NCBI GenBank assembly: GCA_030704615.1
Contig: CM060731.1
Coordinates: forward strand, 58,466,001-58,530,000
Reading direction: 5' to 3'
Length of the DNA: 64,000 bases
DNA from: Takakia lepidozioides
Lineage: Eukaryota > Plantae > Bryophyta
In this document: one piece after another, positions 1-64,000 of the stretch
Position numbering within the stretch: position 1 is the first letter of the stretch
Layout: each line of letters opens with the position of its first letter
Translations under genes and position numbers: made by a program
The notes under the pieces: model-generated
Database searches by the model: none
Seen by the model: the letters and a program-made list of their open reading frames with translations, nothing else
What the model was told of the DNA's origin: nothing

Positions 1-204
1 TTGGTATTGGTATCAAGTACCAGATTTTGAACCACCTACCAGACTTGTAGGGTACCGTCCACAATTTTAGGAAGCAGATACCAGGCCAATACGGGTATAT
101 GCTAGGTAGTGGCATGAAGTGATACCAGACTGGTCTAGTACTTCATACCAGTATACATACCAATATTGATATCAGTTTCCTATCGGTATACCAGTCCAAC
201 ACTG
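1..204. mobile_element. Right end of a hAT-type non-autonomous element (rest lies outside the window)
   Basis: Ends in CCAGTCCAACACTG, the reverse complement of the CAGTGTTGGAC TIR of the 8025-9476 element. Many subterminal ATACCAG/CTGGTAT motifs. The following 8-mer GTCTGTAT fits the nTnnnnAn target pattern. Confidence 0.65.
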
Positions 205-585
205 GTCTGTATGCCTTGCAGCCTCATTAGGACAAGGTTGTACAAATTTGGAGGCCACAAGTGATATTGCTCTTTAGGTACATTCAATTTTTTTCTTTCT
301 CTTTGAATATCTTCTATTCTGACCAAGCAAGGGTAAGATGGTTAGTCATTCTTCTTTGGGTAAGTTTATATGTGTGGGGTCATGTACCACAATCATGGGG
401 GACTTCTACAATTTGCAATTACAGCGCTACGGATGAATTCCTATCTGGAAGCCTGGCTGATGCTAACAAAGGCACAAAGTCAACAGGTCAACAATCTCAA
501 AGAACTCGTCAACTCTTAAATGCACACATAGATTGGGTAGAAATACTCGAGATGATTTGTCTCATCGTGTCGATTTTTGATGCAG

Positions 586-1208
586 GATATTATTTCCGGG
601 GGCATTGACACATCAGCAGCAACCATAGAATGGGCTCTCACACATCTCTTGCGACATCCCAACACAATGAAGAAAGTTCAAGAAGAATTGGATGATATGA
701 TTGGTGTGATAGGTTGGTGGATGAAGCCGACATTCCTCAGCTCCCTTACCTTCATGCAGTTCTGAAGGAGACCCTACGCATCAGCCCTCCAACTCCTTTA
801 TTGCCGCATGAGAGCATTAAAGCTTGCCAAATAGCAGGCTATCATATTCCTGCAAAGACACTGGCGATGGTAAATGTACGGGCTATTCATCACAACCCAT
901 TTGTTTGGCAGAAGCCTCATGAATTCATTCCGGAGAGGTTTGATGACAGTAATATAGATGTGAAAGGCCACGATTTCGAGCTCTTGCCATTTGGATCAGG
1001 GCGACGAGGTTGTCCTGGCTTGGCTTTAGGTCTGCTTACGGTTCAAAGAGGTCTGGCTCAATTGCTCCAAAGCTTTACATTCGAGCTTCCACAAGGCCAC
1101 CATCCCCAAGACTTGGACATGAGAGAGGTCTTTGGGCTCACGACTCGTAGAGTTGTTCCATTACAAGTTGTCGTAAATGCTCGCTTGCCTCATCACTTGT
1201 ATACTTAA
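586..1208 (+). pseudogene. Cytochrome P450 (CYP71-clan-like) terminal exon with a 1-bp frameshift
   Basis: Acceptor tgcag at 581-585, then I-helix GGIDTS, ExxR (KETLR), PERF and heme motif FGSGRRGCPG. The frame switches at ~706 (ggt gt gat agg). Upstream exon not seen in the window. Confidence 0.8.
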
Positions 1209-1379
1209 TTACTTGGTATGCACACACATTGTTTATGTTTTTTTGATATCTATTAATAGTTGATTTGATAGGTACTAATCCTTGATGTGGAGCATTTACA
1301 ACTGTTGATGAAGAGTTGTCTCTTCACATGTATTGTGTTCTTTTGCAAACTTTAACTACATCTACAATCTTTAAGATTC

Positions 1380-2149
1380 AATTCAATGAAGTCGTGAAAT
1401 GTTGTGCATGCATATCAATCATCACGTTCCACGACAGCACATTTCGTTCAATCATATTGTCAAACACTCCCTTTGCGTCTTCAATATCCGGAATTTGGGT
1501 GTCCACCAGGGGCTTGAGTGTTCAGAATGATATATGGTACAGTTCTAGCTTTGACGATGTCACCTGGATTGACTCTTTGCCTTTTTCCAAGTCTTCTAGG
1601 CTCGCACACGCATTGCAAACGCAAACAAATGTGGGGCATTTGGGCTTCACCCATTCCCCTATCATTTGCTCATATGTCTCCAAAGCATTCCTATCACACC
1701 CATGCCTTGTAAATCTTGCCATCACTATATTCCTTGTGATAAAAAATCGTTGAGGCATTATATCAAACGTTTGGTGAGTATCCACGATGGTCTCAAACTT
1801 AACATACATGTACAAGTGTTGTGTCGGAAAACATTCAAGGCTTGAATCCATTTTGGATAATGTGAGCGCTTTAGGCCTTTCATCTTGATGCACATACACA
1901 TGTATCTGAATATTCTAAGTCACATCCTTGGTTCATCATTTGCAGAGCCTCTTTGAGTTGTCCTCCCTCATATACTGTCCTTACATGCCCAGAAACGCCA
2001 GAAGAGATCTTCCCTCTCTTGGTCCTGTCTCTAAATTGGTGGTCCTGGTGGAGGTGCCTGATTTCATCAACTATGCTACCGCTGATGCTTCCAACTACCC
2101 ATGTATGTTTCCTGTAGCGATCAATCCGCAAGGCCTCCTTGGTACTCAA
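1380..2149 (-). pseudogene. Degenerate PLS-type PPR gene fragment
   Basis: GQLKEALQMMNQ N-terminal motif shared with the intact PPRs. Remnants LYMYVKFET..TFDIMPQR and RHGCDRNALETYEQM...TFVCVCNACASLEDLEKGK, broken by frameshifts and stops. Confidence 0.8.
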
Positions 2150-3712
2150 GATTGTGCTTGAGAACCGGCCCTCTTGGATGAATCTAGGCTTGCCACCTTC
2201 AACTATCCCTGCCTCAACAACAATAATGGACAGATCCTAACCCTTGTTGCTACATTTTGGCTGCAAAGTCTTGTGGAAATTGGACTAGGGATAAATTTTG
2301 CGTGCACCTATGTGCTTAAGATAGACCTGCTAGCCATGAAAGCAGCATTAGAGGTTATAAAACGTGTCAAAACATCTTTCCTTGCCTAGACGTTGATATG
2401 TGCCATTCTTTTTTAACGTCTTGACATTTGAGTGAAGGGCAGCCCCCAGCTACCCTGAATGCCATTGAAGGCTTCCTTCTCAAGCCATCACCTCAAAGCT
2501 TGTCTGCCTTTCTGTAGCTATGGAAGGAGCTGAGTTTTAGAAGATCAGCTCCACTGGACCCCTCAATGCTGTTTTTAAGATATATGGGACCTTCTCCTTG
2601 CCAGGCCAACCATATTATGAACACAGTACATGTTTTCTTCCACAACTTCACTCGCATGAACATGACTGCATCGATGGCTTACCAAAAGATCTTTCCCAGT
2701 TTTAACTTGAGAGAGATGGAATCATAGCAGAACTGCATTAGTGCAAAGAATTGGTGTAGGCTCCTTGCATCCAATCAGATGGAGAAGCGGAAACATCTCA
2801 TGAAACCAACTGAGGATGTAGTGCACATGACAAGCATCTGGAGAACAGAGGAGCCAAGACAGACTCATTGAAAGGAGCCTTTGGGCAGCACATAGATGAG
2901 GTGGTATTAATGCCCCAAAACCAGTATAAAGCTTTTGCACTCCCTTAGCCAGCCTGCATAAGCCATCATTTGTGTGTGGAAGGGGAGAGGGGAAAACTTG
3001 TCCTTAGTATCCAATTCAAGGCAGCTCTAAGCATCACTTGCGAATTAAAAGAAGCTGCTGAATGCTCCAGCATGTGATGAGGTCATTTGAGTCAGAATTG
3101 GAAACATAATCACCATCTCCCCCCTTCACTTTTGCCTCTGCCAGATTGATCTCTTTGCAAATTCAACTTCTCGAAAAGCTGTTATGTGATGACGGTGTTC
3201 TGGTGATCCCATAACTAACACATGCAGATAGAAACGAGGTTCATCTTCATCATCACCCCACCATCTCTTCTAGTACCTGTCTAGCACACATGTTTAGGTA
3301 TTGAGCAGAGGCCCCATGCCTATATATGCTCAGATATTTCATGTGCCCCATTATGTGTTGGTTGAACAAAGGCGGACTGAGATTCTAATACACTGATCTA
3401 TAATCCTTTACTTGTGGCAAGTAGAAGGAATAGATACTCGATGATCTCCAGTCACCCCGAGGGAATCACCAACAGGGTACCCAGGGTACCCAGTCTTCCT
3501 CAATCTACCTAGTTAACCCCAAACTTTGCTGTCTCAAACCATTCCTGTCTCAATTAAGTCTGCCAACTATAAGTATTCTACTGTTCGAAGGTCAAATTGG
3601 ACTTATTCTTGTCACCCTAGTACTTACAGAAAGTGCAGTACTGCCTGTTGGATCATTGGCATCCGTTATTTGACCAAAATCTACTTCCTGGTTTCGCACT
3701 GCATTACTTATT

Positions 3713-4112
3713 TCACCAGTAATCCCCACAAGAATAAACCCCATCCTCAAAGTGGTGAAACCGGTTGGCATCTCATACAATAACTGTTTGGCCAACAATC
3801 CTTGAGATGAACTTGGTGGCAGTGTGACAGTCACCACACACCTGAAGGTTTTTGAAGACATGGATAGATGTCCCAGTGGAGCGGTTATCAGCCCAAAGGG
3901 AATGCCCACCTTCTCACCGTGTAGCAAAGAGAATGTTCCTTCTGCTCCTCCTTCAAATCACGCAATACAAAGCATGTGTCTGGCAGGTACCTTGCCTCCT
4001 GCGGCCAGGTTGTCTTCGCAGCTCAATGTGATTTCCTCAGATCGTGGATGCATTTTGTCGTCTACAACAAATGTATGCACTTGGTTATCCACCTCAATGC
4101 AACTGTGACACT
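3713..4112 (-). pseudogene. Decayed E+/DYW cytidine deaminase domain downstream of the PPR ORF
   Basis: Minus strand gives CIEVDNQVHTFVVDDKMHPRSEEI, EARYLPDTCFVLRDL, (H)[11 protein letters not shown] and [47 protein letters not shown], with frameshifts and an internal TGA. Confidence 0.9.
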
Positions 4113-5906
4113 TCATTCCTCCATTCTTCTCACCTTTGATTCAACATCCCACCTACCAGCTGCACCACATACATTTGACAATATCACATAAGCTGCAGGG
4201 TCCTGTGAATTCCAATTGAAAAGGCATTTTGCTGCACGTTCAGCTAGATGTACATTGTCATGAAGTCTGCAGGCACCAAGCAAGGCCCCCCACACCCCGC
4301 CATCTGGTTCAATTGGCATTTTGTTAATAAAGTCCTCTGCTTCATCCAATTGCCCTCCACGGCCAAGAAGGTCCACCATGCAGCCAAAATGTGCCACTAC
4401 AGGAGTGAGGCCATGATCTCTATACATGGAATTAAAGTAGTGAAGGCCTTCATCCATTAGGCCCATATGGCTACACGCTGAGAGAACAGATGTAAAAGTG
4501 ATACTGTTGGGCTTCAAGCTTTCATTTTGCATTTGTTCATATAGTTGGAGGGCCTCCCTACCACAACCATGCTGGGCATAGCCTGCAATGATTGCATTCC
4601 ATGAGACCAAATCTCGTTTGAGCATACTGTCAAACACTTGGCGTGCATCCTTCATGCTCCCACATTTGGCATACATGTCCACAAGAGTGTTGTCCAAATT
4701 GATATGTGAAGCAATTCGAGCTTTAATGATGTTGGCATGGACCTCATTCCCCTTTTCTAGGACTCCTAGGCTGGTGCATGCATTGAGAACACAAATGTAC
4801 GTTACCCTATTGGGTGTCACCCCATCTTGTTGCATCTGCTCATACAAATCGAAAGCCTCCCTACCAAGCCCATTCTGGGCGTATCCTCCAATCATTGCAT
4901 TCCATGAGACCACATTTCGTTGAGCCATATTGTCAAACACTTTGCGTGCATCCATCATGCTCCTGCATTTGGCATACATGTCAGCAAGGGCAGTCCCCAG
5001 GATGATATCTGGTACAATTCCAGCTTTGATGATGGCAGCATGGACCTCTTTGCCCTTTTCCAGGGCTCTTAGGCTGGCACATGCAGTGATAATGGACGTG
5101 AACATGAATGTGTTGGGCAAAACCCTGTCCTGTTGCATTTGCTTGTAGATCTCGAAAACCTCCTGACTGCAACCATTCTTAGTATATCCTGCAATCATGA
5201 CATTCCACGTGACCTCATTTCGTTGGGGCATGTTGTCGAACACTTGTTGTGCATCATTCATGCTCCCACATTTGGCATACATGTCAGCAAGGGCAGTCTC
5301 TAGAGTAAGATCTGGGACAATTCCGGCTTTGATGATGTCAACATGGACTTCTTTGCCCTTCTCTGGGATTCCTAGACTGCCACACGCGTTGAGGATGCAA
5401 ATGAACGTGACAATATCAGGCACTACCCCTTCCTGTTGCATTTCCTCGTAGATCATGAATGCCTCCTTGCCACAATCATGTCTCGCATATCCTGCTATCA
5501 TAATATTCCATGTAGACAAATCTCGTTCAGGCATGTTGTCAAACACTTGGCGTGCATCTCCCACACTCCCGCACTTTGCATACATGTTGACAAGGGTGTT
5601 CACTAGACAGATGTTTGGCTTGAATTCACTTTCAATAATGTGGCCGTGCACCTTCTTTCCCCCAGCTAGGTCTTTCCTATTTATACACTCCTGCAAGAGA
5701 GAGACATATGTATTGGAGTCCACTTGAATGCTTCGTTGGTTCAAAATATGTGGCGAATCTTTCAGTTGTCCTGCCCTACATATTGTTCCACAAGTGCCAG
5801 AAGAGTTCCTCTTGATTCCCTCTCTCAGTGCTCTTTCTGAAGTAAAGTTGCCCCTGCCGCTAGTCTGATGATTGACAGACAACTGTGCATGCTTCAAACC
5901 GGCCAT
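4113..5906 (-). CDS. PLS-class pentatricopeptide repeat protein ending in E domain (organellar RNA-editing-factor type)
   Basis: Open frame of P-L-S triplets (LVDMYAKCGS..DARQVFD, VSWNAMIAGYAQHG, TFICVLNAC), then P2-L2-S2 and E1/E2 (VWGALLGACRLH, YVILSNV..AAGRW). Start placed at ATG 5906 (MAGL) by similarity to the paralog at 28495; an in-frame upstream ATG exists at 5984. Confidence 0.9.
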   Translation of the reverse strand: MAGLKHAQLSVNHQTSGRGNFTSERALREGIKRNSSGTCGTICRAGQLKDSPHILNQRSIQVDSNTYVSLLQECINRKDLAGGKKVHGHIIESEFKPNICLVNTLVNMYAKCGSVGDARQVFDNMPERDLSTWNIMIAGYARHDCGKEAFMIYEEMQQEGVVPDIVTFICILNACGSLGIPEKGKEVHVDIIKAGIVPDLTLETALADMYAKCGSMNDAQQVFDNMPQRNEVTWNVMIAGYTKNGCSQEVFEIYKQMQQDRVLPNTFMFTSIITACASLRALEKGKEVHAAIIKAGIVPDIILGTALADMYAKCRSMMDARKVFDNMAQRNVVSWNAMIGGYAQNGLGREAFDLYEQMQQDGVTPNRVTYICVLNACTSLGVLEKGNEVHANIIKARIASHINLDNTLVDMYAKCGSMKDARQVFDSMLKRDLVSWNAIIAGYAQHGCGREALQLYEQMQNESLKPNSITFTSVLSACSHMGLMDEGLHYFNSMYRDHGLTPVVAHFGCMVDLLGRGGQLDEAEDFINKMPIEPDGGVWGALLGACRLHDNVHLAERAAKCLFNWNSQDPAAYVILSNVCGAAGRWDVESKVRRMEE

Positions 5907-7464
5907 CCTGCAGGATTCAGATCTGTTAATTACAACATCTATCCTCAACCACATAAAATATCTCCCAGCTCCTAGGTAGTCCATGGAAAGGACAGGCTTC
6001 TTTGCTAAAGGGGGACAGACGTCCTATTTTGAGGACAAACTGTCCCCAATCAGTTTCTGTGAGTTAACCCCTGAATCATCATTACATAGTACCCATTGTG
6101 TCTTCGATCTGGAGCTGCATTGTTTACATCGATATCATCAGCAGGTTGTTGTGTCATGGCAGCAAGCTCCTATGTCCCGCAAGGTTGGTTCGACCAGCTA
6201 CCAATCCAAAAGACCTCCGTTGCGCGTTTAACTGAGTCAGGCAAGCTTCGACTTCTCTGTGAAAAGCAACAGGGCAGCTGAGGAGCGTAACTTCAACATC
6301 AGCCTTGTCATAGACAAGCTACGGCTACCAATGCTCCAAGCAACCCTTTTACAACCTACTTTGATGCCCTGCACACCCTACTAACAGCAACGTCAAGATT
6401 CGCTTCTAGAGCTTTTCACAACGTTGATCTGGACACTACACCCGGTCCATAGAATCTATCAGGCTAGCTTCACTCAAAAGGCCTCACCTTCTCAAACCTG
6501 TTGTCCCACCTGTGTATTGTGTCTGAGAAGAACACCTGCCAGAGCCGTTCTATGCTCTTTCGCTCATCTGCGCGCAAGAATTGTAAGACCAAGATAGTTT
6601 TCCAGCTTCAGCTTGCCTCAGTCTCAAAGTAGGATCGCCATTGCAGCGCTTTTGAGAACATTTCTGTAAAGTACTCTCGCTCTCTCTTTCAATGAGTGGA
6701 ACAAGAGAAATGCATCTTCATTTCAGAATTTTCCGGAGATACTTTAGGAGCTGACGGCACGAGTACAAGCGAGTCGTCACACTCCACAACAAAGTGAACT
6801 TCTTCGTTCAAAACGGGTACAGAATTCTGCTGAAATTGGGCGACTGCAATACGTAGCCATCACAAGTTGGACGCCGAAAAACGAGTTCTATGTCCACACC
6901 TTTCTTCGCTTTCATTCCAGTATCAGAGGGCCTCATAGCCATCGCCAGCGACGCCCTGGGACCCAGCTTTTCAAACCCGGCTAGCCATATGCACTCCAGA
7001 GCCTGGCCCGTTGCAATGCTGCATGATGTGGGGTCTCCCTCCCATCCAGCGCAGGGAGAGCACAGGGCCTTTGGTTTTGCCCATCCGTGCGCGCTCCAGA
7101 GGCCTCCGCAGCCCCCACCCATTCTTGTGCTCACTTCTTCTTCTTCTTACTTGGATTCCGCGCATCACTCTCTACACGTCCCCAATTTTTGGTTGGGATT
7201 ACGTAGACTTAGGGTACTAGGCCCACTCACTGCGTATGACCCTTCACTGCGCAGGTGAGGTGACGCCTTAATCTGCGCAACCGGCTATGTATAGGGTAAC
7301 AGAAGCCATAACTTATTCATATGATCATATTATGGTGCAAAATTTGGACCTAGGGGGAGGTTGGCAAGTTGGCTTCAAAACCCAATTTACAAAACCCAAT
7401 ACACTGCATTGAAGTGTTGGGCACAATGAGCCTATATAATCTTCGTAAAACCAAGTATCATTGC

Positions 7465-7582
7465 CCCTATCATTGCACACCATTCGCAAACCCCTACGCA
7501 CGGTCGATGGGTGTACAGTGATAGGCACTGGGATGCGCAATCATAGGGGTTTGCGCTGTCCACAGGTGCACAATGATAGGGG
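7465..7582. repeat. Short foldback (CCCTATCATTGCAC...CGCAAACCCCTA / TAGGGGTTTGCG...GTGCACAATGATAGGG), MITE-like remnant
   Basis: Two nested inverted-repeat pairs and repeated TGATAGG motifs. Confidence 0.45.
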
Positions 7583-7739
7583 CTGGATGATAGGGGTTTG
7601 TGCAGTGATAGGTACAGTTACCCTATCACAACGCACTATTGGACCAAACGACCAAACACCAAACCCATTTCCTGCACGACTCTACGACCATTACAATAGT
7701 TTGTTGGTAAGGAGACTGTCGAGGTGGGTAAGCCCGTGT

Positions 7740-7890
7740 TGTGCCTTCCCCAGGTGTCACCTCCTCTCCTTTGTTGAGAAACCTATTCCCAAGGTGTCAC
7801 CTCCACGTAACACCTCCCTTAGGTAACACCTCCCTTAGGTAACATCTCTCTTATTGAACAATTTATGAAGAATAAATAGATGAATTTTTA
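7740..7890 (+). repeat. Dispersed repeat, second copy at ~51752-51890
   Basis: Shared TGTGCCTTCCCCAxGTGTCACCTCCTCTCCTTTG...TAACACCTCCCT...ATTTATGA...ATAAAT.GATGAATTT. Confidence 0.6.
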
Positions 7891-8024
7891 AAGTTATTGG
7901 CTCCTCTTTAAGGAGAGACAAGCATCGATTGTTTCTCTTCATGTACCTTCCCCAGTTAATACCTACCTATCAAGATCTTACAATCCCAATAAATACTCTA
8001 AATTTCTCATCCCTTTATTATTAC

Positions 8025-9476
8025 CAGTGTTGGACCAGAATATGTATTTTTGAATACCAGACTGGTACTGGTATGAAGGATCCCATTCCTTATGCATACC
8101 AGGCTGGTAAGGATATGGTGGCAGGTATCACCTGATAGAGTAATCAATGGTATCAATAGGATAAGAGGACTTGTAAAATGGACAGTATATGAGTATGGTA
8201 TTGGTATTAAACTTTATGAATATATGGTACTTCTCTGAAGCTCTAAACCATTCCCAGCTTCTTGGTCATTTCATTACACCCAGTTTGAAACCCAAAGAAT
8301 AGAGCCAAGCGGGGGTTGATATCCAACAGGAGCTGCTACGCCCTCAGGGGAGTGTTCTGGCCAAATGTCCAGAAGGGACCCGTCAAAAAGTATTTCCAAT
8401 AGTATAGTAGACTTTGCTGTACAGCCCTACTTGTACTGAGCTCCATCGCCGCTTGCAACCTCAATAATGGTATCGCGGCAATATCACCGCGGTGACAATC
8501 TAGGTTGGTCTGGTATCGACCAGTGTTGGGCGGTTCTTGCATTTGTGAAGGAACCTTCGGTTCCGGTTCCACAATTATTTCAAGAGACGGTTCCGGATCC
8601 GGTTCCGGTTTTTTTTTTTGAGCCGGTTCCGGTCCGGTTCCGGATCCAACTTTTAAACATGGGGGTGGTTCCGGTTTCCGGTTAGTTGCTGATAAAAACC
8701 ATCGGTTCCGGTTCTATTTTAAAAATATATTTGTTTAATTTAATTAGATTTAAAATATTTTATCAGTCCGGTAGATTAAATAGCAGTGTATTCACATATT
8801 TGAACTAAAATCCAACAATTTTGTTAGTTTTCACTAACACAAAAAAACAAACAAAAATACTCTAAATAAACTGGTAGAAGAAAATGGGTAAAATTTTATG
8901 GGTTGAAAGTACTATTCAGCTACCTAGCAAGTATTGGCATCTTCAAACATTTTATTAATGAACTTAGCCAGGATATCATGGAGCTGGAGATTGAACCCAA
9001 GATCTCATGGCGCGGAAGCATTGAACATAGAATCTCATGGCCTTCAAGCATTGAACCCAGGATCTCAGGAGGAGCTTGAGAGCATTAAATAAGTTTTGCC
9101 CTGGCCCACCAGCCCCACCAAGGGGTCAAGAACCGGAACCTGTTTTTAGCCTTGCACCCCAGCAGGAACCCCCCGGTTCGGTTCTGCGCCGATCCCCATT
9201 GGCAAGTTCCGGTTCCGGGTGAGGTTCTGTAGGAATGGGCCCGGTTCCGGTCCGGGTCCGGTTAACCTGAACCTGCACCGGCGGTTAACCTGGGTCCCGG
9301 CGGGTAACCGCCCAACACTGGTATCGACGAGCAAAACCTTAACTCAATATTCACCCCAGTAGGTTATGCACCCAGGTATAATGTTCTTTTATACCCGTGG
9401 AGGTATGGTTCTTTATACCATTACTCATACCCTTACTGAATACTTAGGTCTGACCATATATACCGGTCCAACACTG
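8025..9476. mobile_element. Non-autonomous hAT element (host of a nested MITE)
   Basis: TIRs CAGTGTTGGACC / GGTCCAACACTG; perfect 8-bp TSD ATTATTAC (8017-8024, 9477-9484). Confidence 0.9.
8521..9320 (+). mobile_element. hAT MITE (800 bp) nested in 8025-9476
   Basis: 15-bp TIR CAGTGTTGGGCGGTT; 8-bp TSD GTATCGAC (8513-8520, 9321-9328); subterminal CCGGTT repeats; closely related inverted copy at 55046-55867. Confidence 0.95.
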
Positions 9477-9522
9477 ATTATTACCCATTCATTCATAACT
9501 TAGTGAGTACTGTAATTTCATT

Positions 9523-9628
9523 ATATTCAGTTCCCTTTAGATTTATCCCTTTAGTTCTACCATATTCAGTTCCCTTCAGATTTATCCCTTCAGTTCTATC
9601 ATATTCAGTTCCCTTCAGATTTATCCCT
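9523..9628 (+). repeat. Minisatellite, ~39-bp unit x ~2.7
   Basis: ATATTCAGTTCCCTT(C/T)AGATTTATCCCTT(C/T)AGTTCTA(C/T)C repeated. Confidence 0.85.
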
Positions 9629-10370
9629 AATTTTAGTCCCTCAATTGGCCTTCGGAATTCCTCCCCCTCTTATTAATGAACATTTGCATCCAGTGCAAAC
9701 AGCAACAAAAAATCCAGTGTACAGGCTGACTTTGCACGAGAGCAGTCAGAAAGACTTTTAGTAAGTTTTCAAATGTGGTGGACCAGCTATATTTAAAACT
9801 TAGAACTGTAGCAAGTTGTAAAGTGAGATAACAGAAAGGGGGGCTTTGATCAAGCAGACAATAAATTTGATGCACCACAATTAGTTGCGAGACCTCTTTC
9901 TTGAGGTAAAATCGCATGGCCGCACAGATAGCACAGATCAACACTTTCACATTGATAGCCAGGTAAAGTGAAAACTGAGCTCTTTCCTTACAAGCATACA
10001 CACCTTTTTTAGAGCTTGCCACTAAAGCACCAAGTCTTGGTATTCCAATTGACAAACCACCTCCTATCTTTCTTTTCATAGAGCTTGACATGGTGCGTGA
10101 TTCTAATTCTATACGATATCTAGTGTTAGATGCGGTTTTCATCAATTTATCCACAGACAGATTTATTTGTGTTGGCTAACTTTGCCAATGCACCAGAGTT
10201 TGTTGTCTAAATGCTTTGCAGGGCAAACAAAGCAGGGTACGTACATGGAGGGCGACGGGAGGTCCCTCGTCCCCACATAGTTTGGTACAACGCAGGTCAG
10301 ATTTCGCTCAGGGAAACAAGGATGATTGGGTTGATGGTGCCTCCCTGTTAACCCGGTGCATGTATACATG

Positions 10371-10690
10371 TCACATCGACATTATGATGAACGAAGGAAT
10401 AAGCGAATACGTCTTCGCGCCATTCTGAACTGATCTCTGATTCCCGATCTTTCTAATCGTGGTGGGGGATTATAGTACGTTCAGAACAATTTTAACCTCG
10501 TTAGAGCGGGTTGAATGAATCGTAATATCCGCCCAAACGACCGGGTGGAGGCGGTCATCTTCCGTACCCAACACTTCTAGACAGAATCAGACAAGAGATG
10601 TCAGAGAGGAGATCGGGAATCAGAGATCAGTTCGGGATGGCGCACAGACTCTATTCGCCTATGCCTTCGTTCATCATAATGTTGATGTGA
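10371..10690. repeat. Long inverted repeat (~80-bp arms, ~155-bp spacer)
   Basis: TCACATCGACATTATGATGAACGAAGG...GAACTGATCTCTGATTCCCGATCT (10371-~10450) is the reverse complement, with a few mismatches, of ~10609-10690. Confidence 0.85.
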
Positions 10691-12114
10691 GGCTCCGAAT
10701 TGAATAAATGATTTGATTGGAAGCAGTCAAATTTTTTTTGTACTTTGAAATGTTTGTGTCGTCTCTCCAGACTCATGGCGCCCCCAAAAAGAAGAATCGT
10801 TTGGCCACCGATGGACCCGGACAAGGCTGATCTCAACCACCACCACTCCATCATCCTCTACCGATTCGGATTTTGAGAAACCGCCACGATGCCTTGCTTG
10901 TTTCGACGAACTCCATACAACGCCATCAACATCCAATATTGGATCCAGAAGTTCAATGGATTCAGCGATCAACCATCAAGCAACGCTCAACAAACAGGCG
11001 ATCAAGAAACGCGTACCCTCTTGTATATCTTTCGACCCGCGTATGGACAGTTGGACTAAAACCATGTATACTAAAGCATACCTGGTCGCATAGACACTCT
11101 GGCATTATCATGCAGGATAGTACCCACACTATGGTTCCCTGCGGTCTCATCCCACATAAGGTTAGGGAGTCCAGCCGAGTGATTGCTTTCAGCCTTTGTC
11201 TTCCCACACTCAAAATCCCCGCACCAATCCAGGAAGGAAAGAAATCAAATCAAATCAAATGGTACTTTATAACTTCCGCGGAAAGCTCAAAGAGCTTATG
11301 GGACAAAATGGAAAAACCATGAGGAAACAAAACCATAGCCAAGAAAGAAAGGAAGAAAGGAAGGAGCTTTATAAACTGGAGAGAGGTGAACAAGAGGGGC
11401 CTGAGACAGAACGACCCCAGTTACTAATGTAATGTCTATACATTTAACGCCCAATTTTTTATGGTCAAATGTATGGCAGCCACAAACCACACCAACCTTA
11501 TGAGGTTGCAATCACTTTCAAATACAACTTTTCACATTCCACACTCACCTGATCTACTCTGGAGGACATAACCCACCAAAGACCACCATACAAGGCTTCG
11601 AAACGCAACAACTGCCCTGCCATGAATGGTTCCCTTACCCTTCTACTTCACACTGAAATTTACAGCTACACTACTCGCATTTTGAGATCTCATCCCAAAG
11701 CCCTTGAATATCATAAGCGTGACAGAGAACTCCAGACTGACACGCAACCGTGCGTGTGTAAATAACCCCCACCAATCACTGTTTTGATACCAATTTCCTT
11801 TGCAAACAACAGCACTACCTTGATTTATTATCATCTGCCTCTAGAAAGATCTAAAACTCCTCACAACAATGTGACTAGGAAAATACAAGGAACCGTTGAT
11901 TAGAGCCTATGTCCGGAGGGCCATCCAGTGATAGGCCTGTCCAAAAAGTGCCAGGTGGGCCTTGCCACCCAAGGGACTTTTAAGTGATGCCCACCAAAGT
12001 GGGAGAGCTCAACCTCCCAGTTGGCAATCTAGGCATTATGGTGCAGTGATGCCCAACAAATGGGGACCACCTGGATGCTGCCACCGCAGCTGGATAAATA
12101 AGAGTCTCGTATAA

Positions 12115-12420
12115 GCTACAACAAACTCATGGCTATGAAAAACCACACTGACCAGAGCTCTGGCATTCTAACTAATAATGTAGGAGAGAATATTTCACAC
12201 GGACGTGAGATTTTCCCCCTCCACATAAAGTTAGCTCCACGGAACAACCAATGTCCTGGCATATCTGCTACAACAAACTCATGGCTATGAAAACCACACT
12301 GACCAGAGCTCTGGATTCTAAACTACTAAATGTAGGAGAGAATATGTTCACACGGACGTGAGATTTTCCCCCTCCACATAAAGTTAGCTCCACGGAACAA
12401 CCAATGTCCTGGCATATCTG
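12115..12420 (-). repeat. Two tandem copies of the MACPF C-terminal coding end plus 3' UTR
   Basis: The ~150-bp units 12115-12266 and 12267-12420 repeat 12421-12530 (DMPGHWL...KYSLLHY*) with indels. Confidence 0.9.
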
Positions 12421-12433
12421 TCTGGCATTCTAA

Positions 12434-15400
12434 CTAATAATGTAGGAGAGAATATTTCACACGGAGTGAGATTTTCCCACCCTCCACATCCAGCTTAGCT
12501 CCACTGACCAACCAATGTCCTGGCATATCTTGGGCTCCCTTTGTCATCTCTGTCATGTCCACATACTTCAACAGCTTTGGAATTGGGGCCGGCGCTTTCG
12601 GTCTCCCTTGGAAGACAGCTGAGTTGGGGTTGAATGGTTGCTGCCCACATATCAACAGATTCCATCATTTCATTTGAGCGAAGCACAAGACATAAAGTTC
12701 TTCAAGCGTAGACCCAAGGCACAGACATGGAGCTATTCAGTTCACAGAATTTCACTTTGTAAGAGTAAAATGTATCCATATCGGTCTAGATATATCCCTG
12801 CATATCATGCTACCAATGTAGCCAGCACAAAATATCTGCAGAAAATACATCTAGGTTTTGCGATGGTTACAAGGTATAGTTCTTCGATCAATTTCTGCTT
12901 TACGTCTCAGTAGCAAAGTCCTTGGAGGGGCATCATCAAATGTGAAGCCCCAAAGAATCTGGGAAACCCACATCAGGAATCCCATGGGCGCTGTCAAAAA
13001 GGAAGCCACAGCAAACACTGGACAAACCATCGTTGTTTAGGTGCTGTGAAAAAAAAGCAAGGGTATCAAAGAAATCAGGGAAGTTGGTGCTGTGAAAAAA
13101 AAGCAAGGGTATCAAAGAAATCAGGGAAGTTGAGGGTTCAACCGTACCGGCTTTGCCTGGTGGTTCTGGGATCCTGAGAAGTTGCTGCTGATTCCAAGCT
13201 GTGAGAATAAGCCTGACTTTTGTGAGGTGGCAGGTGCATGGTCCCACACAGAACGTCGAATGGAGCAGCCAGGAACCCTCGAGTACAAGAGCCTCATATA
13301 CAAGACATTCTTCATCCCAAAATCCCACACCTGGTAGCCATTCTTGAACACAATGAGTATACTTGCAAGAAAGGACGACTAAAATCACCTTCATGCACTA
13401 AGCGAGGACGTGATTTCTTATGGCATATTACGCACGCTTCACAAAATTTTTACCCACCCTTAAGGACCATAACACCAAAATCTGAGCAAAGTGATGCGAA
13501 AGTTGAAACTATGGAAAAACAAGAGAGACTTTCACAGCACAACAATACAACAGTCCATGACGACATTGTTCGATTAGGTCTTACAAAAACAGATGTGGTC
13601 GTGAGTGCCATTCAGCTAAAGTTGGACCCCTAGATTTGTGTCACACAACATACAAGGTGGTGGGGCGTGTTCGGCATGTAATATAGTTCTACTGCAACTT
13701 TTACCTGTAACTGTGCGCCTGTAACAATGAAGGCGTCATTTGAATCCCCCACCCATGATTCATACTCAATAGCGGCTGTGCTAACATGGCTGAACCCCTT
13801 CCACTGGACTGGTTCAAACCACCGAGGGTCTTGCTCCTGGGGTTCTTTCCATATGGGTGCCCCAATGGAGACATGTGAGTCCCAGTAAGGTTGAAGAATG
13901 CGGGGCAGTGTTGAAAGGTGCTGCAGGTGGATAGCCAGTCTATTGCACTTCTTCCCTTCGAGGAACAGGCGAAGGCCCGTCACCGGTCTTCTGCCAACTG
14001 ACACCTGCCAAATAGCTTACCCTCAGCTAAATATAATGGAGACGCTGGAATCCCCTTTACAGATTCCACAATTTTATCTGTTGTACTATCATGCAAAAAC
14101 CACACAATAGAACCATTATGAGTGGCTGGCCTCAAATTCATGTTCATAAGCCACCACTCATCGTGATGCGGACAAGAAACGTTCGCATCTGCAAGTATTC
14201 ACATGGTTACAACAACATGGGGTAGGGAGATATCCTCACGTACCTGACTAATACTGACATAAAGCTTAGGGCCCATCAAACTGAATTGCAATGCAGGACA
14301 AGCAGGCTCCTTCCTTGGAGGTCCAAGAGCCAGCTCAAACACCGGAGGTGACCACTGTGTCGGAATTTGGAACTCCAGAAAGTTTTGCAACTCCTCAATA
14401 GGAGGTTTAACTGCATAAATTTCAAAGTGTATAAGCCAATCATGGAAGTCATAACATGGACTGGGTGTGACACAAACATATTCACTTTAAATGGCGCACA
14501 ATTTAAACAACAATTGTCGCCAAGGACATACCGAGAACCAATAACCAGGGTCAATTAAACAGTGTATGAAGTTAAAACAACATATTTTGGACACTTAACC
14601 ATCACGAAGAAGTATGGCCCTCTCTCGCATGTAAGGATTCAGCTTGTCAGACATGCACAGGAGAGAAATGCTTGTTTCAGGCAACCACTGTAGAGTTTTT
14701 AAGTTTATCTCATCTTGAAGACTGCAGGGATAAATATTCACCAAATCAATCTGTCCCTATTGAACTTAACACATGCAGGATGAGTTTGTTCCTCCTCAGT
14801 CACTTTGTGGTAGCAAGAGAGATCCCCGTTTCCAATGATAAGAAGAAAAGGAATGGTAGAGAGCACATACATCGCAGATACAAATTGACTGCATGACTTA
14901 GAAATCCATTGCCAGCTATCCCACTCAGAAGGGAAGTAATGGGAAGGAATGTCATTGCTATGACATCAGGGGCTGCAGGCACAGTGTTCAGCCATTCTTG
15001 GTGACTATCTACCATGTCATCTCCCCCTCTGCGCCTGCATATCATCTCAACCTCCTGCACACACACACAGCCCTCAGTATCTGATACATTCCTTCAAACT
15101 ATCATAAGCCGCTTCCTCGAAACACTAAATACACTTCTGAGCCTGCCATTTCTTAGAGAAAGTAGAAACTTATAGCACACTTTCTGGTAATCCACTCGAG
15201 AAAAAAAGAGCTGATGTACCGGGCTGTCTTTCTTTCTTTGCAGAGAGGGAGAAGATGCAGTAATGGGGACCAAAGGATGTGCAAGAAGCTTTTCCTACTG
15301 GTGTACTCATGACCTTTAAAAACAGAAATCAACCAACATGAAGGTCTCCTCCTCCATTGACTGGATGATTGTTGGTTAATTACAATCATTTCCCATTGAA

Positions 15401-15822
15401 GAATATACTTCAGTTATGAATAAGGCATAGAGATTGGAGAGCCAGTTTCTTCTCTGATAATCGTGCTCCAATGTTAAATGGTGAGCTGTTCTAATACATA
15501 TATGGAAGAATTACAGCAGGTTCCATATAGACTAGAAAGAATCGATCCTTGTATTTTGAAACCTTCATACTTGGTAAGCAAGACTAAATGTCAGTCAAAC
15601 CAATTCCGGTGCGACACAGCTAGAAATTCTGTCGTGAAGATCTTGCCAGAGCAAGAGACACCCCTAGCAGAAAATGATGACCAAAGTACAGGGTGAAAAA
15701 CTCACTTGTTGAATAACAGATGCAGGTACATGGGCCAGGTTCAAACGAGCTGCTGTAGTGGCTGTTGCATATGAATCTGAAACCTGTACGAAAGTAAACA
15801 CTCAGCTCAAAAAGTACCCATG

Positions 15823-15858
<36 letters not shown>

Positions 15859-18800
15859 AACGACAGAGGAGAGGGAGGAAGTGATCTTAAGTGGCAGTAG
15901 GTAAAAGTTCATAACTAATTCCGAACTACACTTACCTGGGCGTTGAGTTCTCCTCCAATTGTAATTGGGATGCACATATCCGGAAAGTTGTTCAAACTGG
16001 CAAGGGCAAAGCTCTGGGGCTCACTAAATTTTTCCACTGCAGAGGGGTCACCTCTGAGGTTAAGAAAACCATGCTTTGTCGCGTTATTAGACCTGCCTTG
16101 GAGTACGGATCTGCTATATGGGTTGATAACTCCAACCAGGCTAAGTCTCTAGAATCCATTCAAGTGGGGGTGCTTAAGGAGTGTATGTCAGCATGCTCCA
16201 AAACAGCCAATGTGGCTGTTCGGGGTGAGTTTGGCATTCTGTCCTTAAGCTCCCGACGAGATGAATTCAAGGTCAGATGGTGGGGTCAGCTGCAACATAT
16301 GCCCAACACCAGATATCCTAAGTTAATCGACTCTATATCTTGGAAACAGGACCGCCCAGTCAAACAGGCTAAGTCCTGGCAGAAGAGAGTAGAAGAGATC
16401 CTCAAGGACCTGGACCTGGATCCGCAAGTCTTGACCCTGCTGGATAAATCTGACTTAGAGGCTGTAGTGTCCTCAGCCATGTCTGTTGCCATGAGATTGT
16501 CTGATGAAAATGAAGTTAGGCAGAAAACTTCCCTGAACTTGTTTCCAGTCTGTGACATGGGGGAGGACATCTTGGATGACCTCAAGGGTCTACCCTAGAC
16601 TGAAATTTAAACTCAGGGCAGGAAGCCTACCTTTCAACAGCAAACAGAAGCAGAGAGGAAAGGGAGAGTGCAATTGCCCGTTGTGTGGGCAATCTTAAGA
16701 CAGTATTCATTTTCTGATACACTGTCCGGGGTTCTCTCACCAAAGAGACGCTCTCTTCAAATCTATTAAGGGAATTGTGCCTGTACCCCTGTTTACCAAC
16801 TTTGAAAGTCTCGAGGCTGGCCAACGTCAGCCCCTGACAGAGGTAGGTTCTGTCCCTTTTGTTCCCGCTCAAACTGGGCGCGGGGTCAATGGCCACAAGG
16901 CTACGGCAAACAACGTCTTATGAGTACAATCTCTCTTTCGAGAGGTTATCTGGAAAACCCGGATCAGTTGGTTATTCCAAGGTAAGTCTTACTACCGGCG
17001 TCAGCCCCTGACAAAGGTAGGTTCTGTCCCTTTGTGTTCCGCTCAAACTGGGCGCGGGGTCAATGGCCACAAGGGCTACACCAAACAACGTCTTATGAGG
17101 TCATTCTCTCTCTCTCCATGGGCTAACCGGGCCTACTGTGAAAGTAATAAACTCCTACTCCCACATCCCAGAACAAATACTCTCTGTAACACATCCAAAG
17201 CCAGTGTGTGGTTTACAGCCATATAGCAGTGGCCAGCAAAACCTAATGAGGAATCTCTGTGGACATTATAAACTTTCTTTCTTTCTCTCCCTCTCCTGTA
17301 GACATCATACATGTTGTTGTTCTTTTCTTTCTACTGCACCTCTTTTTGCTCAGTTTGAGAAGCTCAAGACAATCAGACTATTCTTGGATCTGGATTTTGG
17401 GGTGGGTACTCACGTCAAATCAATTCCATAATAAGAGCTTTCTAGAACAAACATACAAACACATATTCAGGTGGATCAACACTCAAGGTCCTTCTGCAAC
17501 TTAGCAGCCCCCATTCTGCTCTCCCACATCCTTTCATCGGCGCTACAAGGCATAAATCTAACCGTAACGAATTCATTGTTTGCAAAGCAACCAGGGGTCT
17601 CACAAGTGCATAAATCACACTCCCTTTTCTTGCACTTAAATGCTCAGTTGCACTGTCAACCAGCTTCTTCGAGTGGAATCCCTATGGTAGCAACTAACTT
17701 AATACATAAGGGCCTCACCTTCTCTTTGCCATGCCTCTCCTTATGATTCTTGAAACTGGTCTGACCATTTGCTTCACCCAAAAACCTTTGGTCTGCCATT
17801 TTTTGCATGAGTTTCTGGACCTCAGTGACTGATGAGGGCGATGATTGATGCTGCCGTACATAGACTACATCCTTCCCCCCAATCTTCACACTAGCAATGA
17901 TGTGGGTCCCATATTTCTCAATAAAGCTGGCAAGACGAACCACATCTCAGTTACCAACCTTTGACTCGCATAGACAGTAGGACCACCTCCTCAGTATGCC
18001 ATTACCAATCCACTTCTACAGGTTACGTCCTTGACTACATTGACCAATACACAATGTAGCTTTAGCTGACAGTGAGAGTGAAAAAAGTCTGACAACAAAC
18101 CCCTAATGCCCTGTCTCAGTGCAAAAAAGAGTGCTCAGCAACAATTTATTCACTCAAAGAGGCTGTTATGTGAGCAGGTACAGGCAGTTTCTAGGAGAAG
18201 TCACAGAAGCTCACATGACAGGAATTGGAGCTAACCTGGCTAAAGCTTTTGGCTCCCATGAAGATGGGACTGCTCGTTTGATTTCATCCCGCAAGACCAA
18301 CGGAGACCGAGTAAGCTGCAACGTATAGAGTGTGATAAACCACCCATCCAATGCCAGACTCTTGGTCGAGGTTTGGTCTGCTTGCCATGGCCCATTAAAA
18401 CTGTACATGGAATTGAACAGACCTAGTGGCATCTTCCCTTGAATGGTTGCTCCTTGGTTGAACCGCTCTGACATCTGTACAGTGGCACACCAAACATCAG
18501 TCTCAGGTCACCGCTCTCCCTCTCCATTGCACGATGGTTCCTGTGATACAATCTACACACAAGCCACATTAGATGACAGGTGAAACAACCAAAACTTCTA
18601 GAGGTTTCCCTGCCCATTAAGACTACCGCCTCCAGTTAGAAGATGAAGCATTTTCAAAAATTGATCAGGATCGCATGGGCTCCCAAGGTCCTCTCTTTCA
18701 TTAGCTGACCCTGCTGATAAAACCAGAGTACATACCTTGTACCCAACTAGCCTCACCAGAGGGCTACCTGCCACAGCTCTAGGCTGAGCAGAGGAGAAGC

Positions 18801-19914
18801 ACACAGAAAGAACTACGAGCGTGAAAGCGTGAGTCATTTGGTGGAACAACCAAACCAAGTAAAAGTGCTGAAGAATTAAAGTTCGCTCATGCTTTAGAGC
18901 CCATCTGTCGCAGCATACACATATACAAACCGAATGCCAGTCTATTGCAGTAACAGAGTAGCTTAATTGCCCCGTCACTATTTGACTGACTCATAAAGCA
19001 GTTTTGAACTGGTTAAAACTGGTTTGCCATGGTCAACAATACAATATTGTAGTAATTGGGCCCAACTAATATCAAGGCCAGTGCAATGTAACATCTCAGG
19101 CACCACCCCATATGTACAAACTAAATCCTTCCAGACCACAAGGAATATAGTGACAAGCCAACAACCCTTGTGCAATAGATAGGGCAAGTTCTGCTTGTCA
19201 AATACTCAGCTTCAATAAGAAAACCTTGATCCAATGGACACTTGCTATAAAAATGGCTGAAAACTACAAGAAATTTAGGTTTTCTCATGTTTCACAACCC
19301 TTCTGTAGCAGTGTTTTGATGCGAGCCTATTTGCAGTGGTGGAGCAGCTTGCTTGTCCCATTACTACGGAAAGGGCTAAACAGGGCTAGTCAAAACGACC
19401 CTATTTCAGAAAAGAATTGTGCTTCAAGGACATCTGCAGGCACACAACATAAAGGACTCCGAGTACATGACAATTCAAAATATAGCAACCAAATACTCTT
19501 AAGTGATGAACAGATTTTGCTACTCTCCAGGGTGCTCCCAACTATCACCCAAGAACTCTGGCGATCTACTGATAGGAGACAAGGGAAGGACATAATAAGC
19601 AAAACACAGAGGTAAATTACCTGGATGAATGACAAGACCTCTGACTTGTAGTGTGCGCGTTCACCTTTATCACACTTGATATCCTTCGAAACATTTGGTA
19701 TGATGATTTCTCCAGGGGTGACAATATCGTGTGTCCGGTCTTCATCAATTTCAACTAAGCGTGAGCCAGCCGGGCCCTTAGAATACGACAGCCGAAAATC
19801 TGAAGTCACATCGAACCCTCGACCTAGTGCTCTGGCAGCATCCAGCGCTATATTTTGAGCGGCACTAGTTGCCGGATATGGTACCGAAAATTTCCAATAC
19901 TCCTTTTCCGCCAT
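12434..19914 (-). CDS. CAD1: MACPF (membrane attack complex/perforin) domain protein, CAD1/NSL1 family, ~619 aa, 9 exons
   Basis: Phase-consistent GT-AG exons: 19914-19621, 18474-18236, 17926-17719, 15783-15706, 15054-14871, 14410-14244, 14004-13705, 13330-13148, 12640-12434 (1860 nt). Motifs LGRGFDVTSDFRL, FIEKYGTHII..GG, KPPIEEL..FLEFQ, and a C-terminus HWLVSGAKL..KISLRVKYSLLHY* that ends like CAD1. Confidence 0.92.
13041..13132 (+). repeat. Perfect 46-bp tandem duplication in MACPF intron 8
   Basis: GTGCTGTGAAAAAAAAGCAAGGGTATCAAAGAAATCAGGGAAGTTG x2. Confidence 0.9.
15856..17116 (+). mobile_element. 5'-truncated LINE (RTE-X/I-like ORF2 C-terminus) in MACPF intron 3, antisense to the gene
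   Basis: YTYLGVEF..W..HI (RT end), RPALEYGSAIW...LESIQ...AVRGEFG and Zn knuckle CPLCGQS*DSIHFLIHCP. The ~100-bp 3' end is duplicated. Flanked by (CT)16 at 15824-15855 and (CT)6 at 17105-17116. Confidence 0.85.
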
Positions 19915-21830
19915 AGCCAGCCAACCATCACCGTTGTATCCCTCTGCCAACCTGGTCTGCCGTTCTCTTGAGACCTTCTAGATCCATGGAACTCTTTCTG
20001 AGCTGCCGGATGCTGCCAGCATCCAATCTATAGGAATTAGTCCGTGCTTCTCATGTGATAGCGCGCGTATTCGGAACCTTCCTATGGACAGCAGCAGTAT
20101 CTCTTTCTAGACTATTCCAACGCCAGTGTCCACTGCCAGCTCAATATACCCCGACCCTTGCGAAATGCGGTCTTCCAAACGTCGCCTTGCTTGTACTCCA
20201 ATCTCTACAGCTTTGATGCCCGTCGAATTATATTTCCACTCAACCCTAAGGGTCTTCCTGTTTCATTCCGGCATCTTCCTCCTGGAAACAGTCCGCTGCC
20301 TCTGCTACCTCTCAGGCCTGCATTTTCCTACATATTACTCAGGATAGTGAGAACGAGAAAAGCTTAGGTTGTCAACGAGCTCATAATCAAGTGTTGAGTA
20401 GCTTGATCCTCCGTAGTATTGAAAAATTCCCGCACTACATAGTCTGATATGCGGCAAAGGAACTGCAATAAGAGGACGCTCCAAGCGACCTTGAATGATG
20501 TCCGTCAACTGACAGCTGACATCCCCGCCCGAACAAGAAGCACATCATGTGCACAACTCCCGCGTTGCTCTTACACAACCTACTACTCTCTGTACGGTCA
20601 CAACATCCATGCTCAGCAACTCACGAGCAACGTCCAACCCGAAGACAGCTCCTTTGCCCTCTACTCGGACCTGATTAAGCGGATATCCACTCCCTTCCAG
20701 CAGCTGTGGATTCCAACGGAGCATACCAAGAGCAAACACCAGCCTAATTCCGAATCTCCTGTTGGCCGGGTAGCCTACATGACCAGGTGCAGCAGAAACC
20801 AACGCAGTCGGGAGATTGAGAGAGGACTAAGTCTCTCGCAGACGCGAGTGTCAGAGAGACAGGCAGAACAGAGAGAAAGAAAATGAAAGAAAGAGTCGGA
20901 GCCGCACGGCGCTGCCGCCACGTCACGTCGATACCAACTCTCCTCTTCACTAATCTCCAAATCCGCTTCGCCCAAAATAGAACCAAACCAGCGAGCGTAA
21001 CTTACTACTCGTACTCACACTCCGGTCACCGTGCTGGCGACAAACTTACTAGTGTCTCACTAGTATCTTACCAGTGTGGTCAACAGGATCCAGCGACCGC
21101 GTTGCATTGAAGCGCGTCATTTATCTTTCGCTTCCTTCTAACCGTCAGATCATAATAGTCTCACGGTAGTTTACACTAAAGTAGACCGTTCGATTTGGAA
21201 GGTCGTAAGGCCACGATTGGATAAGATGGTCTTTCATGGTGACGTTGGGTGACTAGTCAGCATTTTCCTGGTTTTGGATTACCTAGTCAAATTGTGATGT
21301 GGGGTCAATAGTCAGGAAGTCTGTAACCGGAGTGCCTAGTCAGCACCGGCGTTGTATCTTTGCACGCTCATATTCCTGGTTTTGGATTGGACTCATCAAA
21401 TTGTGATGGGTCGTTAATGGTCATCCAACCAAAATCATGAGAGCATTGGGTTGGAGCAGCGATTGTATCACCTTTTAAATTGTCTTCCCTTCAAAATATC
21501 TCTCCATGGACTCTATGGAGATTTTTCCTTTGCCCTAGTAAAAAGATTTCCAATCTTGTAGAGGGGGAGCTCAAGATTCATCTCTCCAAGAGGCTGTAGA
21601 GGAGAAATTGTAAAACGCCCGGTTTCTGCCAAGCCTGATAGAAGAACTTCCAGATTTTTAGGGTGGACCAATGGTTTCCTGTCAGGTTCATGAAGGTGGA
21701 AAGATAAACCAGAGAGAGCGAGGGAAAAGTGATCTAGCAACGAGAAAGGGCCTGTGCAGTCACTCACCTACATGTTTTGAGGCTAAATTTTTGGGGGCAC
21801 TGCTTCACGTTTGAGATTTTAGATATGTCC

Positions 21831-21937
21831 ATGTATGGCTTTGAAGCACTGAGTTATAGCGGTTACTTGGAGGCCATAGTGCGTGGCTACAGATCGGGTC
21901 TGCTTCCTGCTGTGGACTACAACAATGTGGCAGTGTG
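21831..21937 (+). pseudogene. Isolated fragment of V-type ATPase subunit d (VHA-d) N-terminus
   Basis: MYGFEALSYSGYLEAIVRGYRSGLLPAVDYNN matches the recalled plant VHA-d start MYGFEALTFNIHGGYLEAIVRG.R.GLL..ADYNNLCQC with a deletion. No further exons seen. Confidence 0.8.
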
Positions 21938-22968
21938 CCTTAGTTGTAAGTTAGGCACACACACATATACAAACCTGGACGTCTTCCTCTCTCCTCCTTG
22001 CAATCCTGGTTCTGTTTATCTCATAAGTATCACTTGAAGCGCTACTGTCCCCACATGTCATGTGCGCTTTGTGCAGTCTCCGTGGTTGCTGGTCATTGAC
22101 TGTTTGTTGAATTCTTTGCTTTCACTTCCCACTGGAAGCCCGCAAAAGCTAAATCCGGAGCCCCCGCTTCCTATTTTTTTGATGTCGGTCTCCATACTTC
22201 AATGGTGTTATTTTAGAAGCAGCTAAGCGAATTCCCACTTTACAACCCCAAATTCACTCAATTCTGGAGCTGTGAATGTCGGATCATCCAGACTCGTCGA
22301 ACTTCCAGAGTCGTCAAGCCCATGTTAAAATTCGCTCGGCAGCTTCAGCAGAAGACTAAATGGAACAGGAGTGAAATGGGTAGATACTAGATACGGACGT
22401 GATTACGAAACTTGGGGAAAAAGCAAGCTCCAACGAAGAAACTTCTCCAGTAAGTCAAAAGTTTGACCTTTCACAATGTGACTGGTACCGAGGAGGGAGG
22501 ACGTTGGGTTTTTGTCCAGGAGAAAGCACTGCCTTTAAAAATTCCTTCACAATGGACTAGAGTGTTGACAAGGTGAGCTCTCCTCGCGTAAGGTTCGAAC
22601 ATGGAGGGACACTCGTATGATAAAGTTTTGTGGACCAAACCGTTCCTGTAGATGTTCAGTGAAGTTAAAATCTCGATACGTTCTTAAATGCTGCTCGCAA
22701 GAGATATGAAGTTTTGAGGGTTGTCCTTGGGTGAAAGTATAGCACGAGGCAAGAACACTCTAGAAATGTGCAGGGAGAAATCAAAGTGTGGTTCTGATTC
22801 TGGTGTGGATGATGGAGCTCCCCGAAACTTGAAGACGAAAGTGAGCATGGTTAGATGGGCAGCCTTGTCATGCACAAGCTTGTCCAGCACCTGTAAGTTT
22901 GGACATGTGTGTATGTTCCTCATTGTGTTACATAAGCACATTTTCTTTCATACATGTGGCTTGTTTCA

Positions 22969-24817
22969 TCAGAGATCCCCACAAAAATGAATCACGTCTT
23001 GGCAGTGGTAAAAAGGGTTCCCATCCCTCAACAGCTGAGCGTCCAGCAATTTTTGATGAGCCCAAAGCAATGGCCTGCCTCTCTCACTGATCCTTCATAT
23101 CATGCAATAGAAAGTGCATGTCAGGAATGTGCCTGGCCTCCTTCATCTGCCAACAAAATCTCTCCAGCTTAGCATGGATTTCCCTTAAAGTTTGATGCAA
23201 ACCATCTTCTATAATGAACCCTCTGCCCACCTCTCCTTGATCGTCCCATCTGCCTGCTGCAGCATAAATGGTGGATAGAAGTACATGTGTTCCAATGTCC
23301 TCTGGATCCAACTTGAGAAGACAATTTGCTGCACGTTCTGCTAGCTCCACATTGTCATGAAATCTGAAGGCACCAAGCAAGGCCGCCCTCCCACACCTCC
23401 TCACCTGACTGCGCTGGCATTTTGTTGATGAAGTCCTCTGCCTCATGGAATTGAAGTAGCAATGGCCTTCATCCACTAGCTTGGCATGAGTGCATGCCAA
23501 GAGAAGACAGATCAATGTGATAATGTCCGGCTTCAAGCCTTGCTATTGCATTAGCTCAAATAGTTCAACAGCCTCAATACCAAACCCATGTCGAGCATAA
23601 CCTGCAATCATTGCGTTCCATGAGACCACACTTCGTTGAGGCATGCTGTTAAATACTTGACGTGCATCTTTTACACGCCCACATTTGGCATACATGCTAG
23701 TAATGAATGATATCTGGTCTGACCATTTGCTTCACTAGTCTCAAGAATGATATCTGGCGCAATTCCAGCCTTGGTTATGTCAGCATGAACCTTTGCCCTT
23801 TTCCAGGGCTGGCACATGCATTGAGAACAGAAATGAATTGTGATCCTATCAGGCGTCACCTCTTCCCTTTGCATTTGCTCATACACCTCCAAAGCCTCCC
23901 ACCACGCTGAGCATATCCAGCTATCATTGCACTCCATGAGAGCACATCTTGTCAAGTCATCTTATCAAACACTTGATTTGCATCCTTCATACTTCCGCAT
24001 TCGGCCTACATTTCAATGAGTGCAGTCTCCAGGATGATATCTGGTTCAATCCTAGATTTGATGACATCAGCATGAACCTCTTTGGCCTTTCCAGGGCTGA
24101 TAGGGTGGAACACGCATTGAGGATGCAAATGAATTTCACATTGTTGGGAGTCACCCTTTCCACTATTATTTGCTCATAGATCTCAAGAGCCTATCTTCCA
24201 CTTCCATTCTGAGCATATCCTGCAATCATGGCATTCCAGGAGACCAAATCGCATCTAGCCTTTTGTTGAACACCTGGCATGCATCCTTTATGCTCCCACT
24301 GGCATACATGTCACCAAGGGCAGTTGCTACAATTATATCTAGTGCAATTCCAGCTTTAATAATGTTAGCATGGACCTCTTTGCCTTCTTCCAGGGCTCCT
24401 AGGCTTGCCCATGTTGAGAACTCTCTTGAACGTAACCCTGTTCAGCATCTGCCCTTCATGTATCATTTGCAAAGAGATCTCTAAAGCCTCCCTACCACAC
24501 CCATGCTTGGCATATGCTGCTAACATTATATTCCATGTAAGCAAATCTCGTTCAGGCATTTTGTCAAACACTTCGCGGGTCTCCACCACCCTCCCGCCCT
24601 TTGGTATACATACTTCGAAGGATACTGAATAAAAAGATATTTGGCTTGAATCTACTTTGAATAATGTGGGCATGCACCTGCTTTCCCATTTCCAAGAGGA
24701 AGACGAGAGTACTGGAGTCCACTGGAACGCCTCATTGGTCCAAAATGTGTGCAGTGCCTCTTTCAGTTGTTGTCCTTGCTTACATAGTGTCCTCACATTG
24801 CCGAAAGTGCCAAGCAA
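22969..24817 (-). pseudogene. PLS-E-DYW PPR pseudogene
   Basis: QQLKEALH N-terminus, broken PLS repeats, E domain (ALLGAFRFHDNVELAERAA, HVLLSTIYAAAGRW), EARHIPDMHFLLHD, and a DYW remnant SER..IA.GLI/KI...RDGNPFYHCQDVIHFCGDL* lacking the CxxC segment. Confidence 0.9.
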
Positions 24818-26017
24818 TCCTTAGTTGATCTTCTTGCCTGAGTCTAAAAAGAGGGAGTTGTTGTGAGCTGCAGTCTTCGTCTACATCTCGTCTGAAGGTA
24901 TAGTCCCGATCTGTTTTTGTACATCAAGTTCTTTTCTGTATCCTAGGTGGTGTTCTAAACCACAGCCACCTGTATATTCAAAGACTTAATGTTCACAAAG
25001 CTTGTCGCTATTGGGTTTGGTGATGGAGCCTTTTTCAAGGCTGATGATGTCTTTTATTGAAAGAAGCGATCTGACTTAGACCTCTTTTCTAGTCTTGAAT
25101 GACTTGCCCTATCTGACTCACTTAAGGATTCCTATCCCTCTCTCACTTATAGATTGTGGCTCTGTACTGCTCCAGAGATACCACAGCAATCTGTGTCACA
25201 TATGATGGAACTAGAGGGTTAATATTACCACTGAGTTGAGAATGTTCGCACAACACCTGCAGCTGGATTTCCGGAGGCAGAGTGTAATTCCTCACCCTGA
25301 GAGAAGACTGAAGGATCTCTCCAAACAAACAAAAAGGATATCCGACAAAAAGCCATGGCCACAGCTAGCCATGGAAACAAGCAACTTCCCTCTGGACCTC
25401 TCTCTGGAATAGAAATAAACAGGCCAGAAGCTTCAGATAAACTAGGAGATAGAGAACAAGGGTGTCGATTACACTTACGGTCCTCTACAGCCCTCGCTAC
25501 AAATTACGCATGGGTTTATTTTTTTGCTGATACAGGCAAAGGACAATTTGGGGCCTGGATCGATCCAACGTACAAAACTGACAGACTCACAAAAATTACA
25601 CAAAGACTTTCGTGTCTATACCTGTCTTCGCGTTCCTGGAGCCTTTCGAGGCGACAAACGCACCACCTGCAAGGATGTAGAGCCAGGCATTGCCAAGGTC
25701 AGCACCCATTTCAGCTCCAAAGCCTGGCTATTCAATCTGCTGTATGACATGAGGCCTCTCGCCAGCTGACCGCAAGTCAGGGCCTTGGCCATGCATATGC
25801 TTATGCGCTCATGAGAGCATTGCAGCACGCTGCCATACCCGAAGTCATCCACGGCGTGCATTGTACAAGGCTATTTCAAGTAGCAAACTTGTCAGCTTTT
25901 CTCCCCGACAAGATTGCACTAGGCTGATAGAGAGAAGCCCAGCTCCCAGCAGGCCTCTCAAATGAGCACTAGTTAAGAGAATGTGATACGCTCTTCACGC
26001 TGTGACAATTCCCTTTC

Positions 26018-26800
26018 CTACCTTCGAGGTCTGCTCGGTGACGCTACGATCTGCTGTGTCTTTAGAATAATCTGGGACTCGGCTCGCTGTATTCTGCCCA
26101 TTCTCCTTTGCTTCACTTCCCTTCCTCGCAACAGCGTCCGTAGCTTCACCCGCTTTGCCATCAGCAGCTCCTGCCCTGATTTTGGACAGGACCTGCAGTT
26201 GTCCTCGACGCTTCCCAAAAACTCGCCAGCTTTCTGCTTTATTCCATTCCGGGTTCCGCCAGCTCTATTCTCCATACCCCTTGCTTCGTTTCCTGTGGCA
26301 GCAGCAGTACGAGACGCTTTATGTTGAACGGATCCAGCTACATCTTTCACTGCATCCTTGGCTTCATCAGCTTTGACTGCTGCTCCATCAGCAGTCTCTC
26401 CTGCTCTAATATCCTTACCCTTCCCAACTTTCTCTTTGGCAGAATCGGCAGTTCCAGATGCTGTATCTTGAACATTTCCCGGAAACTCACAACCTTGCTC
26501 CTCAATTGAATCCTTCACATCACATCTGTCTGCTCCTTAGCGGCATCAGTTGCCCCCTTTACGTAATTCCATGTGGATCCTGCATCCTTTTCTGAGCACC
26601 ATCTTTAGCCATTTCGGCCTTGTCCTGGGCAGTATCAGCAGTGTCGGAGGCCTTCTCCTGTGTAGCATCCCACGTAGATCCCTCGCTCTCCTTAGCTCCC
26701 TCAGCCTTCTCTTGAGTGACATCTGCTGCTTTAGAGGCGTTTTCCCTCGTAGCATCAACTGTTTCCGAGGCCGTGTCCTTTGTAACATCAAGCTGAAGAG
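26018..26800 (-). pseudogene. Group-3 LEA (late embryogenesis abundant)-like repeat protein, disrupted
   Basis: A/K/E/D/T-rich 11-mer-like repeats: DTASETVDATRENASKAADVTQEKA, DATQEKASDTADTAQDKA, TADSAKEKVG, KADEAKDAVKDVAG. Stops and frameshifts lie between the segments. Confidence 0.65.
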
Positions 26801-28494
26801 CTCTTACAGTTGTGCAGAGGATAGGGTAGGTGGTGAGCGAAGTACAGTTTGTAATCTTGAATTGGGTGAAATAGCAGAGCTGAGGGAGTAGGGTACTCTT
26901 TTCTTACGGTTGACATCTGTCGATCATCACCATTGCGAGTTCTGCATCAGTTTTGTGGTTGGCCAGTCTACTCATGGCTCGTCCTTATAAATATTACGGG
27001 TTTTCCTTACAATGTTCCAGATGAAAAGTTTTTTGGTCACAGAGAGTTAAGGACTAGCAGCCCAGATCTCGCGTACATTCCAGCTTCTCTCATGATCAGT
27101 GCTGCAAGATGCTACGGACAACGTAGAACAACAAATGCTTGTCACTGCCCAGATCTCATACGTACGTGTTTAATAAGCTTATTGATGATCATAGGCACTG
27201 CAAAGATACTTCAATTCCTTATGGTGTGAGAAATCTAGGATCGAGGAGCAGCTTGTGACTGGCGATATTATCACTTACAAACCTAGCACCCAGTTTCGTT
27301 GGCTAGCCTTACGGCCATTGACTCCATGGGAAACTAGCCCTCCTAAAGCCTTTTTTGGGGGTTCGCACCAACCATGGTTGAGAGAGAGAGAGAGGAGAGC
27401 AGAAGAAATTTGCGATGTGCGGTGGAGGCCAAAGGGCCCTAAGAACGAAAATGCTCATTGCGCTTCTCTTTAAGGTTGTCTATGGTTTAGGCACGAGGTG
27501 ATAGTCCCCACAGGACACCCACAGTTTTGGAGCCTTTGATTGAAGTCTGGACACAGGGCAGTTTACTTGAGCACTTAAACACATGTAGACCACTTATCAA
27601 TTCCACTTCTGGCCATTATTAGAATGTTATGGTTTTTACCTACCAGGTTATGCCAAGTTTGCTACAGCTCTTGTGCCCATCTAAGGGGAATCCAGTTATG
27701 GGAATTGAGGGTCGAATTTGGAGCTGGCATCGACATTATAGTAGAGAGCTTCAAGGTGATTCCCAATCTACTCCTGTATCACTCACCATAGCAGAATGAC
27801 ACATGTAGCTGTGGATGCACTACCAGTCACACTATTGAGTTAAATTTCAAGGTGAGGCTGTCTACATTTTGAACCTCACAGATGGCAATGGAAGCCTTAC
27901 GGTTTGAGGATGGTGATATACTGTGATGGTCCTTAGGTGCCTTACATTAATTACAAGCTGCGAGCAAGCAGTTTTACTGTTGGCGTCAGTAACTTGTTAT
28001 GCCTTGCTAGCAGCACATAATGGTTGGGTGCTCAAGGTGTAGCTTGGTCTATTTGATGGGGTAATAAAAATTGTGGTTGCTGAGCTAGCGACTGTTGGTT
28101 CTCACAGAAAGGTCCAAAGTCACCAGACTTTAGCCATGAGCAGAGAAAGGAGGTCTTTTGTAGTGACTGCTTGTTGAAACCCTCTTGGGTGAAAGGAGAC
28201 GCAGCTGCCAAGCTACGAGGCAAAACAGAATCAAATGGTTCTAAAGTTAAGCCTAGAGACCCAAGCCAAGCATACAACAGGTATTGATTTGATGATGTTT
28301 CAAGGTTTCAGCTTTACTAGTAGATTTGTACAGTTTCTTCTCCAAGCACATGATTGCAGAGGTTTCTCAACTCTGCTAATCTGTAACAGTAAGCCTGTCC
28401 TCACGAAGAAATCTTCTGAAGTGCCTACAAGCTTTGAGATATATTCTAAGACCTGGAGTTTACAGCAGTAGCTAAGTGGCTTCAGCTATGCAGG

Positions 28495-30573
28495 ATGGCA
28501 GGGTTGGATCAGGCAAGAGTATTTGTTGGACAAAAAACTGATGGTAGAGGTAGAACTTCCACCACCACCACCACCACTGCCACCACTTTTGAAGGAGGGC
28601 AAAGAGAGCGAGTTAACAGGAACTCTTCTGGCACCTTTGAGGATGTATGGATACCCTGTAAGGCAGGACAATTGAAAGAGGCGATGCACATTTTAAACCA
28701 ACAAGGCAATCGGGTGAAACCCAAGATGTATGTTGACATCTTGCAGGAGTGCATTGATATGAAAGACCTAGCACTGGGAAAACAGGTGCACGCTGACCTT
28801 ATTAAAAGTGGATTCAAGCCAAATATTTTTCTGTTGAACACCCTTATCAACATGTATGCCAAGTGTGGGAGCATGGTGGATGCACGCCAACTGTTTGACA
28901 AAATGCCTGAACGAGATATGTTTTCGTGGACTATGGTGACAGCAGGATATGTCAAGCATGGGCATGCTAAGGAGGCTTTCAACATCTACAAGCTTATGCA
29001 ACTGGAAGGTGTAACACCCGACAGGGTGATGTTCATTTGCATTCTCAATGCTTGTGCCAGCCTAGGAGCACTGGACAAGGCCAAAGAGGTTCATGGTGAC
29101 GTCATCAAAGCTGGCATTGCATCATATATCAATCTTGAAAATGCCCTTGTTGACATGTATGCAAAATGTGGGAGCATGGAGGATGCGTGTCAAGTGTTCC
29201 AGAGTATGGCTAAACGAGATGTAATCTCATGGAACACCATCATTGCAGGATATTCTCAGCATGGGTGTGGTTGGGAGGCCCTTAATCTCTATGCGCAAAT
29301 GTGCCAAGAAGGGTCGAGACCCAACAGGGTCACATTCATTTGTGTTCTCAATGCTTGCGCCAGCCTTGGAGCCCTGGAAAAGGGCATGGAGGTACATGCT
29401 GACATCCTCAAAGCTGGAATTGTGTCTTACATCAACCTGGAGAATGCCCTTCTTGACATGTATGCCAAATGCGGGAGCTTAAATGCTGCACGACTGGTGT
29501 TCAACAATATGGCAAAACGAAATGCTGTTTCATGGAGTTCGATGATTTCAGGATATACCCAGCATGGGTGTGGTTGGGAGGCTTTCAAAATGTATGAGAA
29601 AATGCTACTGGGAGGGATGATACCCGACCAGGTGACCTTCGTTTGCATTCTGAATGCATGTAGCAGCCTTCGAGCCTTGGAAACTGGCAAGCAGATCCAT
29701 GCAGACATCATCAAAACTAGGATTATAGCAGATAATTTTTTGGAGACCGCCCTTGTTGACATGTATGCCAAATGTGGGAGCTTGAAGGATGCGCATCAGG
29801 TGTTTGAAAATATGATTAGTCGAAATGTGGTCTCATGGAATGCCTTGATTGCAGGATATTCCCAGCATGGGTGTGGCAGGGAGGCTTTTAAAATCCATGA
29901 ACGGATGCAACAGGAAGGGGTGACACCCGATGGGGTCACATTCATTTGCCTTCTCAACGCGTGTGCCAGTCTAGGATCAGTGGAAAAGGTCAAAGTGTTC
30001 CATTCTGAAATCATCAAAGCTGGAATTTCTTCGTTTGTCAATTTGGAGAATACCCTTATTGATGTGTATGCCAAATGTGGGAGCATAAGGAATGCACGTC
30101 AGGTCTTCAACACAATGGCTCAACGAGATGTGGTCTCATGGAGTGCGATGATGGCAGGATGCGCCCAGCATGGGTGTGGTAGAGAGGTCATGCAACTATT
30201 TGAACAAATGCAAATGGAAGGCTTCAATCCAAATGCTATCACTTTTATCTCTGTTCTCTTTGCATGTAGCCATGCGGGCCTAGTTGATGAGGGCCGTCAC
30301 TACTTTGATTCCATGAGTCGAGACCATGGCCTCACACCCTCAGTGGAGCATTTTGGATGCATGGTGGACCTTTTTAGCCGTGCAGGGCGATTAGATGAGG
30401 CAGAGGAATTTGTTTACAAAATGCCAATCAAACCAGACTCTTCCATGTGTGGGACCTTGCTGTCTGCCTGTGTAATGCATGGTAATGTGGAGCTAGCAGA
30501 ACGTGTCTCTAAATTCATTATGAAATGGGATCCACAAGATCCTGCAGCTTATGAATTACTACATCTATGCTGA
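28495..30573 (+). CDS. PLS-class PPR protein (692 aa) truncated within the E domain
   Basis: Uninterrupted ORF of P-L-S triplets, P2-L2-S2 and E1. A frameshift at PAAYELL leads to a stop; (ACC)n encodes a poly-Thr tract near the N-terminus. Confidence 0.9.
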   Translation: MAGLDQARVFVGQKTDGRGRTSTTTTTTATTFEGGQRERVNRNSSGTFEDVWIPCKAGQLKEAMHILNQQGNRVKPKMYVDILQECIDMKDLALGKQVHADLIKSGFKPNIFLLNTLINMYAKCGSMVDARQLFDKMPERDMFSWTMVTAGYVKHGHAKEAFNIYKLMQLEGVTPDRVMFICILNACASLGALDKAKEVHGDVIKAGIASYINLENALVDMYAKCGSMEDACQVFQSMAKRDVISWNTIIAGYSQHGCGWEALNLYAQMCQEGSRPNRVTFICVLNACASLGALEKGMEVHADILKAGIVSYINLENALLDMYAKCGSLNAARLVFNNMAKRNAVSWSSMISGYTQHGCGWEAFKMYEKMLLGGMIPDQVTFVCILNACSSLRALETGKQIHADIIKTRIIADNFLETALVDMYAKCGSLKDAHQVFENMISRNVVSWNALIAGYSQHGCGREAFKIHERMQQEGVTPDGVTFICLLNACASLGSVEKVKVFHSEIIKAGISSFVNLENTLIDVYAKCGSIRNARQVFNTMAQRDVVSWSAMMAGCAQHGCGREVMQLFEQMQMEGFNPNAITFISVLFACSHAGLVDEGRHYFDSMSRDHGLTPSVEHFGCMVDLFSRAGRLDEAEEFVYKMPIKPDSSMCGTLLSACVMHGNVELAERVSKFIMKWDPQDPAAYELLHLC

Positions 30574-31029
30574 GGCTGGCAGGTGGAACAATAAAGCGAA
30601 GGTGAGAAAAATGATGGAGGATAGAGGTGTGAGCAAAGAGCCAGGGTGCTGCTGCATCGAGATGAACAACCAGGTGCCTTCAATTGATCCTGAAGAGAAA
30701 TTACATCCCACAAATTGAGGGGATGCCTGGTGGATTGAAGAGAGTCTGGTCAGGTGCTGGAGGCCGGCTACTTGCCTGACATTCTCTTTGTATTGTATGA
30801 TTTGCAGGAAAAGTAAGAGGAAGTTCTCTGTCCCACAACAGTGAGAAGCTGGCCACTGCTTTTGTGTGCATCAGCACGTCCCCCAGAACACCTATCTGCG
30901 TCGTGTGTTGGGTAATTACCACTGGCACCAAGTTCATCTCAAAGATTGTCAAGCAAGCAGTTGTTCTTTAGGATGTGCACTGCTTTCACCACTTCCAAGA
31001 TGGTTTGTCTTTGTGATGATTACAGGTGA
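30574..31029 (+). pseudogene. Decayed E2/E+/DYW domain of the 28495 PPR
   Basis: AGRWNNKAKVRKMMEDRGVSKEPGCCCIEMNNQV, EAGYLPDILFVLYDL, SEKLATAF and TKFISKIV..VL*DVHCFHHFQDG...DDYR* occur out of frame. Confidence 0.88.
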
Positions 31030-32392
31030 AACAGGGAACATGTATGAAAGAGAACTTGCAGCTTAAAGCATGAGGGATGAAATGTAGTAAGCATTCATAA
31101 TCTGAGCTGCTCATGGTAATGATCACCAAGTATGATTATGAAGCAGTTCCAGTGAAATCTTGTTAGAAAGGAGTTATTGACGTATTGCCTGGACAAGTAA
31201 CACGAGGAAAGCTCCATAAGAAATGGGGGATCCTAAAGGTTGAACAAAGGCATCCCCAAAAGATTGAGAACAATTGAGTGCTTGGGGAGAATGTTCTCTG
31301 GATGACTGGGGAGCAGTGCTTTTTCCTGTGGCGAAACTTTTGGACAATGAAATAGAAACACTGCTGGGGAGCAACACTATCTGGATATGAGTGGAGATCT
31401 GTTGCTCTGTGGTGAGGCTTTCAGATTGATTCCTCTCGCTTGGCATTTAATCCACCAGGGTTACTAATCAGAGTTCCCGGAGATGTAGTTGAAACCTAAA
31501 GACCTGTTCCTACTTCTGGCTCCTTGATGCAACACATCTGGAAATCTTGTGGCAGCCAGTGCACGCCTTTCATTTGTAGCAACCTAACCTGGAGAAGCCT
31601 TTTGCATTGCATAACTCAGCTTGAGGCAGCTTGTTAAACTTCTATGTGAAGGGCATGATTGAAATAGAGTTAGACAAACTATCTACACATGGTACAAGAT
31701 GCCATACAAAACAATCGGCTGTACCGAGAGACATTGACAATTATCTTTGGAGACCACTTCCTCTTGGCCTTAATAACAGTTGCACTAGTGACAAGACAAT
31801 TCGAAAGAGGCTTTTTACAAGACAAAGAATTTGTCTCCTACGCCTGGGAAATTAGCAAGAGGCATCCCAAAGAGCACCCTTGCAGGATGCAGGGGGGGAA
31901 AGGGTGGGTGGGTGGGTGGGATAATATTAAGGGGGGCGGGCATTGTGAACATCTTAAAGGCTTTCCCCACCAACTTTTTGGTATGCCTGACTAATAAATC
32001 TACTTTGGTTGGGTTGGGTCTTCTCCGTTACATTACAAGTACCAATTCTTTGGAAGGGTTGGGGTTCTATATCCTCTATGTATTGATGATGCCACTAAAT
32101 TCGCAATGTAAAGCAAGGAATGGACAATGGGGATGCTCCTACCCTACCCTATCACTGGACAGTCATATCCTCATCCTGCAACTCTCTCACCCTAGTACAC
32201 TCTCTCTAACTCATTTGCCACACACGCTCCCTCTCCGGGTTACAAGTCTTGTGGGGATTATATCAATTCTACATAGCTCCTATTGTGGGAACCTCCCTCT
32301 CATCAGAGGATATTGGAAAGTTGGAGGACGTTGGCTTTCGTCTTGACGCTCTCAGGTACTGCCTAGACCTGGCCCAAGTGCCACAAAAATGA

Positions 32393-32769
32393 ATGGAAGA
32401 AAGTGCGCCGTGCCTTCAAGCCAGATCACGATTCCAAGGTGGAATCCACAAGAATTCTTCAGGCACGGGTGATAGGTATTATGGAAGTTCCTCCCACTGG
32501 TTATGGTTGGGTGTACGTACACATTGGTCACTTCTGGCTATGTTTTTCAGGATATGGCATATCAGGTCAGGGTTGTCCGAATTTTTGTAAGCATGCGTGA
32601 GGGCAGTATGGGGAAGAGAGTGAAGTGGGTCCCTTGCAAGCATCTGTACTACATATATCTATATAAGATGTATTGTGACCCCAAAAGACACCAGTTCATT
32701 CATCAGCCCACGTTTGGTTTCAGCGAAGTCGATACTCTTCTGCAGCTCGACAGCTCACAAATACATTGA
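32393..32769 (+). pseudogene. SWIM zinc-finger-like remnant, probably TE-derived
   Basis: GCPNFC...WVPCKHLYYIY...CDP...FIHQPT split over frames resembles CxC-x(n)-CxH. Confidence 0.4.
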
Positions 32770-33201
32770 GTATTAGCAGTCTATGGGAACATGTCAGTAT
32801 AGCTAGTGGAGATTGGTAATTGTCGTGGATGTTCAGTAAAACTATACCTTCGAACATTTTGGTATGTCTTTCACCCTCACATTTGTAGGTGGCTTCATTC
32901 TAATTCATGCAATGCTTGTTCATGTCTTTGAAGTCAATGCATGCTCTTCTGCAGTCCTTGTATGCGTGCTTGTCTATCCACATTTTGTGGCACCAATGAC
33001 ATGGCACTTGAGTATTTCTTTCTGCCCATACTGCTCTTCTTCTACGGTAAGAGGCCCTCCCTCGTCCTGTCCTCGGCTATAGGGCATGCTTCTCCTACAC
33101 TCTAAACCATGCGCTCATACTCACGCTTAGCAAACATGAGCCTACGCTTAGTAGGTAAAGTGTGAGGGCTCACGTTGCTGGGCTCATGCAGTAGCCGGGC
33201 T

Positions 33202-33301
33202 GACTATCTTCCAGTTGGAAGGTGGACACCTTCATGACACCAATTGGTGGATTTTCCAGGTGGTATGTGTCCATTACCATTGGGTTACAACTTGGTTGTC
33301 G
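33202..33301 (-). mobile_element. tRNA-derived SINE, degenerate copy
   Basis: Reverse complement matches the 5' half of the 44030-44189 family. Confidence 0.7.
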
Positions 33302-33676
33302 ATGATATCATATTATTTATGAGGTCTTTGAAATGTAAACAGGAGTATAAGTCAGTTGGGCACTGGGGAGAAGAATGGAAGGTACAGGAAGACGAGGCTG
33401 GCAAAGTAACTTGCAGGATTTGAACCCCGGATCATCATCCAAGCATACATTTACTCATGTAGAGAATCTAAAATGTTCTGTGAGGGTGTAACGCTGGGCT
33501 GTGCAAATGCAAAGACACTCACAGAAGGGAAGTAGTGAATCCATGGTAGTCTCCCCCCCCCCACCTTCAATTTGAGGCCAGTTCGGCAAGGTCTGTTTGC
33601 AGCAGAGGAAGGAATTGAGAATGGAATGACCTAGGAGGTAGCTCACACTGAAACTGCAACTATATTTTGCCTGCAT

Positions 33677-36600
33677 ATGTCGGACTTGGACGAGCGCAGG
33701 AGTCGAAGCATAAAGGGTTCCAAAGACACATCCAGGGGTAGCTTGAGTAAACATGCACTGGGAGTCGGTGATCCTACCAGCTCTTCCAGAAGTCACAGCA
33801 ACAGCAATGTCAAAAACGTCAACGGAATTAGGAGTGACATTGATGTGGGCAGCAGTTCTCGAATTACAATTCCCCTCGGTGACTCCGGGACCCATCCCTA
33901 TGCCAGCAGTTCGACCGGAGGTCCATCTGTGAACTCTTCAACCAGATCTGCAGCTGCTCCAGCCACTGCATGTGCACGTAGCACGGCTCAGGGCAGTGTT
34001 GCCCAGACTGACAGGATGACCATTGCCAACTTGGTTGGGACATTCTTGCCCTATTTGCCGCAAGATGATGCAGTGGCAACGGGGTTGGGAGAATGGGAGG
34101 GAGCAATTGATGCTTCGGAGGCACAGGAGGTGGCGGATTTTCTCAATCAACGGCTTGCTGCTCTCTTGCAATTAAACTCGTGCAAATTTTCGTGGCAGGG
34201 TGACTCACATCTTTCCCATCTATGTAGATTTTGACGTACAATGTGATTTAACCGCTTAGGGTCCATGAAGAGATTTCCTGGCTTTGACGATGTTACCGTT
34301 TGAGTAAATTGACAAGGTTAGCAAGAGCTTGTGTCCTCTTTTTTGACCAGAAAATGTTCAGAGTGTCAATACTGTGATCACTTAGTTGAGACAAGCATGA
34401 GGGACACAGTCTAAACCCATAGGTCAGCACTCAGTCAACTTTTCAAGGCCCTCACACGACTGTGCTGTTCCGTGCAGTTCGACCTGATCTGGTCGGATCC
34501 TTATGTGGCCTCACTTGGATGAATTCCTCTCTAGAATAGTGAGATTGTTGATCCCCATGTTGTTTTCTTGGAGCCTTTTACTTACTGAAACTTGGAAGGG
34601 TAAGCCTGTCGGACTTTGGGGTTTTTGGCCTGAAGTGCAATCTTTTCTTGCCTCTGATCCGAGCCTTGCAGTTGTAAGGGATGAATCGCTCCACACCTTT
34701 GTGGACACCTATCTCTGTTTTCGAAGGAGGTGGTATGATGGAAAACCGTATGCTAGGGGGGCGGCTGCAAAAGCAGTCATTGTGGGTGATGGAGAACTTA
34801 GCCGGCGCGTATTCATGCTCTTATATCGCCTGTGAGTTTCTCCAATCTCCTTGGCTTGTCATCAGTAAGTGCAGTAATGCTTGGTATCCTCTGAGTGACA
34901 GCAGCAGATTGCAACAAGGGATAGCCTGGGAGCTTTGTTGTCTGTCCAGGAGCTAGCAAGGTGGCCTCTACTCTACTTCTCAGAAAGGCCTCCTTGCATT
35001 GGTTGGGAATGCTTGTGTTGACAATGTCAAAGTCTTCCTTCATCACGAAGAAGCCTGAGGCTCTGCAAATGTACAAAACTGCATACAAATTTTATTCCGA
35101 GGCGGAGAGTCAGAGATGTATCCAAATTATTTCTTCTTGAGCCATCTTTAACACACTTGGATGACTCAGAATGTTGAGGCCTTACTGTAAGAGTGATCCA
35201 GAAGGTATCCTAGTGCGTCTAATCAACAGAAATAGAAATAGGCCAGAAGACAACCGTGTAACAGAATTCACATTCTTTTTCTAAGCAAAAGGAGGGGTAA
35301 CTCTGCCATCTCACGGGGCAGCATGCCACCCTCCCAGATCTCCTGGAAAGACTGTTTCTGCACATGCCAGAGTGTACGAGTGTACTGTTCTTGCTCTAGG
35401 CTGTGCATCTTTCTAAGCATGAGGCATCCTGGAGTCTCAGTACTGCAGTCAAGGTTGTGAAATTGTGCCTGTTTGGACATGTGAGTTCTCAAACAGTGGT
35501 GAAAATTCATCATGAAAATGTGTGAGCATCTTATCTTGCTAGAGATGCTCTGAGGGTTCACGTCTCAAAGTTATTTAAGGCATCTAGTCTTTCCCAGTTA
35601 ACCTGATGAGCAGGTTGAAATGATCACCCTTCGTAGGTGATGGCCTGGGCAACTGCTAGGAAAATCTTTTTGTACTATGATCCAATGCAAGACTCAAGCC
35701 ATTTTGAGCAATTCTTTTTTGAACCGTTTATCTCGAACCAAAGTGTTAACAATTCATTGCTCCTCCCTCTCTCCTTGCCTCTTTCACTTGCTGGATGTTC
35801 CTTGCCTTTGAATGCCGACCTCTTTGGTGGACAACAGAGATGAAGTTCTGTAATTTTGTGTGTACTCCTCTCTCTTCCCCACTTCTTCCCTCTGCCTTCT
35901 TCGTCCCATCCATCCATTTGTCTCTCTCAAATTTGTAATTGGACTTTGCAGGTCGTCAAATGACACCCCTGCTCCTGCTAGCGAAAGCCTCTCTTCTACG
36001 GAGCTTGCTGGTGAGTTTCCCTGGGCAGGGACTCTTCACATAGGAGAGTTTCCAGGGGGTGCTCTACTGGCTTGTCTAATTCACTTGGAGGCTGCCCCCA
36101 CTCATTACCCCACATTACTCAGATTAGTCTTGCATTGCAAGATGAATGATGGAGACCATGATATCAATTGCATGGGGTCTATTTTTCTTGCAGATTTCCT
36201 CCAGGAGAAGAGGGTGCTGGATCTACCAAAGCTTTTAGATGTTTGTGCCGTATATTACCACGACAATCCCGATTTGACACGTCGGCTGGTGAGGGCTCTC
36301 TCTTATGCATTTTAGTCAGCATGGACTGTACCACCAATTTTTTTTGTAACTTAGGATTTCAAATCTCTGGGATGACGTGCTGTCAAAATTCATACGACGA
36401 ATGAATAACTTTGTAATGCAACTAGATTGTAACTGCATTATAAAGCTAATTGTCAGTATGAAGCTAATAAGCCTTGATATGACCTGTAAACCCAGCTTGT
36501 TTGGCTTCATGTAGAAAGGGTTAGATGGTCAATTTAAGATCATTTACAAGGAAGTGTTCCACCTTCTGTATGAGAGGGTGCATGTACATGAGTGGAATTG

Positions 36601-39600
36601 CATTCATTTAAGCTCGTGAAACAAACTTATGCAAGTTAGGAGATGCTGATGAAAAGTGTGGGCTGTGTGGTGGTGGTGGGGGGGGGGGGGGGGGTTGGGG
36701 TTGAAGGTTAACAATGTATTAAGAGCTCAGCCAAGCTATGCCAGAGATCTGGATGCTATGGTAGGGCCGTTGATGCAGGCGATAAACACAATGCACCACC
36801 GCTGCTACTCAATTATTGAGGTGGGTGTTTTATTCCAACTTTGATTAGATCTGCTTTGGTTCATCAATGACCGGTTCGTTTCTCCATTTGCCCTTGTGGC
36901 CGCATTTAAAGTGTATGAACAGTGTCTGTGACCATGGTGGACCCTGTGTTGAGGTGCAATTCTGTGGTGAGAATTGGGTTGCAAGTTCCCAGTCTAGAGA
37001 AGATGTCTGTTTTAGGGAGCACATCAGTAGGTGGGTACCTTGATAGAAGAGGATTGTGCGGTTGTTTTGTCTAGCTTTCATGTGTGCTTGACTCATGGGG
37101 GCTCTGTTCTACTGCCACCTGGCATCTTAGAGTGCTGGAAGAGCCCTACAGTTTCGAAGTAGATGTTCCTGTAGGTTCTCTGTTTAAGAGCAGCTGTTCA
37201 GTGGGAAAAGGAAAGGGTGGACTCCTGCTGAAGCAAGCGTAAATTATGGTGTCTCTTTACCCTGAAGGGCTACTGCCTTCGGTTTGGAAGGTGGACTGTA
37301 CGATAGACACTTTGCAATGGTTGAATGAACTGCAGATATGTCCAGTATGTTCCTTTGTATCTGAAAAGCCTGTGCTTGCATATATTTTTGACTGGCTGGG
37401 TTTGTATGTTGGATGGACACAGTCCCAAAAGGGTCAGTTAGGCCACGACGTCATGGGGGTGAAAGCTATGAAGAAACAGTTGATAGAGGTGAGTTGTTTC
37501 CTTTTTCCTTTTGAGTAGCCCAGCCCCTAGTGGAGAGCAGTAGATGATGGACTAAGTTGGATGCGCAGATTGATCCCTCACCAAAGGCTGCCAAGGTTTC
37601 CCAGCATTGGCTCTCAGCATTGGCTCTCAGCATTGGCTGAAAGAGCTTCCATGTGAGTTGAGTGAAATAGTATGGACATTTACAGAGGACATTATGGGGA
37701 GACAATTATGATGGTTTTATACTCCACACCCACTATGTATGACATAGCATATGAGCTTCGTGAATGTCTGTCACCGTTTAACTTTCCTTCTCTCAGGTAG
37801 ACCAAGTATTGGACTGTGTTTCTGCTCAATGGTGAGTGAGGGAGAAGTCAGCATCCAGATCATGAATTGTGAGTGTGACCTGTAGTCAAAAGGCAAAATG
37901 ATGGATATTTTGGTTGGCAGGTAGTGGAGTATTTGGACGATGTTATTATGGCCCTCAATGCTTTTGTTGGTGCCTATCCACCAGCTGCTTCAATATTGGT
38001 CTCTGCTGGAGTTTCTGAGTAATTTCTCTGCTCTCTCTCTCTCTATATCGCTGATGTACCCCTCAATATTTACTTTTGAACTCTGGCTCTGCCATATGCT
38101 AAATTGCTGGCAGTGGGATACTCACTCTCCTGGGGCTGCCCTTGGGGTTTCAAGTTTTAACCTACCCGTGTGTGAAACTGTGTGACGTTTCCACCTTGCT
38201 CATGCACGGCCAATGATAACTTGTTACAGGTGTGATTCATTTAAGGTCTGGGAGTTACATGTCAGGAAGCACAGCACTATTTCTGATCGGGTTTCAACGT
38301 AGACATGTCGGTTCAATCAGATGCAGTCGTTTACGTACTGCTTACCATTGTGCCCCTCTCCCCCTCCCCCCCAGTTCTTTTCTCTTCGCCCGTTTCTGGT
38401 GGCCACATAGTGGGTTTCATCTACTTCAACTCTTCAGTGTCTGAAATTCAGTATCCGTCTCTTTGCTGATGTATTTCTCTCTCTCTCTATCGTCGTTCAT
38501 CGGATTATATTCTGGTCTGACTGGTGCTTATCGAAGTAAGAATTCTCCAATTGTTGTGCAGGAGCAGAGTTGACTCGTTTCTTCCCTCTCTGGCATCCAT
38601 CCATGACTCTATGTTACCAACTCTTTGCATGGGGTTTGCTGCCCTTGGCAGCCCACCCTCATCATCTTCCAGGACATGGAACTCTAAGGAAGATATAGAG
38701 GTGGCTGCTCAGCTGCTAGTGAAACGACTGAAACTGAGACTTATCGATTTTTCCTGGAACTTGTTGCGTACATGCTATCTTGGTGAGCAAGCTCTTGAAG
38801 ACGCAGATTTTCCTCCCTTACGTGTACAGCAGGGCAGAGATGGAGGGAGTAAGGCCACAGAGTATCCAGCAATGAAGGGCAATCTGGTGCAAGCTGCCTT
38901 GGCCCTAGCTTTGGGGTCAGGTGAGAGTGATGGAAACGGAACCCTGGCATCTGTTGCCCCTGTTAACCAAATGTCAACCACTGGGGCTTTGTTGCGAAGT
39001 ATTGACAGAAGGCATGGGCTGCGTCAGATAATCCACGAGCTCTGTCAAAGTGGTATGTACATTGTTAGTACAGTAATAGATGTGGCTATCTCACTTTATC
39101 TTTGCTTACCTGTCAAGTTCGGAGTTCACTATGCTCGAACATATTCATTAGAGTAGTAAAGGTCGTGCTTTGAGACTTGAAGCTCCACTTGAGCTCCTTA
39201 AAAATAAGGAGCTTCTTTGTTGCACAGGCGAGAAACTGAGTGTTTTATTGGCTGGTTGCAGATGCTATTCTACTTGATGATGCACAGTGTGAGCGTCTAC
39301 TTGCATTAATTGCTGATAATCATCCTAGCAAGTTGCAAACTTCCAGGAGACAGGCTGCAAATGTCTCAGATTTGCCAAAACCATCAATTCCAGATCAGAA
39401 GGATGAGGCAGTTTTCCTGCAATCGAAAATCAGCCAAGTCAAGGATCTGTTCCCTGGCTATGGAGATGGATTTGTAGCTGCATGCCTGGAAGCCTATGAC
39501 AATGACCCTGAGAAAGTGATTCAACAAATTTTAGATGGCAAACTTCACCCAGACCTTGCATCTCTGGACGTCACACTTTCAAACAAACCCAGCTACACAG

Positions 39601-41016
39601 CCAACAACAGCAGAGATAAAGGAAAAGGGAAGCTCGTAGAGGAGCCAAGTGTTTATGAGAAAGGTAGAATCCTAAAATCTGAAGAAAGAGACATTACTGC
39701 AAGAGTTTTGCCACTGTCATCGACAGGGACTACGGCTGGGGTTGCTGACGTGGGACTGTCCAGTAAAGGGCCACCACCTGACTCCCCACTTGTATCACAG
39801 GAGGGGATGAAGGGTCAACCTGCAAGCTTGAATCATGGGCGATTTATGAGGCGTGATAAGGTAGATGATAATTTCAATGAGCTTCTAACTAGGAGAGCAA
39901 AAGATGAAGCATTCTCTGCAACAGTGAGGGCTGGGAAGCAATATGACTATGAGGATGAGTATGATGATTCCTTTGATGACTTGGCCGGTACATATCTGAC
40001 CAATTTTGGGGAAGAGGAGACTGAGAACTTGGCTGATTTGAGTAAGCGCCGCTCCATGCACAGTGACATCTCACAGGAGGACTCTGATTGGGCAACCAAC
40101 AGTAGACGACGGCCTTCGGGAAGGGGTACGTTGCACCAAGTAGTACCAGGTGATATCTCAAACCAGAGCTCTAACAGGAGGACAAACAATGGACAAGGTC
40201 CTTCCAAAGGAATTTTATCGCTGCCAAACCAGTTGGGCATGGGACGTAATGGTTCAGGTAATTCGGACAGAGGAAGCAACTCCGGGACCTTGGAAAGAGG
40301 GAAACTGGGTGAAAGCCGTACATATGCCGTTGTGGCACCTAGTAGCAGCAGGTTGGCGTCACTTAGTCAGAGACCAGCTGGCCTAACTACATCAACTAAG
40401 CCAGTAGGTCAAATTGAAAGTCCAAGTGCACCAAGTGGGCCCACTGATGACCAATCTTTCTCCACAGCATCAAATGGGACCAGCCGCACCCAGCAAAAGA
40501 GAGGGAAGGGGAAAATTGAATCCACTACCAAGTTCTATCTTAAGGATGGGAAACTCTACAACTATAAGGTAAGACTGTCGTTATGTTTGGAAGTTAAAGT
40601 ACTTGGCTAAGTTCTCAGTACAGTGCTTAGCCACATGAGTTTTTTTCCCTAATCTCGCCCCATATTGTTTGTAGACTTGCTCACCTACATTCTTTGAGTA
40701 CTGTATGATGGATTCTTGTTCCTGGTGGTGCTGTTTCTAGGTGGTGGGTGCAGAGGCCGGGTTCGCAAGTGTGGAAGAATTTGAAGCTTCCAAGAGAGAG
40801 GAAGAAGCAATACTCTTTGGGCTGGGATCTGGGGGGAATGTACCTGCTGCAATGGCAGAAGCAAGGGATAGTGGAAACTTTGATGGAGGGACTTCTATGG
40901 CGGCAGCTGGTCGTGGACCCCCAAACATAGGGCACCACTTAAAGAAAGATAACAACAAACATCGGAGAAAGGAGCAGGCAATGAAAAAGCATTTTGGTGG
41001 CCTTGCGGGGTTGTAA
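33677..41016 (+). CDS. ASCC2: Activating signal cointegrator 1 complex subunit 2-like (CUE-domain ubiquitin-binding protein), ~1062 aa, 10 exons
   Basis: Phase-consistent GT-AG exons: 33677-34199, 34672-34831, 35952-36010, 36194-36288, 36707-36820, 37423-37488, 37921-38018, 38562-39052, 39262-40568, 40741-41016 (3189 nt). Motifs FLPYLP, RRWYD, LSRRVFMLLYRL, LDLPKLLDVCAVY, CUE (ISQVKDLFPGYGDGFVAACLEAYD.DPEKVI), YEDEYDDSFD and C-terminal HRRK..AMKK. Confidence 0.9.
37231..37295 (-). mobile_element. SINE 3' fragment in ASCC2 intron 5
   Basis: AGCGTAAATTATGGTGTCTCTT...GGGCTACTGCCTTC...GGAAGGTGGAC matches the SINE family. Confidence 0.65.
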
Positions 41017-42722
41017 GTGTATCTGCTTGGGAGCTCAAACCTTCTGCAAGCACCGTCTTCCAGGGGAGCACAAATTAAAAGTATCATCTCCCTCCTGATC
41101 TCAAAAGCCTTCCTCATCAAAAAAATTCTGTTTTCACTGAGCTTGGGAGACCTGAACTGGTTCTGTCCAGATCTGTAAATCTGAATAAGACCTCTTTGCA
41201 CGTAATATAGGCATGAGGAGTTGAGTGCTATCCCACCTAGGGCCGACTAGTGGTAAATGGATTTTGATCACCGTTTATCAAGTCGAACGGAATGAATGAT
41301 TAGAGCACCAGGTGCTGGAAAAAACCCTTTTCATGTCCCATCAGGCTGTCCTGCGACTTCTAATTGTGTAATGGACAATTTTAGGGGAAGGTCAAATGAC
41401 CTTAACCCTTAAAGGACGAGCTAACTTTTGGCAGTTTTCCCAAAAACCAGTATATACCCTGCATTGCCTAGCTGTAATTTCCCACCCCCATACATCCACC
41501 TAGATGAACCATTCCATGTCATCCCTACTGAAGACATGAATGTGAAATTCCTGGCAGATTTGACCGTTCCATTTATGGGGTTATAACAAAAGAAAAAGGG
41601 CAAGTTGAAACCAAAGCCAAAATAGGAGAACAGAAACAGCTTTGACCATGCATGTTTGGTGAATTTCTTAATTTTCTTGGGTGAATGCCTCCAAATTCTG
41701 AATAAGGGGCAAATAACAGGTCATCTCCCAAAATTTCAGACCGAAATAGCCAAAATATGGGGGGGGCAACATATACTGACCGCATGAATCTCGATTCAGT
41801 ATCGTACCACATTGGGTAAGTACAGTAACTTGGATCTGTTCCCAATGCAAAGGGCCTTCCAAAAAACAATTGATTCACAGGGAATTTGCAAGCCTGGATG
41901 GGGCATATTGGCAAATTTCCGGCCATTGCCAATTCAGGCAGTTGGGTGCTGGACCGGTGGGTTCTCCGGCCACTTTGTTTCGGGCCATGTCAGGCAAAAA
42001 CCCAGGGTGCACTCAGGGCCAGAATGAAAACCCAAAGTTTGCCGTGAATCGCCGGTGACCACATGGCTCCTACCCAACCCGCCCAACTGCCTGGGGTCAA
42101 CCACTTTATCTCTTCCCTGCAGCATGACAAGCTCTCTCTGGGTGACAGCAAAAAACCCGAACTGAGGGGGGTTCGAACCCCCGGATCTGCCTGTATGTGC
42201 AGACAGTCCCCCCCCCCAAGCAGCCATACAGCCCCTACACCCCAAGAATGCAACAAACCCCTGGAAACCCCCAAAACCGGCAACCACTTAACCAAATTGA
42301 AGAAACCTGTGCCATGTGATCATGCACTCCCAACCAAAACAACAAAGACAAAACCCCAAACAACCCAGCAATGCAACCCCGGGCTGAACACCAGTCAATC
42401 CAGCGACACCAAAACTCATCAGAACTCGAAATCCCACTTGTTCATCAAAACACGACAGGCAGAACCCCGTCACACACATGCCAGACTCCACATGCAAACC
42501 CCTGCCATACAACAAGCGCCAAAGCACTGTAAAACACAGAACCATTACACAGGCATCACACAGGACGCCCCACAAAGTGCAAGCTACATTCACAGGCAGA
42601 AGTCAAGAACAAACTTGGAAAGCCAGACTACCTCTCTCGAATACAATGGGCCTCCCTCCAACACGCACCAAGACACAGAAACAAATCCTGGCATTGCGGA
42701 CAGTAGTGATGCGTCCGCCGAT

Positions 42723-43813
42723 CCTCGGCACTAAGTCCCAAGCCATTTCAGGATAGTGCCACGGGCCCGGGCTCCCGTGCTCATGCCCGTGCTGGCTTGT
42801 TCCTGGCTCCCTGCCACGTCGGCTCCTCCTGATCACTGCCCTGCCTTCTAGCTAGCTCCCTGCCACGTCGCGAAGTAGCTAGATAGATCTAGATGTCAAA
42901 CGAGATACTGTAATCACAACTTTGGGCTTAAGCGGAGCCCGCGAGGAAAAATGATAAGTAGTTTCTGCCATCCGAACTGCCATCTAGACTGGGTTGTGGG
43001 GTGAAGCAAGTCTGCTTGCAAGCAGGGTGCACGCAGTTGGAACCACTCATAGTTGCAACCCATCAAAGTTCAAGCTGTACATGGCCTTGGGAGTCAGCCC
43101 TCGGGATCAAGCTTGTCAAATAAGGTAATCGACGAGTCCGCTGCAGGTATCAATGAGATGAAAACACTGGTCAACGGAGGACGTAGAAGGGACGGGACGG
43201 TTGGTATGATCGTGTCGATCTAATTCCTGGAGAGTGCATGTCGAATTCGGGGCCCATCACCCTTTCTCGTCCAAGTCCAGACTCCAGACATCTTGAACAT
43301 GAGGTCAATGGACTGACAGAGACGTCCAGATTCATAGTGCACAGTTCTGAAGTGGGAGCTGCTGATAGCTTCACGTCCATCCTACACGTCTGACTTATCA
43401 CACTCTCTAACTCGGAAAAGTAGCAAAACTCTCTAAAGCTGGTCTTCCTCCAGATCTTGGTGACATATCTGTTCCCGACTAACCGGTCGAAGAAATGACT
43501 TCATGCTCTTGAAAATGAGTACTTCAGAATAGAATGCTTATAAGCCAGTGCGTTGGCTTCCATCACTTCCTTATGGGAAACTGGGACCCAGACAACAGTA
43601 ACCTCCTGCACTAATAACTTGCTCCAATATGATCGGCCTGGTGTTGGGGCGTCGACATCAAGCGGAGCCCGCGGGCCAGCAAGAGCGCATGGGAGCGCGT
43701 CCCAGGAGGAGCTGACCTGGTAGCGGGGCCAGCCAGCAGCCCAGCCCGGGCATGAGGACGGGAGCCCGGGCCCGTGGCACTATCCTGAAATGGCTTGGGA
43801 CTTAGTGCCGAGG
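42723..43813. mobile_element. Non-autonomous Mutator-like element (Pack-MULE-like)
   Basis: ~110-bp TIRs starting CCTCGGCACTAAGTCCCAAGCCATTTCAGGATAGTGCCACGGGCCCGGGCTCCCG; perfect 9-bp TSD TCCGCCGAT (42714-42722, 43814-43822). Confidence 0.9.
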
Positions 43814-44029
43814 TCCGCCGATGGCACTGGACACACAACCATCGAAGGGTAGAATGCATGATTTGGTGCACATCTGAAGCCTGTGGCACCAACAGAGTGG
43901 TCGTTTCCAACGAAGCGCAAGTGTCTGCTGTAAGTGAATGAGCCGTGGCCAAACAAAACTTCAAGTGGGACATAGCTCAACGGCCCATACTCTTTATGGC
44001 GGATACATGCACAATGTATGAATTCACCA

Positions 44030-44189
44030 ACAACCAACATGTAGCCCAGTGGTAATCACATACCACGTTGGATGTGGTTGTGGGTTCAAATCTGGTGTGT
44101 CATGAAGGTGTCCACCTTCTGGAAGGCAGTAGTCCTTTGGGGTCGTGACACCATAAGTTACTCTCCCTTCGAGAGGCTTCATACTCTAC
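44030..44189 (+). mobile_element. tRNA-derived SINE, full length
   Basis: Pol III A box TAGCCCAGTGG (44042) and B box GGTTCAAATC (44083); TSD GAATTCACCA (44020-44029, 44190-44199). Confidence 0.88.
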
Positions 44190-45095
44190 GAATTCACCAT
44201 AGTGGTATCAACAAAAAAAAAAAAAAAAAAAACATTGTGCCATCACTTGTGGATTTTCAGATGCGTGCTATAAGCTCGAAAAATTATACTTAAAAAATAC
44301 GGTAGGGCAATATCCTTTCACCCAATTTTTTTTTTTAAAAGGGTCACAAAAAATCTAGAGTTTTACTTTAAAAGTTAATGTAATAAAGGGTTTTATTTAT
44401 AGTATAATGTATCCATCCCTCATATTTCATCCAGAGTACAAAAGATTCGAAGGAAAGTTGGCTATAAATGGGGAATATCAAGGCAGCCTTTTGATTTGAT
44501 GAATAAACCTGTTCTACCCAAAATCTGGGGGTCTTTCCATTATGGTGTTTTTGAATTGGTTCTCTAAAGGTAGAGGTCACCTGAAGTTCAAATATGATTC
44601 CACTGATACAGTGGATTGATGTTGAGACCATAATCTCAACAGTGACTATGACAAATTTGAACCATCTCAGAACATGTACTCTTTAGATCCAAGTGATGCT
44701 GCGGCTTTGAATGAGTTCGTGGCTAATGAAAGTTAAACTTTTCTTTGGGTCCGGCATTTTATTTATGTGTGGAATGTTGTTTGTGTACATGCTTTAAAAT
44801 TTTACAATTATTTAAAAAGATAATTTAAAATAGGGTCTAATTAATTGTTGCAAAAATATATATAAAGAAAAATAGGGTATTAAGAAACAAAGGGTTTTAC
44901 AATATTACCTAAAGATAGGGTGGAAAAAAATGATTTAAAAAAAATATATAGCCTGAAATAAATATATCTTTGTACGCACGTGATATGGAAAAAATACATA
45001 GAGTGACCCCCCCGTGCTCCTCGGAGTCTTGCACATCCGTACCACGCATGTAGGTCTGATATTGCATGTATATATATATATGACGCGTTCCGAAT

Positions 45096-45249
45096 GAAGC
45101 GTAAATTATGGTGTCTCTTCAACCCCAAGGGTTACTGCCTTCTGCTAGGAAGGTGGACACCTTTGTGACACCAGTTACTGGATTGAACCCACAACCACTT
45201 CTGAGGTGGTATGTGCCCATTACCACTGGGCTACAACTTGGTTGTTGAC
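45096..45249 (-). mobile_element. tRNA-derived SINE copy
   Basis: Reverse complement of the same family, with A box TAGCCCAGTGG and B box GGTTCAATCC. Confidence 0.8.
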
Positions 45250-45326
45250 AACTAGGCACAATTTAGCCCACGCCTTCTTGGACTCAATCTGCAAGTCATA
45301 GAAAATGAGGAAACAACGAGTATCCC

Positions 45327-45506
45327 CGACAACCAGCATGTAGCCCAGTGGTAATGGCACATACCACGTTGGATGTGGTTGTCGGTTCAAACCATGGTCT
45401 GGTGTGTCATGAAGATGTCCACCTTTCAGCTGGAAGGCAGTAGCCCTTGTGGTGAAGAGATACCATAAGGTACGCTCCCTTCAGGAGGCGTCATACTTTT
45501 ACTTAG
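45327..45506 (+). mobile_element. tRNA-derived SINE copy
   Basis: A/B boxes, 3' CGCTCCCTTCAGGAGGCG hairpin, TACTTTTAC tail, near-perfect TSD CGAGT(A/G)TCCC. Confidence 0.85.
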
Positions 45507-45794
45507 CGAGTGTCCCTATAAAAGTCCTTGCAACACACCGAGCCTTCCACAGATGCTGAGCAACGGAGGGTTTCAAATTTGAATTGTAAAAAATAACCAA
45601 CATGCTAAGAAAAAAAAACTTATACAATATGTAGTAGCCAACGGGGTGGGAAGAAGTTGGCATTTTGATATTTCAAAGTTGTCCCCATTTTTTATGGGCG
45701 AGTGGAGATTAGCACATGATGGTCCTGTCGCAATTTTCCCAGGTTATCTTGCACTCTAATAAGCAGCTTCGACCAAGAAAGTAGAAAGTATGAG

Positions 45795-48700
45795 CACAAA
45801 GCCATCTTTAACCCTACGCTCAACCCACCAATTGACTGCCTTAAACATCAGCTGGGCCATTTCTTGTCAAGCCCCATTGATATCAACAAAGAAATATGGA
45901 TACAAGCATCCGCTTCCTATACGCCCGCTATCACGAACTGCCTACACCCTGAGCACCACCACCCCAACTGTTTATGTAAAGTCAAGCATTACCCATGGCA
46001 TGACCTCGACGGCTTTTCATTAGACAAACGTGGGATACCCACGGACCGCATACATGACCTATTCACGCTAGATCTCTATGACTATTGCCTTAAAGGTCTA
46101 TCTAAATCAAAAGCCCCTGGACCAGATATGATCCCTAACGCTATATTACAAGCGCTTGACCCCCATCTCCATACCCTCTTCTTCAAATTTTTCAAACTAT
46201 GTTACCAACTCAAGCGTATCCCACCCACATGGAAACATAGTCGCACCATCTTTCTATTTAAGAAAAGCGACCCTACTGACCTCGGTAACTATAAACCCAT
46301 AGCCCTAGCCAACACTATCTATAAATTGTTTACCAGCACACTAACCACACTGCTATCCAATTACGGAGAACAACACCATATTCTGAGTGACCCCCAAGAG
46401 GGCTTCCGAGCCATGCGTAGCACAACCCGTCAAATACAATATGTCCTTGCAGCCCTCGAAGATGCCAAGCTCACTATACAAGATATCTACCTCTTGTATA
46501 TAGACTTAAAAAATGCCTTCGGATCCTTAGACCATGCCAGACTACTTGCAATCATGACGGACCTCGGTTACCCCATCGATGCCATCCAACTCATTGGCAA
46601 CATCTATACCAACAACACTACGGAATACTCCGGCTCATATTTTGGTACTACCTCCCCTATTCCTATCCTACGCAGCACCATTCAAGGTGACACCCTCAGT
46701 CCATACCTATTCATTATCTTTTTAGAACCTCTCCTCAGATAGTTAGCACGCGAAAATCTCGGCTATCACTATAAAACCTCCCCTAGCGAAATCTTTGTTG
46801 CCGCATACGCTGACGACCTAGCTATCCTAGCTCACAAACCCCAACACCTCAACCAACAAGTCAGCAAGTTATCCCGCTTTAACGTATGGTCGGGCATGGA
46901 ACTTAACCTCCACAAGTGCACCGTTACCGCAGCAACCCACCACAGTAATCTAACAAAAACTGCGATTGCTTCCCATTGTAAACTCTATATCCATTACCTA
47001 AACAACCCCTTTCCCTTTTTAGGACCTGATGAGCCTTACACATACTTAGGCATCCAACTAGTCCCATCACTTACTTGGCATGTGCAAAAGACCACCACAC
47101 TTGCTAAGCTCTCTGACAAAAGCCTGGCTCTTCTTAAATCCCCTGTCTCCATTAGACCCAAACTGTCAATCATCAGCTCTGTGCTTAAGCCACAAGTCCA
47201 ATACTCTTTTCACGCCGCTCCTTTCTCCCTCCCGGATCTCAAAGTACTAGACAAACACATCACTCAACTAACCAAGCGAATATGTGGCTTACCTACCAGT
47301 ACTCCTAGTGCTCTCACCCAACTCTCGACAGACTGTTAGAGCGTTATTTCATTATCCTGAATCCTTGGTACCCAGTTACAAGAAGCTCTCAATGACCCTG
47401 GACGTCTGGGACTTATCTACCGGGGCCTTCTTAAATTCCTAGCCCACAAATTCAATGGACTACAATCCCTCCCATCTCTTCATTCCCAATCTTGCCTACA
47501 CTCCCCCACGGCACGTACACTATTCATCCTACGACAAATGCGTATCAGCATACAAACCGACCTACCCGGCTATCCTAACACGATATCACAGTTGGGACAC
47601 GCTCTAAATACCAGCCCATCCCTCTCCGACTTTGAACGTCTTCATCCCCGCCAAAAGCGTCCCCTCCTCACCTATTTCAAAGAACGGCATATCACTCATC
47701 TCACCCAACTTACCACCACCACCGGCACTCAACTTGTAACCCCGAGAGAATTCACACTCAAACACTCTCGTGCCACGGCCAAAACCTGCAGGTTCCTCCA
47801 ACACCTACGCACCCTACTCTGCCATCCATCTGCATTATGTACCCTTGAATGCGATCTTCCCTGCTCACTCTCCCCTCATACCCAACTCGACTTACTACCT
47901 GCCTACAGATCAGGTCCATCCCCCTCTATTCTCCACACGCTTAGGGCCTCCCAAACCTCAGGTACACATGGCACTAGAGACACCCCATCCACACCCACCT
48001 CCCCTATACCCTCTCCCCACTCGGATAGGGACTCCACCCAGACCCTTCCCGCCCACATCCATATGCGCTCCCTTACGCAAACTACTTCCACCCCAACTCC
48101 CCCCTCACCTAACACTCCTGCAACTCATCATGACCACCCAGATAACCCAGACGCATATGTTATCGAAGCCATCCTAGGTATTAAGACCCAAACTTCTACA
48201 GGCTCATATGGGGCCACATGTGTTGATACATATTACTTATGCCAATGGGCTGGCTACACAGCTGATGATAACTCATGGCAAATCAAGGATGACCTCTTTG
48301 GCTCACATGATGACTGCGACCCCGCCCACAATCTCACACTCCTCACCGCATTCCACAAACGTACCAACCTCGTGCATACCCACCAACAACATATCTCCCA
48401 AACCCAACCCAAGGATGCCCGTCACGTACATCAACCACTTACCGCCCCCAACGTACACATACACATTACTGAATGCAATCCAGATAAGGATATTTTGCAC
48501 ACCTCCCCCACAATCTGTCAAGGCCCTCGTATGTCCACTATCTACTCATTCAACGGCCGTTTTCTTGGCCTCATTCCCAATGACAGACTAGCATGGCTAT
48601 GGGCTAAATACTGTACTTCCTCCCCCTGTAACACTCAAATCCACCCACCCCACCAAGACTTCGCTACCACACTCAGTTGGCTTGTTACCCGCTATCTCCA

Positions 48701-51014
48701 AGACACTCCTCCCAAGAAACCCCGTTCTCTGACAAAACTTGTTACAAGCCTTTGCTCATATTACTATCCCCCCGGATATCCTCGCTCTGCTCATTACCAC
48801 TTTCGAACTCACTCGTTCATATTATTCCAGACCGCTTACATGCCCGATAGGAATCACAACTTTTGCCAGCCCCCACCCCCGAGACTACATCTTCGGAGCC
48901 ACCGGACATGCCATCCAACACGCATGGGCAGGGAGGGGATTTGCCCACCCCCACTTCAGACCCTTTCACACATGAGGCCCTCCAATGGGCCCGTATGGCC
49001 ACACAGTCATCCCCATCAAACGTCACGATCATTTTACTCACTCACCAAAAGCTATCCAACAGTCCCACCCCCTCCTACAATTCCCACCCGGCATAACACT
49101 CCTCGCCGCTATCGAACATAACCAACTCCGGTACATCCACACCCCGCCTCTCCCCAAATACCTTCGTTACAAAGAATCCACCCTTACCCTTCTCCTTCAT
49201 GTCCAACACACCACACACTCCACCATGCCTCCCACCTTCCCTGCCTTACTGAATCAACTCCTTAAGCGCACTCACAAGCTAAAAACCACCATCTACCCCC
49301 ACCATACCACACACCCAGTCCTCACATTTCCACCTGACCCACTCCCTAGGATTAACTTAAGCAAAGCATGGAAAAGGGCGCTCCTGCGCCCGTCCCCTAC
49401 CCAACCTACGTTTCCCCCGCCCCTCCCATCCTATTGCCAAATTATACCTCCCAAATTTCCTCCATCCCACTCCCACTACACCGACGGCTCCCTCACCGAC
49501 TCCCACGCTGGTTATGGAGTATACCATGCCGCTACCAATCAGGGCACCGCTCACAGACTTCCTGGTCCTGCTACCATACTTCGTGCAGAACTAATGGCAA
49601 TATTTGAAGCGCTCACCCAACTGTCTTCATTCTCCCCTCCACATTATATCTTCACAGACAGCCTCACCTCGCTCTTTCTCATCCGCAACCACCTCTCTTG
49701 CTCATCTTCTCACCATTTTCACTTTGACCGTAATCTCATCACAACCATCGCCAACATGGCTATCTCCATCAACCAACCCATTCACTTTATCAAAGTACGC
49801 GCACATATACGTATTCGGGGGAATGAGGCTGCCGACCTTCTTGCCCAGGAAGGTGCCGACGAACCCCCTGTTGACCCTACCAATGATCCCATCCACATAG
49901 CACATACCCACCCATTCTGGCTAATACACCCCCTACCCGACCCCTTGAACCCCGACCTATACGCAACCTTTTGAAAACCCTTACTCGAGAAGCCAATAAA
50001 CAAACCTCGGTATCTGCTAGCCACACTAAAATATACATACAAAAATGGACACAATCCGCAATACTCCATAACAAACTCTCAAACTACTTTTGGCACTCCA
50101 AAACAGCTACTGACGCCCAAATCAAACAGACGCTTAAATTCCAATACGCACAATATATGGGACATCAACGTAAATATATATTCTGGCCACGCCCTTTCCC
50201 TCGGGCCGCATTGTCTACTCTGTTCTCATACCCACCAGGAATGTGACACTTGGCCACACCTTCTTAGCGTACCCGGTCATCCACGGGCTTCATATAACCC
50301 GCCATAACCAAGCAGTCTGGCACATCCATAAACTTCTCCTACATCGCGCCGAGACAAGATGGTTCTCGCTAATCAACACTGACCACACCGTCCCACACTG
50401 GCTTCTCCTTTGTACTTGCTCCCACTCCCACTGCACCTGCCCCACCAGACTATGCCCGGACATGTTGCTTGTACATGGTTTACCTATAAATCCCCCCCCA
50501 CCCACCGCCCTTTGACCCCGAACCTTACCATCTACTTTATTGAGTTCACATACTGCCATGATCGATACCCCGCTGACTCAACGCTAGACAAATGGCTAAA
50601 ATATGCGCCACTAATCCTTGCGCTTCGACACAAGGGCTGGGTCACTGGTCCTTTGACGGTTATCACGGCTGGCACTAGAGGCGGCATTCATAACGCAGTA
50701 TCAATGCACTACACACTAACTTCAAACTCCCTATCCTTTCCATTCATAAATGTTTCAAAGCAATACACCTCACAACCCTCCGCTCCCTCACAGCCATTAT
50801 TACTAACAAACGTAAACTCGAATCTAACCCTTCTTTGGCTCCCGGGGTATCTAGGGTACCCTAGGTACCCCAAGTATCCACGGTACCTTGCTCCTCTAGA
50901 CTCCTAGTGTCCTATGGACACCTTTTTGGATGGGGCCCACCCCCGAGAGGGGGCAGTAGCCGTGAGACGAAATGGCTCTTAGTTATGCCGGCTTGGGCCG
51001 AAGTCTTCTCTCTC
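45795..51014 (+). mobile_element. 5'-truncated Dualen/RandI-like non-LTR retrotransposon: RT, chromodomain, MTase-like domain, RNase H, Zn knuckle, restriction-like endonuclease
   Basis: 13-bp TSD TAGAAAGTATGAG (45782-45794, 51015-51027). RT motifs KAPGPD, YKPIAL, QEGFR, DLKNAFGS, QGDTLSP, YADD (46806), YLGI. RNase H YTDGS/RAELMAI/FTDSL/KVRAH/GNEAAD. RLE motifs RHN..PD..IE..K..KY. (CT)n tail; several stops and frameshifts. Confidence 0.92.
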
Positions 51015-51544
51015 TAGAAAGTATGAGGGGGAGCTTTGATCTTTATGCTAGCCGTGTTTAAGGAATAGTCCCAAAACTGGGAATCATGCAGGCATTCCAA
51101 AGGAGATGATTAAGAGAGGTGCTCAGGGTCACGAGAGGTCTTCCCATTGCAATTGCCTGGCCTGCTGCCTTGCTTGGGGCCACTGACTTCATTGACAACA
51201 AATTGTCTGTTGTTGTTAGTAGATTTCATCTCCCTTTCTTTTTATCTGTTACTTGAATTCCTTGGTCATCAGCTCTAACTAATTAAGGGTAACTTAATAG
51301 GAGAAAACAGACACTTTGGATCGTGTTTATTGTCTACAACCATGTCTCAAATTGTGGCCAAATGATCATATTAGTTTGTTCATAGTTGAAATGCTGGGGC
51401 TCAACGTTTGACCCCTACTTCTAAAGCATTACCAACAACATATGAGGGACGGATGTATGTAGGATCAGATTCAATGTTCAAACTACAGTGTTCCAACTAA
51501 GGATCATAAATGGTGGCATATACAGCCCACCCTTGATTAAAAGA

Positions 51545-51603
51545 GGTCGTAGTCACAAGGTAAAGTGGCTCTTAGTTACATCGGCTGTGGCCGGAGTCTT
51601 TTG
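51545..51603 (+). mobile_element. Short 3'-end fragment related to the 45795-51014 LINE
   Basis: GTAG...TGGCTCTTAGTTA..CGGCT.TGGCCG.AGTCTT matches the LINE 3' UTR at ~50955-51008. Confidence 0.65.
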
Positions 51604-52171
51604 TATAAAACAAATGAGGCAAGTCAGACATTAGGTGGCCCAGGATATCACCCAAAAAGACATTGCAAAGCGAAAGACTATATATGGGTGTGGAATCCCT
51701 TGATGTTCGATTAGTCCTCACCTCCATTGATCAACTTGGCTAGCCCTAGTTGTGCCTTCCCCATGTGTCACCTCCTCTCCTTTGCTGAAAACTATGTCTT
51801 GATGTACAATCTCCGTGCCCTAACACCTCCCTCAAGTAACACCTTTATTATTTAATCATTTATGAGAAATAAATGGATGAATTTCCAAGTTTATTATGGA
51901 TGACAGTAGATTTCATTATTCACAAAGAGGAGTGATATGCGACAACCACATGTTTTATGATCTTTTATAGTGATTTTTTTTTGTCAAGGGGTCAGCTAGT
52001 TTTGACCAATCATTACGCATCATCCAAGAGGGCGTTTCTTTAATCCAGGAGGCCGCTCATTTCATCCAAAAGCTACTACATAAGGTGAGGCAATTGCCAC
52101 ATGTCAAGCAATGGATTGCCCTCACGTCTTGCCATTCTCGCTGCTGGATGTGAGGGCTCCCCATTATATGT

Positions 52172-52240
52172 GGTAGCCCTTTGGGGTCAAGTGACACCAT
52201 AAGTTACGCTCCCTTCGGGAGGCGTCATACTTTTACTTTT
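52172..52240 (+). mobile_element. SINE 3' half
   Basis: GTAGCCCTTTGGGGTC..GACACCATAAGTTACGCTCCCTTCGGGAGGCGTCATACTTTTACTTTT. Confidence 0.75.
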
Positions 52241-53485
52241 ATTTTTATTTTTGATAATCGTTTTCCACGCATTAATTACCTATTTCCTGCATAACTCTCC
52301 CTTCTAACACGATCGTTCAAAGCCCACGTCCATCATCTTCATTCAATTTGTGGTGGGCAATTTAGACTATTATACAATAAAAAAGAGGGCCCTCATGGGC
52401 AGGATGATCGCGTCACCATTTGTAAGAACTATGAACCATCTTTGGTTGACATGAATGTCAAACTTTACATCAATGAGACATGTCCAAGTCTCTGATGTCA
52501 GAGGTCACTCTGCTTGAGAGTAGTCTTATAATCCACATGGAAAGCTTGGATAGCCCCAACCAACTTGTACAATCTCGCATCTTGAATTGCCTCAGCTATC
52601 AATTCGTTGTCGATCTTCAACCTGCAATGGTTGGTAGAAAAATCAACCATAAAACCTTGCTCAGAGCTGACTAATTGACAATAGATTATTTATTAATTAT
52701 CTTGGAACATAGAAAACATCTCCGATCTCTTTTGATACTCTAGGTGATAATTGAATACAACAGTACCTATCAAGACTAGTACATCCTATACCCCGGGTGT
52801 GTGTAGAGCTTAGGGTTTAGGGTTCCAAACATACCCAAACTGATATCATACGGCCAGTCACATGAGTAGCTGGCGGAGCAATACTGCAATTGCGAACAAT
52901 ATTCAAGGGGGAGTGTTTTGAGATGGGAGGGGTAGCACTTATGGCGTTAGGATGCGCCATGTTGTGTTTGCCACAGGAGGAGTTTCATTTTTGCGGTGGA
53001 TCTTTGATGTGGGAAGGCGCAAAAGATTGAATAGATCGGCTTTGTGATTGCAATTTTCTTTTCACCGTTTATATGTTGCCCTCAATCTGGTTTTTTTTTC
53101 AGCTTTGAATGGAGTATGATGAATGTTGGGGTATACCATACCATTGTATATGCTGCCCGGTCATTTGAGTTTTGGCAATATACCCATGCCTAAGACCAGG
53201 GTATCTCAAAATTGGATATACCCATACCCATCCTATAACCTACCTGACTAGTCCTAATCTACACTGGCCCTACCAGTTGGACCCAACAACCAAGTTGGAC
53301 CTACTAGGACCAGTCTGGTATTCCAAAATGGACATACCAGTACAACACTGGTACCTACGAGAAGCAGGAGAAAGTGGACCATCACATAGGAACCATCACA
53401 TAGGATAGTAGGTTAACTTCCCACTACTTCCCACTGCCTAAATAAGAAAAAGTCCCCTTAGCTTTTGCCAACGATTTTTTAATAG

Positions 53486-54357
53486 TAGTGTCTTCAATGC
53501 GCCTGTGGGCCCTGCCAATACTGCCCATGAGGTCACCTCATAAGCCTAGCGCCTAGTCAACCGGTGCCCACCGGAGGGTCCATTGGACAGTCCAGTCCGT
53601 TCTAGAGAGTCTCCAAATGGAGGTCCACCCACTCTGCAAAGTCTGGTGGACCCAGATCCGCTGAAGAGGGTCCACTCTGCAGAGTCGGTGGACCCATAGT
53701 CCACTGGAGAGAGTCCATTCTGTAGTCCACTTTGCAGAGTCCGTTGGAGGGTCATCTCTACACCGCGTAGTGAGTCCGAGCGCTGGAGGGTCCACCGGCC
53801 ACTCTACAAAGTCCGGTGGATCTAGAGTCCGCTGAAGAGGGACCACTCTGCAGTCCACTTTACAGAGTCCGATAGAGGGTCCACTCTACATTGCATAGTG
53901 AGTCCGCTGGAGGGTCCACTCTATAGTCCAGTCCAAAGTCTGCTGGAAGGTCCGCTGCCGTAGAAGAACAACGACTCAGGAAAATTTCAGAATGAACAAT
54001 TATACAAAATGTTTAATTAATAACACACACTACCACCTAATAGGTATTGAACACCGGCATTTTACCACCTGACAAGAATTGAACACTAAACCTCACACAT
54101 CTTACTCCTTGCTCTTAATCATCACACTACCTGTTGCTCTCTAAAAACTTTGGAACTATTTAATCTGTTATGTGCATTACGAGCGCCTGCAGGCAAGTCA
54201 TGGGTCCCCACTTGGCTAGGACCTACCACAGTGGACCCGCTTGCCCGGATCTAGCTGTGGCAGACTGAGCAACGGGTAGACGCGCTCTCACCATTCATAA
54301 CCTCTCTGTTGCACGTGGGCCCTGCCATAGGCACACGCATGCACATTGAAGACGCTA
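53486..54357. mobile_element. MITE-like element with an internal GAGGGTCCACTCT(G/A)CAGAGTCCG minisatellite
   Basis: Terminal inverted match TAG(T/C)GTCTTCAATG at 53486 and 54344-54357 (Tourist/Harbinger-like TIR, or TA-flanked). Imperfect tandem repeats at ~53570-53960. Confidence 0.65.
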
Positions 54358-55045
54358 TTATCTTATAATGAGAAGCTTAGCTTTCATACCTTGCAAATAA
54401 ATCCAAATTGGCTCATTTCAAGGACTATGGATGCTCCATGACGGCAGCCTAATAAGGCTATACGAAGTTTGAGGCTGAACGAAATTGAACACATACTTCA
54501 AAATTACTAAAAACTTGTCCCTTATCAAGTAATAAAATTGAAAAAAACCACCCCACAACCAACGTTAGGTTTTTTTTTTAGATCTTTCATGATTCTCTTT
54601 GGTGCAAGGCGTAGTTTTTAGGACATATTTTTTGCGTCACACATCCTTTTTCCAAATACTTAAAGTTGCTAGTATGGGGGGTCTCAAATCTCAAGTCTTT
54701 TTCCGAAAAAATGGAAAAAAGAAGGAAAAAAAAAACTCTACAGAATAAAGTTTAAATAACTCTTAGGCCCCTCTATGTAGATGGGTTAGCTTTCATGGGC
54801 GATCCAGTTACGTGGCTTTCAACTTGTAAGGCAGCCTTGTGTCCTTATTACTAATAATCATGCTAGGTGTCTTTGCAATACATATCTATGGTGAGATACT
54901 CAGTATATATACATTGATGTATGGAATAATGCGAGCATAATTGCGTCCCTTGAAATGGAAAGGAAGTGTTGGAGTGTGTTGAGCTTGCTGGTTTCTTAAC
55001 ATGTTATCAAACTTTTAAAAATCAACTGTATAACCGGTTGTATAC

Positions 55046-55867
55046 CAGTGTTGGGCGGTTACCCGCCTGGCCCCGGGTAACCGCCGGTTCCGGTTATGTG
55101 GAACCGGACCAGAACCGGACCCGCCTGTGCAGAACTGGAACCGGAACCGGAACCGCTCATTGGGGATTGTGTGGGAACCGGAACCGGCGGTTCCAGCTAC
55201 GACCACATGTGTGGGAACCGGCGGTTCCAGCTCCAAAGCGGTTCCGGTTCTTGGTTCTTGACCCCTTGGTGGGGCTGGTGGGCCCAGGGAAAAACTTATT
55301 TAATGCTCTTAAGCTCCTGAGATCCTGGGTTCAATGCTTGAAGGCCATGAGATTCTATGTTCAATGCTTCAGCGCCATGAGATCTTGGGTTCAATCTCCA
55401 GCTCCATGATATCCTGGCTAAGTTCATTAATAAAATGTTTGAAGATGCCAATACTTGCCAGGTAGCTGAATAGTACTTTCAACCCATAAAATTTTACCCA
55501 TTTTCTTCTACCAGTTTATCTAGAGTATTTTTGTTTGTTTTTTTGTGTTAGTGAAAACTAACAAAATCGTTGGATTTTAGTTCAAATATGTGAATACACT
55601 GCTATTTAATCTACCAGACTGATAAAATATTTTAAATCTAATTAAATTAAACAAATATATTTTAAAAATAGAACCGGAACCTAACCGGAACCGATGGTTT
55701 TTATCAGCAACTAACCGGTAACCGGAACCGCCCCCATGTTTAAAAGTTGGATCCGGAACCGGCTCAATAAAAAAAAACCGGAACCGGATCCGGAACCGTC
55801 TCTTGAAAAAAAAAAAAAAAACCGGAACCGAAGGTTCCTTCACAAATGCAAGAACCGCCCAACACTG
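55046..55867 (-). mobile_element. hAT MITE, inverted copy of the 8521-9320 family, flanked by a 141-bp direct duplication
   Basis: Same 15-bp TIRs and near-identical core. 54905-55045 is repeated at 55868-56008 with one mismatch. Confidence 0.95.
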
Positions 55868-56262
55868 ATATATACATTGATGTATGGAATAATGCGAGCA
55901 TAATTGCGTCCCTTGAAATGGACAGGAAGTGTTGGAGTGTGTTGAGCTTGCTGGTTTCTTAACATGTTATCAAACTTTTAAAAATCAACTGTATAACCGG
56001 TTGTATACCTACCCCTCAGTTATAGTAAGAATGATAACCGGATTTATGGGTACCCGAAAAAACATGTCACTCTTAACCGCAACGGGCAGGTTATTAGATA
56101 GTCAATAAATTGAGTTCCATTGTAACCGCAACCGCCAGGCTGTTAGCAAAACATATAAATAACCGCCCGACACTGTTTAGGGAGCGGTAGATTCTGGGAA
56201 GGTGTTGCCTCAGCGACGATTTTCCCTTGCGTGTCTCTTCGTGGTGTGTTGACAGATAAATC

Positions 56263-56265
<3 letters not shown>

Positions 56266-56304
<39 letters not shown>
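56266..56304 (+). repeat. (GA)n microsatellite upstream of the PLAC8 gene
   Basis: ~19 GA units. Confidence 0.9.
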
Positions 56305-56306
<2 letters not shown>

Positions 56307-57079
56307 GGAGAGCAGGTAGGCGGAGGGGTAAGAATCTGGATCTGTGCATGCACTCTTTGGAATGACCTTTGGTATGAAGCTGCGCGGGATGCGTGAGACA
56401 AATCCAGGGAGTCGGAGGGACAATGGAGAGACACTTGTGGCTGGAATTGTAAGCGACGACGGTATGACCGCATCTGCGTAGTAAGGATAGGGGAGTTTTT
56501 GGGTTCGGATCAAACTACATCGCAGGGATATGCACAAGTCGGAACCCGTGGCAGCTTTTAGGCTTTAACAGATTGGCATGGAAGTGGTCTGTTTTCTCCC
56601 ATCCTCGTCTTGACAGAAATGCATTGATGTAGTCATTTGAGAAGCAGACTGTCCCCGATTGATGTGTTCGGGACTGCCCGGGAGGAGATCTTTGTTGGTT
56701 CGTTGATTTGGAATCTCCTTGATTCAGCCCCTTTGTTGCTGTCTGCGTACTAGGGTTAGGCGAGGTGGACGTATCATGCGATGGAAGTTGCGGGGTAGGT
56801 TTTGTGTCATCCTGAATCGGTGGTTAGCTCAAACCTTGGTTGCTGGAAGCTGACGGCCCGAATAACTCATGGGAAGTTGCACAATTTGATCGAGGACTCT
56901 GATGGATACATGGCAGTTTTGTGCTTGGAAAATGCGTGGCTGTTAGGGCGAATTGTTTGAAGGTAAGTGGGCCCTAGAGATTTCGGCCTGAGAAGCTCTC
57001 TCTTGCAAAAGAGAGAGAGTGTGCCCAGCAGTCAAGACTAGGTGAGATTATGCTGTGTGGGCAGATACCAGTTTGAGCA

Positions 57080-59259
57080 ATGACTGTCGAAGATGAAGGG
57101 GAAAAGCCTAGTGCCCCGGAGTCTTTCCGCTCGTGGTCTCTGCGAAAGCTGCTAGCAAGTAGCCGGGAAAGAGTGGAAGTATCTGAAACTTCGTCAGAGG
57201 AAATCACAACAAGAGGAAGAAAGATTAGAAGGACAGGAGGAGGGAGCCATTCCCCCTCACCTGTGTCTCCAATTGCAGGGAGCTTCATCACGCCTGTCAA
57301 AGCTATTCTCGCTCCATCGCAGACCTTCAGCCGTTTGAAAGAGGAAAGGGAGCAGTTGTCCCGGCAGACACCGTCTCCTAAAGAATCAACCTTGCGAGAT
57401 GGGATCACACTGCCTTTAGTAGGAGAGATAAAGTGGGAGACAGTCACGCACTTGGTCAAAGACTGGCTTCGGAACCCCAAGAACTTAGCACTTCTGCTAT
57501 GGGGATTTGCAGTAGGGGTGTCGGGTGCCATCCTTTTCATGGTTATGGTTGGGATGTTGAATGGGGTTCTTCCCAAAAAGGCCGACAGAGATTTGTGGTT
57601 TGAAATATCAAACCAGATACTGAATGCTCTCTTCACTCTCATGGTCCTCTATCTGCATCCCACAAGAATTCTTCACCTTGTGTGGTTGATTCGGTGGCGA
57701 CCTGAAGATATCGTCAAGCTTCGCAATGTGTATTGCAAGGGTGGCATGCGGAAGCCTCAAGAATGGGCTCACATGCTTGTGGTCGTTTTCCTACTGCACT
57801 TGAACTGTTTCTCTCAGTACGCCCTTTGTGGTTTGAACTGGGGCTACAGAAGAGCAAATCGGCCAGCAATTGGGGTAGGCATTTGTCTAGCTTCCGCCAT
57901 TGGGGCTGCAGCAGCAGCTGGGATTTACAACACCCTGAGTCCTCTTGGGAGGGACTTTGTAGCAGAAGATGGTGAGGGTGAGCATGATGAAAGTATTGAC
58001 CAATTAGAGAAGGGTCATTGCAGAAATCCACCATCATTGTTTCACTTGTCACGAACTTATAGGCTACTGGAGAGGAGGCTGTCTTTTGCATCAAGGGAGG
58101 GAAAACTTGTCGAGGATCCCCAGTGGCAAGGGGGCCTTTTCGGCTGCTGCGAAGATGCCACAATTTCTTGTGTCTCAACTGGTTGCTTTGTTTGTGTACT
58201 GGGATGGAATTTGGACCGGCTGGGGTTCGGCAATCGTTTCGTGCATATCATCACTTTTCTTCTCTTGTGCTCTGCCCCATATTTCGTTTTTGATCTGGCA
58301 GCAATCAACGTAAACAACAAGTATGATTTCTCAACCTGAAGTTTTGCTCTATACATACAGGGTGCTAATACTCATCCTCATAATCCCTAGCTATCAGTTA
58401 CACAGCATAACACATAAGGAAGTAAAGTCCCGACAAGATCACAAACAGAAGCACGGGGTGTGGAATTGTGAGGAGAGGAGGGGTAGAAAGGTAAATACAA
58501 TTCTACAATGGCACAGAGGGGTCTATATATGCAACTGCTGATGATTTGATCAGCTGTTTGTGTTCTTTAAGCAGGCTGTCTGTGGTCATCTCCATGAACT
58601 GTTATGATAGAGGTTAGGTTGATAGGACCCGCTTCTATCTTCTTCAAAAGAGCAATGGAACCCCTGCAAAACTGAACATTGTCTGGGCATCACTCACATG
58701 CTTGGGAAGGGTGCAAGCTTCTGAGAGGGTGGGGACACGGTCGTAATGTAGATGATGTTATGGACCAGCTGCTGTGTGCTGACGTGGGGTAACTTTTGGC
58801 AGGTATGTGCGACATAGCTTGGGTTATGCTGGCATCGTCTTGAGTGTCTTTGGGTTACTCTATGGGGGCTTTTGGCGGATTCGAATGAGAGAGAGGTACA
58901 AACTGCCTGCCCAAAAATGGTGCTGTGGGCAGCCCAACATGACAGATTGCACACAGTGGCTTTTCTGCGGCATATGCTCTCTTTGCCAAGAAGTTCGCAC
59001 CGCAGAGGCTTTTGACATCCGCGATGATAAATTCTATGTCAGGACTAAAGGTGTTAACACGCCCGGGCAGAGTTCGCCAGAGAGAAATTTGGGAGACGAT
59101 GTGACACATGTCCCCGCATCCACAATCCAACCCCTCCCCATTTCTGCTATGCTACCAATCAAAGAAAGTGAGTTGGTTGCAATGAAAGAGACAGTGTTGG
59201 TACCCCCAGCTCCTCAGATCCTCAACCATGTTGAGGAAGAGGATCTTTCTACAGGGTAA
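57080..59259 (+). CDS. PLAC8 family / DUF2985 membrane protein, ~565 aa, 2 exons
   Basis: Exons 57080-58320 and 58803-59259 (phase 2, GT-AG). DUF2985 motifs WLRNPKNLALLLW..VSGAILF, NQILNALFTLM and YCKGG.RKP.EW. PLAC8 motifs PQWQGGLFGCC, GGFWRIRMR and WLFCGICSLCQEVRT. Confidence 0.93.
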
Positions 59260-61137
59260 TGTAACATAATTTCAGAACATTGATAGTATCTGGTTAGGAG
59301 GTGCACATTGCGGAGGCTTCAAACATTTGAGAGAGTGGCCTCCACTAAGGGGGATTGTAGCAGGTTTTCAGAATATGTATTCTTATTGCATCTAGTTTTT
59401 TATGCGGGGTCCCTACTTACTCTCCTTCAACCCTGACACAGATGAGGAAGTATTAAGGCTGGATGTTATCTGTAGAGGTCCGTAGGAGTAATATTTTGTC
59501 ACTGCAAAATTTTGTGGGTGACTTACTGTTTGTGGAGGGTCAGCATTGAGGATGAAAGGATCAGTTGTCTCAGTGATCAGACAAGTTTCTTGTTCGAGTA
59601 TGTTACAGCTTCGACAGGTTACTTGGAGGCACATGGAAGGAGGTCTCTGAAATTGGGAACTCTGCCCTTGTGTTCTTGAATTTGCAACATGTGTGGTGTA
59701 GAGCCTAAACCGCTTCAACCTTTTACACCACTGCTTGACAGCAGAAGGTTCTAGGAAGGTTCATGAGACGATGTTTACCGTAGCTTTGTGGCCATAGACT
59801 CCATGCCCACAGAACAGGAGAGGGAGAGAGGCATGTACTTTCTTAGACTCCGCCTCCAGTAGTCTTGCTTGTATTTTTTAAAGCAGAATTCTACTTCTAT
59901 CTTAAAGCTTTGTTGGGAGTTGGGGAGTCAAATGTGATCATTTACTGCTACTCGAAAGTAACCACCTTTCCCTTTACTGTACAATCTATCAATTATAGTA
60001 TTCATTAAATAAAATCAGTCTCCTATGACCTCAAGTTGGTGGGTGGTGTGACAGGAATTTAGATGTAGTAATTGAAGCGCAAGAATACTAACATACTTGC
60101 TGGAGACTTCGAGTGGGTGACCGCCAAGGTTCCAAATCATAGAGACTGTAGGGTTGTTGGTGTTGAGCTGTTTTAATCACCAACATCGGAAGAGATGAAA
60201 TTGGTATGTGTGTGAGATTGTTGCCAGTTGGTGACAAGAAGTGTTTTTGGAATGCATTACACTCACCTGTGGCCTCTTGCCAACTGGGTTAAGTGTAGCT
60301 GTCCATCACTTGTATTGGCGCAAAGTCAGGTTCATAAGCTTTCTGCAGTTGTGAGATTGTCAACACCCTGTGTGTGTTACACCCCCCTGCCTGAGCATTT
60401 TGCTCTGAAATCTTGGACATCAATGGCCCCACAAATTGACCCACAAAAATGAAACTTTGGGGAAAGCGAAATTTTATCCATATCGATCCATCACTAAAGT
60501 TCGTTTGATGTTCAGCAAATTTACAAAGAGCCTCTTGGCCTTTGGGACACCACTTCTCAAGGATCGAAGTTTGGCATGCGACCCAACCACTACCCAGTAG
60601 ACACTAACTTTCTGTATGCATATCCGACTGCTCCGTATGTGAATGCGTCAGAGCGAGTGTTGTGCATTGCAAAAGGCAATGCTCGATTGACTCTACCCTT
60701 CCTTCCTGACAACATCTACTTACAGTGATAGTGCCTCTTGGAACTCCAACCATTGTCCTGTTGGAATTCCAGTTCCTGTCCAGATCAAGTTGATTAATTA
60801 GCTGATGCACTGGCTAATGTTGCTTAGCCATGATCATAAGGATTAAGTAACGATCATAAGGATTAAGTAACGGCAGGAAATCCACCACTATGTCGACGAG
60901 GGCAGGGCTCTCCACGTGATAATTACTTAGACGATTTTTCCTACGTTGAAAGCATCATGGCCAGTAGAGGAACCTAGGTATTATAAGATCAGGCTCAGAC
61001 TGTACTTATCGTGGTGACAGTTGAGCGATCAGACTGATAGATGCATAGCAGAGACACACAGCTTGTTGTTGATGTTCATCGAGTCTTCACACTTAGTGTG
61101 TGTGAAAGTTCACATAGTCTTAAGTAGCTCAGTGTCA

Positions 61138-63440
61138 ATGGAAGTCCCTAAGATTGAAGCTTTGAAGAACACGAACTTCCACGATTGGAAGTTTCGTATG
61201 TGTCTGGTTCTAAAGAAACTCTAGCTTTGGTCTGTTGTCAATGGAGATGAGAGTCGTCCAGAAGTATCTCCTAAGAATTGGGATACAAAGGACCAGCTCT
61301 AGGGGATATGTAGAGATTTGTCTTAGCATCTCTCCAACTGTTCTTGGACTTGTGAGAGGGAAAGACACGAGTAAAGAGACTTGGGATGCATTGGAAAGCA
61401 GATATGAAAGGAAGAATGTGCCAAATGAGTTGTATCTGAAGAAGCAGTTTTATACCTAGTGAAAATGTCACCTACAGAGAGCATGGGTGATCACATTCTC
61501 AATTTGAAAGTCATAGCTGAAAGACTATCAGCTATTGGATCATATGTAGTTGATAAAGAATTGGTTGTCGCCTTGTTGATCAGTCTTCCATCCAGTTATG
61601 AGAACATTGTGGTCAATCTTGAATCTCATGAGCAAGGGCTTAGCTCTGAGTTTGTCATCAACAGATTGCTACAAGAAGAGAGGAGAAGAAATGAGAGACA
61701 AGAGGGTGACAATTCAGTTGAGAGTGTCTTGTGGAGTAAGGAGACACGTGCATGCTATTATTGCGGTAAGAAAGGTCATTTGGCCAAGATCTGCAGGAAG
61801 CAGAAAGCAGATCAGCAAGCTAGAAAGAAGAAAACTGATGGATGCATTTCAGGGGAGAAAGAAGACTCTGCAAATGTAGCGGACGAGTGCGACTACCTTC
61901 TAGCTGCTGATTGCGACAGAAACTCAGGCGCGATGATTGGTTCCTAGACACGGGAGCAACCAATCACATGTGTGGGAGACTAGAGTTGTTTAAATCATTG
62001 ACCGATGTCAAACCAAGGCAAATTGTCATGGGCAACAATACGAGTGTGATCTCATCAAAGGAAGGAGATGTGGTTTTGGGATGTGTTGCAGGAGTCAACT
62101 ACACCTTGACCGATGTATGTGCCAAAAACCAGTAAGAACTTGATCTCTGTAAGCTCACTCACAGGCAAAGGTTTCGTGGTCAACTTTGGCCACACAGAAT
62201 GTCAGATAGGTCAAGTAATCTGTAGGGCAATACAAGAGAGCAAGTTGTATAAGGTCCTTCGTCTATTGAGGAACATAGACTCTACTGCATTGGTAGGTTT
62301 GGTCCCAGAAGACTCTAACGGGTTGAGTTTTCCATGAGCAGTGAGCAGGTTTTGCGGAGCAGTGCCGAACTTAAGGGAATATTCATGGAATATATGAAAT
62401 ATCCAAAGAATATTCTCCTGAATCAGTGCCGAGCCTATGTGGAGGAATATTTTGTGAAAGAATATTCTTCCGAACCTGTTCCGAGCCTATGCCGAACCAG
62501 TTCGGACCACTTTCGAACCTATGGCACTGTTCGGCGCCGAACTGTGCCGGCACCTACGTTTTCTAGAAAACAGTTTTTTTTTTTTTTTTTCCCCTTAAAT
62601 GTTTTTTTTAGTGTATGAAATGGTGTTCGGTGCCGAACCTTCAACATTTGAGCGGTCATATACAACATAAATTTAGTAAAAATCTCATTTGGAATCCAAA
62701 ATGGGAATATTCTATAAACCGAACCTATCCTGAACTTGGAAGTGGTTCGGCAAACAAGTCCGAGCGGTTCGATGACGTTCGGCAAAACGTGCTCACTGCT
62801 CATGGATTTTCAGCCCCCGTGACGCGCACGAGGGTTGTAGGAACTCGTAAGTTTCTGGGTCAGTTGTTTGGAGGGGAAACAACATAAAACGCTGTTGCCT
62901 AGCAAGCCTAAAAGTCAGGAACGTGACACTTTGGGACTGATTCACACATATGTGTGTGGTCCTATGATGTCACCAAGTATTGGAGGGGGGAGGTACTTTG
63001 TATCTTTAACAGATGACAAGATACGGAAAAGCTTTACGTACATAATGATGGAAAAATCAGAAGGCTCAACAAGTTGTAGCAGTTCATCGCAGACCTTAGA
63101 TTATCTGGTATATGCATGTGGGTTGCACATCAAAAAACTCTTCGGATGACTAATATCATGTTTTCGGGAGTTCCAAGCTTCACTCGGTGTCTTACTGCTC
63201 AAGGCCGTTGTTGGACTCAAAATTTCATAGGTAGGTTGCACTGTTGAGCGCCTCAGTCCAATACTCCTTGCCGAGGCCTGATTGTGCCAACATGCTTCTC
63301 GTTTTCTCCAACAACGTCATGTTGGGCCGCTCAGCAACACCGTTCTGTTAAGGACTGTTTCTTGCACTAAGCTGCAACTTGATACCTTTCTGTGCCAGAA
63401 ACACCTTCATAGCCTAGTTAACATACTCTCCTCCTCCGAC
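61138..63440 (+). mobile_element. Degenerate, rearranged Ty1/copia LTR retrotransposon (gag-protease-integrase)
   Basis: gag NFHDWKFRM, LLISLPSSYE and CYYCGKKGHLAKIC; protease WFLDTGATNHMC; KNLISVSSL; integrase LIHTYVCGP..GRYFVSLTDD. The second half of the integrase (GGEY...QNGVAER...YWTEA) lies on the minus strand at ~63093-63440. Confidence 0.9.
62331..62806. mobile_element. MITE inserted in the copia element
   Basis: Inverted termini TCCATGAGCAGTGAGCA(G/C)GTTTTGC; subterminal CCGAAC/GTTCGG repeats. Confidence 0.85.
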
Positions 63441-63509
63441 CTTATGATTTTTGACTTTTAAGTCAAGTTCCATATTAGTGGTATCTAAAAAAGTTACTAT
63501 TTTTTAAAT

Positions 63510-63980
63510 CAAGCGACCACCCATATTGGCGGTCGCTTGTAATTTAATATTTTGTTAAATTAAGCGACCACCTATATTGGCGGTTGCTGGCAATTTATGA
63601 AGTTTTAAATGAAGCGACCGCCCATATTGGCGGTCGCTCGCAATTTACTATATTTTAAATTAAGTGACGGCCTATATTGGCGGTCGCTTGAAAATTATTA
63701 TTTTTAAAAATTAAGCGACCGCCCAGATTGGCAGTCGCTCGTAGTTTAAAAATATTTAAAAAAATGCAGCGACCGCCATTCGCAGGCCGTCGCATATTCT
63801 TATTTTTATTCTAAAATTAAGCGACCGCCGTTTGGCGGTCGCTTCTTTAAATTTTTTTTAAAAATACAGCGACCGCCATTGTTTTATTTTTGTAAATTTA
63901 GCGGCCGCCATTTAGCGGCAATTGCTCTTTTTTTGAAAAACTTTAAATGAAGCGACTGCAACTACGGCAGTCGCTCTTGT
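63510..63980. repeat. Array of palindromic AAGCGACCGCC-(n)-GGCGGTCGCT units with AT-rich spacers (CACTA-like subterminal repeats)
   Basis: About 9-10 units at ~50-60 bp spacing, running to the window end. Confidence 0.7.
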
Positions 63981-64000
63981 TTAAAAAATATATAAAGCAA

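Follow-up and report, generated by a model that had tools for sequence, protein, structure and literature searches.

The question raised by this locus is what kind of retroelement has come to combine, in one decayed reading frame, a LINE-type reverse transcriptase (RT), a chromodomain, a PCIF1-like methyltransferase fold, an RNase H and an R2-type restriction-like endonuclease (RLE), and whether it truly belongs to the land-plant DNA in which it is found. Based on the comparisons given below, it is very probably a dead, 5'-truncated insertion of the Dualen type, i.e. of a dual-endonuclease non-LTR retrotransposon, that is resident in a bryophyte-type land-plant genome. Within the 64-kb window (the whole stretch of DNA analysed), the element is represented by one copy of 5,220 bp on the + strand (45795-51014), whose extent is defined by its target site duplication (TSD), by nucleotide skew and by colinearity with the relatives L004 and L008. 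The perfect 13-bp TSD (TAGAAAGTATGAG) had been proposed in the initial annotation; indeed, identical 13-mers directly abut the element on its left (45782-45794) and right (51015-51027) sides, and the chance of such a 13-mer at both ends is approximately 1e-3 (our own rough estimate). The GC skew changed from +0.14 to -0.41 between the adjacent 200-nt bins across position 45800 and stayed at about -0.3 to -0.7 as far as approximately 50800, the sense strand of the element being poor in G (13.9% G, 35.4% C); as this shift is positioned right at the 5' junction, it lends independent support to the 5' end. The insertion site is intergenic and not located in rDNA.

All six protein modules were detectable in the copy in a single order on the + strand (RT, chromodomain, PCIF1-like fold, RNase H, zinc knuckle, RLE), followed by a 3' untranslated tail; the searches were queried with stop-free pieces of the decayed ORF. 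The RT (45795-47336) is read in frame 0 with one stop at 46740 and contains the motif YADD at 46806-46817 (Pfam RVT_1, E 1.6e-17; 298 library matches below 1e-30). It is succeeded by the post-RT thumb/linker with a proline/threonine-rich insert (47361-48155), which aligns with the intact ORFs P0158-P0161 that run from the RT C-terminus via this linker and a chromo-like region to the PCIF1-like domain. The RNase H (49474-49857, frame 1; Pfam RNase_H, E 9.5e-14) is placed between RT and RLE and aligns to the RNase H of the relatives. The CCHC-type zinc knuckle (50212-50260) is decayed: its CxxC..H is present in frame 1, the final Cys being lost at a frameshift, and it matches the first part of profile A2, which was built from the C-termini of 13 relatives, only weakly. 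The PD-(D/E)xK-type RLE (50270-50861) is distributed over three frames, and its pieces match profile A2 one after the other (E values of 2e-11, 1.2e-12 and 1e-5), with RHN at 50300, PD at 50456, Glu at 50542, K..KY at about 50590-50603 and a C-terminal helix that extends to 50828; the positions given initially for CxxC (50212), RHN, PD and IE (50539) were exact. Among solved structures, profile A2 matched R2 proteins only (E 1.3e-7 to 2.6e-3). The earlier claim of an RNase H combined with a C-terminal RLE holds for both of its parts. Single-sequence searches of the PDB with an RLE piece and a PCIF1-like piece gave no matches, the profiles of the relatives being needed, and the ESM Atlas feature search returned generic RT clusters only.

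The copy is dead. Its ORF is interrupted by at least five in-frame stops (46740, 47337, 47358, 48973 and 49972) and at least five frame changes (near 48720-48733, 49960, 50200, 50270, 50512 and 50700). In addition, about 800 codons of the ORF are missing at the 5' end, and with them any apurinic-type endonuclease (APE): the window copy begins at the equivalent of residue 809 of P0212, a relative of the same subclade whose APE occupies residues 348-595. Given that the APE is present upstream in the fuller same-subclade relatives L001, L003, L008 and P0212 as well as in P0164, its lack in the window is attributable to 5' truncation, in agreement with what had been assumed from the DNA stretch alone.

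The relatives also provide the basis for the class assignment. The closest RT relatives are ORFs that reach approximately 4,200 aa, and the order APE-RT-PCIF1-like-RNase H-RLE was found in 33 of the 57 relatives of at least 1,500 aa, the remaining ones mostly being ORFs that end before, or begin within, this series of modules; an APE was present in 44 of the 57. Full-length relatives were shown to encode one polyprotein comprising APE, RT, chromodomain, PCIF1-like domain, RNase H, CCHC knuckle and RLE. The nearest 150 RT matches were dual-endonuclease ORFs, including proteins of the green algae Gonium pectorale (KXZ51275.1) and Parachlorella kessleri (GAB4813942.1; order APE-RT-PCIF1-RNase H). 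In the RT tree (calculated with a quick method, unrooted and with midpoint only), the window sequence was placed among rows of Dualen architecture in a clade with L001, L004 and P0002 (99% SH-aLRT). P0017 and P0018, two distant relatives, have cysteine-protease-type domains (OTU and Josephin) in an upstream position; no cysteine protease domain was detected in the N-terminus of the same-subclade P0212, a region that is missing from the window copy. According to the literature, APE and RLE occur together in Dualen only (PMC9977147, PMC4640811). The nearest RT relatives, with APE and RLE in one ORF, thus support the Dualen/RandI-type affiliation already suggested in the initial annotation, an assignment for which the module architecture and unnamed proteins from metagenomes, instead of named reference RTs, provide the basis.

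An element with the RLE as its single endonuclease (as in R2, R4, NeSL, CRE, Hero or Utopia), which never possessed an APE and in which the RNase H is incidental, would account for several properties of the window copy: among solved structures, R2 matches its RT better than L1 ORF2p does (E 5e-17 versus 3e-7), its RLE profile matches R2, and no APE is present. This explanation is nevertheless highly improbable, as an Exo_endo_phos domain precedes the RT, within one ORF or one element, in the nearest relatives (45-68% RT identity), and the start of the window copy falls inside the ORF. Membership in the R2 clade itself is ruled out by the RNase H, the APE of the relatives and the insertion site outside rDNA. 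Likewise, L1 and RTE are ruled out by the RLE, the lack of poly(A) and an RT match that is far weaker to L1 ORF2p than to R2.

The same low standing has to be assigned to the view that the segment is a contaminant, from an alga or another source, or that it was acquired horizontally only very recently. Dualen has been described from chlorophytes and cryptophytes (for the latter, Dualen-1_GCr, PMC5029228), and the named relatives of the window element are green algal. The contig, however, carries two PLS-type, editing-type PPR genes with E motif plus other plant-like genes, and the presence of these PPR genes together with a real TSD identifies the host contig as land-plant DNA and not as algal contamination, as the first reading of the locus had held; furthermore, the heavy decay is incompatible with a recent arrival, and the nearest relatives fall into numerous diverged families. 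The lineage accordingly gives the impression of being diversified and abundant, as would suit a resident, amplified lineage better than the relict proposed initially. An ancient horizontal origin of the entire lineage may nonetheless apply.

The region between linker and RNase H harbors two further modules. The PCIF1-like methyltransferase fold (48387-49389, +; frame 0, frame 1 from 48733, with the stop at 48973) had been noted as "MTase-like" and can now be specified: it yielded colinear tblastn and tblastx matches to that part of the relatives in which Pfam PCIF1_WW was detected, and profile A3, built from the PCIF1-like domains of 21 relatives, matched PCIF1 only in the PDB (6irv, E 1.2e-13; 6irx, E 8.8e-11). 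Motif IV reads AHPHF in the window versus NPPF in PCIF1. Neither NPPF nor any other [DNS]PP[FYW] form of this motif was found among approximately 56 relatives, in which NPEY (14), NVPA (7) and HP-type variants (about 12) occurred instead. The module is clade-wide, being present in nearly all relatives checked. A fold that is conserved throughout the clade and is never catalytically canonical points to a non-enzymatic role, which, as judged from motif comparison, may consist in the binding of RNA or of the polymerase II machinery.

The chromodomain (48156-48302, +) was recognized by Pfam Chromo (PF00385) with 28.8 bits versus a gathering score of 25.1. Its aromatic cage is complete (Tyr, Trp, Tyr; alignments to Chp1), its sequence matches in the PDB were all chromodomains (Chp1, MPP8, CDY, HP1), and the AlphaFold model, with pLDDT of 80-85 across the core, gave only chromodomains among the best 50 Foldseek matches. 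The third aromatic residue of the cage is present in the window chromodomain and absent from its relatives. The chromodomain is limited to the subclade of the window element, and a metagenome scan with the linker/chromodomain alignment retrieved one short locus (L007). It is a convergent gain of a feature until now known from LTR elements. In the open-access literature, no Dualen in land plants, no chromodomain in a non-LTR element and no PCIF1-like domain in Dualen was found.

That the two modules result from nesting or misassembly, by which a LINE RT was joined to the chromodomain of a chromovirus and to a DIRS-like methyltransferase and RNase H, is barely credible. Such chromodomains are a typical feature of Ty3/Gypsy chromoviruses, Gypsy elements abound in the genome and a PCIF1-derived MT domain has been described for DIRS1 (PMC4738411); nevertheless, the element has a single TSD and a uniform G-poor skew over all 5.2 kb, its module order recurs in L004 and L008, the intact ORFs P0158 and P0159 run unbroken from the RT C-terminus through the chromo-like to the PCIF1-like region, and neither an integrase nor a tyrosine recombinase nor an LTR was detected. 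A DIRS1-type YR element is ruled out separately by the 13-bp TSD and by the LINE-type RT with its APE- and RLE-bearing relatives; Pfam scans of the window pieces revealed no recombinase.

The 3' untranslated tail (50862-51014, +) contains two hairpins and ends in GTCTT plus (CT)n without poly(A). The GAGA-loop hairpin (50940-50953) is common to L001 (20 nt, 95%), the second one is terminal (50989-51000), and the last 45 nt or so align with the tails of L001 and L004. Each of these elements ends in a short tandem repeat and not in poly(A): (CT)n in the window, (TA)n in L001 and (TTC)n in L004; for RandI of green algae, (ATT)n and (CTATTT)n tails have been documented (PMC3747384). The fold of the complete 153-nt tail was not better than that of shuffled sequences (z -1.06) and its long-range stem was not conserved in L001, so only the two local hairpins are relied on. 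No tRNA was found in the tail of L008.

By analogy with what is known of other non-LTR elements and of the active Dualen of Chlamydomonas, the insertion would have proceeded by target-primed reverse transcription, with one of the nucleases nicking the target and the RT copying the element RNA from the 3' tail onward. The template would be removed by the RNase H, a second nick 13 bp away would generate the TSD, and an early stop of reverse transcription would result in the 5' truncation. With less certainty, the chromodomain might tether the integration complex to H3K9-methylated chromatin, by analogy to the chromoviruses, and the PCIF1-like module, instead of methylating, might bind the transcription machinery or the RNA of the element.

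A more far-reaching interpretation, which we regard as rather unlikely, is that of a LINE that has independently adopted the chromovirus strategy and, in addition, a PCIF1-derived reader or methylator of cap-proximal RNA. The chromodomain would then recognize methylated H3K9 and guide target-primed reverse transcription towards heterochromatin, and the PCIF1-derived module would bind the element's own transcript at its cap-proximal end (the NPEY-bearing relatives might still methylate this end), and the polyprotein would thereby hold both ends of its template. If true, it would represent the first case of a non-LTR element with chromatin-guided integration, and the first of a retroelement that encodes a reader or writer of the cap adenosine.

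For the preferred reading of a dead Dualen-type insertion, the practical value of the window locus is modest, as it is one dead copy. Accounts of LINEs in land plants are usually confined to L1 and RTE; with a diversified bryophyte Dualen, the range of the deep-branching dual-endonuclease group comes to include land plants, which provides plant material for the question of how LINEs passed from RLE to APE. The chromodomain, moreover, makes the target choice of a LINE testable against histone marks.

Comparison with known systems places each module in context. With R2 (8gh6, 9dou, 9nl2), the element shares an alignable C-terminal CCHC plus PD-(D/E)xK region, including RHN/RHD and K..KY; R2, in contrast, has an N-terminal zinc-finger/Myb region, neither APE nor RNase H, and a 28S rDNA target, whereas the window family possesses APE, RNase H, chromodomain and PCIF1-like fold. 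As regards the MT domain of DIRS1 and cellular PCIF1/CAPAM, the window domain falls by profile into the same PCIF1 clade (6irv match), and the catalytic motif is substituted in DIRS1 as well (PMC4738411). DIRS1 differs by its Gypsy-like RT, its tyrosine recombinase and the order RT-RH-MT, compared with a LINE-type RT, the order RT-MT-RH and APE and RLE nucleases in the window family; cellular PCIF1 differs from the window domain by its WW domain and NPPF. Chromoviruses (Ty3/Gypsy LTR elements) likewise fuse a chromodomain to their integration machinery, but theirs is C-terminal on a DDE integrase and that of the window lies mid-polyprotein in a target-primed LINE. The chromodomains of group II chromoviruses are without the third aromatic residue, as in the relatives of the window element. 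The closest system is Dualen/RandI of Chlamydomonas reinhardtii, reportedly described by Kojima and Fujiwara in 2005: it combines APE, RT, RNase H, a CCHC knuckle and a C-terminal RLE in one giant ORF and has upstream domains of cysteine-protease type (here OTU and Josephin in the distant relatives), 3' short tandem repeats in place of poly(A), and a TSD at its insertions. In the active Dualen-4b_cRei, more than half of the insertions have flanking duplications over 50 bp, with a median of 900 bp (PMC9977147), compared with 13 bp in the window. The PCIF1-like module of the window family is absent from the searchable literature on Dualen, and the window element further differs from Dualen/RandI by its land-plant host and by the chromodomain between RT and RNase H.

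Two identical copies of the 13-mer TAGAAAGTATGAG (45782-45794 and 51015-51027) directly adjoin the element at 45795-51014, in agreement with the perfect 13-bp target-site duplication (TSD) claimed in the initial annotation. Independently of this repeat, the boundary is supported by a shift in strand composition: GC skew changes from +0.14 in 45600-45799 to −0.41 in 45800-45999 at the 5′ junction and stays strongly negative to approximately 50800. The whole element contains 13.9% G and 35.4% C; as the sense strand of related copies is similarly G-poor (10.5-13.3% G), those with intact ORFs included, this is a family trait and not a product of decay. Within the LINE subclade of the window element and the related loci L001, L004 and L005, the very G-poor sense strand (10-14% G, intact copies too) is accompanied by a C-rich composition in the window element's family and an A-rich one in its relatives, and by strongly different protein compositions: the former is marked by His, Pro, Thr and Ser, the latter by Lys, Asn and Ile. 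Read in three frames, the element ORF is interrupted by five or more in-frame stops and shifts frame at least five times, and the window copy is therefore dead; a second copy was not found anywhere in the 64-kb window.

The element encodes, on the plus strand, a reverse transcriptase (RT; RVT_1, Pfam E 1.6e-17; YADD at 46806-46817) and an RNase H (RNase_H, 49474-49857; Pfam E 9.5e-14). The stop-free RT piece gave 298 matches below 1e-30 in the full protein library, many of them ORFs of 2,400-4,200 aa in which the RT is centrally placed; in seven such long ORFs, Pfam detected Exo_endo_phos (the apurinic-type endonuclease, APE), RVT_1, PCIF1_WW and RNase_H, with OTU or Josephin further upstream in two. 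In the distant Dualen-type metagenome ORFs P0017 (3,777 aa) and P0018 (3,308 aa), the OTU and Josephin domains, cysteine proteases of deubiquitinase type, lie far ahead of APE, and more than 1,000 N-terminal residues have no domain assignment. When all 57 RT matches of at least 1,500 aa were typed with local profiles, 33 showed APE, RT, PCIF1-like domain, RNase H and R2-type restriction-like endonuclease (RLE) in that order; the remainder were mostly ORFs that end before, or begin inside, this five-module series. Two named members occurred in the match set, Gonium pectorale KXZ51275.1 and a Parachlorella kessleri cluster with a 2,582-aa member of the layout APE-RT-PCIF1-RNase H; both species belong to the chlorophytes, from which Dualen was described. 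Dualen/RandI is defined by the co-occurrence of APE and RLE within a single element (PMC4640811; PMC9977147). Against solved structures, the RT scored better with R2 (E 5e-17) than with human L1 ORF2p (E 3e-7), which rules out an L1 identity. A quick maximum-likelihood analysis of 132 RT cores (midpoint root only) placed the element RT together with P0001/P0151 (locus L001), P0002 and P0003 (locus L004) in a clade of 99% SH-aLRT support, located among rows of the five-module layout. Given the APE and RLE of the relatives and the RNase H and RLE of the copy itself, the Dualen/RandI-like type proposed initially is upheld: the element is most probably, as predicted from sequence, a Dualen-type LINE, its class being taken from module layout and from comparison with metagenome proteins.

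The earlier proposal that APE was lost by 5′ truncation is supported by members of the same subclade. A 546-aa Exo_endo_phos ORF lies directly upstream of the RT ORF in loci L001 and L003, APE and RT share one ORF in P0212 and P0164, and the copy L008, carried by an ENA contig of 740 kb, runs from APE through RLE in colinearity with the window element. Since the first codon of the window element corresponds to P0212 residue 809, downstream of the P0212 APE (348-595), approximately 2.4 kb has been lost from the copy by 5′ truncation, as usually happens when target-primed reverse transcription is incomplete. The JGI metagenome contigs showed a further arrangement: at L001:8205-15186, and likewise in L002 and L003, the APE ORF and an 803-aa RT ORF occupy one strand, and after them the PCIF1-like/RNase H/RLE half runs on the other strand, encoded by an intact 749-aa ORF. 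None of the three has the linker/chromodomain part, and in L001 the (TA)n tail of the latter half adjoins the RT ORF end near 12400; this looks like a 5′-truncated copy tail-on against another copy, or an inversion.

At the C-terminus, the profile of 13 relatives conserves CxxC..H..C, RHN, PD, E, K..QH and a final RRxLE helix, and matched only R2 proteins in the PDB, in the CCHC/RLE region (E 1.3e-7 to 2.6e-3). The window pieces fit this profile in order over three frames (E 2e-11, 1.2e-12 and 1e-5), so that the C-terminal region does align to RLE profiles; the coordinates annotated for the knuckle, RHN, PD and IE motifs were exact.

Of the 57 long relatives, 49 conserve the region of approximately 360 residues between RT and RNase H that was initially described as MTase-like. 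It could be identified as PCIF1-like: the sole PDB matches of a profile built from 21 of these relatives were PCIF1 of human and zebrafish (E 1.2e-13 and 8.8e-11). A FASPLN-type motif is widely retained among relatives; the canonical motif IV of PCIF1, NPPF, was not found in any relative surveyed or in the window, its place being taken by NPEY (n = 14), NVPA (n = 7) or HP-type variants (n approximately 12), and by AHPHF in the window. Conservation without the canonical catalytic motif suggests that the domain may have a binding role. A PCIF1-derived, probably inactive MT domain has been described for DIRS1 elements (PMC4738411); no paper mentioning such a domain in Dualen was found among the open-access papers searched.

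The chromodomain claimed between RT and this domain was recovered by Pfam (Chromo, 48156-48302, plus strand; 28.8 bits versus a gathering score of 25.1), and its sequence matched only chromodomains in the PDB (Chp1, MPP8, CDY, HP1, SUV39H1). Its AlphaFold model (pLDDT 80-85 over the core) gave chromodomains as all of the best 50 Foldseek matches (probability 0.92-1.00; TM by target up to 0.69), and its aromatic cage positions hold Tyr, Trp and Tyr. At the same place, between RT and PCIF1-like domain, L004, L008 and the intact ORFs P0158-P0161 have a homologous region; it lacks the third aromatic, and Pfam gives no Chromo match to it in these relatives. Neither Pfam in seven algal-type giant ORFs nor a single-sequence search of all 157 proteins in the set compared found a chromodomain in these giants, so it was gained in the window element's subclade. 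Within the open-access papers searched, only LTR elements are described as having captured a chromodomain (PMC5348765). Just upstream, a Pro/Thr/Ser-rich stretch of approximately 55 residues (47895-48120) lies opposite an alignment gap in P0158-P0161 and may be a lineage-specific disordered insert.

Two intronless PLS-type PPR genes are present in the window, a 623-aa ORF with E motif (4113-5984, minus strand) and a 692-aa ORF (28495-30573, plus strand); the E motif is typical of land-plant organelle RNA-editing factors. These genes, the TSD and the heavy decay rule out algal contamination of the segment. The plus-strand ORFs with a CUE ubiquitin-binding domain (456 aa, 39240-40610) and with DUF2985 and partial PLAC8 (419 aa, 57080-58339) are probably host exons or genes. 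The closest relatives come from JGI and ENA contigs, and the relatives fall into over 60 clusters, with identities of 45-61% to P0151; on sequence divergence, this points to a diversified resident rather than a relict, one of the two origins initially suggested. The lineage may be ancient in plants or, as in the other suggestion, may have arrived by transfer.

Beyond the ORF end at 50861, a 153-nt tail contains the hairpin CCCCC-GAGA-GGGGG (50940-50953, plus strand), common to L001 (95% over 20 nt), and a terminal hairpin (50989-51000, plus strand) followed by GTCTT and (CT)n. Between the window element and L001, one stem pair is changed on both sides (C-G versus U-A); a structural claim would need more than the three sequences compared. 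The RNA fold of the whole 153-nt tail was no better than that of shuffles. Downstream of the L008 copy, a short stretch (L008:14770-14800) looks like a tRNA T-arm in reverse complement; no tRNA was called there by ARAGORN. Over its last approximately 45 nt, the element's tail can be aligned to those of L001, with a (TA)n terminus, and L004, with (TTC)n, and the repeat-tailed 3′ end of the window element fits the repeat-tailed ends reported for RandI (PMC3747384).
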